64,000 bases of DNA. Source: Octopus vulgaris. Lineage: Eukaryota. This document shows, piece after piece, positions 1-64,000 of the stretch (positions are counted from its first letter, which is position 1; every line of letters begins with the position of its first letter). Location of the stretch: assembly GCA_951406725.2 (NCBI GenBank), contig OX597814.1:181040001-181104000 (forward strand), read 5' to 3'. Under the pieces are notes generated by a model that saw only the letters and a program-made list of their open reading frames with translations, was not told the DNA's origin and searched no databases. Made by a program: the position numbers and the translations under genes.

Positions 1-489
1 TTATTTTAAATCCAGTTATAAATCCTTAGTGTAGCTTCTAAGAGGATTGAATATTGAAGATGGATTACAAAACGGACATGTAGCAAAATAACTTCATTTT
101 ACATAACTATTTCTAAATTTTGCTGAAGACTAATTTATGACAAGGAACTATTTTCATAATTACTTGAAAATAAAGCTTACAACACGGGGTTCTATAATTC
201 ATCCAGTTATCAATTCATTAGTTGTTTCCGTTCTTATAGCTTGTTGTGTAAATAACCTGAGATGTAGGTTGTTCATTCAAAAAAAGTATTTTGTTAATGG
301 TAACCATAGAAGCCCTAATGTCTAAAACCCTTGATTTTAGGAAAATACAAGCTCTGGCCATACATAATTAGAGCATAAACATTGGTTATATCTTCAGCTG
401 TATTTGCTAGGAATTAACTCATTCTCATTTGTTTTATGATTTCACTTTCTTTTAAACCATCTGATTTTCTGCAGTTCTATATATATATA

Positions 490-1170
490 AGAGATGAGGA
501 ATTATGTACATTATTTACATTTGACGGATATTTGTCCTCATGTTGTTTGTTGTTACCACAACGTTTCGGCTGATATACCCTCCAACCTTCATCAGGTGTC
601 TTGGAGAAATTTCGAACCTGGGTTCTCATTCCTAAGGGGGTTTTTTTTTACGTTGTTGTTATTATTATTATAACAATAACAACATTGAGAAAAATACCTT
701 AGGAATGAGAACCCAGGTTCAAAATTTCCCCAAGACACCTGGTGAAGGCTGGAGGGTATATCAGCCGAAATGTTGTGTTAACAACAAACAAGATGAGTAC
801 AATTGCAGTGTGGAAGGTGTTTATAAGCCATTTAAGAAACACACAAAACCGTTAGATTCACTTCAACATATAAATTTAATTTGTCAAAATATTTTCGTTG
901 CTTTGAGACCGCGACCTGTTCACTGACAAAGCTTCGTGGTCAGTGAACAGGTCGCGGTCTCAAAGCAACGAAAATATTTTGACAAATTAAATTTATATGT
1001 TGAAGTGAATCTAACGGTCTTGTGTGTTTCTTAAATGGCTTATAAACACCTTCCACGCTGCAATTGTTTTCGTTCCAGCACACGATCTCAGATCAAGTCA
1101 CTCGCTATGCAAGTACATCTCCATAAAGATGAGTACAAATATCCATCAAATGTAAATAATGTATCTAATT
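490..1170. mobile_element. Nested palindromic Penelope-like remnants
   Basis: Outer inverted repeat (~505-636 vs 698-800 plus 1127-1163) with minimal hammerhead-like motifs at 557-600 (-) and 734-779 (+). Inner inverted repeat 800-927/939-1066 sits in an insert flanked by a 13-bp duplication AAGATGAGTACAA (790-802, 1126-1138). Confidence 0.75.
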
Positions 1171-2293
1171 TTCTGTTCATTAAACATTCACTGGAAATAT
1201 ACCTACACGAAAATCCAAACCTGGGGTGTTTGTAAACTTGCAATAAAAACAAATCTATAGCATGTCGAGATTGTTGTGCACTATTGTAGCCTATTTGTCC
1301 TTGCTTTCATGAATATATTGTAACTCTGTCATACTATGATGCTCATAAACAGTGATGATCTTCATTGTGTGGTGAGCCAGAGAATCTGCTAATGGAGAAC
1401 TGTACAAAGGATAAAGATATGATCGAGATAGTGAAGTGGGTGAAAGAAATGATTTTACTATTTATAGAAGAAGAAGCACAAATTTACTACAATGGAACGA
1501 ATTATTTTAATAATTCTAAACAGAATTTTTTCCTGATGAAAGGAAGTAACACTTGAGCATTCAACAAACTAAAATCTGAAAATTATTATTGAGGAAGAAT
1601 GAGAGATAAAGCTTCCAATTAATTAGTACCTTTTTGTCTAGATGTTAATTAAAATGATCAACTAATAAGCTTTATTTCACACACAGTTGAAATATATAAT
1701 CAAATATTATGTGTCTCTGTATTCCATTTGATGATGCATAATCAGCAGTGTCCATCAATTAGAGATTATTAGCCTTATTAACTTCAAGGCAGCTGGAACA
1801 GAATCAATCACAGCTTTACTGAAAGCATTAGTAACTTGTAAGCGAATTAATGACTACAGATGGGAATTGAAGCCTAGTCTTAGATTCAGCTGACTGGGAA
1901 CTTGTGCCTTTTCTATGGTTATTCATAGTTTAAAATGAAATACCATTCTAAAATTTTAGAACAGTATTCTGTTTATCTAGATATCTGTAATTTAATACAT
2001 TATTGTAAAAAGAAAATATTTTGTTAGGTTTTATTTGCACTTGGATTTTTCATTTATCAATTTAAAATTTCTGAATATAAAATGAACCTTGATGTAAGCT
2101 TTACTGTGGTGATTATGAAAGTTTATTTCGATGCAAAAGTCAAAGCAGCCTTAAGTCACAAGACTTCTATAAGCTGCAACTTCTCTTCTTGAAGAAAATA
2201 ATAATAATAGAAATATGGGTTTGCTTTTTTTTTCTTTTTTTTGAATTTTTTTTTAAAGTTCTGTATTGAATTATTTGACACATGTTGTTGTAG

Positions 2294-2312
2294 CAAAGAA
2301 GACAGAACAACT

Positions 2313-2348
<36 letters not shown>

Positions 2349-2386
2349 ACGTCAAATCTCAGGGATTAGTGAAGACCATATCACAG
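2294..2386 (+). CDS. PPP3CA: Candidate 93-nt polyglutamine cassette exon of calcineurin A
   Basis: tgtag acceptor after U-rich tracts, CAG|gtacct donor (weak). Symmetric phase 1, open: xKKTEQLQQQHQQQQQQQQRQISGISEDHIT. Confidence 0.55.
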
Positions 2387-3339
2387 GTACCTAAGCTATT
2401 GGTATTTCTGTTTACTATCAGATACAATTTAGTTCTGATTAGATTAGCATTGGCTGGCCCTTTTTATTCCAATGTCTCACTTAAAAACTGAGCAATTTTT
2501 ATGTGGTATGCTCTCTCAGGGCAGCTTAAGCAGTTTCCTCAAAATGTTTTCCTCAAAATGTTTTCCTCAAAATAGCCAAGATATATGATCAGATTGGTTT
2601 TCAAGTTGCCTTTAAGAAAGTGTTCGTTAATACATTTTGAGACATTTGAATAAAATTTTGCCTTTTCATTACTTGCTTCTGGACATCATATCAAACAACA
2701 TTAGAATATGTATTGTAACTCCATATTTTACTTCATTGTATGATATGGTTAACTGGATATCAATGTGTTGAGGACCTTATTTGAAATCAAACAAGTTTCA
2801 TTGGATGGAATTGGCTATAAATGAAAGAGAAAATGATTTATTTCATGCTGAAAACATTAGAAACAAATATTTTTTAATAAGTATATAATTCTTTAAAGAA
2901 CAACTTACCTTCTGAATATAAAAGTATGATGGGTTTCCAACAAACTTTATTTACAAAATAATCAAATGTTGCATTAAATATAAGAGAAGCAGTTGTGTAT
3001 TTTTTTTTAGTCGTTACCTTCATCAAGTTTCAGTTACAACTCATTTCTGATACAAGGTTTCCATCATGAAAGATATTTGATTTTTTTAGTCTCTTCTTTT
3101 CCATCCCAATAATGAACTATATTTTTCTGAAAAAAATTGATAAATTATATGTGAAATATAATGTGTCTTGTATGGCACAACAATGCAGAGTGGACTATAA
3201 TAACTGTTATAATTTAATTATCCATAGTCTGATATAATATTTCAGAATATAAAAATTCCTTCTTCAGATATTGCTAGGAATTGATCAAGTCACTACTATA
3301 ATCAGTTTATTTGGATTATTTGAAAATAGTTTTTATCTT

Positions 3340-3390
<51 letters not shown>

Positions 3391-4068
3391 GATTAAATAT
3401 TTAATATTTTAATTTCTGTCTTGAACTAATGCTCACTCCTTAACTCTCATGAAGATCTGTGGATCAGCTAAATGGTGCTAGTTAGTTGCTCTTGATAGTT
3501 CTCATGCATAACTGATTGTCCCTTAAAGTTTTGCTTACTACTATGCATAAAATAATGAAAATCCTATCAGGTATTAATTAGGTACCATCAGAAATAATTG
3601 TATAATATACTTATATTACAATGAAGACAACTTCAAATATATCATTTTGCCTGCTTACAACTTGCATTAACATTTTTATCATTGTATAGTGTCGATTATA
3701 TTTACCATTATTTTTATTTCAACTTAGCAAATATTAACCTTCTTTGTATAAGACTTTCAAAAGTTAAATATTTTGGAGTTTTTTCTCCCTTATTAATGCA
3801 ATATTTGTTGGTCAAAATCTCTTCTTGTAATTCCAGTCTGATATTTTTTCTTTCGTGGAAGATAATTTTGTGCATAATTTCACATGTCAATGGAAATTCT
3901 TAAAATTCTGAAAAATTTTCTGAAAGTACTTAACTTTCTCTTGAACCCAACACCTGAACCTGTAACCTATCATGCAATGTTTTAGAAATAGATTTTCTTT
4001 CAGTTAGACTTAGTGTCAATAGTTATACTAGTTGTTTTCTAAATATATTCATAAATTATCTGTAATGA

Positions 4069-4105
<37 letters not shown>

Positions 4106-5832
4106 AATAAACTCTGGACTTAAACTACCATCCAGTTTAGTTATATAGTACTGATTGTTTTCTTACTGTTGGACATGTTCATGTCAGTCCTCTTGTTGAC
4201 ATAACTTTTATTAGGTACAGTATTTTAAAATATATTCCTCTTGCTAGGAACATATTTTAAAAGGGGTTGTTTTAAGTTTATATATAATGCAAATTATATT
4301 TTCTAACGGGAGGTTAACTACCATTTTTAATCTACAATTGATATTTGTAACAATGAATTTATAGATAACATTGAGAAATTGGGTTATTAGAATAAGTTTT
4401 TCATATTCCCTGTGAAGACTTGGGGATTGTAAATTCAGTAAAATAATATGATATACATTTTCCGATTATTCACTTTATATCTTTCTTTCTGATATTTTCA
4501 TTATTTCTACTACATTCACTCTCTCTCACTCTTTCTCTCTCTTTCTCTCACTCTCTCTCTCTCACTCTTTCTCACTCACACACACCTATACACTGCTTTC
4601 TCTTTCACTTTCTCTTTCCCTCCCTTAGTTACATCTCCCTCTTCCTCCTCTCTCCCTCCCTTCAGTATTTAAACGCATTCACTTTAGTATTGGCTCAAGC
4701 CCTTTCCTAATGATTATATTGAAATGTCTTTTCCTTATTCTTCAAAAACATCCCCTCAAAATATAGCTATATAAATAAAAGATATGCCAAAATTTCTTTA
4801 TAGTGTTCTTAGAATGAAATGGAAGTAGTGGGCTTTTAGATTTATATTTTTATAATTTTCTCTTATTTTGGATCTAAAATTTGTTTAATAGTTTTAAAGA
4901 TAGACATAGGTTAATTGGTGATTTCAAAGGCTTTATAATATTATTTTTCGAGTTTTCAACTCTTTCTGTTCACATATACACATGACTCTTATCTATAAAA
5001 AAAGTCATTCTACTGATAATTTTATAAAAAATATCAAATTATTAATAACATATATTTATATTAATCAAGATACATTGTAAAAATTATACTGAGAGCTTTT
5101 TTCTGATATAAATGGAAACCCTTCATTTGCTAGATACTCTTGGAGTACTTTCTTGATTTTCAATCAAGTTCTTGTTATCTATTTTGTATAATCATTTATA
5201 CTGATAACTGTTGATATTTTAAATCAATTGGAAAAGATTATCATTTAAAATATTTTAATTATGCCAAAGTTACAAGACAATTGATTTCACTTGTTGCTGA
5301 TTATCATTACAAGACTACTGAATCAAAAATTTTAGTCCCACTACTTCCCATGCAAGAAGGTGGTCTTAATTGACCAAAAGATAATACCTCCCACAGGCCT
5401 CCATGATAAACCCTTCATGGATTTGATTTCAAAGTGAATAGCTCTTTCCTTTTTATACATAAGCTTATGGATTCTTTGCTGCTCAAAATTTGTCAAAAGT
5501 AGTTTTAAAATACCTTTATCAAATATACACACCTATGTTTTAATCTTTTTTTTTTTTTTTTTTTGTTTTTTCCTTTTCTCCCAAGTTATTGAACAATGTG
5601 TTAGTTTCCATAATCCCATTCCACCACTCCAACACAAACTCCCTATTCCTTTCACTTCTTCCTTATCCCCACCACTCATATTTAAAACATTATTGATCTG
5701 TCAATAATCACTCTCTCCCTGCTTTTGGCACATAACTTGCAAATGCATTTCCTTAATGCACCATATTTTTCTCTTTCATCTGGATCACCTTGCAACCCTT
5801 TTTGCATGCCCACTCACAATTTTACTGGTCAG

Positions 5833-5844
5833 GGTTCAACACTG
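5833..5844 (+). CDS. PPP3CA: Candidate 12-nt microexon of calcineurin A (xFNT, GFNT if upstream exon ends in G)
   Basis: tcag|GGTTCAACACTG|gtaagt: perfect donor, symmetric phase 1, open in frame. Upstream pyrimidine-rich tract with TGCATG at 5803-5808. Confidence 0.55.
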
Positions 5845-5994
5845 GTAAGTCTATTTGGCTTATGTGACCTGTCCCCAATTTTGTATGCCTCGCTCGTTCA
5901 ACTCCTGTGCTCTTTTTTTTTTCTTTATCCCATGTCAGTTTTCTATTTTTGCGTAATGCCTGTTGTCTAAAATTTGCTAACATATATATCTAAG

Positions 5995-6034
<40 letters not shown>

Positions 6035-7312
6035 CATACATATCTTTTCCTCTCCTTACCCTATTGAAATATATTTGCCTGTGTCCTCTATTGAATGTTT
6101 TCTCAAGGCTAGCCGTCTTTTGTGAGCTATCTCTAGCACATATGGCTGTTAAAACATCTAACAGTGCCCAGTAGATTTACTACATGTAGGCAGATTATTA
6201 TAAAACTTTTTATTTTATTTTATTTTCTATATTGGTATTACTGTTTTAATTCTCATTTGTATGACCTCAATGTTGAATGCCAATCAATGTTAAGAAGCGT
6301 CTGTTTTGAGGCACACATTGGAAAATTTGCCCCCATTTTTTCCTCTTATAGGTTTCTTTGAGAACACAAACATCTTTAGTTTGATTTTTAAATTCATTTC
6401 TTTTTGCATTTTTTTAAAAATTATTTGATTATAATTTTTATCAGTTTGACTGTATCATCTGCACTGAAATGATAAAATTTTGTGTCTCACAATCTAAGAA
6501 TCTAATTGTTATTATGAGGTTCTTTTCTTCAAGTCATTGTTGTATTTTTTATATGTAACATATTCGAAAATAATTCAATAACACATTTCTTTTAATTTTG
6601 TAGCTGTTTCATTTGAAATGTCTTAAATAGCCATTTGGTATGTCTTGCGACAAATTTTTGTCTAATCTCAATTATTTTCCTGGTGAAGAAGAGAATAGAA
6701 GTTTTCTTGAAATTCTATCATTTCCAATTAAAATATTTATCTTGTCTTTATTTCCTTAGCTTATTCTAAAACAGTTTTTCAAAAGCTTCAATTTAAGGCT
6801 TTTATTTGTTTTAAAGAAAATCATTCTGTTTCAGTGGTTAAAATAATAAAACTGCACCTGCACAATTTCAATTTGCACTTTTGAATACTCAAATAACTAA
6901 AGTTCAAATTTTCCATTGGTTGTCTCAGACTGTGCATGACTATAGCATACATTTTTTTCTCAGATTTTATTTGTTTTATTTTATTATTCCTGCCATACTA
7001 TACAAATGGCCAATTAGACGGTTGAATTATTTATTATTGGTTTGAATTAGACTCACATGTTTCACTTTTTTTTTTTTTTTTTTTTGTACTTTGCTACATA
7101 TTTCTCAAGAAATTGTTGAAACCTGTGTTGCTGTAATATTAGTAAACTAGAATCTTGGTTTATTTTTCTTGCTCTTAGGCCTGAATGCTTCCATTTTAGA
7201 GTTGGCTGAAATTTGGTTGTTTCTTTTTTACATACATACAAACACACATGTTCACAATTACAAGCACAGACATCATTATGTTCTTGTGTGTGTGTAGATA
7301 TATATATGTATG

Positions 7313-7360
<48 letters not shown>

Positions 7361-7540
7361 CACATAGATATATAATACACACATATATATATGTATGTAT
7401 GTATATCTATATATGTATATACACACATTGTGGTATGTATGTAGTGTACCTGAGTGCTGTATACAATAAGATCGTTATTTTTGTATATATACATATGTGT
7501 ATGTATGTATGTATGTATGTATGTATATATATATATATTT

Positions 7541-7902
7541 ACATTATTTATAATGGATGGATAGGTGCCCTCATCTTGGTTGTTGTTATCACAACATTTC
7601 AGCTGATGTACTCTCCAACCTTCATCAGGTGTTCTGATGGAATTTTGAACCCAACCGTTTATTTGACTAATGGGGTACACTGTTCTCATTCCTAAGGTAT
7701 GTTGCTGATGAAAAATAATATCAACAGAAAAATAACATCAGCAACATGCCTTAGGAATGAGAACTGTGTACCCCATTAGTCAAATAAAGGGTTGGGTTCA
7801 AAATTCCACCAGAACACCTGATGAAGGCTGGAGAAGACAACAGCCGAAACGTTGTGATAACAACAAACAAGATGACACCTCTCCATCCATTAGAAATAAT
7901 GT
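7541..7902. mobile_element. Palindromic Penelope-like remnant with minimal hammerhead motif
   Basis: Inverted arms ~7541-7710 and 7736-7902. Same family as the outer element at 490-1170. + strand CAC-CTGATGA-A-GGCTG...CAGCC-GAAACGTT-GTG at 7815-7856. Confidence 0.75.
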
Positions 7903-8462
7903 ATATAAATGTGTATATATGTATTTATATGTGTATGTATGTATATAAATGTGTATATATGTATTTATATGTGTATGTATGTATATAAATGTGTATATAT
8001 GTATTTATGTATATATATATATATGTATTTATGTATATATATATGTGTATTTATATATGTATTTATGTGTATATATATATGTAGTTATATGCGTATATAT
8101 ATATATGTATTTATGTGTTTATATGTATATATGTTTTATATGTGTGTGTATTTATGCATGTATATATATATGTGTGTGTGTGTTGAGGTGCATAGCTTAG
8201 AGGTTAGGGTGTGTGCATAGCTTGGAGGTTTGGGTGTGTGCTTAGCTTAGAGGTTAGGGTGCTGGACTCCTGATCGTAATATTGTGGTTTTGATTCTTGG
8301 TTTGGGTGATGTCTTGTGCTCTTGAGCAAAACACTTCATTTCACATTGCTCCAGTACACTCACCTGGTAAAAAGGATTAATCCTGTGACAGACCAACATC
8401 CCATCCAGAGAGGTATATATACCAGTCCTATCTTCCTTCCAAAGGAATGGAGACTAACTATA

Positions 8463-9445
8463 TACAGGGTAGGGCAGAGAGGATAGCCTTTTTTGAAAAT
8501 TTCACAAAATTATTCATTTTAGCTGCAAAAAAATTTCATTGGCATCAATGTATACATATTGAATTAGCATTTGTCAAAATCAAGTGTGGAAAACAAAATC
8601 CATCATGTGGTTTCCTTCTTCATTGATGCATTGCTCTGTTGATTTGGGTGACTTCCATTTGAATAGCTTCCTTCAAATCATCCAATGTACAGGGCTTTTG
8701 TGCACACACACGTGCCTTGAGGTTTCCCCACAAAAAATAATCACACTTGGACAAATCAGGGGACTGAGGAGGACAAGAAATGTCAGCAAACCTGAAAATA
8801 AGGCAGTCACCAAAGAGAGAACAAAGAATGTTCATTGATGCTCTGGCTGTGCGGCCTGTCACCCCATCCTGCTGAAACTACACACATGAATAGGCATACA
8901 TTTTCATCATAATTCAGGCACAAAGAAGTTGTTTATCATCTCAAGGTAATGCTCAGAGTTCACAGTAACAGTATTTCCATTATTGTCTTCAAAAAAGTAA
9001 GGACTAATGACAGCAGCTTTTACAACAGCACACCAGACTCTTACTTTTGGGCTATGCAGTGGTCTTTGGTGCAGTTCCCTTGGATTTTCAAAAGCCCAGT
9101 ACCAACAGTTCTGTTGATTCACCATGCCATTGAGATGAAAATGAGCTTCATCACTCATTAACAAAATAAGGTTGTCATTTGCCTCAAAAATTGCTTCCAT
9201 CTGACAGAGGAAGTTAAGCTGCTGTGCATAGTTTCATGGTTTCAACTGTTGCTCAGTGACCAATTTGTACAGGTGGAAACACAGGTCTTCATGCAAAATA
9301 TGCCTTACCAATGCCAAGTTCAGTAGAATGCCTCTGAGCAGAGCAATTCAGACTCTGTATCAAAGCTTGTCTGACGCGTTCCACATTTTCCAGGGTCCAT
9401 ACTGTTCATGGCACCCCCAGCTGATTTTGATTAAATTTGACATTT
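8463..9445 (-). mobile_element. Decayed Tc1/mariner-superfamily transposon
   Basis: Minus ORF fragments with SDEAHFHLNG and PPQSPDLSKCDYFLWG. Left end tacaggg. Confidence 0.85.
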
Positions 9446-9449
9446 AGCT

Positions 9450-10470
9450 AAAGTTTATGGTCGGGGTCATGTAGTAGAATTAAAATTAAACAGGTGAAAG
9501 GCAGAAATCATCAAAATTCAATCGTAATAAAATAATGAACTGATTTTGAAGAAAATGAATAAAATTAAGCACTTAGACATACGAATCATCGATTATTCAT
9601 ATAATATATTGGGATTTAAAAGTCATTAAGGGAAGAGAAATCCCTGCTAAACCAGATATAACATCTTTATGGGTAATAGTTGGTGCAGGGAACATAGATT
9701 TCAATACAAGGTCAGAGGTGGGCTTAACTTCAATACGGAAAACATGAGCCATGCCAGGTTCAACAGCTAGTTTGTTCATCATAGTCCTCCAGGCAATAAC
9801 AGAGGAATTCAAGACAGGTTGCCCCTTGCTCTAATAGTTGAGTCACTACCAGAGCCAGAGAAGTTTCAAGTGTGGAAGCAAGGTCTAGAATGGAAGGTCT
9901 TTATAGTCAATCGAGTAAAAACCAAAGTCTTAGTAAGTAGGAAAGCAGACAAATCACAAATCTCTTCAGGTAGATGGCCTTGCTCAATCTGCAGAAAAGG
10001 TGTTGGTAGAAACTCCATAAGATGTACCCGATGTAAGCTATGGACACATAAGAGGTGCAGCAATGTCAAAGGAATGTTAACTGGGAAGATAGTTTTTGTG
10101 TGTGGCAAATGTACAGAAAACAGTTGATAGCTTCATTACCTAGGTGACCAAGTCAATAGCGAGGGTGGATGCTCTGAGAGTGTAGCTGCTAGAATAAGAA
10201 TAACCAGAGCAAAGTTCAGAGAGCTCCTACATCTGCTGGTAACAAAGGGCCTCTCACTCAGAGTGAAAGGTAGACTGTATGATGCATGTGTGTGGACAGC
10301 CATGTTACACAGTGAAACATGGGCTGTGACTGCTGAGAACATGCATAGGCTTGAAAGAAATGAAGCTAGTATGTTCCACTGGATGTGTAATGTCAGTGTG
10401 CACACATGACAGAGTGTAAGCGCTCAGAGAAAAAAGTTGGGCATAGGAAGCATCAGATGTGATGTGATCG
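9450..10470 (+). mobile_element. Decayed RTE-like LINE fragment
   Basis: RT C-terminal-type fragments (VNRVKTKVLVS) plus a Cys-rich segment CSIC...CTRCKLWTHKRC...CGKC, disrupted by stops. Confidence 0.8.
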
Positions 10471-11229
10471 CTAGCCACTAAACCTTTTTTTTTTATTTTC
10501 TCTCTCTGTTTATTTCTGTGTTCCTTTCTGTTGTAGAGCATAGGCTTGAAACGTAAAAGACTTTCTCTCTTCCCGAGCGTTAAACTAATACATCTATTTG
10601 TTGTTTACACACCCGTCTTTGTCTTTTGTTGTGTTTGTTTTTTTGTAAATTCCAACTATATATATATACACACATACACGGGTGAAATGTTTAGCAGTAT
10701 TTCGTCTGCTGTTACATTCTGAGTTCAAATTGCTGAGGTTGATTTTGCCTTTCATCCTTTCGGGGTGGATCAGATACATTCCAGTTACACACTGGGGTCA
10801 ATGCAATTGACTTAATCCCTTTGTCTGTCCTTGTTTGCCCCTTCTGTGTTTAGCCCCGTGTGGGCAGTAAAGAAATATGTATATGTATGTACGTATGTGT
10901 GTGTGTGTATATATATATATATGTGTATGTGTGTGTACATATATGTGTACATATATATATGTGTGTATATATATACATGTATGTATATATATATATATGT
11001 ATATGTATATATGCATGTATATATATATGTATATATGTGTGTGTATTATATATATATTGTTTACAGTCAGAGAACACACATGCAGACAAGGGGAAATACA
11101 AACTTACAGCTTCTGCCTACTAATTTCATTTTCAAGGTATTGCTTGATCCACCACTATAGTACAGAATGCCTGCTTATTGCATTCATGCAGGAAGGACAT
11201 ACACCTAACCATGTGGTTCCCAAGATATG

Positions 11230-12460
11230 TATGAGGTGGTATCAAAGAGTTCCCAGACTAGTTATGTTTAATAAAAAGTAACTTATTGACCTAAGTTTTT
11301 AACATCATCTCCTTCAAAATAGTCACTCTGCGCACCATTCCTGCCACTTTTGGAATCCAGCCTGGAAGTTGTTTTTCATAAGTGAGTCAAAGACTTTCTG
11401 TGATTCATTCTTGATTTCAACAATGGTGTTAAAACAGCAGCTTTTGAGCTGCATTTTCATCTTGGGGAAGAGAAGGAAGATGCTAAATCTGGCAAATAGG
11501 GAGGGTGTGGAAGCAATACCATGTTGTTTTGGGTGAAAAACTCATGAATGAGGAGAGCTCAGTGTGCACTGTCTCGTGAAGAATCCAGTTCTTTATGCTC
11601 CACAGATCTAGTTACTTTCACCAGATGTCCTCCTTCAAATGCTTCAAAACATCACAGTAGAACTCTCAATTGACAGTCTGGCCCTGGAGGATGAATTCTC
11701 AATGCACAATACCACAAATGTCAAAAAAAACGATGTGCATGCTCATGATTGAACTACTACTCTGTCGTGTCTTCTTCAGTTGTGGAGATGCAGGCCTCTT
11801 CCATTGTGATGACTGTTGCATCATCTCATGGTCGTACCCATAGACCCAACTTCCATCACTGGTGATGATCCTCAACATGAAGGATGGTTCATCAGTAGTA
11901 CACTGACGAAGATCTTGTCAGACTTCAACATGATGTCCTTTCTGCTGTGGTCAGCAGATAAGGGACAAACTTGGCAGACACACGCCACATATTCAATTCA
12001 GACATTAGGGTTGCCTGCACAGACCCATATGACAGACCAACAACATCAGCAATTTTGTTGATTGACCTTCGATGATCCTCATGCACAAGCTGATAAATCT
12101 TCTCCACATTCCTGGGGGTGACACTCATAGCAGGTCTTCCAGGTCGCTCATCATTTTCCAGGGACATCCTTCTGCTTTTGAAATGCCCATACCACTCAAA
12201 ACATTGCATACAACCCATTGCTTCATCGCCATAAGCTTGTCAAAGTGTGCTCTGTAGCAGACTTCCCAAGTTTAATGCAAAATTTTATGTTGGCTCTTTG
12301 TCCATGACAAAAACACGAATTTCACAAATTGTGAAATAAACAGTGATGTCACTCAGCACACTGCCTCATGAAGGTCACTACTAGCTCCCACAGTGCACAC
12401 AACCATGTACTACCATCTGTTGGTGTATTACAGAACTAGTCTGGGAACTTTTTGATACAT
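11230..12460 (-). mobile_element. Decayed mariner element
   Basis: TIR-like ends gtatcaaagagttcccagactagt / actagtctgggaactttttgatac. Minus ORF fragment with ERPGRP and VSAKFVP motifs. Confidence 0.85.
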
Positions 12461-12717
12461 ATATGTAGATATGTAAATAATTCACACACATACATTTATG
12501 CACAAGCATGAGTGTGTGGATCATATCATTTTAATGTTGTTGTTTTTTTCTATGCCTGAAATGAAACTTGGCCAGATACCCTTACTGTCACTGAATCAAA
12601 CCTTTTAAAACAAGAGAAAGCTACAAATTCATATGCACATACACATCTATACACACACGCACATTATGATATACATATATACAATTATATATAAGTATAC
12701 AAACACATACACACACA

Positions 12718-13286
12718 CACAAGGTGCATTCCAGGTGTTTTAAGACCTTTTCAAGAGAGACATTTATTAATTTCTGAGAAGTACAAAACTCTAATCTCCT
12801 TCAAAGTAGGATCCTCTGATTTCAATGCACTTGTTGTAGCACTCCAGCCACTTCATGAAGGCTCTATTGATATCCTCCAAAGTGAAGGTGTCTAGGACCC
12901 TTGTCACAGCCTTATTCATCTTCTCAATGCATTCAAAACAACTGCCCTCTGAGGTTCTCCTTCAGCTTGGAGAACAATCAAAAATCACAAGGAGCAAAGT
13001 CTAGACTATAGGGAGGGTGAGGGATAGTTTTGATGTCTATTTCTGTCAAGTAATTAGTTACCAGGAGAGAATTGTGACAAGCAGTGTTAAGTAGCTGTAG
13101 CAGGCAGTGTTTTATTGGGTGTCTTTAGTGTGCTGTTACAGCCATCCCCTTCAATCTGCAATTTAAAAAAAGTTGGTAGATCTGCATATTAGATGTATAA
13201 AAAGGATATACTAAAATTTCAATAATCTAGGACAGTTATAACTGCCTTTCCTAAAAAGTCTCAAAGCTTCTAGAATGCACTTCATA
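12718..13286 (-). mobile_element. Internally deleted mariner relic
   Basis: Imperfect TIRs (aaggtgcattccagg / ctagaatgcacttca). Degenerate PYSLDFAPCDF-like segment on the minus strand near 12985-13015. Confidence 0.6.
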
Positions 13287-16200
13287 TGTGTGTGTGTGCG
13301 TGAGTGTCTGTAGTGTACTGTTCCACTAAGGTAAGATAAACAAAATGATCTTACCTTAGATTATATATACACACACACACACACACATGTATGTATCATC
13401 ATCATTTCACATCAATGTTCCATGCTGGTATGAGTTGGACAGTCTGACAGAATTTGATAGGACCAGACACTGCATCATGCTCTAGTATCTGCTTTAGCTT
13501 GATTTCTACATTTGGCTGCCCTCCTAATACCAACCGCTTTACAGTGTATACTGGATGCTTTTTTTTTTTCATGCCACTTGCGCTATTGAGGTCACTATGC
13601 AGCTTGCAAGACTATGAACCTCAAAGGAGCAGCTTTGTGCTTGGAGATGAGCAGTAAAAGTATAAGGAGCCACAGAACATACATGCACACACACACACTT
13701 TTATATGTATGCAGGGCTTCTCACAGTTTCTGTCCGCCATTTTCACTCACAAGAGTGAGCAAAACTCCTTGTAGGCTCCTGCTAACCACTACTACAATCC
13801 CTTTAAGTAGCTACAAATGGGTTTGCCAGCAACTAGGTTAGCCTCTGAAAGTCATTGGTGTTGTTATATCTGGTGGCAATCCTCTGCTTAAGAGTCAGTT
13901 CCACTTATACCAACTAATAAACAATAACACCACTCTGTAAAATGTACAGCAGGAAGCAGCACATCAAGATATTAAGTTACCTTCAAACCAGAGCTCTTGA
14001 AGAAATATCTGCTTCAGAGTTAACTTCACGAAATTTACTCAATGTCCAGGTGAAGTGATAGTATTAGACTCTCTGATGAATTAGATATACCACCCTTAGC
14101 CAACAGAAAAACTATTACCATTGTTACTTTGGTATTGAAATAAATTAGCTCATGGGCTTCTGCTCAACTACATGGTTTCTTTTCATATCTCCTGATCAGA
14201 AGTGTAGTGTCAAGTTTTTCATAGTCACATTATATATTCTTCAAAAATTAATTGAAAGAGATCATGGTTGGAATATGAGAAACTGCTTTCCTATTCACAG
14301 AATTTTGGAGATATTATTTTTTAAAAATTGTGAAGGTTCCTTTCATGCAGATATTTCATTTGTAATAGTATTTTTGTCATATAGTTAAGTCCTGTTACTT
14401 ACCAGAGAATGTTATTCTTTAAACAAAAGTGAAATTTTATATAAGGTGTGTATATGTGTATGTCTGGACTTGGAGTGAGTATTACCTTGCTTGAAAATAG
14501 ACAAAGGTTGGCAATGGGAAGAGCGTCCAACCAAAGAAATCTGCTTCAGTGAATTCTGTTTGACTCATGTAAGCATGGAAAAGAACAAAATTATATATAT
14601 ATGTGTGTATGTCTATACACATACTTACACACAATATATATACTCACACACACACACACACACACACATACATATTTTCTGTGGTGCTGTAATATCAGTT
14701 TTATTTGGAATCTAATTTTCATTTTCATACATTTGAAACGTTATCTAGTTTTGCTCTAAGGAAAATTTATCTCATTCTCTTTACAAACATATTACTTCTC
14801 AATAAAAATTTTATTGATATGAATGTATAAATTCTCAGTGTTTCCATTAATGTGCGTAAAGTAAAAATCAAAATATTTGTTATCATCATCATTATTAATT
14901 CTCTTTTTTTACACATATCAATGATATTTTGTAAGCCAGTTCTTTGATATTAACATAGGATAAGTAAACTTTAATATTATCTTTATTCGAAGTCTTCTGA
15001 AGGAACACTATTTCACCAATTTATAAAGCTTTTTCTCTTTCAGCTGAGCTAGCATTTGTTTTTTGTGTTAATCACAGCTCCTTTCCACTTTACTTTTCAT
15101 CTTTATCTGTAAAATAAATCATCAGAGTTTATTCTCACTTAACATTTTTTTTTTCTAATATGTAATTGTACTATCCACTTTTATTGTCATAACATGGTTT
15201 ATTTTTTTATTTATTGACTTTTATTTGTTTTTATTTTATTTTATAAATTTGCTGTTTTAGCTTACATTTTAATTTTTATGTTTATTCTAAGGGTAAATAA
15301 TTTTCCACAACATTTTTTGTTTATTAATGTTAATAACAAAATCAGATCTAAAGTTTACACGCTCTTAGTTCCAAATGTATATTCTTTAAAACAATTATGT
15401 AATTATCAAATATTGTCTTAATCAATTAGAAAACACTAAAGATCACTTAACTAAATTTTGAGTTAATAAACAATATGATTTTTCACTATTGTGTTATTAA
15501 TCTTCTAACTACTCTCATCATTTAAGAATGCCAAAATTTAAGTTTGATTTGGTTTTTCTCCATTACTAGATGTCATTGTAATATGCTGAAGGTTTTATAT
15601 TTAACTTTGGGCAGTTAATATACATCCTTTCTTAGATAAAATACTGGTTTTGTCATAGTTCTCTCCCATATGGTCTAAATGAATACTAAAAACTAACAAA
15701 ATACATACCATTTACACATTGGTACCCTATTGCTTGAGTTGGTGAACTGTACCTCTTCAAGACCTAACTACACTTGGGTGGACTGGGATATTGAGATACA
15801 CAGCACAGCATTATTAGCTAGAATGCTTGTGACTTAACAATTTGATCAGCTGGAAAGCTGCCTATCATTAAATACATCTTCCCTATATTCAGGTTCAAAC
15901 AGTTTTTTTTATTCCTTATGGGTCTCATACCAATCAAAATATTTTTCAATTTCTATGAAATATAAAAACGAAAATTGAAAGTATGCAAGTCAATTCCATT
16001 GGAATATGTTCCAACTAGTGCATTACTTAAATCTCTCATTCAACTCTCCATAATATCTTATAAAAATAAGCAAAATGCTTTTGTTTCAAAACTGCAGCTC
16101 AGTCAATAATTATCTATTTTCATTAATGATTTATCATGATTAAAGCTTCTGAATAATGATAATTAAAATATTAACTGATCAATCTGCCCAGTTATTTCAT

Positions 16201-19200
16201 CAGTTGACATTTCATGTTACTGCAGCTATTTTAATTTATCAGTCCTTCCCTTCTTTCATATCTCATTTAGTTCTCATGTCATTATGTCAATTCTAAAGCC
16301 CTCCCTGTAACTCTCCTTGTGTTACATCAAATAGCCTTCCATGTGACATATCCCTTATCATGTCCTGTCAGTACCATTGCCTTGTCATGCCCAGTATTGA
16401 ACTGTGTTGCATTTAGACCCCTGCCCCCAATACATTATCCACTAGGCTTAAAACTAATGTTGTGCAGTTGATATCAATGTTTAACCCTTACAGGCTAACT
16501 TGTGAAATTGTATTTCTTTTTTTAAAACTTTTGCATTGTTTTCTGCTGTTTTTTAATTGTTTGTTTATATTTGTTTTATGTTAAAGCTGCTTGTCTAAAT
16601 AAATTCATGTTTTTTTTTTTGTTTTTGTTGTTTTTTAATAGGGATTTCCATTCTTATGTTTTCATGTTAATGGCATACTATGAATGTAACTGTACAGTTT
16701 TATATGTAATGAGTAATTCAGAGATGTTTATATCAATCAGATGTTTGTAAATAAGCAAAATAATCTTTACCCTATGGGCAGTTATGTAACATTCAAAATA
16801 ATCATTGATACTCTATTTATGAGTAGCTGCTGTTATCTATTCAAACTGTACTATACCTGTTTTAGCATTAGTTGATCAGATCAGTAAAATATGCTTCTGT
16901 TCTTCATTTTACCTATGAAATGCTATTTGTTACGTAATAAATTCTAACAGATACTTTATGTTGCATTACATTTGTATTTGTATGTATATATGTAATGTGT
17001 GTGTGTGTATGTGTGTGTACACACTCACATATTCATATGTTTGTGCATGCATGTGCTCAGTATATAGTTATTAGCTGGTTTGTTAACTCATTGACAGCAG
17101 TAAACTATAATCTATCCATGATAGATTTGTATAAATTGTCCCAATATAATGAATAAATTACTAGAAGTTATGATCTTTAAAAGGGTGGAAGACAATATCA
17201 GTACCATAAGCTAGTTTGTAATGTTTTTATATTCAGTTCTTTTTTGTCACTATTTTAAGAAATCACTTCTTCTGTATATCATTTGTTGCTAGAAATAACT
17301 CTTGGGGAAAATTATATATGTGTATATATATACATACATACACACACACATATATGTTTGTATGTGTGTATATATATATACATATATATATATGTGCGTG
17401 TGTGTGTGTATATAAATGTGTGTATGTGTGTGCATATACAGACACACGCACACCCTTAACCACTATTTCATCAGACTGTAAGAATGGAAAATTATGCAAT
17501 GGATCTAAAATGTTGAAATGTTTTTGTTTTTGTTTCTTTATAACTGACGCACTTACTAATAATATGTTTTCCGTTATTTCCCTTTGCTTGCTGGGAATCT
17601 ATATCAATATTTGGTAAGTACGATTATCTGTTTATTAAATATCTTTTTAGGATTTTTTTAATTAGCTAAGATTATTCTAGTCAAAAAATAACAGAACACT
17701 TAGGAGTATCATAAGTGATTGGTGATGTATTTTAGTATTTCTGTTTTAGTGTTTTAGAATAGTTCTTTTTTTTAAAAAAAATAAGGATGCATTAATGAAC
17801 AGTTGTTAAAGTATGCCAGTATTTAAGTTTTAAGTCACTGGAAATATTTTAAGCTCTAAAGTTTTTTTGGCTTATTCATTTTTTGTTTATAATTTTAGTT
17901 ACTTATAATCTAGAGGTTAAAGTTTCAATCATACATCTAAAGGTATATGGTTGAATAAACCAAAAATGTATATTCTAAGTTCAGTTTAAGCAGTACTAAG
18001 CAATGATTTTATTTATAAATGCTTTTAAATCAGCATATAGCTAGCTACAATGTAACATGTTACATGTAATTTTGAAGACCAACCGTACATTAAATACAGA
18101 TATAAATTATATAACTCTGAATTCTATGAAGATCAGAAATGTTGATTTATATTAACTGTTTAGTAAAATACTTAAAATATTTTATGAGAATGCTATATAT
18201 ATATAGATATATATATATGCATGATTATGTGGTTAAGTTCTTCATCATAACTACATCGTTCTAGGTTTGAACTCACTGCCTTAAACTTTGGGTAGGAATC
18301 TAGGATCAATAAAAAATCCTTATGCATGAACTTTTTAAGGCAGATATTTAGGGTGAAAAAACTGAATTCCAGAAGGAAGCAGTGGCAAACCACCCCTGCA
18401 GTGCAGCTGAAACACCCTTGTAGATGTGGTTGTTCCACACAGCTACTTGAAAGGTTCCATATATATTTTTGACTAATCTCTCCAGTTGCACTGTTTCAAC
18501 CTCATAGTGATTTTAAATCTCTAATAAATAAGGGAGGAAGAATTGTATTTCTACTAAATATATTATAATGTACTTATAAAACCTAAATCAAATTATCAGT
18601 CAAAATATAAAATAAAAGGGGCAAGAAATTCTATTTTTGATTTCATGAGGAACATTTTTCAGTTTATTCCCTTTTTATATGGATAAGGAAAGAAATTGTT
18701 CAACAGAGTTATTCCCCTTGTTTATATAGAAATGTATTTCAGCACCTTTTATCCAACTTTTCAAAAATGTTAAATCAAAATAATAAATAAATAAATAAAT
18801 AAAAAAGCAAAAAACTCTTACCTATGTAGTGTAATTTAGGTTAGTTTTCATATTGAATCATAATTCTGTCCTGCAATATGTTGGGTTAGGTGGTGTGGTA
18901 TTTAACCAAACTGCTTCACTCTCTAAACTGTAACTAACTTTATAACACAGCTTCTTTAAGCACTTAATAGAAATTAATATAAAGCATTATATGAGTTTTA
19001 TATATATATATGCATGCTTTATTAAGTTTAGAAAGTTTATTAACCAATTAAAATTTGAATGGTTCATACTTTCTAAAGGCTTCTCATGTTTAGTGGAGAG
19101 AAAGTATATATTAGATGCTCTGACAAAATGAAGGGTTGAATAAATTTTCAGCTTTTGCTTTAGATATTGTCAGGGTAAAAGTTGATTGTTATATAAACAT

Positions 19201-20958
19201 GCATACCAAAGTGACTACTTCATATCAATGCATCCACAGAATACTCCCAAATTATTTCATCACTTAGACATTACCTGCTGTATTTCCATCCCAATATCCT
19301 ACAGACTTTTCACTCCTGCCTGTGTGCATGAAAGAAATCCCTATAAATACATGTAGGTAATCTCTGATTATATGTACTTTCTATGTTGATATTTACTCAG
19401 AATGTCCCCTCCCCCAACAAAAAAGAAAACAGTTATTATTGGCTATAAGAAAAGGTGAATGTTCGATTCTTTCTCTTAGTTTAGTAATACTAATATATCT
19501 ACTTCCCATACTAACTTAAGAGTCAGTAGAAAGTATGAACATCTCAGTATTGAACTGGTTAAAAAAATTGTCCTCAGTTTAAGCAAAAATGTAGTGTAAG
19601 TCAAGAGCTGTATTCCAATGTTATAGATATGTAGATCATGTTTGTATAATTTTTCTTTGTTTTTTTTTTCTTTTACTTTTTGCATATGTATTTTTGTCAT
19701 TGTGATTCTGGAGCTTTGATTTTCAAATGGTAACATTTTAATAGACTTAACTAATTATTTCTGTTTATATATATATTCGACTTTCACAGTTGGTATAATA
19801 TGATAGTATCTATAAAATAATAAATGTCAGTTTTGAGGACTCACTGATGACTCCATCAACAATATTGAACTATTAGCTATGAACTGCATTGTGCCTTGTC
19901 TGCAGCCCAAACAAGTCTGGTACAGTCCACTGAATTGTAAAATAAATATCATTATTGATAATAGCTCACTACTATAAGAAAGGTGACCAGTATATAAGCC
20001 AGTGTTGGAATAGCTTAAAATGTACAGTACACATCCTCCTGGGTTTGAAGCATGATAAATATGTTTATGCTGCAGTCCTGTTTAAACTAGATCTACATGT
20101 CCTCACATAAAAATGAATGAATCTGTTATTTTCACTCACATAGTGAAACACTGTGTTAATAAGTAAATCTAAGTTGCCAACCACTTGATATTTATAATTG
20201 ATTAAACCCATTGTAGTAGAAATCTACAAATCTCACCCCGCAGTGGAGTTAGCTTCAGAAAATGTATTGTTACTTTCCAGATATTTGTCATAGAAGTTAA
20301 CAAGGTGGAAATATGATAATCCAAAATCTGAAATTCCTAATTATTCCTTGCTGGGAAAGTATTTAATATTAACAGTTTAATAAAACAACTGTGATAAGCC
20401 AGCTGCATGAATTTGCTGTAATGTTGGTCTTTAATATATATCTTGCATACATTGCCTGCTTTGATCAGCCTATATCATGTCTCCCCACAGTTACTTTTCA
20501 TAAATAACACAAACTTTTTTTGTTTGTTTTTTTTTTTCCCCTTTCTGAAAAATTCTGTGTATTTTACTGTGTGTCTATTCATTTCCCATAAATAATCATC
20601 ACCATTTCATGAAGTTGGAATATTATCCAGCCATTTCAGATTGGGGCCTATTTAAACAGCTATGTAAGGGATAGAAATAGAAAGAAGTGACTGTTTTGTT
20701 TTGGGGGTTTTTTTTTGTAGGGGGTGTCTTTTTGGAGGTGGGTGGATTGAGAAAATACACAACCCCCATATGGACATGCTAGAAACATCAGATATGTCTT
20801 TTTCAAATCACTCTTCTCATCTTCAAAAAAAAAAGGTATGGACCAGATATACTAAGTTTGAGGGAAAAGTTGGGATGGGCATGGCAGAAACATCTTTGAT
20901 CATAGGTCTGCATGATCAGAGCTGACCTAAGGCTAAACAGCAACAGTTATTATGTTAA

Positions 20959-21111
<153 letters not shown>

Positions 21112-21708
21112 TGAGTATTATTTATACTTCTGATTTAGTGTGTTTATATTTCATTCACTAAGTCCAATGAATGAAACACTTACCAAGATTATTCTGTCTA
21201 TTTATATATACATTAAATCTTTCAAGCTTAATCAAACAGTCTTGTTGGCTCACTTATTTAGCTACATAATTTTAAATTAGGATTTCATCATTATATATTA
21301 ATGGGGCTCTTAATATGACTCTTTATTCCTATTATTACTTTCAATTAAATTATATTTTAGAACATTTCAAAATTCTGTTGGAAATTACTTTTCCTTTCAT
21401 TCTGCATATCAAAGTAGTAGTAATATAGTAAGATCATATCAATTGGCTATAATTTCTCTTGCCTTGCAAAATAAGTACTATGTCAAGAAGAGAAATCATT
21501 TTTATAGTATGCACCATGATTGGTAGTAACTTGGCCCACAATTTGGTTTTAATTAGCAAGAACAGAACCTTTTTATTACATTACTAATGCTCTTGAGTAA
21601 TATATGAACACAGCCACAATTTTCCATATCTTTCCTTTTCAAGATTAATTTCTATGTAATAAATTACTTACTTTTCATTCTGACAACTCATTGTTCTTTT
21701 CTTTACAG

Positions 21709-21806
21709 GGAAGAGAGCGAAAGCGTACTGCAGTTGAAGGGACTTACTCCAAATGGTTTGCTACCTCTCGGAGCGCTATCTGGTGGCAAAGATACTCTGA
21801 GAAGTG
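21709..21806 (+). CDS. PPP3CA: Calcineurin A exon following the CaM-binding domain
   Basis: tttacag acceptor, gtaagg donor. The 98-nt phase 2->1 exon reads (R)[32 protein letters not shown], in frame with the previous exon and matching the calcineurin EESESVLxLKGLTP motif. Confidence 0.97.
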
Positions 21807-21868
21807 GTAAGGCTGTCTTCATTCATAATTTAAGCATGAACTTGTTATTTCATATATATATATACATA

Positions 21869-22437
21869 CTAGCTGTTTTTTCCGGTTTCACCTGGGTAGT
21901 CTGGTTGATGTTGCAGTAAAACCTGCTATCTTCTAAATATTTACCTCCTCTTTGTATTCAAACACCAAAAATAAAGGTTAAAAAATATTTTAAGAAAACA
22001 AAAATTAGCAAAAAAAGGAAAAAACCCAAATTAATAAAAATGTTAAGTTGCCAATAGCTGCAGTAACTGGAAGGTTTCAGCAAACACATGCGCACGCACA
22101 CACGCACACACGCACCTTTACATACACACATATATATTCACACAGAGTTGAAACGCTGAAAAAAATAAATCCACAGAAAAATGGAAGTATATATATGAAA
22201 CCAAAAACCACTATATATATATATATATATAAATTTGACATCACCCCTTCCTCATTCATAAATACAAGAGTATTATTATAATAGATTATCTCAGTAACCA
22301 TGGGAGCTATGAAAAAAATACAAAGCCCAGCATCACCACTGGATCATTCTACACATCTGTGTAATTTTTCGTGCAATTCCACCCAATTCCATCCCAAGAC
22401 AAGAAAGAATCGCCCGTGTCAAATTTATACGTATAGA
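21869..22437 (-). mobile_element. Non-autonomous Helitron in a calcineurin intron
   Basis: Minus strand TC start, degenerate subterminal hairpin (ccaggtgaaaccgg) plus CTAG end, A|T insertion site. Confidence 0.65.
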
Positions 22438-23685
22438 TATATATATATGCTTACATGTATTTAATTCAATGGCAGTGAGTGGTGAGTCCACTTTGATGCA
22501 ATGATTATTGTGATTGGACATTACTCAACAGATACAAGGTTCATTTCTCATTGGTAATTTTGTCTGCTTTTTTTCTATTTTATACTGTGCTTGTGAATAT
22601 ATTCAAATCTTAACCATTTATAAATATATTTTTGCAAGAAGAGGGAAACAGTGACTTAAAAGTTTTGGCCTATTAGCCTTCACCAGAGAGTCCAATAAAG
22701 GCTAGCAGGTTGAAATTTTAAAGTCATTGTTGCCCCTCTTTGTGTAAAAGTATAATAAATATGTACACTATGAAAAGTACTGAATAATATATTTCAGTTT
22801 ACTGTTAAACTGTTTTTATTATAACTCAACATAAAAACAAACATATATATATATAGACCCCCTATGGTCATGAATGACCATGGAATTGCTCCTGCAAAGT
22901 TCCCCTCAGAAGCACAAGACTGGGCAAGGTCGTTTATGGAAGACCAGCAGTCACCCATGCATACCAGCCTCCCCTCTCCATGCCACCGATGTTATCCAAG
23001 GAAAAGGGCAAAGGCTGATACAGTTTAGCACCAGTGACGTCACAACTTATTTCTACAGCTGAGTGAACTGGAGCAGTGTGAAATAAAATGTCTTGCTCAA
23101 AAACACCACATACAGCCCAGTCTTGGAATCAAACTCACTACCTCATGATTGTGAGCCCGACACTCTAACCACTGAGCCATGCACCCTCAGTGATAATAGG
23201 GTAATAAAAATACAGAGTAAACAGTAAGAGAAAAGGAAACTGCATTGGTGATTAATAATTATTGATTATAAACAACAGCACTGCTATTCCTCATAATAAA
23301 TCAATTTATTCCACTGTTAAATCTTCCTAATAAAAATAAATATAGGTTATTGCTGATAACTGACTTTTCTGCTTCTGAATAATCTTGTGTATCAGCTACT
23401 CTTCACATCAGACTGAAATTCTACTTTTGGCATGCCTTTTTTCATGCACATTTAAGTTCCTTTATTCTCCTTAACAAAATTGATTTCAGTTTACTGAATA
23501 AGTTTTGATTAACTGATAATACTTTGCTTTCCTCTGGATGCAACGTATAATTTAAATTTAAAATGAAACTAGCATATGACTTCTACTAATGGATAATAGA
23601 GAGTTAAAACAGTAGTAATTTTTCTCATACATAACATTTTATAACGAGGACGATGAAAATATTGTACGTCTATATGTATATACAT

Positions 23686-23721
<36 letters not shown>

Positions 23722-23724
<3 letters not shown>

Positions 23725-24215
23725 GCTGGCAGAATCATTAGCAAGCCAGGCATAATGCTTAGCAGTATTTCGTCTGCCACTACTTTCTGAGTTCAAATTC
23801 CGCTGAGGTTGACTTTGCCTTTCAACCTTTTGGAGTCAATAAATTAAGTACCAGTGAAGCACTGGGGTCGATGTAATCAACTGGTCCCCTCCCCACAAAT
23901 TTCATGCCTTGTGCCCTTAGTAAAAGGGATTATTATTATTTTTATTATTATTATTATCATTATTATTATTATTATTATTATTATTAAGGCGGTAAGCTGG
24001 CAGAATCATTAGCTCACCAGGCAAAATGATTGTCAGCATTTCGTCTGTCTTTATGTTCTGAGTTCAAATTCTGCCAAGGTTAACTTTGCCTTTCATCCTT
24101 TTGGGGTCAATGAAATAAGTACCAGTTACACACTGGAGTCAATGTGATTGACTAGTCTCCTCCCCCCAAATTCCAAGCCTTGTGCCTATAGTAGACAGGA
24201 TTATTATTATTATTA
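23722..24215 (+). mobile_element. Two tandem SINE copies with (TTA)n tails
   Basis: Shared core gagttcaaatt...gactttgcctttca...aagtaccagt. Related copies at ~10680-10875, 41925-42135 (-), 45225-45390 (-), 55930-56125 (-) and 56330-56505. Confidence 0.85.
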
Positions 24216-25052
24216 TTAAACTTAAGTTAATTTTTACATACTAGACTGATATGTTTTAATAATGTACATTATCATACAGTCTTACTTTCTCCTAGTCTAG
24301 TTCAGTAAAAGGCATTAATCAACATTAATATCAATAATAGTATCTAACAGTTTCCTCACAATGCCTACAGTTAATTTATATTTCTAGCCTTGCTCAGGAT
24401 ACTACAATAACACTACTTCAAAAAACAAAACTGTTTATTCTACCATGATTTGTTTACACATAGATTAATTTCATTCATTCATAGTGTCCTACACAGCATT
24501 TTTGATAATTTGAAATGTGAAGTATACCTTTTTCTTTTAATAAACATTCGATTTTAGGTTTGGTGTGAGAAATAAATAAAGTGGTTACTCAGTAGATTTT
24601 ATCCCTCTATAGTCAGAAAACCTGGAATCAAAATGACTAGTGTTTAATCTTGTTAGAACTTGGTCAGCGAAAGAACACCCATCTTGTATTCACAGAGAGA
24701 TTAGTAGCTAATGGTTATTTACTGGTGAGATAAATCGTGTGGTTTGTATACACTGTAAATAGCTATAGGAACTACCAAATTTATGACTTGTTATATATGG
24801 CCATTTAGTAGATATTATGTATACCTTATAACTGGGCAACAAAAAGTTGAGGAAGCAACTACCTGTGACACAGCATCAAGCTAAATATGGTGTGTCTGTG
24901 TGCAGCAGATGAGATACATGAAGCTTGAAGCAATCAGCTGTTCTGAAAATCCTTCCCACCAATTCTGTAATTCTGTTAATATACAAAATATATGTGCTGT
25001 TGCATAAGTTTGAACTGTGTGAGAAGCACTATATATATATATATATATATAT

Positions 25053-25900
25053 ATACAAGGTGCGGCAAATAAACTGTCATCTAAATTACGCAGAAATGAA
25101 AATAACACTGACATCTCATTTCAACAGTTATATGATATATCTACCAAAATGACATAAAAATATCTTGAAATACTAAAGAGTAAATTTATTCAATAAAATT
25201 GCCATTGGCTTCAACCACAGCCTCCAGACAACTTAGGAATCTCCTGCAACTCTTCTGGACACTCTCCTTGTTTATGTTGACAAATGCTGCCATAATCCTT
25301 GACTTCAGTTCATCTTTGGTGTTACAAGTTTTGTCAGTCTCTCACTCATCTGCGCCCCACATAATAAAGGGGGTTGCAGTCTAGGGAGTTAGGTGACCAG
25401 ATGTTAAGGGTAATGCAGTTTCAGAAATTGCCTGATATCCATGACTGGGTTCTCCTGCTTGTGTGGTATGATACAGAGTCCTGTTGTCAGACATAGGGTC
25501 TTCCAGCAACCACCCTATTGACCTAGGGCAGCACTACCTCTTCCAGACACTTGATGTAGGCCTCCGTGTTGAGTTTGAGGCCATGTGGGAAGATGAATAG
25601 AGGCATAACATCGCCTTCCCTAGTGATCTCTCCAAACACCATGATGTTGACTGGATGTTTCATTTTTATCATTTTCAGTACATATCCTCAGACTGACACC
25701 CAAACACTCTGAAATGTTTGTATTGGAGCTTCCAGTGCAAATGCCAAGCAGTACAGCATGTCATTTCCAAATTTCTGGCAGAGTGAATTGCATCATGGTG
25801 CTGTTTTTCTTACAGACAGTGCCCATCTGGCCCTACTATACTGTACAGTTAACAAAATTAAAAATATGAAATGCCAACGATTTACCCATCGTACCCTATA
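25053..25900 (-). mobile_element. Decayed Tc1/mariner-superfamily relic
   Basis: TIR-like ends in TA context. Degenerate WSPNSLDCNP motif on the minus strand near 25370-25400. Confidence 0.6.
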
Positions 25901-26878
25901 TATACATATATATATATATATGGGTTGGACAGTTTTACTGAAAACTGGTAATCTCCCTGACTTACCAGTTTTCAGTCAAACTGTCCAACCCACCCATGCC
26001 AGCATAGAAAACAGGCATTAAATGATGATGATATATATATATATGTATATATATTGCATTATTTGTTCAAAACTAAGTATTTCAAAGTTTCCAGGGTTAC
26101 TCACTGTAATGTTATCCTTCTGTTAAAGGACACACATTGCAAGAAACTCTAACATCTGAATGAATCATCTTTTATCAAAATGAACTAAGCTCTATCACAT
26201 GTAACAAGTACTTTTTATTCTGTTTGTATATTCTCACATAAATATATTGCTTTATATATATTTTATATTTATGAAATTGTGTAAAGTTCTCTTTCAGTAT
26301 ATATTGTTTAATTCTTTTTCCTTTCCTTTTTTTTTAAAAAAAATGTTTTTGTATTGTTGTTTGCGATTTTACATTGTTTTAATTTCAGAACTTAGAAATA
26401 TCCTTTTATGGTTATAAAAAAAATAGAAACATTTAAAAACCAATATTAGCCTTAATGTTTCTCATTTTGGTTTTCACCGACAACCAAGGGAGCCTCTACA
26501 TAGCTGTTCAACTTGCTAGAAATAGCAAACAAATCTCCCTCAAGTTACACTATACCATCTTAGAAAAAAAGTGGCACATTGGATGATGTGGTCCTGGGTG
26601 CATTGTGCCTGGGAAGAAGACAGGATGGTCACAGCAAGAATGCCTTTGGTTATAGGTCTGTTTGATCAGACCTGAGGCTAAACAATAGCGACAACGATCT
26701 CCAAAGAATTTCAATCGTTCATTAGCTGTATTCACTTTAGTATTTGCTATATAAATCAGTACTGAGTTGGGGTACAAACACACTTATCTCAACTATGAAG
26801 TATTTTTCTTTTCATAGTCAGAGTGGAATATTTAATTTTTTCATTTCAATTTTTTAAATGTCTTTTTTATTCATTCAG

Positions 26879-26914
26879 CTATCGATAATCCGAACGAGGA
26901 ACCAGCTATCAAAG
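26879..26914 (+). CDS. PPP3CA: Candidate 36-nt cassette microexon of calcineurin A (AIDNPNEEPAIK)
   Basis: U-rich tract and ttcag acceptor, AAG|gttagt donor, symmetric phase 1, open in frame. CpG-containing island within an AT-rich intron. Same intron position as the vertebrate alternatively spliced 30-nt exon. Confidence 0.8.
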
Positions 26915-29373
26915 GTTAGTTTTCTATTTAGGATTGTATAGTTGAGAGACACTGGCATGTGCACGGCAGTCATAGGTAACTGTTTGTTTATTGGGGGTGC
27001 AAAGAGCAGCAACAAAACAATGGTGCAACACTTAAGTGCAGCAGGTTTGGGTCTAAATATCTCCATTATTTTTCTCTTCAATACACTGCATAATATAAAA
27101 CATCTTCATATTTTAATCAACCATGCTATCTAGCACAATCAGAAAATAAGTCACTACTGCTAATTGTGAATAACGTATTTTTTCCTACAATTCCTCACAT
27201 AGTTACATTCAGGGAAGCAGTACATGGTAATCTAAATGAGGAATTTGAAGATCAATGCCAATTAACTATATCCTTGCAGCTTTCACTCTGGCTTTTCCAT
27301 CCTAAAAGAAACTTTGGAGAAGATATTTCAGCCACTGCTTCAATTTCCATTGCCACTAAAATCTACTCCTAAAATCACTACATTGGTCCAAGAGGCATTT
27401 AGAAACCCATTGTTTAAAACATTACAACAAACTAGACATAATGGCTTTATCACTTAAAATAAATAGCACTCCAAAATGGGTTATTAGAATGTGTGAGGAT
27501 TAAGTTTGAAATTGATACAAAGAAAAATATTTGAAATTTATAAATTTACCTTTTATACCTCCTGGCACATTGCTAAAATTTACTCTAGGCTAAATATATC
27601 TACTAACTGCTTTATAAATATATGTAGAATAATTTCCTAAATAATAATTTTTTTAATTATTTCTGTTTAAAAGAAACACGAGAAAAATAAAATAAATACT
27701 TTTACTATATATTTTAACATGTTTTAATATTAGTTCTACTAAAATCTAAAAATTATGATATTTATGATGTAATTCACTCTAAAATATGCTATTTACATTT
27801 CTCAGCTTAATAATAAAATACTGCCAAAGTTGGAGAGACAATTTAACTTCATTGAGATTTTACCACATTACTGAAGGCTCCAAATACCCAGTGATTATAA
27901 ACCTTGAAATTCTAAAACATCGATGTAATGAAGTAAACAAACTAGTTGCTGTGATGAATTTCTCTAGCATTTTGTATAACCATCATAATATCATACAAAT
28001 GCATTATAATATGGATAAAATGAAAATGTAGTTGAACTTTAAAAATTTATGAGCCAAAATTTAGCTTTGACTCTAGATAGACCATTATATAAATGCCCAT
28101 CCCATCAATTATTAATAAACCATTTATTTAATCATTTAAATATTATATAATCTTCCCAACTTTTAAAGTTTTTTTTTTTTTTTCGTTTCATTTTTATTTT
28201 TTTGTTTCTTATTATTCACTATAATATACTTTCACTACACTAAACAAACTTTGTATTCTTTTATTGGCTGCTATTCAGTTCATGTTTCCTTGTTCAGTGC
28301 AAGATAAAACTATATGAAATAATTTAAACACTTATACTTTACAATATGAAAGTTATGTTAGAACCCATAATAGGTTTAAAATATATATTCAAAATAGTTA
28401 ATTATTGAGTAGGACATTTTAAGGGTTAAGGATGTTGTTTGTGTGGGACTTTTTTTTTTATTCTGTATTCACAAAAAAATTATTAGCATTTATGTTAATT
28501 ACTTTAAATATTTCTAAATCCTAATTATTTTTTATATAAACTAATTCGAATTAAGACTACTAATTTTGAAAAGCTCTAAAACAAAAACTGCTAGATTTTT
28601 AACTTAAATTTTATTATTTTAATGTTTTGGTTTTTTTTTTTTATTTTGCTAATTCAACTTTTATTATTATGTTACTTTGGCAAAGAATACCCAAGAAGCA
28701 CTTTTAAAATCCCTATTTGATGTAATAGTTCATATCAAAATAATTCTCTATCGGTAAAATGTTCATCCTACATATGAACTTGAACTTAAAGGATGTTTTT
28801 TCAACAGTTCAAATCAGACATAGTAGATAATATATTAATAGATCAATATGAATAACAGACTGTCCAAGTTGGCATGATTATTATACTAGAGAAGATTAGT
28901 CTTCTCAGAATCAGGATTCTAAAGTACTCAGTTAACTTCAAATAGCAACAGCCTAATGTTATTTCTGTTGGTTACAGAGATTACTTTAAATCTCACTACA
29001 TGTTTGACTTGGCAAAAGTCTTATTCATGTAGTGCATTCTGCTAACTAGAGTTAGTACGTAATCAGCCATCTAATTGTTTAATTGCTTCACATGTTTTTA
29101 CTTTTACATTATTCAAATAACAACGGTTCAGACTGATTCTTTGGTTTCCATTTGCTTATTTAAATATTTATTTGGCTTTGCTTTTAGCAAAATTCATCAA
29201 ATACAAGTAATTAGATTAATTGTTCCTTAAAAAAAAAACTGTCATTAGCTTTCATATAGTACCTGCTTTCTTTTGTGTTTCATCACGATTGCTGCTTCTG
29301 CTGCTGCTAGAAACTAATTTTTTTTTGTTGTTTTTGTTGATGTCTTGACTGTAGAAATAACTGTTGTTTATAG

Positions 29374-29421
29374 CTTCCTGTCTGGTTTTAGGCTGCTTTC
29401 CAAATTCAGTGTTGTCACACT
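29374..29421 (+). CDS. Candidate 48/30-nt cassette exon of calcineurin A with two in-frame acceptors
   Basis: Acceptors tatag|29374 and tttag|29392 share donor ACT|gtaagg. Both lengths are multiples of 3 and open in phase 1: ASCLVL-GCFPNSVLSH. Confidence 0.35.
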
Positions 29422-29807
29422 GTAAGGGTTTCGATTTTAGAGGAATTGATTGCTATAAAATCAACTGAAGTACAATGTGTGCTTGCTTGTTAGAAAATAT
29501 TAGCAAATATTAGCAAATGTTTCAAGTAATTCCAAAAACATGTCGAACTAGATAAAAAAATAAAAATAGATTAGCTTATTTAAAGTTGACTGAGTTTTCA
29601 AATTTCAAAGAATATGTCTGTAAAAGCTTCTTGAAACTACAAAAAATGTTTTATTTTTTATTTACCTATTTTTATGGAATTGCTATTATGATGATATCTG
29701 CTCATATATCTTCATATTGCCTGGAAGCATTTATAAACTCAATCAAATTTAAATAAAGGGCCGAAACAAGAAGCATTAGAACCACAACATCAGGCTAGCT
29801 GTGTTTT

Positions 29808-29953
<146 letters not shown>

Positions 29954-32860
29954 CAACATCATCTCAAACTTCTCCAAGTAGCTAAATATTTCTGTGACAG
30001 TCAGATTACTATTTACATTGCATCGACATGCAATGTAGCTACTCTTTCTGTTGCACCTTTTCACACACACATACCATCTGGAACTGATTGCCCTCCAATT
30101 TAGAGTCTCTTATCAGTCGATGTCAGTGAAATAGAAATCTGATGACTGACAAGCTGAGTGTGCAACCTAGTTTCTGTTCTTCATTGGAACCATTTTCTTC
30201 ATTATGTTGTTAATGCTTCTTGGAGAAGCATAACCATCACAAGTTCATGTTTCCCATCCTTAAAATTTAAGGTTTCAGTTCTATAAATGTGGTTATTGTC
30301 AGTAGTTTGAAGTGGAATGGGCTCTACCAGGTTGATCTGCTTTTTCAACATAATAGGAAGAGAGCAAACCAATAGAATTAGGGACGTTAGTTACAACTGC
30401 CTATATCTCGTCATCTTTTTGTTCGTGTGCCATATAAAGCAAATAGTGAATTTTTTGCCGTGTGATGTCAAAATTATTTTTTGTATTGCTTTCTTTTGTT
30501 AAAGTTGGGAAAATTATAACATTAGATACCACAAAAGCCAACTTCCAGCATGCATCAGTATTTGAATACTCTAAATGATTCAAATTTATTATGTGTAAAT
30601 TGCAACATAACCATTCATTTAAGAAAACATCTTGACAAAATATATTTCTGTCTCAAAAATATGTATTTAGTCAAAAGATTTTACTATCAAAAGATATTTT
30701 CAAATTTAGACCAAATAATATTAATGTCTTAATATTATTATTATTAAGTTTCTCTTATGCTTTTTAACTTCAACTTTAGCATATCTACAACATCATCCCA
30801 AGTGTGTGGCTCCTTATAAAATGTGGTAGCATTGTAGCCATTGCTGTAACAACAAACTGTTACTGTTTAAATCCCAAGTTTATCTGGTTTTCTCAAAGAT
30901 GTCTGCTAGGTGGCTAGAGATTACTGGCACTCTGAAATTAATACACACATTTCCAGCTTCATTATTCACAACAAAAATCTCACTTGAGCTGGAGACAGTC
31001 ACAGTAAACTGGAAGTGACAAATTTTAAAGCAGATTTAGTTCTTCAGATATTAGTACTGACTTTGTCTTCAATTTATTATTAAAAACGAAAATTAATATT
31101 TATTGTAGGCTTTGATTCATTAACTTCAAATCATTGAATTACAAAAATAATACACTAAAGTTTTAATTAAACTTGCTGGGAGATTGGTAGCACGTATTAT
31201 TAGACTAGATGTTTTGTTTTGTTTTGTTTTTTTTGAGACCTAGTCTATAAGGTGTTCTAAGAGCAACTTTTGTATCAAATAATTGCTTTTATTGTTTTTC
31301 TACATTGGTTTGTTAGTACAGATTGAATGTTAGAATTTCTGTCTCAGTATATGTTGGTTATTTTCTGTGTCCTCTGTTTCGTACCTGAGAATTGTGTTCT
31401 TTTGTGCTGATATAGAAGTAAAACAAAGAATGTGATTATCCACATGCATCTGTTTTGGTTCAACATACATACTCACATGTACATGAACATGTACACAATC
31501 ATCAGCTAAAACCATTTGGAATTGATTTTGATTGTATTAAACATTTCATAAATTCTATATCATATGACCATCAAACATGAACTTTTGGATATTATCTCAT
31601 TGATCATTACAACATACTGTACATTTATATAACAACTACTTTGACTTATCTAAAATCATTTCACTTACTGAAATTGATACATAGCTGAAAAATGATTGCA
31701 TGAACATTAGTCAACAGATGCAAATAATTTGAAGTTCTTGATTACATATAAATCATTTGAATAAAAATTGGCATCTGCCACGTTTGGCATCATCCGAACA
31801 TGGCCGATGCCAGCGCCGCCTTGACTGGCTTCTGTGCCGGTGGCACATAAAAAGCACCTACTACACTCATGGAGTGGTTGGCGTTAGGAAGGACATCCAG
31901 CTGTAGAAACACTGCCAGATCAGACTGGAGACTGGTGCAGCCTCCTGGCTTCCCAGACCCCGGCCGAACTATCCAACCCGTGCTAGCATGGAAAACAGAC
32001 ATTAAACGATGATGAAAGATTTTCTTAATAAACTAAAATGGAAATATTAATGCAAAATCTTCTCATTGATTTGTGTACTTTTACAGCTTCAATGAGAGTC
32101 TCTAATGACCTACAGTAAGATTTTGAAGTGTGAATAATATATTTAGGGACTGAGATGTTATTGTCTTCAGATAAACTGCCATCAGTATGTATTGCTGATA
32201 TTCTTTTATAAATATGATGGCTGTTGGTGTGAAAATAGATCATAACACACTTTGACTAAAATAGGAAGGTGTGACTGAGAAGAATTGAAAGTTTTTATAG
32301 AGAATTTACTTCAAAAAAAATGTCAGCTCCAAAAATAGCAGAAATACAATCTCGACTAATCCATTCCAATATGAGAAAATGGATGCAGTATTATTGATGC
32401 AATCAAATATTCATCTTGTTAGTATTAACAATTGCTGAGAAAGCACGCATACATAAAAACTCATTAAAAGTATATTTACAATACCTGAATGTTTAAGCAT
32501 ATTTTTTACAGACTTAAAAGAAAAACATTTAATCAATTTGATCATTAGTAATCAGAATTGTTAAATATGGTCATAAATTATAAAAAGTGCAATGATTTTA
32601 GTTAATAAAGTCAAACACATTAGAAATATTCACACTTTATCAAAACATCTTTTACATTTTTCTTTTACTTGGATTGGTTTAAAGTTTCCAAAATATTCAT
32701 TCATTCATTACTTTGTTTTTTGTTGTTTTTTTTTAAATTCATGTTATCTTGTTTATTTTCCAGCTGTTGGTTCTTACAAATTTGTATATGTATGTGTTTC
32801 ATAGAATTTGTTATTATTTGGTTATTTTTATCCTTTATTTTTTTCTTTATTTCATTGCAG

Positions 32861-32988
32861 CCCTCAGCGGTTTTTCTCCTACCCACAAAATAAGTGGGTT
32901 CGATGAAGCCAAGAGTTTGGATAAATTGAATGAACGCATGCCCCCGAGAAGAGATGCAGTCAATACCAATAACAAGGAGAAAGCGTAA
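32861..32988 (+). CDS. PPP3CA: Calcineurin A terminal coding exon (autoinhibitory domain)
   Basis: Long U tract and ttgcag acceptor, phase 1. Reads (A)[41 protein letters not shown], matching the AID motif FxEAKxLDxxNERMPP. Confidence 0.97.
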
Positions 32989-34017
32989 TGGGGGACAAAA
33001 ACCCTCTTCTCTCCACCAAGGCTGTTATTCTTCCGGGCTGGAGTCTACCATCACATGCAGGGGAACGAATGCTGAGCTCTGTGTGCAGGGTCCAGCTGTG
33101 AACAGCTCTGTTGATCTCACCTTGTACGATTTGCTACCTGGGATGTATGATTATATCAGAATTCAATGTATACATATTTTATACCTATTTAATGGTTCTT
33201 TACCCCTCCCCTGCTGGCAACCTGCAAATACAATTGGTAAATGCTGTTTTGTGATGTGATGTTTCTTTCCTTTTCTTCAATAAAAAAAATGCTTCCTTTC
33301 TAGTAAAAAAAAATTTAAAAAGTTAATAAATTATAAAACTATCTGAAAAATAAAATGTAAAAATTTAACATGAAAATTCATTATTAAATATGGTAATTTA
33401 CTGAGGTGAAGTGAGTTCAAACTTTTCGAATGCCACTAGGAAAGTTTAAAGTTTTCTTCAACTCTTTTATACCAGTTGTGTGGCAGTATTATTTATGAGG
33501 GAAGTTCATGAGCAGATGTTGCCAGGGATATTCCCAATATCAACATCTGGACTTAAATACTGCCTTGTCGTTGTATGCAAGCCTCTCATTGGGGTAGAAT
33601 TGATTCTTTCATCTTTTTACAAAATTTCCGAAACAAACACATTCTTTTAGTTTTAGCCCAATCTTTATTTTGAACTGTGGGCTAAAAAAAAATTATAATG
33701 ATGATGTGATGATGATGATGATAAAGATGATGATGATGATCAGAACTTCTTACATAGGCATTGAAGCCTTACTGTTAATTGAAGTAACATTATGGAAATG
33801 TTGCTCAATACTAAATTTGTTATATTAAATTTAAAGAATACTTTATCTGGCTTGTTTTAAATAGAATATGTTATCGAAAAAAACCTAACATATATATGTA
33901 TATATATATACATATGTATATATACATATATATACACATATATACATATATATATATGTGTGCGTGTGTGTGTCTGTCTGTGTGTATATATATATACATA
34001 TATATATGTATATATGC

Positions 34018-34053
<36 letters not shown>

Positions 34054-37000
34054 TTAAAATCATGGAATATTTTTTTTAACATTTTCATTATATTTGGAAA
34101 TGTAATTCATTTAATTCAATTAAAAGCCTATTTAAATTAAATCAACAATTAATGATTTTAAAAGTGTAAAAAAAAAGATTAAGAAAATAAAACCTCAGCT
34201 TAATAGTTTTTCCAGGTGACCCTTAACTATGGATTGGTTTTGTTTTGAAATTTGAAATTTTTTATTTATTTTTTTTTTTAATCAGTGATTATTGAGTGCT
34301 TGCTACAAGGTCATCTAAACCCTCTCTTGTATTTACACCCTAACACATCTAGGGTAACTACTATTCTGCTCAGTCAACATTCTCTTCTGTACTGAGACAG
34401 AGAGTATCATTTTTAAATGAGTATTTAAAAATTATTAAAAAAAAAAAACTATATAAATTGTTTAAAACGGAAAAAAAGCATTATCATTAAAAAAAACAGC
34501 AATGTTAGTAAGTTATCTCCCCTTGACACTGTTTACTTCTGCTTTCACTGGGATTGTTGAAATTTTTGGTATTTTGTATTCGGGAAGAAATAAGTTAATT
34601 CTAATCCGTCATGTAAATTAAGTTGTCCTGTCTTTCACAATCTTTTAAAAGTACCCACCCTTATTTTTGTAAGCTGCACATTTCATTGCAAGTTCATCAC
34701 GAGCCCTGCTCCAACCACATACAGATACAGCATTGCCAATATACTGACCATAAAAAGCACTATCACCTAGCTGTTAAATAATACCGCTGTTACAACAACT
34801 ATTTACCAGTCAATATCCTCTATACATGAACAACAGCTACCATCAATTGCACACTGCGTTTTTTGCTGCCCACTACAACTTTGCTTGCTACCACAGGTTT
34901 GGGAAAAACCAAGACCATGCTACAATGAATGATGTGCATTTCTACAATGAATGAAGAAACTTAATCAAGCCAGTGATGTCTTCCTGGTGTTTCGTTTTGT
35001 TATAACTACTACTACTACTTCTACTACTACTATTATTGCTTGATATTCAGCCCCTTTCTGTAAATCAATGGTAATCAAAAGTAAGCCTCTCCAGAAGAAA
35101 TAAGTGGAAAAAAAAGCAAAAGAAATTTTAAAAAAGTTTAAATAGTTCTAAGAAAGAAAAAAAGTGGTTAAAACATCTGTGCAATGATTATTCTGGAGGA
35201 CTACAACAATGACTTATTTCTGAAGTTACATTTTCTATCCCTCTAAGTCCATCACACATCCTGATTAACCTTAAACCATTATTCTGTTTTCAGAGTATAT
35301 AAAAGTCTGTTAGATCTGTTACTAAACTGTTTCAAGTTTTATTTTATTACTGTTTATATTATTGTTGTTATTTAAATAACTTTTATTTTACTTGTAGAAT
35401 ATTTTAGTAACAAACTCTGTGTGTGTGTGTGAGACTGTTCGAGCGTATATGTGTTTTAAATATTTGGGACATTTAGACAGTTAATATCTATATTATGTTT
35501 TGTTTGAAGTATTTAAGCTTACTTTCTAACAATTAGGGTTATAAACTAAAAAAATAATGCTAGACCAGTGACAAACTTTACATTGTTGAAATTATAGCAT
35601 TGATTATCATTATTGATAAGTTTACATATTGATGAGTTCAGCTACCCATATGTATACAAAAACACACTCACATACACATATGGGGACACACACACATACA
35701 TACATATGCAAAGAGTTACACAATGAATTGGGAATTTATTTAAAATTGAAGTAGTTTCCCTTGCAAGCTTTGTATACATTAACTCTGATCTTTGGGCATT
35801 GATGCAGTTTTAATTAACATGGTGGTGTTAACCTATAGCCGACAACTGATAGCATTCCCTGTATCAGAAAGGCAAACAGCTGTGATGTAATAAATAAAAA
35901 AAAAAAGAAAGAATATTAGTAGGGTAAAGATGTCTAAAATCAGAATAAGAATTTTCTTATATCTAGGGAAAAATATATCCAAGAAGACTTATTCCCTGGC
36001 ATATATGTAAATAAATCAAAAGTGAACCTGTCTGTGATATACATATACTAGCATACACTTGTCTGTGTGCAGGTTGTGTATGTATATATGCATATTAGAA
36101 TATTGAAAGTTACATTTCAGTTAAAAATTGACAAAGTTAAATGGTTAATCTACCGGATTTAGCTGAGAAATTCACCTAGCAGATAATACTGAGAAAAACA
36201 ATGATGTAGTGCAGTGGTAACTTTGTTTTTATTTTAGATTTGTTTGTTATTTTTCGGGGTTTTCTTTAGTTCCTTTTTTTTTTATTTATTTGTTTCTGTT
36301 TTGTTTGTTATGTTTTGTTTTGTTTTTTTTCTTTTTTGTGTTGACTCAACTCTAACCACATGACATGAAATCTAACCAACAACTCAGATTCAACAAACAC
36401 AAAAACTGGCAGAAAAGTTGTTGATAATGTCTTGTTACACATGACATATAAACAGTACATCAAGTCCTCTGCTTCCTGCCCTTAGCCTCCTCCTCCTCCT
36501 CCTCCTCTAAGCACTATTTGTTGAATTTTTTTATTAAAAATAAAAATAAAAAATAAAATCTTTAAAAAAAAAGTTGTTCTTTTGACTATCACTAAGAATT
36601 GTTGAAGACATTTTAATTTGTTGATTATTTCTCCTCCTCCTCCTCCTCTTTATTGTTCCTCTTACTGAAGACACCTTGATGTACTGTTTTCGATATTACC
36701 TGTCTAAAAATTCCAAGACAGACTACAGAGCTTGGTAGACACTGGTACTAAGTACCATGGAAGCAATTAAGCTACCAATTATTTAAGTAATCCTGACTAC
36801 CTACACATTACCCTTTTCAAGGTCTTTTGACATATTTTATCTGCACATCAATATACATCAGTAATTGAGAGAATGAACATTTTTCTACTTATTGTTTTTA
36901 ATAATATTGTGAATCTCCTTTACTTCTTCCTTCCAGTTCATGTTATTCCAGCTAAATTCTAAAAAAGAAAATAAAATATTAAAAAAAAAAAGCTTTCACT

Positions 37001-37951
37001 GTTTCACCTATCGAAGGATTGTTTTTCTTTTCATATTTTATTTCCCCAATATCTTTTGAGAAAATTTCTCACATCTAGAAATTATTTATTTTTCTTGCAC
37101 TCTTTTGTTTTATATATGTATGTATATCATTTTTTTCTACATATCTTGCAGTTCAAGACTTACCTATACACACACATATTCCCTTCTTGCTTATAAGCCT
37201 TCATTACTAATATGGATAAAATATTTTCTTCCAAGAAATATGTAGACTTCTCTGTTTAATTCTGATATTTATTTCTCTTCAAATAATGTGGTTGTGAGTA
37301 TTTGTTAGCTTTTTGTTCAAGTATTTCTTCTTATTATTTTTTTTCCTTTTCCTTCTAACTTCTCATAATCAATTTTACCTTATCTCTGCCACAGTCTCCC
37401 AACCCATTTGTTTAAGGGTTTTAGGTGTTGTACTTTCAGACTGGCCTATCAATGCAATGTCTTTTTCGTTCTCATTTTAGCCATCTTGCTGACTGTAGTT
37501 CAGGTAGGTAATAATTAAAAATGATAATGCTATTTGGGGTTCTCCCATAAGCACAGTTGGGTTTTAAAAACTTGTCATCTTAACAAAGGTATATATTCTG
37601 TTTGATGTAGATAATTTTGTACTTATTAACTGAAAATAATTGTGATGATAGCAACTCAACTGACACCAACTATAGAATTTATTTCTGATAAATTTCCTTC
37701 ATTGGAATTCTTCTCTTGGATTTTTTTTCTTTCTCAGATCTCTCTTTCTCTCTCTCTATTTTTCATTTTCTGAAAATTTTGCTCTTTAGCTCTTAAGAAG
37801 ATTTATTTGATTTTTTTTTTATTTACTTGTTTGTGGTATCAACAATTCCTACCTTTACAATACAGTGAACAATAGATATAGCTCAATACTGTCATGCTAG
37901 CATGTGTGTGTCTATATTATATCATTTATATATATACATACATATACATAC

Positions 37952-37998
<47 letters not shown>

Positions 37999-38520
37999 GT
38001 ATGTGTGTGTATACTATCCCATAGGCTCTAGGTAGAATGTTTAGTGTCGATCTAAATGCTACCAGTTCCATAATACAGGTGTCTAGTGTAATATTTACAT
38101 CAGCTGCAAGCCATACAACTACTGTACTAATGGTAAGACAAATGTATAAGCATCTTGTCCAACAAATTACAGCATTAAGCTCTGGTGCAGGATAGCTAAC
38201 ATTCATGTCCCCTTTGCCCTCCATATACTCATTTTTCTTATTAATTCAAGGACTAACTAGTACCATTTCTTTACCTTACTCCCTTTCCCTCTTTCACACC
38301 ATGTCCAAGGTTGCAGAACAACACAGCTCAGGCCTGAATTCTGTAGCTAATATTACCCCCCATGGAATTACTTTGTAACTAAGGCCTTGTATAGACTTTT
38401 TATTAAATCAATGTTTTCAACCTACCATTTTTCATTATTTTGTTAAACTGTCAAAACACTATTGTAAATCATGCATGTATACATTAATGTGTTGAAAATA
38501 AATTACACTGTTCTTGTCTT
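32989..38520 (+). other. Probable long 3' UTR of calcineurin A
   Basis: About 5.5 kb after the stop with no recognisable SINE or LINE, ending at AATAAA 38497-38502 followed by U/GU-rich sequence. Earlier AATAAA hexamers also exist, so the end is uncertain. Confidence 0.5.
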
Positions 38521-41500
38521 TATCCCCCAATTTCTGCTATTGTCTTTCCTCTTCAATTCTCACTGTATCGAAAGCTCTATAGTAGGCAGTGGTTAAGAAG
38601 AAATTATTAAGGCTTTATGTATTTTTACTGTGAGCTCATTGTTTAACAATTTTCTTTTTTTACTCTATCTGCAAAATCTATCAAGATCCATATTTTCTTC
38701 ACCCTATCATAAAACCAGCATGATAGGCTCAAGTTCAGAGCCAAAAACCAAAAGAGACCTCCCCTATCCTGTAAATAAGCACATAGTTATTTAATGAAAT
38801 TGGTTCAGTAAGTTTAATGTATTCCCTCAGTTTACAAGATTTGCTGTTTTAGAGAAGAAAATTTGCAAAATGTTCTAATATAAAGTAGAAATTTAAGCAG
38901 GAAAATGCTTATTTCCCAATGCCTGCAGTCTATCTGGATATATCTACTGTACACTGCATAGTAACATGTATTTCTAGGGCCAAGTTTGATGTCAACAATA
39001 TAACATTAAATTTATAATTAGAGAAGGATAAATATTGGTTATGAGTAACAAATATGATGCTTTAAATGGAGTTCAAGTCTAAAAAGTAGAAATTGTTTCC
39101 TGAAGCTGTTTGGCATTCAGCTTTAACTTAAATATTCATGATGAGAATGATTTTCATAGATATAGACAATACAATTTAGATTAACGTGTATATGTGTATA
39201 TACACATTTCATATGTCATCAATTTGAGATTTTTTTAAAAAGAAGTTAATCTACAATTGTTATCACACTTTATATATTTAAATTAAGTATGAATGTGCAC
39301 AAAATAAGAAAATGAATCAATAAGTGATTAAGCAGTGAGAAACAAATACATTCTTACCAGTTACTTTTTAATGTTTCATCATATTTTTTTCTATCTACAT
39401 TTCCATTTGTCTATGCATGTTTACATCTCTTGTAGCTGGAGATTTTAATCTACATCCAGATTCCACACAAGTATATTGTGCAACTACATTTATACTAAAG
39501 CTTACTTTAACCTGCATACATGTGTTAAGGCCTCTTAATTTTGATAAATGCAAGCAGTGTATGCAGAAGAGCTTTGTTATATAAGTAAGCTTTTCCAATC
39601 TTTGGTACACTTGTGTGAAACATGGATCTGGGTTAAACACCAAGCTGCTACAGACTATAATATATATAAAAGATGATGCTGGCCTTGAAACAATTTATTT
39701 ATGGCAGAGTTAGCAACTATGTTAAACATATAAAGATCTAAGGAAACAAGGTTTTAGCCCTAAAAATGTTTATTGGGTGATTGTTTATCCAGAAGTCTGG
39801 ATATTTTTTATATTTGTTTCTAATAAGAACATTGGCATGCAGTGGATGACAATTATGCAAGTAACTAGCTAAGATCATTTTATTTCTTATACATCTGGTT
39901 TGATACATTAAAATCTATCACATGCAATAATGCATTTCATACTCAATTTTGTCTTATACAAACATTCCAGATAAATGTAACTAGCAAATAGTGAGCTGGA
40001 ATTTCTGACTTGTTGACCCAATGGCTTAAGTTTGAAAATATCCTAATTTTGAGAAATATTAACGAAAAGCAGTTTGCTATGAAGAAGTCTGATAGTTTTA
40101 GGGAAGAGAAAATGTCGACAGTTTTTTTCTTTCTTTTTCTATTTTTTGTTTCAATTCATGAAGGTCAGTGTCCTTGACCTTTTTTCATTGCAACTGAGAC
40201 TGATGGAAAGAAGTTATCCAAAGACCTAGCACCAAATACTTGTGACAGAGGGGACCCGACTAAAGCCATGTAACAGCTGGGTGATGGATTAATTATATCA
40301 CCACAAACGGGAACGGTTCCTCTGACAGCCTCCCAGTTTCCATCTGCCAACTTTCACTCACAAGACTTCAGTCAGCTCAAGGCTAATACAGAGGGCACTT
40401 GCTCAAGATGTCACACAGTGGAATTCTACCCAAAACTACATAATTGAATTGTAAACTTAACCACACAGCTATGCTTGCACCCATAATGATTCCACATGTT
40501 ATAAACTTATATAAAAATTAAAAAAAGCTAATTAGATATTTTTATATTTGCAGAAGAAAATAACACAACTGCAGTCTCTCTCTCTCCTCATTTCTCCTGC
40601 CATATCAGTGAAACATAACAAAACACTGACTATAATCAATATCTCTAGTAACAGTTCTCATCCATGTAGTGCACCTGAGCACTGTATACAATACGTTCAT
40701 TCATCCAAATAACCATAGAGGTCACATGCACAAAAATTATATGAAATATTCTTTCTGCTGCCATATCTTCTTTGTTACACCAAAGTAATTGTCATCAATG
40801 CTGTTTAGACATGAATAAGGACTTCAACTGAGAATTGAAATTTACTGAAAGAAAACAATAATGATATTAATGGCTTCTTACACTTGGATGTGGTATCAAA
40901 GTTACAAGCAAGAGAAAATGAGGTAATATGACAGTGGTACTAGTTATGTAAAATGTCCTAAAACAATAATAAAAGGTTGGCATCAACTGGTATATCCAAT
41001 GAGAAACAACAATAGTTTACCACCACTTCATATATAGTGAAATAGTAGCAGTAGTTGTAACATGTTTAAAGAATGTTAATAATACAAACAAAGCTATCAC
41101 TTTCTCAAAAACACACCACTGCTTTTTTTATATTAGTTTCAACTTCAAATAGAGACTCACATCTGCTCCCTCACCTGGTGTTACTTCCAGCGCATCCCCT
41201 AACTATACCACTGATTTATAATTGGTCAGCACGCATCCTGCTTTGTTCTGGGGTATCATCATAAACTTTTCACTCATTTGATTATTTATAAGCGGGTGTT
41301 TCTTTAAGCTTTATGTACTCTGACTGCATCTATATATACTCCAAAAGGATAAATTGAGTTGGGCATGATTTGATTTCAGAACTGTAAACTATCAAACAAC
41401 TTCCCCATTTCCAGTTAAATTGTGAGCTAGGTTGCCTCTTTCCTACAACCATCATTTCTTGAATTGCATTTACATGTTCATCGTAAATTCTATACTTTAC

Positions 41501-42258
41501 TGCCAACACAGAAATGTGTCCGGAGAAATATATCCCTGTGACTGCCATACATGTCCAGAGACATATCACTGTGTAGCTAAGATAAAATAGGAAATCAGGC
41601 TACTTTATCCAAGATCCTGGATATTTCACACTATTTGCCTGAATCATTCCAAATATATTCAGATGAAGTTCATACTTCTTGAATTATTTCTTTTGTTGTG
41701 GTTAAGGGCTTCGTTTAAAACCTGACATAGCCAGTACCTCAGCAGATGGTATAGCTCATACTAATTCTAATACCATTACCAAATTTAGCTGATCTTGAAC
41801 CCTTTTGGTACCAATCTGTCTGAGTCTGCATCTGGTCATATAATACAAAACTTCTATTTAAGGGTTCACATTTCAATTAAAAAATTCTCCCATAAGATTG
41901 TCTCAAAGCATTAGCTTAATCCTTTCCATTGTAGGTACAAGACCTGACATTTTGGGAGAGGGGGCTAGTTGATTACATTGATCCCAACACTCAACTTGTA
42001 TTGATTCATCAACCCTGAAATGATGAAAGGCAAATTTGACATTGGCAGAATTTGAACCCACCATGCAAACAATTGATGAAATGCTGTTAAGTATTTTGTC
42101 CAGTATGCTTACAATTCTGCCAATTCACTGCCTTACGTTGGCTTAATAATGAAACATTAGTTATTTTACTAAACCTTTCCAAATTTTTGATTATTTTCCA
42201 AATTGACACCTAGATCTATGCATTTCCAGGAAACTTCTATCATTAATAGGTTAGATCT

Positions 42259-42365
42259 CAGAACTATAGACTGTCCAACCATCTGAGAGTGTTCCTGTTC
42301 TTAGGCAACAGAACTATAGACTGTCCAACCATCTGAGAGTGTTCCTGTTCTTAGGCAACAGAACT
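42259..42365. repeat. Perfect 50-bp tandem duplication
   Basis: cagaactatagactgtccaaccatctgagagtgttcctgttcttaggcaa twice, plus cagaact. Confidence 0.97.
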
Positions 42366-44439
42366 TAATTCATCCCCTAATTTGACACCCCTGACTGACC
42401 TTTGGATGTCTTTACAAGGATTTAGACCATGTCTTCAACTTGGAGATAAGTTCCACCCACCAGTCTTCGAGGATCTGAAAATGTTCATGGATGCCCTTCT
42501 AAATCATTAAAAAAAAATGGTAAGACATCCAACCACAAAACCACTTTGATATTTGGCTTAGTTAATATTGAACCACAAAGACGTCATCCAGATTACAAGA
42601 AAAAATCACATTTACAATCTTCAAGATATTTCTGCTTACTAAAACTGTGGAAAGAAGCATAAAATTCATATCCCAAACCTCGGGTTCATCTGCCTTTATG
42701 CTTTACAATTCCTGGAAGACTACAAGCTGAGGGTACAACTCCTTCTTTCAGACATTCAAAAAAGAAATCCTGCTGGAATTACCTAACCTTTAGTTAGGCT
42801 TCACTGAGTAGACCTTTGATCAAATGGATTGCCATAACCATTCCATCTTTATATATTTAGGATTACTTCATCAATTTGTGCCTATTTTTAAAAGAGTAGG
42901 ATGTTATTTGAAGGAGATCTGGCTGCTATTTTGAGAAACCACTCTATCTTGAAAATGCATCTCATTAAAATTAGTAATGATAAAATGATCATAATCATCA
43001 TCCTACTGATCAACATAATAAATATTATTAAGTGATAATATTAAGCATAATCATTTGAATTTGCATAGTTCACACTCTGAGTCATAGAGCTGTGTGTAGG
43101 GAACAAGAATGAATGTATGAAACTTCCCAAAAGTGCTATACAGAAGTGTAAGTATGGCTATATAAAATAAACACACATTCACAAATGCAGTCCTCCAACT
43201 CAAATGGTCCTGTCAACCCATACCAGCATAGAAGACAGGCATTAAAAGGGGATGACAGCATTATGTATGTGTGTGCGTATATATATATGTATGTAAACAA
43301 CTAGTTTCGGCATATTTGGCATTAGAATATTTTTTCTTTTGCCCTTGTTTATAAGTTGTTTATAAATTTAACCTTTAAAGGTATTTTTTAATATGCTGGC
43401 CATTGATAAAATTTTTTTTTTTCGAAAAAATTTTATCCTATACTAGATATATATATATATATATATACATATATATCAAATAGACACATGGCTTTGTTTG
43501 ACCAGAAGACACTTGCCTAAGGTGCCATGCAGTTTAGATTCAGCCCAATGTGCAGTACTTTGGGCAAGTGTCTTCTATTATATTCATGGAACAACCAAGG
43601 CCTTGCGAGTGAATTTGGTAAATGGAAGAATTCCTTTGGAGGGCATCCAGCCGTAGAAACATTGCCAGATCAGACTGGGTCTGGTGCAGCCTTCTGGCTT
43701 CCCAGACCCCAGTTGAACCGTCCAACCCATGCTAGCATGGAAAGCGGACGCTAAACGATGATGATGATATATATATATATATATATATACTGCATGGTAT
43801 GATTTTCAACAGGTAGTATAGCTCAATCAGTTAAGAGAGTAAAGATATGATAAAAACTATAAAATGTTTTGTGATATACAGCTACTCAATGTTTTCAGAC
43901 CAAAATATTAATTTATTTCACCATTTATTTATCAAGCTAGTAAAAGCAACAAGACAGTTTAGTAATTGCATTAAATGCAATTGATGTTTGAATGTGCACA
44001 TGCATTTAGAAAAAGACAGAGAAACACAGGTGATAATTAACTCCACAGTAAATATAACCAGTGTCTTATGAATATCAAAAATTACATAAACCAACACTGG
44101 AATACTTTATGATGTGTCTGGTAATTTATCCTTAATTTCCATTAAGATGTATTTTGTAAAACGTTGGCTATCTGGCTTATGGTATTTACACAGCCACTGG
44201 AGGTTCTTAAGCATTTTAATAGATACAGTTTTCATGCAAGCATATGGAACATTTTGGCCAATTAATATAAGGATCTTCCATTTGATGTCAAAGCTGGCAC
44301 TCTCATCCTTAAGTTTCCAGATGAATGCTGAGAGGGTTGTTGCATGTCTCTTCTTGGGAGTGTCTTAAGGTTGAAATTTTTTTTTAAACACTAGAAATGT
44401 ACAAAAAATAGACATCCTCATATGTCCAGCTATCTTCTA

Positions 44440-45010
44440 CTTAGAAGTAGTAGATAGCTTCTGCTACCTAGGCGACCAAGTTAGCAGTGGAGGAGGGTGT
44501 TCTGAAAGCATTATTGCTGATATGAATGGGCTGGTCAAACTTCAGAGATCTACTAGCTTTGTTGGTAACAAAATACCTCTCCCTCAGAGTGAAGAGCAAA
44601 ATATATGATGATGTGTACGACTAGCTATGCTGCATGGGCTGTGACTACAGAGGACATACAAAGGCTTGAAAGAGATGAAGCCAGGACGCTCCACTGGGTA
44701 GGCAATATCAGTATGTATGTACCACGGAGTATAAATGATTTAAGAGAAGAATTGGGTAAATAAGGCATCAGATGCAGTGTGCAAGAGAGAAAACTATGCT
44801 GGTATGGTCATGTGATGCATATGGGCGGGGATAGCTGCAAAAAGATGTGTCAATCTCTAATTGCAGAGAGAACCTGTGAAAGGGGTAGATCCAGGAAGGC
44901 ATGGGATGAAGTAGTGAGAAATGATCTTCAGATGCTGAGCCTCACAGAGGAGATAACAAGGGGCTGAGAACTCTTGCAATTTGCTGTGCTTGAGAAAACA
45001 TCAAGCTATG
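44440..45010 (+). mobile_element. RTE-like LINE 3' fragment
   Basis: Similar to 10120-10470. Carries ERKLCWYGHVMHM and RGRSRKAWDEVV motifs. Confidence 0.8.
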
Positions 45011-45688
45011 TAAAATCATGGTAATACATACAAGCATGTCCTTTACGACCATGCCCCCCACTCACACATAATCAGTCCTATGTGAAAACATCCCTACAAC
45101 CCGTCTTCCCAACATTCCCCATCCCACTACCCATGATCACCACCCACTGTAGGCCCTCCACTTTTCTTTACATGCCTATCCATATACTCTCCATGTTCTA
45201 ACATACCTATTTCTTTACTACCCACAAGGGGCTAAACACAGAGAGGACAAACAAGGACAGACAAATGGATTAAGCCGATTATATCAACCCCAGTGTGTAA
45301 CTGGTACTTATTTAATCGACCCCAAAAGGATGAAAGGCAAAGTCGACCTTGGCAGAATTTGAACTCACAACGTAACAGCGGACGAAATGCCCATGCTCTA
45401 ACATACCTACCATATCCTTCTCTCAGCCACTCCATTTTCTCCCATGTCTTCCCATCTCCAAACGTTTTTCCTCACACTCTTATGGAACATCACCCTCTAA
45501 CTCTTCTATACTACATATACTCCCCCACCCTCACTTTCCCTGCAAAAACAAGTCTGTCTGCAGGGAAATATTTACCTTGCTTGGAAACAGGTGAATGTTG
45601 GCAACCAGAAGCACTTTCAGCCATAGAAAATTTGTCTCAGTAAACATCTGACACATGCGAGCATAGAATACTAGACATTATAAAAATT

Positions 45689-45725
<37 letters not shown>

Positions 45726-45731
<6 letters not shown>

Positions 45732-46229
45732 CAATATAAGGAATGGCCCTAATAGGCCATTCGACTCACTAGAAAGAGCAGCCAAACTCAGACTGCTAAA
45801 TAGTTGTAATTCTGAAATTGAAAGAGAAATAAAAACATTTACCCTTTTCATCTCTGGACTATGCATAGTTTCGACAAACTTTGGTAAACAAATTAATTAA
45901 ATTAAATTAAATTTATTTACAACTGGCATGTCTCGTCAGCAGAGAAGCCGAGGACGAGTATATGTCCACGAGGCGACGGCAAAGAAGCCTCCAGTCTATA
46001 TGCTCTAAATTTGCAAAATCCACCGCCACCGCACGGTCTTCTCAGCAGCAAATATAAACTGGTGATTTAATTTCAAAATTAGCCAAAAAATCCTTAATTA
46101 ATAAATATAAGGGTAGCAAAAAAATTCTCCGCTACCAGCAGTCTAGTGAGAAAGAAAAGATAGTCAAAGACTATATAATATACATTCAACAATATAAGGA
46201 ATGGCCCTAATAGGCCATTCGACTCACTA
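45726..46229 (-). mobile_element. Non-autonomous Penelope-like/retrozyme-like element with 46-bp terminal direct repeats
   Basis: Identical repeats at 45726-45771 and 46184-46229 (period 458), internal hammerhead, flanked on both sides by (TA)n. Confidence 0.75.
45851..45945 (-). ncRNA. Type I hammerhead ribozyme, canonical core
   Basis: Minus strand: TCTCTG-CTGACGA-GACA...TGTC-GAAA-CTATGCATAG-TC-CAGAGA. 6-bp stem I, 4-bp (extendable) stem II, palindromic stem III, GUC cleavage triplet. Confidence 0.9.
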
Positions 46230-46232
46230 TAT

Positions 46233-46288
<56 letters not shown>

Positions 46289-46295
46289 CATATGT

Positions 46296-46590
46296 GGAGG
46301 CGCAATGGCCCAGTGGTTAGGGCAGCGGACTCGCAATTGTAGGATCGCGGTTTCAATTCCCAGACCGGGTGTTGTGAGCGTGTTTATTGAGCGAAAACAC
46401 CTAAAGCTCCACAAGGTTCCGGCAGGGGGTGCTGTAGTCTTTCGCCACAACTTTCTCTCACTCTTTCTTCTGTTGGCCTGCTCGCTTAGCCAGCGGGGTG
46501 GCGTCATTTGAAGGCTAAAACAATGCAAAGCACATTGTGACCAGCGATGTGTAGCAACATCTGATAGCCTGGTCGGTCATGGTGATCACA
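46296..46590 (+). mobile_element. tRNA-derived SINE
   Basis: A box tggcccagtgg and B-box-like gtttcaattcc in a tRNA-like head, followed by a non-tRNA body, flanked by microsatellites. Confidence 0.75.
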
Positions 46591-47179
46591 GAATATATAC
46601 ATATATGGTGGTTGTCTATTCCTTATGCAGAGTTTGACCACCTCTTGTATTTATACCTTAGATCTATCATGGCGTCTGATGTAGATTTTTAAACTAGGCA
46701 ATGTTTTGAAAAGACACCCACATAAATTGCATATCTGCTTTGGAAAACCAAGAGCTGCAGTTAAGTTCTCATCTTGTGGATCTTAAAATCTCTTTTGAGG
46801 CCTCCATTAGATTTGCAGACCTCATTGTATACATGGCATTGACATATGAATATGTGATACTAATAACCTGCTATAAGATGTGACGGACTCATAGTTGAGT
46901 GCCTGAGTAATACTTTACAGCTTCATATGGCACTCAGCTATGAGTCCACCACATCCTGTAATAGAAATAGCTGTAAGCTAATGAAGATCATAAGATAATC
47001 ATTTATTCTTTTGTCATTTCTTTGCTCAATAAGAATTTGGGTCGGTAGAGTCAAATGGCACTGAAAACAAGTTTTTTTGCATGATGTAACACTTATGTTC
47101 ATCAATGAAAAACACATCTGAAACAGCTCTAGTGAACCACAATCCATCTGCTGTTTTTCATTTATATATATATATACAC

Positions 47180-47564
47180 TTTACTCTTTTACTTGTTTCA
47201 GTCATTTGACTATGGCCATGCTGGAGCACCACCTCTAGTCAAGCAAATCGACCCCAGGACTTATTCTTTGTAAGCCTAGTACTTATTCTATCGGTCTCTT
47301 TTGCCGAACTGCTAAGTTACGGGGATGTAAACACACCAGCATCGGTTGTCAAGTGATGTTGGGGGGGGGGACAAACACATACGCACATATATATACATAT
47401 ATACGACGGGCGTCTTTCAGTTTCCATCTACCAAATCCACTCACAAGGCTTTGGTCGGCCCAAGGCTACAGTAGAATACACTTGCCCAAAGTGCCACGCA
47501 GTAGGACTGAACCCAGAACCATGTGGTTCGTAAGCAAGCTACTTACCACACAGCCACTCCGACA

Positions 47565-47565
<1 letters not shown>
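47180..47565 (-). mobile_element. SINE (second family)
   Basis: Minus-strand tRNA-like head (gtggtaag...ggttcagtcc). Related copies at ~52340-52735, 63310-63590 and 40320-40480. Confidence 0.8.

Positions 47566-47566
<1 letters not shown>

Positions 47567-47656
<90 letters not shown>
47567..47656. repeat. (TA)n microsatellite, representative of dozens in the window
   Basis: Direct reading. Similar TA/TG-mixed arrays at 3347-3387, 7290-7540, 7900-8180, 10880-11055, 33890-34050 and 52080-52127. Confidence 0.97.
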
Positions 47657-47659
<3 letters not shown>

Positions 47660-48359
47660 GGCTGATGCCAGTGTCATGTAACTGGAAACCATGCTGGTGA
47701 CACATAAAAAGCACCTTTCGAGTGTTGTGCCTCACGGAGGCAATGTGGCCAATGATGGTGTCGCATAACTAGCACCTGTGCCAGTGGCACATTAAAGGCA
47801 CCTTTCAAACATTGGGCCTCACAGAGGCAATGACAAATGACCAAGACCCTTAGTAATATGCCATGCTTGAGTAGAAGACCCGTCAAGCCAAATAAAATCA
47901 TAGTCATGGAAGATACCGGTGTCACGCACCTGGCACCTGTGTCAGTGACACATAAAAGCAACCATTACACTCTCAGAGTGGTTGGTGTTAGGAAGGGCAT
48001 CCAGTTGTAGAAACCATGCCAAATCAGAATGGAGTCTGGTGCAGCCCCTCAGCTTGCCAGCCCTGGTCAAACCGTCCAACCCATGCCACCATGGACAGAC
48101 GTTAAATGATGATGAAGATATATATATATATATATATAATCAAAATAAAAATCAAATGGAAATTGTAGTTGTGATACCCGTGTCGGTGGCACGTAAAAAG
48201 CACCCACTACACACAGAGTGGTTGGCGTTAGGAAGGGCATCCAGCTGTAGAAACACTGCCAGATCAGACTGGAGCCTGATGCAGCCTCCTGGCTTCCCAG
48301 ACCCCAGCCGAACCGTCCAACCCATGCTAGCATGGAAAACGGACATTAAACGATGATGA

Positions 48360-48365
<6 letters not shown>
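47655..48365 (+). mobile_element. Tandem retroposon tails ending in (GAT)n
   Basis: Shared gagtggttggcgttaggaagggcatccag...catggaaa...ttaaacgatgatgat. Other copies at ~31790-32015, 43630-43770, 52955-53305, 58980-59150 (-), 60060-60357 and 13400-13600 (-). Confidence 0.85.
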
Positions 48366-48401
<36 letters not shown>

Positions 48402-48680
48402 CTCATAAGAGAGTAGATGTTTATTCCATTCATTTCCATTTACAGTTGTTTCATAATCTAGTTAGATATATAATAGATGTCACATCAACATTAATCTTCA
48501 TTTAAAATATCCGCATGAGCAACAACGCAACTTTCCATGAGCACATTACTCAGGTGGCAACACTATGCAGGCAGGTGGCAGGACCAGGGACAGAGACATA
48601 AGACTTCTGCTTTAGAGAACCTTTGTCTTCAGTCATCTGGACTACTGCTCCCAACTGTGGTCTCCACAGAGCATAATATC

Positions 48681-49636
48681 TGTAAGAACGACTGTGCACA
48701 GGAGAGGTGACTAATGAATGACTCCTTTAAAACACCACATGGTCGCTTACAATAATTACGAAACAAATAAATGAGTATGAGTGCCAGAAGGAAACGAAAG
48801 ACACAACCGATAGAAGGTTTAAGAGAAGATTTTATTTAGGTGTTAACATGTGTCTGTCTGTGTGTGCATCATATGTACATATATAAATAATAACAATAGA
48901 CAGGCCATCATGTATACATAATGTGTATGTGTGTACAAACAAGGGTGTATGCATGTGAGATAAAATACAGAGCATGGAAAGAGTCTATAACGGGTTATTT
49001 ATCTTCCTTGGGTCTGAACATTCTAATACCAGTTCGTAGTAAGGTACACAATAGTTGAAGTGCTGTAACAAGAAGTTGTGGGGAAGGAGCAGAGCCGGTT
49101 GAAGCACATTTCGTGTAAGAAGTTGTGGCTACTATGCCGCTGCCGGTCACTTGATACAGGAAGATCTCGCAGGTTGTATTTGCTGTTAACCTTGGTGAAG
49201 TAATTCACAAAGAGTGAGGAGATAGAACCTGGCGACAGTTGCTGTGTATGTAGTGATGTGGTTGGTGACATTAAGAAGACAGAGGTGACGGAGATGGAGG
49301 TCCTGTATGCTGCTGGACGAAGTGTTGATGTTTCTCCATGTGGGCTGTTGTTATCTGTTGTCACTGGAACTGGCTATGTGCTCTGTGGTTAGACCTTTGA
49401 AGGTCTAGAACCAAAAGATGAAATATTGTGTTGAAACTAGCTTTTTATAGTGAACTATAGGCTCACCAGAATGTTTGGAAGAGACTGTGTCACAGGACCT
49501 TATCAGAAAGTTGCGATTGGTTGGGTTGCATATTGGCGCACAATAGAGCAAGAGACAAATTGCATCAATACCAACCAATCAGAGTAGTGGACACAACAGG
49601 GTCCAAGCGGCCGAAGGCTAGCTGTTATCTGCTACG
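48681..49636 (-). mobile_element. Possible solo LTR
   Basis: On the minus strand, CCAAT, TATAAAA (near 49445) and AATAAA (near 48835) occur in LTR order, with TGT at the left end. No clean TSD found. Confidence 0.4.
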
Positions 49637-49679
49637 TCTATGCTTATGTATATATAACAGAGAGAGAGAATTTCACTAA

Positions 49680-50210
49680 GCATCCGCTACAAACTAATTA
49701 TGGAACTAGAGGTAATCCAACGCCACTACACAAAGAAGATAGACTCAGTAAAACACATGGGCTACTGAGAGAGGTTAAAGGAACTGGGACTCTATTCCCT
49801 GGAGAGGAGACGTGAGAGATATCCAGTGCTATACATATGGAAAATAATGGTGGATCTAGCTCCAAATTTTGGAATCAAAATCTACAACAATCCCTGAATT
49901 GAGCAGCACTGAACAGTAACAAAGGTCCCATCTTCTCTATTGAGGATACAAACCCAATATTGTAATAGCTTGGGATTCAAGGGACCATAACTTTTTAATG
50001 CCCGACCCACAGTACATCAGGGATCGGTGAGGTGTAGATATGGATATCTTCAAAAAGGTCTAGACAGTTTTTTATCTGCAATTCCCGATGAACCCTAATC
50101 GTGGCAGGAAGCACAAAGAAGAGCAGCAATACTGGAAAAATCCCTGGATGCAGTAAAGGTGGTGCACCAGCATGGCCTCAGCCTCTGGCTGAAACCCATA
50201 AAGATAAAAG
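49680..50210 (+). mobile_element. Decayed LINE 3' fragment
   Basis: Degenerate ERLKELGLYSLERRRERY motif with stops. Confidence 0.7.
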
Positions 50211-50587
50211 ATGTGTGTGTGTGTGTGTATACCCATATATATATAAGGTTGCTGAGAAGGGTCTGACCAGGACGTTTTCAGTCATTTTAGGCTACATCGT
50301 TGAATTCCATGTATGATCCATCCAATGGGCTTCCATACAATTTCCCAATTTCATCAAAAATCTTTCATCAACACAAGACATTTTCACAACATGTCATGAA
50401 TTTACAGTGCAACATTCTTAACTTTACCATTCAATATCATACTGCACAGACACAGACAGACACACACACACACATACAGGTACATACATACAATTTGCAC
50501 TGCATGACACTTCTTTCGGCTGTAGACTAGAGATCACAAATATTTCAGCACTTTCCATGAGCAACTAAATAAATAAATTAATTAATA

Positions 50588-50650
50588 ATTTAATTTAATG
50601 TATATAGATGAAATTATAGTATTTAGTTTTCACTTAATGTATATTTTGTA

Positions 50651-50705
<55 letters not shown>

Positions 50706-50800
50706 GTATATATATATATATATATATATAAATAAAATACAAAATATACATTAAGTGAAAACTAAATACTATAATTTCATCTATATACATTAAATTAAAT
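50588..50800. repeat. AT-rich inverted repeat with (TA)n centre
   Basis: ~65-bp arms (atttaatttaatgtatatagatgaaattatagtatttagttttcacttaatgtatattttgtat and its reverse complement) around a TA microsatellite. Confidence 0.85.
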
Positions 50801-51630
50801 CAAGAGGACAGATCCTGATGTCTACAACTCTTTCCTGCAATCAGACCTAGACACAATGCAGCAATGGATCACAGACTGGCAACTGAAACTGGCTGTGGAC
50901 AAGTGTACCACCATGCATTTTGGGAGAAAAAACCCTGCGTTCACATACTCCCTCCACAACACTGATATCAAGAAATCCTCTTGCGAGCGTGACCTAGGCA
51001 TCACTGTCAGCAGTGATTTGCGTTGGTCAAAGCATATCTCTAAGATTGTCAGGAAGGCCGAGGGTGTCTTGGCATCACTCAGCAGGTCTTTTGTTAGCCG
51101 CTCTCCAGCCATCTATTTAAAACTGTATACAGCTATGGTACGACCACACTTGGAATTCGCATCATCAGTTTGGAACCCCTATCTTGCACAGAACATTGAC
51201 CTCCTGGAATCTGTCCAGAGACGTGCAACCAAACGCATACCCTCCATCAGACACCTACCATATTCTGAGCGCCTTGTTTCCCTGGGCATGGATTCACTGA
51301 AGCTCCGGCGTTTGGCGACGGACTTGGTAAACACCCACAAAGTTATCAACCACCTCACCAACAACAACACTGAACACCTTTTTGATCTCCATGTGTCTAA
51401 CACACGTGGACATGCCTACAAAGTCAGAAAACAATACAGCTCCCATGACTTTCGGAAACATTTTTTCACGCTCAGAGTTGCTGAAGCATGGAATAAACTG
51501 CCTGCGTCAGTTGTTGACTGCCATGACACTGCATCTTTTAAGGCCCTCATGCTTTCCGAAATCCGCCGAAACTACACCTGATTATATATACACTTTAGAT
51601 GAGTTGTAGTGCACCTGAGCACTGTACACA

Positions 51631-51660
<30 letters not shown>
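50801..51660 (+). mobile_element. 5'-truncated CR1/L2-group LINE with intact ORF2 C-terminus and (TTA)n tail
   Basis: 241-aa ORF with ERDLGI, LYTAMVRPHLEFASSVWNPY, LESVQRRATK and FFTLRVAEAWNKLP. Short 3' UTR hairpin then microsatellite tail. Confidence 0.92.
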
Positions 51661-51669
<9 letters not shown>

Positions 51670-51821
51670 TTTGTTTTAAATATTTTAATTAATTGTATCT
51701 TATTTTTTATTCTATTTTTTATTTACACAAGAATATATTTGTTAAGATATTTCATATTTTACAAGATTATTTACGTATATTTATTAATTTATCTAATTAA
51801 TTATTTTATTGTTTTTATCTT

Positions 51822-51916
51822 TAACCTGAAGAGTGGGTATATTTATATTGAAGTAATTTTACTATTATTATTACTATTATAATTTCTTAAATATAGCCAC
51901 GAAACACGTGTCGTTA
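51822..51916 (+). ncRNA. Type I hammerhead ribozyme, canonical core
   Basis: TAAC-CTGAAGA-GTGGgTATATTTA...TAAATATAgCCAC-GAAA-CACGTG-TC-GTTA. 4-bp stem I, long stem II, palindromic stem III ACACGTGT, GUC triplet. Confidence 0.85.
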
Positions 51917-52075
51917 TTCTACTAAATATATACGTTTTATTTACTATTTTGCACATTACTTAATCATTGTTATATGTTTTATCTTATATTTAATCTTTCT
52001 ATAATATGTAATTTTTCTAAATGGTATAATTTGATTTTTCATTAATGAATTGATAAAAGGTGATTTTTTTTTCTA

Positions 52076-52134
<59 letters not shown>

Positions 52135-52202
52135 TTTGTGAAATTTGATTTAGTATTTGTAAATTGAATTTTTCCCTGTAAGTTTGGAATAATATTCCCT
52201 CA

Positions 52203-52239
<37 letters not shown>

Positions 52240-52243
52240 AAAT

Positions 52244-52276
<33 letters not shown>

Positions 52277-52916
52277 TAGATAGATAGATAAAGGTAAGAT
52301 CCAAGGATCAAGGTAGAAAGTGAACTTCAAACTAGTCTTTTATTCTTTTATTTGTTTCAGTCATTTGACTGTGGCCATGCTGGAGTACTGCTTTCAATAA
52401 TTTTAATCAAACAAATCAACCCCAGGACTTATCTTTTTTAAGCTTAGTACTTATTCTATTGGTATCTTTCACCGAAATGCTAAGTTACAAGGACATAAGC
52501 ACACCAACACCAGTTGTGAAATGGTAATAGGGGGAACAAACACAGACACAAAAATATACACACATAGCTACATACATATATACACAATAGGTTTCTTTCT
52601 GCTTCCATCTACCAAATCTACTCACAAGGCTTCGGTTGGCCCGAGGCTATAGTAGAAGACACTTGTCCAAGGCACCACACAATGGGACTGAACCTGAAAC
52701 CATGTGGTTGGGAAACAAGCTTCTTACCACACAGAAAATATTTAAAAAAAAACAAATTTCAGGAGTAGTGGTTTGTTGATGTGGAAGGTGGTGAAAGTTT
52801 TCCTGTATCGAAGTATGATAAGATGAAAAAAATATTTTATAGTTCACAGTTGGCAACCAGGGTTACTGGATTTGCAAATAAAAGTCCAAATACTCCATTC
52901 CTTAACCTTTGGACAG

Positions 52917-52954
<38 letters not shown>

Positions 52955-54129
52955 TGGCCGTAGCCCGTAACACATCAAGTGGCCTCCGTGCTGTGGGCAC
53001 GTAACAAACACCATCCGATCGTGGCCATTCGCCATCCTCGTCTGGCACCCGTGTCGGTGGACACATAAAAAACACCATCCGAGCATGGCCGTTTGCCAGC
53101 CTCGTCTGGCACCCGTGTCGGTGGCACATAAAAAACACCCACTACACTCACGGAGTGGTTGGCGTTAGGAAGGGCATCCAGCTGTAGAAACACTGCCAGA
53201 TCTGACTGGCCTGGTGCAGCCTTCGAGCTTCCCAGACCCCAGTTGAACCGTCCAACCCATGCTAGCATGGAAAGCGGACGTTAAACGATGATGATGATGA
53301 TGATATATATATATATTTATATATATACATTTCCATACATACATATATGAATGCTTATCTAAGTATGTATGTATGTATGTATGTATATGTGTGTGTGTGT
53401 GTATGTATATGTATGTAGATATGTTGGATAGATAGAACACAAAACATGAGTCTATATAATTCTTTTCTTACGATGTCAGCAGAATAAGTGTATATATATA
53501 TATATTAGAAGGTTTGGAGGTGATGTACAGGTATTTTATATTAGAAGCAATGAGATACTCCGAATTTCTAAGTACCTCATTTCTTCTAATATATATATAT
53601 ATATATTATCTTTTTTTAATTTTCATTCAACCCTTTGAGCCACTTTGCAACATCTGCTGATTAGTAACTAAAAATAAAAATGTGTGTGTGTGTGTGTGTG
53701 TAGATCAAAAAAGTTAAGTATTATGAATCCCTTTCAGCCCGACGTTACCAACCGGTTTCGCACTGGGTGTTAAGATTACTGAATATTAAATAACAGCGCG
53801 GTTAACTGACACACGCGCGCGCATACATTATCAGTGTACGTTCACAAAAAGATCCTGTGATTCAACAACAAATACAGTTACCACGCAATGGGGATAATAA
53901 GGGGAAATAATTTCACTACGTCATTGCCAGAGTTATGTCCCTTATACCATATTTTCTTATTCCCACATACACACACGCAAATGATAGACACGAACTACCA
54001 GCAAACGCTTAGAATACATGTAAATTTTCACCCAATCCATATAGAACTCGGCAGTGACTTTCTACAAAGCAAATAAACATGTAAGAAAATGTTAACTGAT
54101 CATATTATTCGTTAATGTTGTCAAACATT

Positions 54130-54395
54130 AACGCTAGGAGTTGCTGAAGTATGGAACAGACTGTCGGCATCAGTTGTTAGCTGTCGGAGCACTGCATCCT
54201 TCAAAACTTCCATACTTCCTGAGATTCGTCAACACTACACCTGATTTTCTCCCCTCCATACACACGCAAGCATGTATCTGACTCATACACTGTTCACTTT
54301 CCAGACATTTGTACATTACTGCATATACTTTATATGCACTTTTGACAAGTTGTGGTGCATCTGAGCACTGTATACAATAATTTCATTATTATTAT
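54130..54395 (+). mobile_element. Short 3' fragment of the same CR1/L2-group LINE family
   Basis: Matches 51470-51580 and shares the tail gtgcatctgagcactgtatacaat. Confidence 0.8.
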
Positions 54396-54404
54396 CATTT
54401 AAAA

Positions 54405-54788
54405 CTAGCAGTATCGCCCGGCGTTGCTCGGGTTTGTAAGGGAAATAACTATATAAGCATTTTTAGAGATGTAAAGTATAATAGCCATCTCAATATAGCT
54501 AACCACAAAGGGGGAGGGTTACAGTAGCTTTTTACGTTCTGAGATTTAATAATAAATCTTTAGAGAGTTACTTCCCTTATATATGCCAAAAATGCATTAA
54601 AAATTGATGGTAATTTTTTTTTTAAATCGTAGACTCATCGTAGACGCGCGCTAATACCCAGAAGGGCTCGATATGTATCACGACTATAAGATACCCGAAT
54701 TTGGTTAAACTGCACCGCAAAATGTGGGAGTAGTTAGGAATCTAAATCGTAGGAGACAGACAGCACACATCACTTTTATATATAAAGA
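54405..54788 (-). mobile_element. Non-autonomous Helitron
   Basis: Minus strand begins TC and ends with a GC-rich hairpin (cccgagcaacgccggg) plus CTAG, inserted between A and T with no TSD. Confidence 0.85.
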
Positions 54789-55519
54789 TATGAAAGACAT
54801 TACTAATCTTTTTTATTCTGAAGTTTGCCTTGACAATACAATATAAAGCTACAATTAATTTAATTCTTCGGAGTCAGCTTAATCCCACATTAGAAATAAG
54901 TAGATTCTAGTTATCACTTCCTTCGTTTCATAACGGAAAACAGCTGCAATTTTTACGATATGGAGTCTAATCCAGTCATGGGCAAACAGCTGGACTTTCT
55001 GAATGACTCTCTTAACCAAAAATTACCTTGACTTTTTTTTAGTAGTGAGGCCCATCTAATGATGAGTCATGTGGCCTGATTATAGATAAAAGCTGCCTTG
55101 CTAAAAATAGCAGCCAAACTCCCTCCCCGCCTCATACTACATTTCACTATCTTTACAGAAGTAAGCACATGGCATAGTGAATATTTTCGTGGTAGACAGC
55201 AAAACTGAAAGGAAAACAACTACAGGAAGGTCAGAACGAAGCAGATGGCTTTTGGTTTCGCCCCGCTTACACACCAACGCCCCCTTGTGATAATGCCAAG
55301 GGGGCATAATCACTCAGATTAAGAACTAAATGAATGACTCGATTAAAGGGAGATAATTCATTAAATATTATGTGAATTGTTTTGAATATAGAAATTTCAA
55401 AATCATTTCAGTTTTCTTCGCCCCCTTACTATGGTCACCAAATTTCAACATTTTGTATTCAACCTAATATATCAGCTGTTTATATTTAATTATTATTATT
55501 ATTATTTATAAATCTTATC

Positions 55520-55757
55520 TTAAAAGAAAGCAACGTTTATAATCGGGGAAGCAAAGAGAGATGCAGCACGGAGTTTTGTCAGTGAACAGGCCACGGTCTC
55601 AAAGCGACGAAAATATTTTGACAAATTAAATTTAAATGTTGAAGTGAATCTAACGGTTTTTGTGTTTCTTAAATGGCTTATAAACACTTTCCACGCTGCA
55701 ATTGTTTTCGTTCCAGCATACAATCTCAGATCAAGTCACTTGCAAGTACATCTCCGT
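55520..55757 (+). mobile_element. Single-arm copy of the inner Penelope-like family seen at 939-1125
   Basis: Near-identical to 939-1125 (gtcagtgaacagg...gaaaatattttgacaaattaaattt...caagtacatctcc). Confidence 0.75.
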
Positions 55758-56510
55758 AAGAAAAAAAAAATAGAGAGAGGTTTTATGCGCTTGATCGACC
55801 TGCAAAAAAATTAATCAACCCCCCCCCCAATAATAAATAGACACTTTCAACTAATCTTCGCAGGATAAGTTTAAAATAGGGCTAAACAATATATGGAAAG
55901 CCATAGTGGAATGATAAAATTTAATGCAAAGGGGCTAAACACAGAGGGGACAAACAAGGACAGACAAACGGATTAAGTCGATTATATCGACCCCAGTGCG
56001 TAACGGGTAATTATTTAATCGACCCCGAAAGGATGAAAGGCAAAGTCGACCTTGGCGGGATTCGAACTCAGAACGTAACGGCAGACTAAATACCGCTAAG
56101 CATTTCGCTCGGCGTGCAAACGTTTCTGTATATCTGAACTCAACAATGCAATACTCTAAACAAGTTATTTTGAACCTTCTATAAATGCATCCTTTCACCG
56201 AAGGGAGTTTCAATCAATACCCCCACCACCGCCTCGTATCATTTCTGTACCATTTGAATATTATTACTCTTATGAATAATTTATGTTGCAACAACAACTT
56301 GGATACCTCTGCTTGCTTAATATTACGTCGCTTACTGGGTAAAATGCTTAGCGGCATTTCGTCCGTCTTTAGATTGTGTGTTCAAATTCCGCCGAGGTTG
56401 ATTTTGCCTTTCATCTTTCTGACATCGATAAAATAAGAACCAGTGGGGTCGATGTAATCGACTTACTCCACCCTCCAAATTGCTGGTTTTGTGCCAAAAT
56501 TTGAAACAAA

Positions 56511-57341
56511 TGTTGGATCTTGCAGGCATGAAGTGGATTCGATCCACCATAGCCAAATTTATATTAACAGTTCAACAGAACTTTTCTCAAGGTAGAACAG
56601 TGGTTTTTCTGTGACAGCAGTTCTACATTTGCCAGATTGCCTTTAGCTTGGCCGAAATAATGTCTACACTACTTGACCCTTATAACCTCTTCTATTTCAC
56701 CAACAGCTAGAATAGAGATATCACAGTACCGCCAACAAAGCCCATTGTTCTCAAAGATATGTCTATCTTTCTGGATAGTTATAAAATCAAGAACCCCTAA
56801 GCAAAAAGCCAGTAATCACTTAGTGACAACTGAGTGAATCGGCTCGTGACAACTCAATCAGTTACAGACCGAACTGTTAGAATCATGATCACAAGCAAGG
56901 CAGCTACTAATGACAATAGTCAGACAGAGAAATGAAATTTACTGTCAGCAATTGTGAGACAAAGTCCCACAACCCTACAACTTTCACTAGCTCTATATCT
57001 GTTCTTTTACAACATCATTCTATCGCTATCGGTGGCTTACTGCTAAGAGAACGTGTACACAAAACTATACAAAGAAAAATTCTACCACATCTAACTTTCT
57101 TTTGCATGCTCTCGGATTTTATAACCTGCCCGATGAGGCAAGGCATTTTCAACGTAACAGTAAATAAATACTTTCTTAAAACTTCATGCATTGTTCATCT
57201 TTCACATCTTACAACATGCCGTTATAACAACAAATTTTTATCGTTACAACTGCTGACGTTTCATATTATTGTGTACCTAATCAATCTTAACCGTTACAAT
57301 TAAATTTCAACCGATACAAAAAGCAATCTTTAACCGTTACA
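56511..57341 (+). mobile_element. Solo LTR, copy 1
   Basis: TGT...ACA termini, 4-bp TSD CAAA (56507-56510, 57342-57345), internal TATAAAA and AATAAA, homologous to 57733-58483. Confidence 0.8.
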
Positions 57342-57732
57342 CAAATATTACGTCATTTGCCACTTATTTTTCTCGGCCCATCAATTACCATTTGCCTTTC
57401 TCGGTCCATCTTTTAACACGAAACATTATATCATTTATTTCCCTCAGTTATGTAATATATATTTTCAGCAATACTACTGATCAAACCACTAGTGATATAT
57501 TTGATTGTCCTGTGTTTGACCTCTCATTTCCTGTAATCCTTAATATATTTTAATACATTTATACACTCCTTCATTTATATACGTGAACATAGGTTTATAT
57601 CTGTATACTAAAGTTTTAATTAGAAAGAGACAAATTTCAAGGTCGGTAATACTCCTCATCAAAGTTAACATGTATCTAAAGCCATCATAAATGTGCGAAC
57701 ATATAACATATAAAAGCATATATATATATATA

Positions 57733-58483
57733 TGTAGTGGATCTTGCAGGTATGAAGTGAATTCGATCCACCATAGCCAAATTTTAAGTAACAGTTCAAC
57801 AGAACTTTTCTCACGGTGGAACAATAGTTTGCCTGATTGCTTTAGCAAGGCTGAAATAATGTCTTCACCACTTGACCTTTCTAACTTCTCCTATTTCACC
57901 AAAAGCTAGAATTAAGATAACAAGACCACCAACTAAATCCATTGTTCTCAACGATATGTCTATCCTTCTGGATAGTTATAAAAGCAAGAACCGCAAGCAA
58001 AAATCAGTTAGTCGGCTCGTGACAACTCAATAAGTTAGTTAGTGAATGATAACTCGAGTCAGAAACAGCTACCATCAGTTAGGGAGCGGATCACTAGAAT
58101 CATGATCACAAGCAAGGCATCTACTAAAGACAATGGTCAAATGGAGAAATGAAATTTACTCTCAGCAGCTATAAGACCCAACTTCCCACACTCTCACTAA
58201 TTCACTTTGTCTTCTCTGCACATTACCATATCTCTATGGTTTACTACTACAATAAGAACACACGGGGCTAAATTAACTTTTTTACTTTGCACGCTCTAGG
58301 ATTTTATCACCTGCCCGTCGAGGCAAGGTATATTCGATGTAACGATAAATAAATATTTTCTTCACAACTTCAATCACTTTTCTTTCATCTTTACATAATG
58401 AAGAATCTCAGACCTTTTAACAAATCAATCACAACTGTAACAAACTCAGTTTCAACCGATACACAATAATCTTCATCGTTACA
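57733..58483 (+). mobile_element. Solo LTR, copy 2
   Basis: TGTA...TACA termini, 4-bp TSD TATA, internal TATAAAA and AATAAA, homologous to 56511-57341. Confidence 0.8.
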
Positions 58484-60398
58484 TATACATATTATAGCAT
58501 AATTCCGTGCCCAAATCAAAGTTAGATGAGGAATTGCATAAATACATACAGACAAATCAAAAAGTCTTATGCTGATGAGACGACAGTTCACAATAATCCA
58601 GAAAGGGAAGTCCTCAAACGAGGAATCCAATAAATACGAAAGACTCTTACGGCCGTTTCCAGGAATGTGCGAAGTGTCTCAGTAAATCCTTTTCGTCTTC
58701 AATAGGATTTACCTACACACTTCTTCTGCAACAACTGCAGCAGAAGAAAGAGTCCAGTAACTATCTTGCCCATGTTTGCATGCATGAAAACAACATCATT
58801 AGGATAACTAATGAACTTGAGGAGAGATATTAAATAAAAGCTGATGCATGTTTATTCCCGAGGAGCATTACTAAATTCTATTTATGTGAAAAAGAAAATT
58901 TTGAATGCACCAGTTCACTGAGCAAGTAGTGCATGTGTACTTGGCACGAAAGACATAAGCTATAGAGGGATTAAATCATTCAACCGTTTAATGTCCGCCT
59001 TCCATGCTTGTATGGGTGTGACGGTGCCACAAGAGCCAGCCAGCACCAGACTTCTGTGACTGCTTTGGCAGGATTTTTACAGCTGGATGCACTTCTTAAC
59101 ACCAACCACTCAGTAGAATGGACTTAGTGTTTTTACATGGCACAAGCACAGGCGAGGTCTTTTTATTGCCATTCTTCCTGCACTACTAATCCTTTCCTCC
59201 AACCCATATGTACCATTGGTCACTTCCTGATATTCAACACTACCTTATTTCTACAGTTGTCCCTATTCTTTCTTATTCAACACTTGGTCTTCATTACATT
59301 CATCAGTCACTCTTCCATATTTTTTTGCAATCTCCGTCCACCTACATTCCGTTCTTACCATTATTTTCATCTCTTACCTGATCTATTCCCAGCTCTTCTA
59401 GAATGTGAGTAAGCACATAATAGCAACAAATTGTTCTGTTCAAGTCCGTCTCCTTCTTCATTGAAGCCACTTAATCGAAGGGGATTTTATGGCAACCTCA
59501 TTTGCGCTGGTGTCACGAAGAAAAAGAAAAAAAAAAAAAAAAAAAGCACACGGAGTAGTTGGCTTTAGGAAAAGCATACCAAACGATACTTCTTGAAGCC
59601 CTTCTTGTTAACTATTGTTTTTAGCATAGTGGATGTTTGGTTTATGAGAATAAATTGCACCACCACTTCAGTGGTATCAAGAAGATACAAATTGTCAAAC
59701 TAAGGCTACAGAAAATACTTTCTTGAGATGCCAAAACCGCAACTTGCGCTTATCTATAATTTCGTTTTGTGTCCACCTCTTCAGGACGACAGTTTTAAAG
59801 CTGTGTGAAAAAGTGCCACACCCTAGCAGTTGAGGGAATCTGGGATGAGGTGGTGAAGCATGACCTTCGAACACTGGACCTCACCGACACAATGACTAGT
59901 GACCGGGACCTTTGGAAATATGCTGTGCTTGAGAAGACTCGGCAAGCTCAAGTGAGACCATAACCTGGTGGCCTATGTCAGAGGTGTAACCAGCCCACTT
60001 ATGCGTACCTCTCCTTCATTGGACACTAAACTCTGCTTGCGAAGACCTGTTGAGGTAAGTGAAATCGAAACCAAATTCGATGACTTGCATCCGTGCTAGT
60101 GGAGCACTAAGAGTACCATACAAGCGTGATCGTTGCCAGAGCAAGCTGGCCTGTGCTGGTGGCACGTAAAAAATACCATTCGAGCGTGATCGTTACCTGC
60201 GTCGCCTTACTGGCACCTGAAAAAACATTCGAGCGAGGTTGTTGCCAGTGCCACTGAACTGGCTCCTGTGGAGGTGGCAAGCCATCTGGTTCGCCAGACC
60301 TGTCAAATCGTCCAACCCATGATAGCATGGAAAGCGGACGTTAAACGATGATGATATTCAAATGTATTTTAATACGTTCTGCAACCGATTTATACTTA

Positions 60399-61641
60399 CG
60401 AGGGACGTTCAATAAGTAATGCCTCTGACCCACTTGCAGTTGTTTGATCTAGCTGAAATTTTGCATGTGCAATCATTTATATCTCTATAGAGTAAGTGGC
60501 AAATTACAGCTCTGAATTAATTGTGGTTTCTGATTTACAGGTGTTTGAACCGAGTCAAGTGTGAAATGGAGCCTGTTGAGTGTCGAGCAGTGATCCGGTT
60601 TTTGTATTTGAAAAGACGCACACCAAGGGAGACTTTTGATGAAATGAAAGTAACTTATGGTGATGATGCCCCATCATATGACCTTGTAAAACGCTGGCAT
60701 CGTGAATTCAAACATGGTCGGAACTCTGTGGAAACAGCTCCCAGATCTGGTTGCCCCCTTCTGCCATTGATGAGGCATCTGTCCGTCAAGTTGATGCTGC
60801 CATTTTGGAAGATCGACGCATAACTATTCGCCAAATAGCCCATGAGGTCAAGATTAGTACCGGGTCTGTGGAAACTATCATTCATGACCATTTGCATATG
60901 CAAAAGGTGTCTGCCAGATGGATTCCCAGGTTGCTCACGCCTTTCCAGAAGCAAGAACGCGTTGAGTGCTTGAGGGTGAATTTGGAGATGTGCCAAAATT
61001 TTTCAAAAGACTGATTACACAGGATGAAACCTGGATCCATCACGATGATCCAGAGACCAAAGCCCAGTCAATGCAGTGGAAGCACCGTGACTCACCCCCT
61101 CCAAAGGCAAGGTCATGCTCAGTCTCCTGGGACCAGGACGGAGTAGTGATGACAGATTTCCTGGCAAAGGGTACCACAATTGCAGGAGCCTATTATGCTT
61201 CACTTTTGAGGAAATTAAGAGAAGTTATCAAAATCAAGAGGCGGGGTAAGATCAGCAAAGGCATCCTCCTCCTGCAGGACAACGCTCCGGTCCACAACTC
61301 GCTTGTCGCCAGATCAGCACAGGCGTATGGCTATGAACTCCTCCCCCCCTACTTTCCTGACCTTGCACCCTCTGATTTTCACCTCTTCCCAGTCATGAAG
61401 TTGTTTTTGAAAGGAAAGTGTTTCCCAGATGATGCAGCCTTGATTTCTGAAGTCACATTCAGGTTGGAGGACCAAGCTGGGGTCTTCTACAAAAACGGTC
61501 TCCAGAGCTGCATCAAACAATGGGAAAAATGCGTAACTCTGGGTGGTTCCTATGTAGAAAAAGACTAATAACTGTGCCAAGTTCCGTTGCTCTACTGGTA
61601 TGGGAAGTGGGTCAGGGGCATTACTTATTGAACGCCCCTCG
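60399..61641 (+). mobile_element. Near full-length mariner transposon
   Basis: TIRs cgagggacgttcaataagtaatgcctctgaccca / tgggtcaggggcattacttattgaacgcccctcg, TA target duplication on both sides, ~1.24 kb. Confidence 0.95.
60566..61568 (+). pseudogene. Frameshifted mariner transposase
   Basis: Three overlapping ORF pieces carry the HTH region, WIPRLL, DETW, QDNA and PDLAPSDFHLF motifs, with at least two frameshifts and small deletions. Confidence 0.92.
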
Positions 61642-63054
61642 TATTTTCTGAAAAAAAAACAACTTTAAATTCACCCATGTTTCCAAGATGCAGAGCTAAA
61701 AGGTACTCTTTGCTCCAAGAATATCAAGTGAAGATGCAGAATGTAAACATCAACACGAAAGTATTGGTAGGCAGTTATGCAATTATTTAGTCAACCATTT
61801 TATATCTCACTGCTGTATCTACAAATATATTTGGAATTCAATCACACGGCCATGCATGTGTAAAATCTCACCTACCAACCATATTTTATGTTCAGTACTA
61901 CTGCACTCCAAGCTTAAGCTTCGCACATAGATTTGGTAGAGTAACTGGCCAACATTCAGGTAGTGTCACTTATCTCCAATTTTCCTTCCATGAAAACCAT
62001 ATCCAACCCTGGATAAATAGGTGAGTTGGCAACAAAAGAGTATAGTTATAGAAAACCTACCTCAGCGAATTCTGCTTATTGCATGCAAGTATGGGAAAGC
62101 AGACATTAAAGCATTACTGACAACATCCATCACAGTTACTTGGAATTAAACCCATCAAGAAATAAAAGTTTAGAACACAGTCTGCCTCAATTGGAGAGAG
62201 GAAAAAAAAAAAAGCGTCCGTTATCAGTTTTAATGTCAACTTTTCCATTATACTGGCATGGGTCAAAAGTTTGAAGCAAATTCTCTATGGAGGTAGAGAG
62301 ATGGGGAGGAGGATTTAAGAACTGCTGTGTGTGTGTACACACGAATTTGTGTGAAGATAGGGATGTTAATAGCAATACTCTTTGTTGGTTGCCTGACCAC
62401 ACTACTTTATATGGAAGGTGTTACATTTGTAATTAAGCAGCATTGTTACAAAATTTATTGCAAAGATAAAAATGGTATTTAAATTTTTATTTTAATACTG
62501 GTATAAACACCATAAAAATTCAAAAATAAAATTGCATCTTTGGAACATTGCCTATTATTCAGTGGCAAATGTACTTTTGCTTTTACTAGCCATATGAAAA
62601 CAAATATTTTTCATTCAATGCAATCATCTCACCTACTTACAATTTCCATCTTTAAACTTTCAAAAACCATTAACATATAGAGCAAATCAAAATACTTGCA
62701 CATTTCACTTTGTTTAAAATCTTATTTCACTTCACTGTCAAGAGAGTACAGAGTTTTCATCAAGTTTAATGTCTTTTGGCCTAGTGCTTTGGCTCAGTAT
62801 AATATTGCAAATTTATGCAAACAATGAAAAATTAATGTAGTCGTCTTCCAGAAACACTGAAAAACTCATCTCCCCAGTCATTTTTATCCATCTAGCCACA
62901 GCAAAACTTGACTAGACTACCCCCCATATAAAAAAAAAAAAAAAAAAATCACATCTGGACCTCATTTGTAGGGAGAAAAATAATTATAATCAAATTTTAA
63001 ATATGCGCAATGACTTGCTAATAAAATACAAATAAAATATTGATGCAGTAAGTT

Positions 63055-63060
63055 TTTATT
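63055..63060 (-). terminator. Polyadenylation signal of RPL5
   Basis: AATAAA on the minus strand about 24 nt after TAA; short 3' UTRs are typical of ribosomal protein mRNAs. Confidence 0.8.
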
Positions 63061-63083
63061 GACCCCGGTCATAAGAAATAAAC

Positions 63084-63180
63084 TTAATCATCATCTTTCT
63101 TGAGACTTTTCAGATATTCACTCTTCTCCTTCTGAATACGAGCCTTGCGCTGTTCCAGAGTAAGCTTCTTGGCATTGTGT
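63084..63180 (-). CDS. RPL5: 60S ribosomal protein L5 (uL18), last coding exon
   Basis: Minus strand tttttgcag acceptor, phase 2. Reads (R)HNAKKLTLEQRKARIQKEKSEYLKSLKKDDD*, resembling the metazoan RPL5 C-terminus (RWNAKKLTxEQRK type). AATAAA follows shortly after the stop. Confidence 0.88.
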
Positions 63181-64000
63181 CTGCAAAAACAATTGAAATA
63201 CAATTAATCTTAAATATACCTAATTGGTTCCAAAATACATCCTATTTCAGAAAATCTAATTAAAATTTACAGTTACAAAAACTAAGATATTCAGACTTAT
63301 CAATTCATTTTTATGCCATTAGACTGGCCATGCTGGGGCATTGCCTTAAATTTTTTTTTAATTGAATGAATCAACCTCTTTCTTTTGCCAAATCACATTA
63401 CAGAGATTTAAAAACACACCAACATTTGTCAAGCAATGGTGGACAGATACACAGAAGAGGGCTCCTTTCTGTTCCCATCTACCAAATTAACTGACAAGGC
63501 TTTGGTTGCCCTGAAGCTATAGTAGAAGACACTTGTTCAAGGTACCATGTGGTTGGGAAGCAAGCTTCTTAGCACACAGCCATGCCTGCACTATCTCAAT
63601 CATAATATAAAGAATATTTTAGATTACTTGTAACAGGTTTGACAGTCATAACATGATTGGAGAATCATCAGAATAAATCAAACCTAATGAATCAAAACAG
63701 AAATTTCAATTGTACCAGTAGTACACTATAGTATGCTACACAGCTCTTTACACATTCTTTTCTGCAGCTCATTCAGTCTGTATATGATCCTTGCTTTTCT
63801 TGTAGCCATGGTTTATCGTATACAAAACAATTCACACCTTATGTAGTTCAATTAAATTCTAAAATAATCAGGAATTTAGGCTGCTTTAACCCAGTCAAAT
63901 ATTGTTCTATGTTCAAACTAGCCAGATGCAGCCTTTCATACTCATCCTACAATGTCATTCTAAAGATAAGGAATCACACGAAAATCAAAGCTACAAGATT

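Follow-up and report, generated by a model that had tools for sequence, protein, structure and literature searches.

The 36-nt segment at positions 26879-26914 (forward strand) of the stretch analyzed here, a window of 64,000 nucleotides from Octopus vulgaris contig OX597814.1, is a real, alternatively spliced and already annotated exon of octopus calcineurin A. This is established by a splice junction from 21806 to 26879, by loose contig ends that run on into the exon at 32861, and by the identical peptide in RefSeq models of two Octopus species. The exon adds residues to LR2, which links the calmodulin-binding helix to the autoinhibitory domain (AID) and has been published as a splicing hotspot. 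Although already present in RefSeq, it is a new lineage member of that hotspot, and sequence comparison suggests that it is likely convergent. On balance we consider it probable that this is a cassette exon born independently within coleoid cephalopods, which would tune the release of autoinhibition by Ca2+/calmodulin.

The calcineurin A gene in the window

A calcineurin A gene lies in the window with its 3′ part. Inside their boundaries, four exons of the window are 100% identical to an Octopus protein (P0012) that matches human calcineurin (PDB ID: 1AUI) with E=2e-284, and the encoded calmodulin-binding helix, LR2 and autoinhibitory domain identify the gene as calcineurin A (PPP3C). The calmodulin-binding helix exon (21026-21110, forward strand), 100% identical to P0012 and P0013, has two acceptors 9 nt apart, at 21026 and 21035, giving forms with and without AQP; both forms occur among the models (P0012, P0013), and public run X11, which contains the junction of this exon to 21709, supports the downstream acceptor with a loose end before 21033. 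The next exon (21709-21806, forward strand) encodes the first part of LR2, ends with KDTLRS in phase 1 and is followed by the donor GTAAGG; its start, after the AG at 21707-8, and its end at 21806 are a small correction to the earlier reading. The coding part of the last exon (32861-32988, forward strand) begins with ALSGFSP, encodes the autoinhibitory domain and closes with a stop codon at 32986-8, and an AATAAA lies 3′ of it at 33279.

Two further optional exons of the same gene lie in LR1, a 93-nt poly-Q exon (2294-2386) and a 12-nt exon encoding GFNT (5833-5844). Both are present in O. sinensis RefSeq models, the poly-Q exon matching the O. sinensis model exactly and O. bimaculoides with one residue of difference, which points to O. 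sinensis or a species very near it as the source of the window; O. bimaculoides models translate the 93-nt exon in another frame, as poly-N. An acceptor of good appearance, 97 nt ahead of the last exon (32764-32804), would give an alternative end without the autoinhibitory domain, comparable to CnA-beta1; no protein support for this end was seen among the models, and the stretch to which run contigs were mapped (20900-29700) ends before it. Elsewhere in the window, open reading frames at 50799-51581 and 60521-61568 on the forward strand and at 8620-9233 and 11699-12239 on the reverse strand resemble the tail of a LINE reverse transcriptase and broken transposases of the mariner/Tc1 type.

The exon and its splice sites

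Read in phase 1, the exon at 26879-26914 (phase 1/1) encodes AIDNPNEEPAIK, inserted between KDTLRS and ALSGFSP and adding 12 residues, of which three are acidic, one is basic and two are prolines; the insert itself contains no Ser, Thr or Tyr. Its acceptor region (26826-26878, forward strand) is a U-rich, AG-free zone of about 53 nt that ends in CAG, with no TGC within 134 nt. The donor GTTAGT (26915-26920, forward strand) scores 7.9 bits, compared with 9.9 and 12.7 for the two flanking constitutive donors, on an approximate matrix that makes these values rough. These features agree with the sequence-only reading, which had proposed a frame-keeping 36-nt exon with a U-rich tract, a CAG acceptor and a GTTAGT donor. 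When all in-frame YAG..GT candidates in the 11-kb intron were ranked by the same kind of rough score, the exon came 3rd of 174, a rank that by itself would not prove it. A shorter 9-nt form entered at the internal CAG (26903-5) was rejected: it has no pyrimidine tract and occurs in no protein and no listed junction.

The 8-mer CAGCTATC is found at the acceptor (26876-26883) and again inside the exon (26903-26910), 27 nt apart, and matches four times in the 64-kb window where 1.2 matches are expected. This repeat may hint at a short duplication in the origin of the exon. The flanks of the exon were compared with local repeats and are not one of them.

Inclusion and skipping in transcripts and models

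Contigs from four public runs (X6, X8, X9 and X11), which carry no tissue labels and are presumed to be RNA, were mapped to positions 20900-29700. The GT..AG junction from 21806 to 26879 is present at a depth of 492 in X6 and 468 in X11, and in both runs the loose letters that follow 26914 match the start of the exon at 32861; intronic contigs beside the exon have a depth of about 6-17. Both junctions predicted from the letters, 21806 to 26879 and 26914 to 32861, are thus represented in the contigs of two of the four runs, while X8 and X9, in which the exon is uncovered and the gene barely covered, are uninformative either way. In X11 the depth value is the same at the upstream and inclusion junctions and a long loose end follows; in X6 both sides at the exon have about 30 letters. 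This would fit a path that does not branch in X11 and one that does in X6, and contigs of this kind cannot give levels. The skip junction from 21806 to 32861 lies outside the mapped stretch, and the skipped form is known from database models. The intronic contigs of X6 and X11 also have A-to-G differences at 22658, 22720 and 25219, at low depth, which could be RNA editing or alleles.

Among the named Octopus models listed, 10 of 15 include the insert and five skip it. RefSeq holds both forms, as automatic models, for O. sinensis (XP_029638432 with the exon, XP_029640434 without) and for O. bimaculoides (XP_014777769 with, XP_014777765 without), and the insert peptide and its flanks are identical in the two species. 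The exon, which the sequence-only reading called invisible to the ORF track, is therefore not hidden from annotation. The insert is also carried by all four further transcript-assembly proteins that are 97.8-98.4% identical to Octopus, unchanged in one (P0023, 37 contigs) and with two changes in another (P0024, 7 contigs). Proteins of this type differ from Octopus at 8-11 other positions yet keep the peptide, with 9-11 of 11 insert residues retained. Since the O. sinensis and O. bimaculoides calcineurins are 100% identical over their aligned length, the 97.8-98.4% proteins are likely more distant coleoids, and a quick tree places them as sister to Octopus with a support of 99. The inserted peptide, which the sequence-only reading had proposed to look for in related molluscs, is thus present in O. 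sinensis, O. bimaculoides and four near-identical assembled proteins. When metagenome contigs were scanned with a degenerate motif, no further cephalopod copies were found.

Position at the LR2 junction shared with vertebrate exon 13

Exon 13 of vertebrate PPP3CA occupies the same junction as the octopus insert, after the calmodulin-binding helix and ahead of the autoinhibitory domain. The proposed vertebrate parallel, an acidic 10-residue cassette of PPP3CA/B at this site, is borne out by PDB sequences that exist with and without the insert and by its identification as the 30-nt exon 13, which is reported to be used more in the nervous system (PMC11662586, available text). Protein alignment likewise confirms that the octopus cassette falls at this junction, just before the AID, and is mildly acidic. 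The description of the vertebrate exon as neural holds only as far as its higher use in the nervous system, since muscle, heart and testis of the adult mouse include exon 13 as well (bioRxiv 124230, available text).

Junction and phase are the same in octopus and vertebrates, the vertebrate phase being taken from fish protein models and not from DNA. In fish models that read into the intron, a Gly directly follows TLQS or TIQS; the same codon is followed by Gly on read-through in the octopus intron and in arthropod-like, flatworm-like and more distant read-through gene calls. We therefore infer that the host intron is one ancient phase-1 intron. Any new frame-keeping exon within such an intron would fall at the same codon, and the shared position is accordingly weak evidence of common descent.

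Possible regulation of inclusion

Downstream of the exon, GCATG (+41) and GCACG (+47) lie at 26955-26965 (forward strand). These are the two primary Rbfox motifs, for which a downstream position has been linked to inclusion (bioRxiv 840272, available text), and they are candidate inclusion elements here. Of 2591 intronic 100-nt windows, 0.19% contain both motifs, as do 0.4% of shuffles; these figures are post hoc, nine motifs having been tried. By contrast, UGC near the 3′ splice site, which the available text of bioRxiv 2021.02.24.432780 gives as a signature of SRRM3/4 (eMIC) regulation, was not found: the nearest TGC is 134 nt upstream of the acceptor. In this respect the eMIC/SRRM signature is missing. 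The AG-free zone measures 53 nt, against 54-77 nt at the constitutive acceptors of the same gene. The exon, at 36 nt, also exceeds the strict length of SRRM3/4 microexons (3-27 nt in the available source text). With this length and no UGC near the acceptor, the exon does not fit the strict SRRM3/4 class; a looser microexon limit of 51 nt would include it. Inclusion would be tissue-regulated, probably through the downstream Rbfox motifs and not through SRRM3/4.

Proposed effect on autoinhibition

On calmodulin, residues 441-458 (K441-I458) of human calcineurin fold into a distal helix of marginal stability, in which replacing Ala with Glu reduces activity (PMC7456046, available text); the alanines concerned are A451, A454 and A457 (bioRxiv 665158, available text). 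An alignment of PDB sequences shows that vertebrate exon 13 makes up the middle, or helical core, of this segment. The octopus insert falls in the equivalent segment, which in the human protein folds on calmodulin and pulls the AID away, and would lengthen the linker between the calmodulin-binding helix and the AID by 12 residues. With its two prolines it lacks, as judged from sequence, the helix-compatible core of exon 13, and on an approximate scale its mean helix penalty is 0.85, compared with 0.29-0.53 for vertebrate inserts. An AlphaFold2 model built from a 38-row alignment reached a mean pLDDT of only 45.8 and was unusable.

Two prolines in the distal-helix segment would be expected to break a continuous helix and leave an acidic, helix-breaking spacer, which would change the coupling of calmodulin binding to AID release, so that inclusion of the exon would tune how fully calcium/calmodulin releases autoinhibition. 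As to direction, we lean slightly towards a long form that, compared with the short one, would have somewhat lower activity or be activated later. Lower activity of the long form is also the direction inferred for mouse, where forced skipping of exon 13 in muscle drives NFATc2/3 into nuclei (bioRxiv 124230, available text). The literature is in conflict on this point: activation is promoted by the distal helix, but in mouse it is the isoform without exon 13 that appears to be the more active one.

It is also conceivable, though in our judgment unlikely, that an independently gained insert acts through a binding or modification site, localization or stability and not through autoinhibition. The near-invariance of the peptide across likely distant coleoids suggests that its sequence matters and not only its length; the available text of the mouse study raises interaction and modification effects (bioRxiv 124230), and that of a worm study finds isoform-specific phosphoregulation (PMC12503234). 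Against this, the octopus insert is without Ser, Thr or Tyr, no motif is common across lineages, and the insertion site lies within a segment tied to activation (PMC7456046, available text). We retain an effect on calmodulin-dependent AID release as the preferred reading.

Distribution and origin of LR2 inserts

Among the sequences listed, many of which are isoforms of the same few genera, an insert at this junction was found in none of 77 non-cephalopod molluscs (bivalves 0/55, gastropods 0/20, chitons 0/2), none of four sequences from Lingula, Owenia and siboglinids, none of four flatworms, none of three priapulid sequences, none of nine acoels (two more being unscorable) and none of seven tunicates (one more unscorable), and the named arthropod sequences have no insert or one extra alanine; the third search query itself lacked the insert and so favors short forms. 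The sampling contained no amphioxus, echinoderms, hemichordates, cyclostomes or Nautilus. As a control, LR1 variants of small size are resolved in the annotations used here, 13 of them among 16 oyster models and 4 among 6 abalone models. A search of 50%-representative sequences returned 150 proteins, mostly partial, of which 63 span the junction among the matches listed; one clear vertebrate-type insert was the only one of its kind, and several longer ones resemble intron read-through. Acidic inserts were seen in two of 20 annelid-like proteins listed, AEEG (+4) in P0044 and DLARVQEDPE (+10) in P0217, each from one assembled contig and each sister to an insert-less protein in a quick tree.

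Within the same quick tree, a vertebrate clade (P0100, P0106, P0133, P0245 and P0124) has a 16-residue insert in sharks and coelacanth and a diverged 10-residue insert in a salmonid. In acoel models P0220-P0232 the upstream LR2 exon comes in two alternating versions of equal length, a pattern that looks like mutually exclusive splicing as in nematodes.

Compared with eight of nine vertebrate inserts, the octopus peptide is no more similar than shuffles (p 0.27-0.94), a comparison of low power at 10-12 residues, and it reaches p=0.018 with the salmonid insert (P0124), in one of 12 tests. The octopus insert has two prolines, and all nine vertebrate inserts have none. The lack of likeness beyond shuffles in eight of nine cases, the prolines and the absence of inserts from other molluscs and tunicates together indicate that the exon was probably gained independently of exon 13 in vertebrates, with coleoid cephalopods as its likely place of origin. 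All LR2 inserts are net acidic, as are only 4% (228/5596) of the open 11-codon stretches in the octopus intron; such acidity may reflect purine-rich splicing enhancers instead of selection on the protein.

That the common ancestor of octopus and vertebrates already had an acidic cassette in this intron, which then diverged and was mostly lost, we regard as improbable. Junction and phase are alike, lengths are comparable (12 residues against 9-16) and all inserts are net negative; the annelid-like inserts, one of them of 10 residues, count against independent origin in that they too are explicable by an ancestral exon, and the salmonid insert is weakly similar to both the octopus insert (p 0.018) and the 10-residue annelid-like one (p 0.024). 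Peptides of 10-12 residues can, moreover, lose all likeness over more than 550 million years. Such an ancestor would, however, require losses in tunicates, arthropods, priapulids, chitons, gastropods, bivalves, the brachiopod and the other annelids, and the exon is highly conserved within vertebrates and within cephalopods but not between them. The salmonid form looks derived, as its shark and coelacanth clade-mates in the quick tree keep the ATVEAIE type, and repeated gains at equivalent sites are reported to be common (bioRxiv 2026.09.05.749416, available text). Where the sequence-only reading had set deep conservation beside convergence, the cassette has proved real and convergence is favored, whereas deep conservation is left weak by the shuffles and the insert-less lineages.

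That the exon is instead tolerated and near-neutral, in a disordered linker that accepts insertions as exons drift in and out, is very unlikely, for although LR1 of the same gene has many lineage-specific inserts, some of low complexity, and the LR2 insert is absent from most animals among the sequences listed, proteins with differences at 8-11 other positions have kept the peptide, and the inclusion junction is the high-depth path in two runs.

Discussion

With the octopus exon, a hotspot whose origin stood open in 2025 extends to molluscs and possibly to annelids, and the distribution of inserts points to repeated gain at the LR2 junction. The proline-bearing octopus insert is a natural variant that could help to separate linker length and charge from the distal helix as the means by which LR2 exons act. 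A bolder proposal, which we offer tentatively and consider somewhat doubtful, is that an ancient intron gained an acidic cassette at least three times (in vertebrates, in coleoids and in one or two annelid lineages), that the coleoid exon would be a brain-enriched, Rbfox-driven switch, and that two large-brained lineages may have converged on calcineurin autoinhibition at one codon by opposite structures, a helix-building insert and a proline-broken spacer.

Literature searches on microexons and PPP3CA and on calcineurin and cephalopod splicing found no published study of the octopus exon. Frequent recurrence of neural exons at equivalent sites is reported in the available text of a survey of 20 bilaterians, among them O. 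bimaculoides, amphioxus and sea urchin (10.64898/2026.09.05.749416); calcineurin is not named in the available part of the main text, and the octopus exon may be listed in the supplements. Rudgalvyte and Glauser (2025, PMC12503234) describe LR2 of calcineurin A as a hotspot of splicing in human, mouse, zebrafish and nematodes, find no shared motif and leave conservation or convergence open; molluscs and cephalopods are unmentioned in the available text of that paper. The octopus gene belongs with these cases, as its longer and shorter forms keep the frame and differ at the C-terminal end of LR2.

Compared with the Octopus RefSeq isoforms, the window has the same 12-residue insert, the same flanks and, in O. 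sinensis, the same poly-Q LR1 exon, with no difference. The SRRM3/4 (eMIC) microexons resemble the octopus exon in being small and frame-keeping and in a signaling gene, and perhaps in the long AG-free acceptor zone, which at 53 nt does not exceed those of the constitutive acceptors, but the octopus exon is longer than 27 nt and has no UGC near its acceptor and no UCUC-rich tract. In C. elegans tax-6, exons 13a/13bc likewise yield LR2 variants of two lengths that differ at this site, and the phyla have no motif in common (PMC12503234, available text); nematode neurons use the short form; nematodes, Pristionchus among them, achieve this with mutually exclusive copies of the upstream exon, whereas octopus uses a cassette exon. 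Exon 13 of vertebrate PPP3CA and PPP3CB is a frame-keeping, acidic cassette at the same junction that also yields long and short LR2 forms and whose splicing in mouse Ppp3ca responds to CELF1/MBNL1 (bioRxiv 124230, available text). The octopus exon differs from it in length (36 against 30 nt), shows no detectable sequence likeness to it, and carries two prolines where the vertebrate exon has the helix-favoring Ala/Glu pattern of the distal-helix core.
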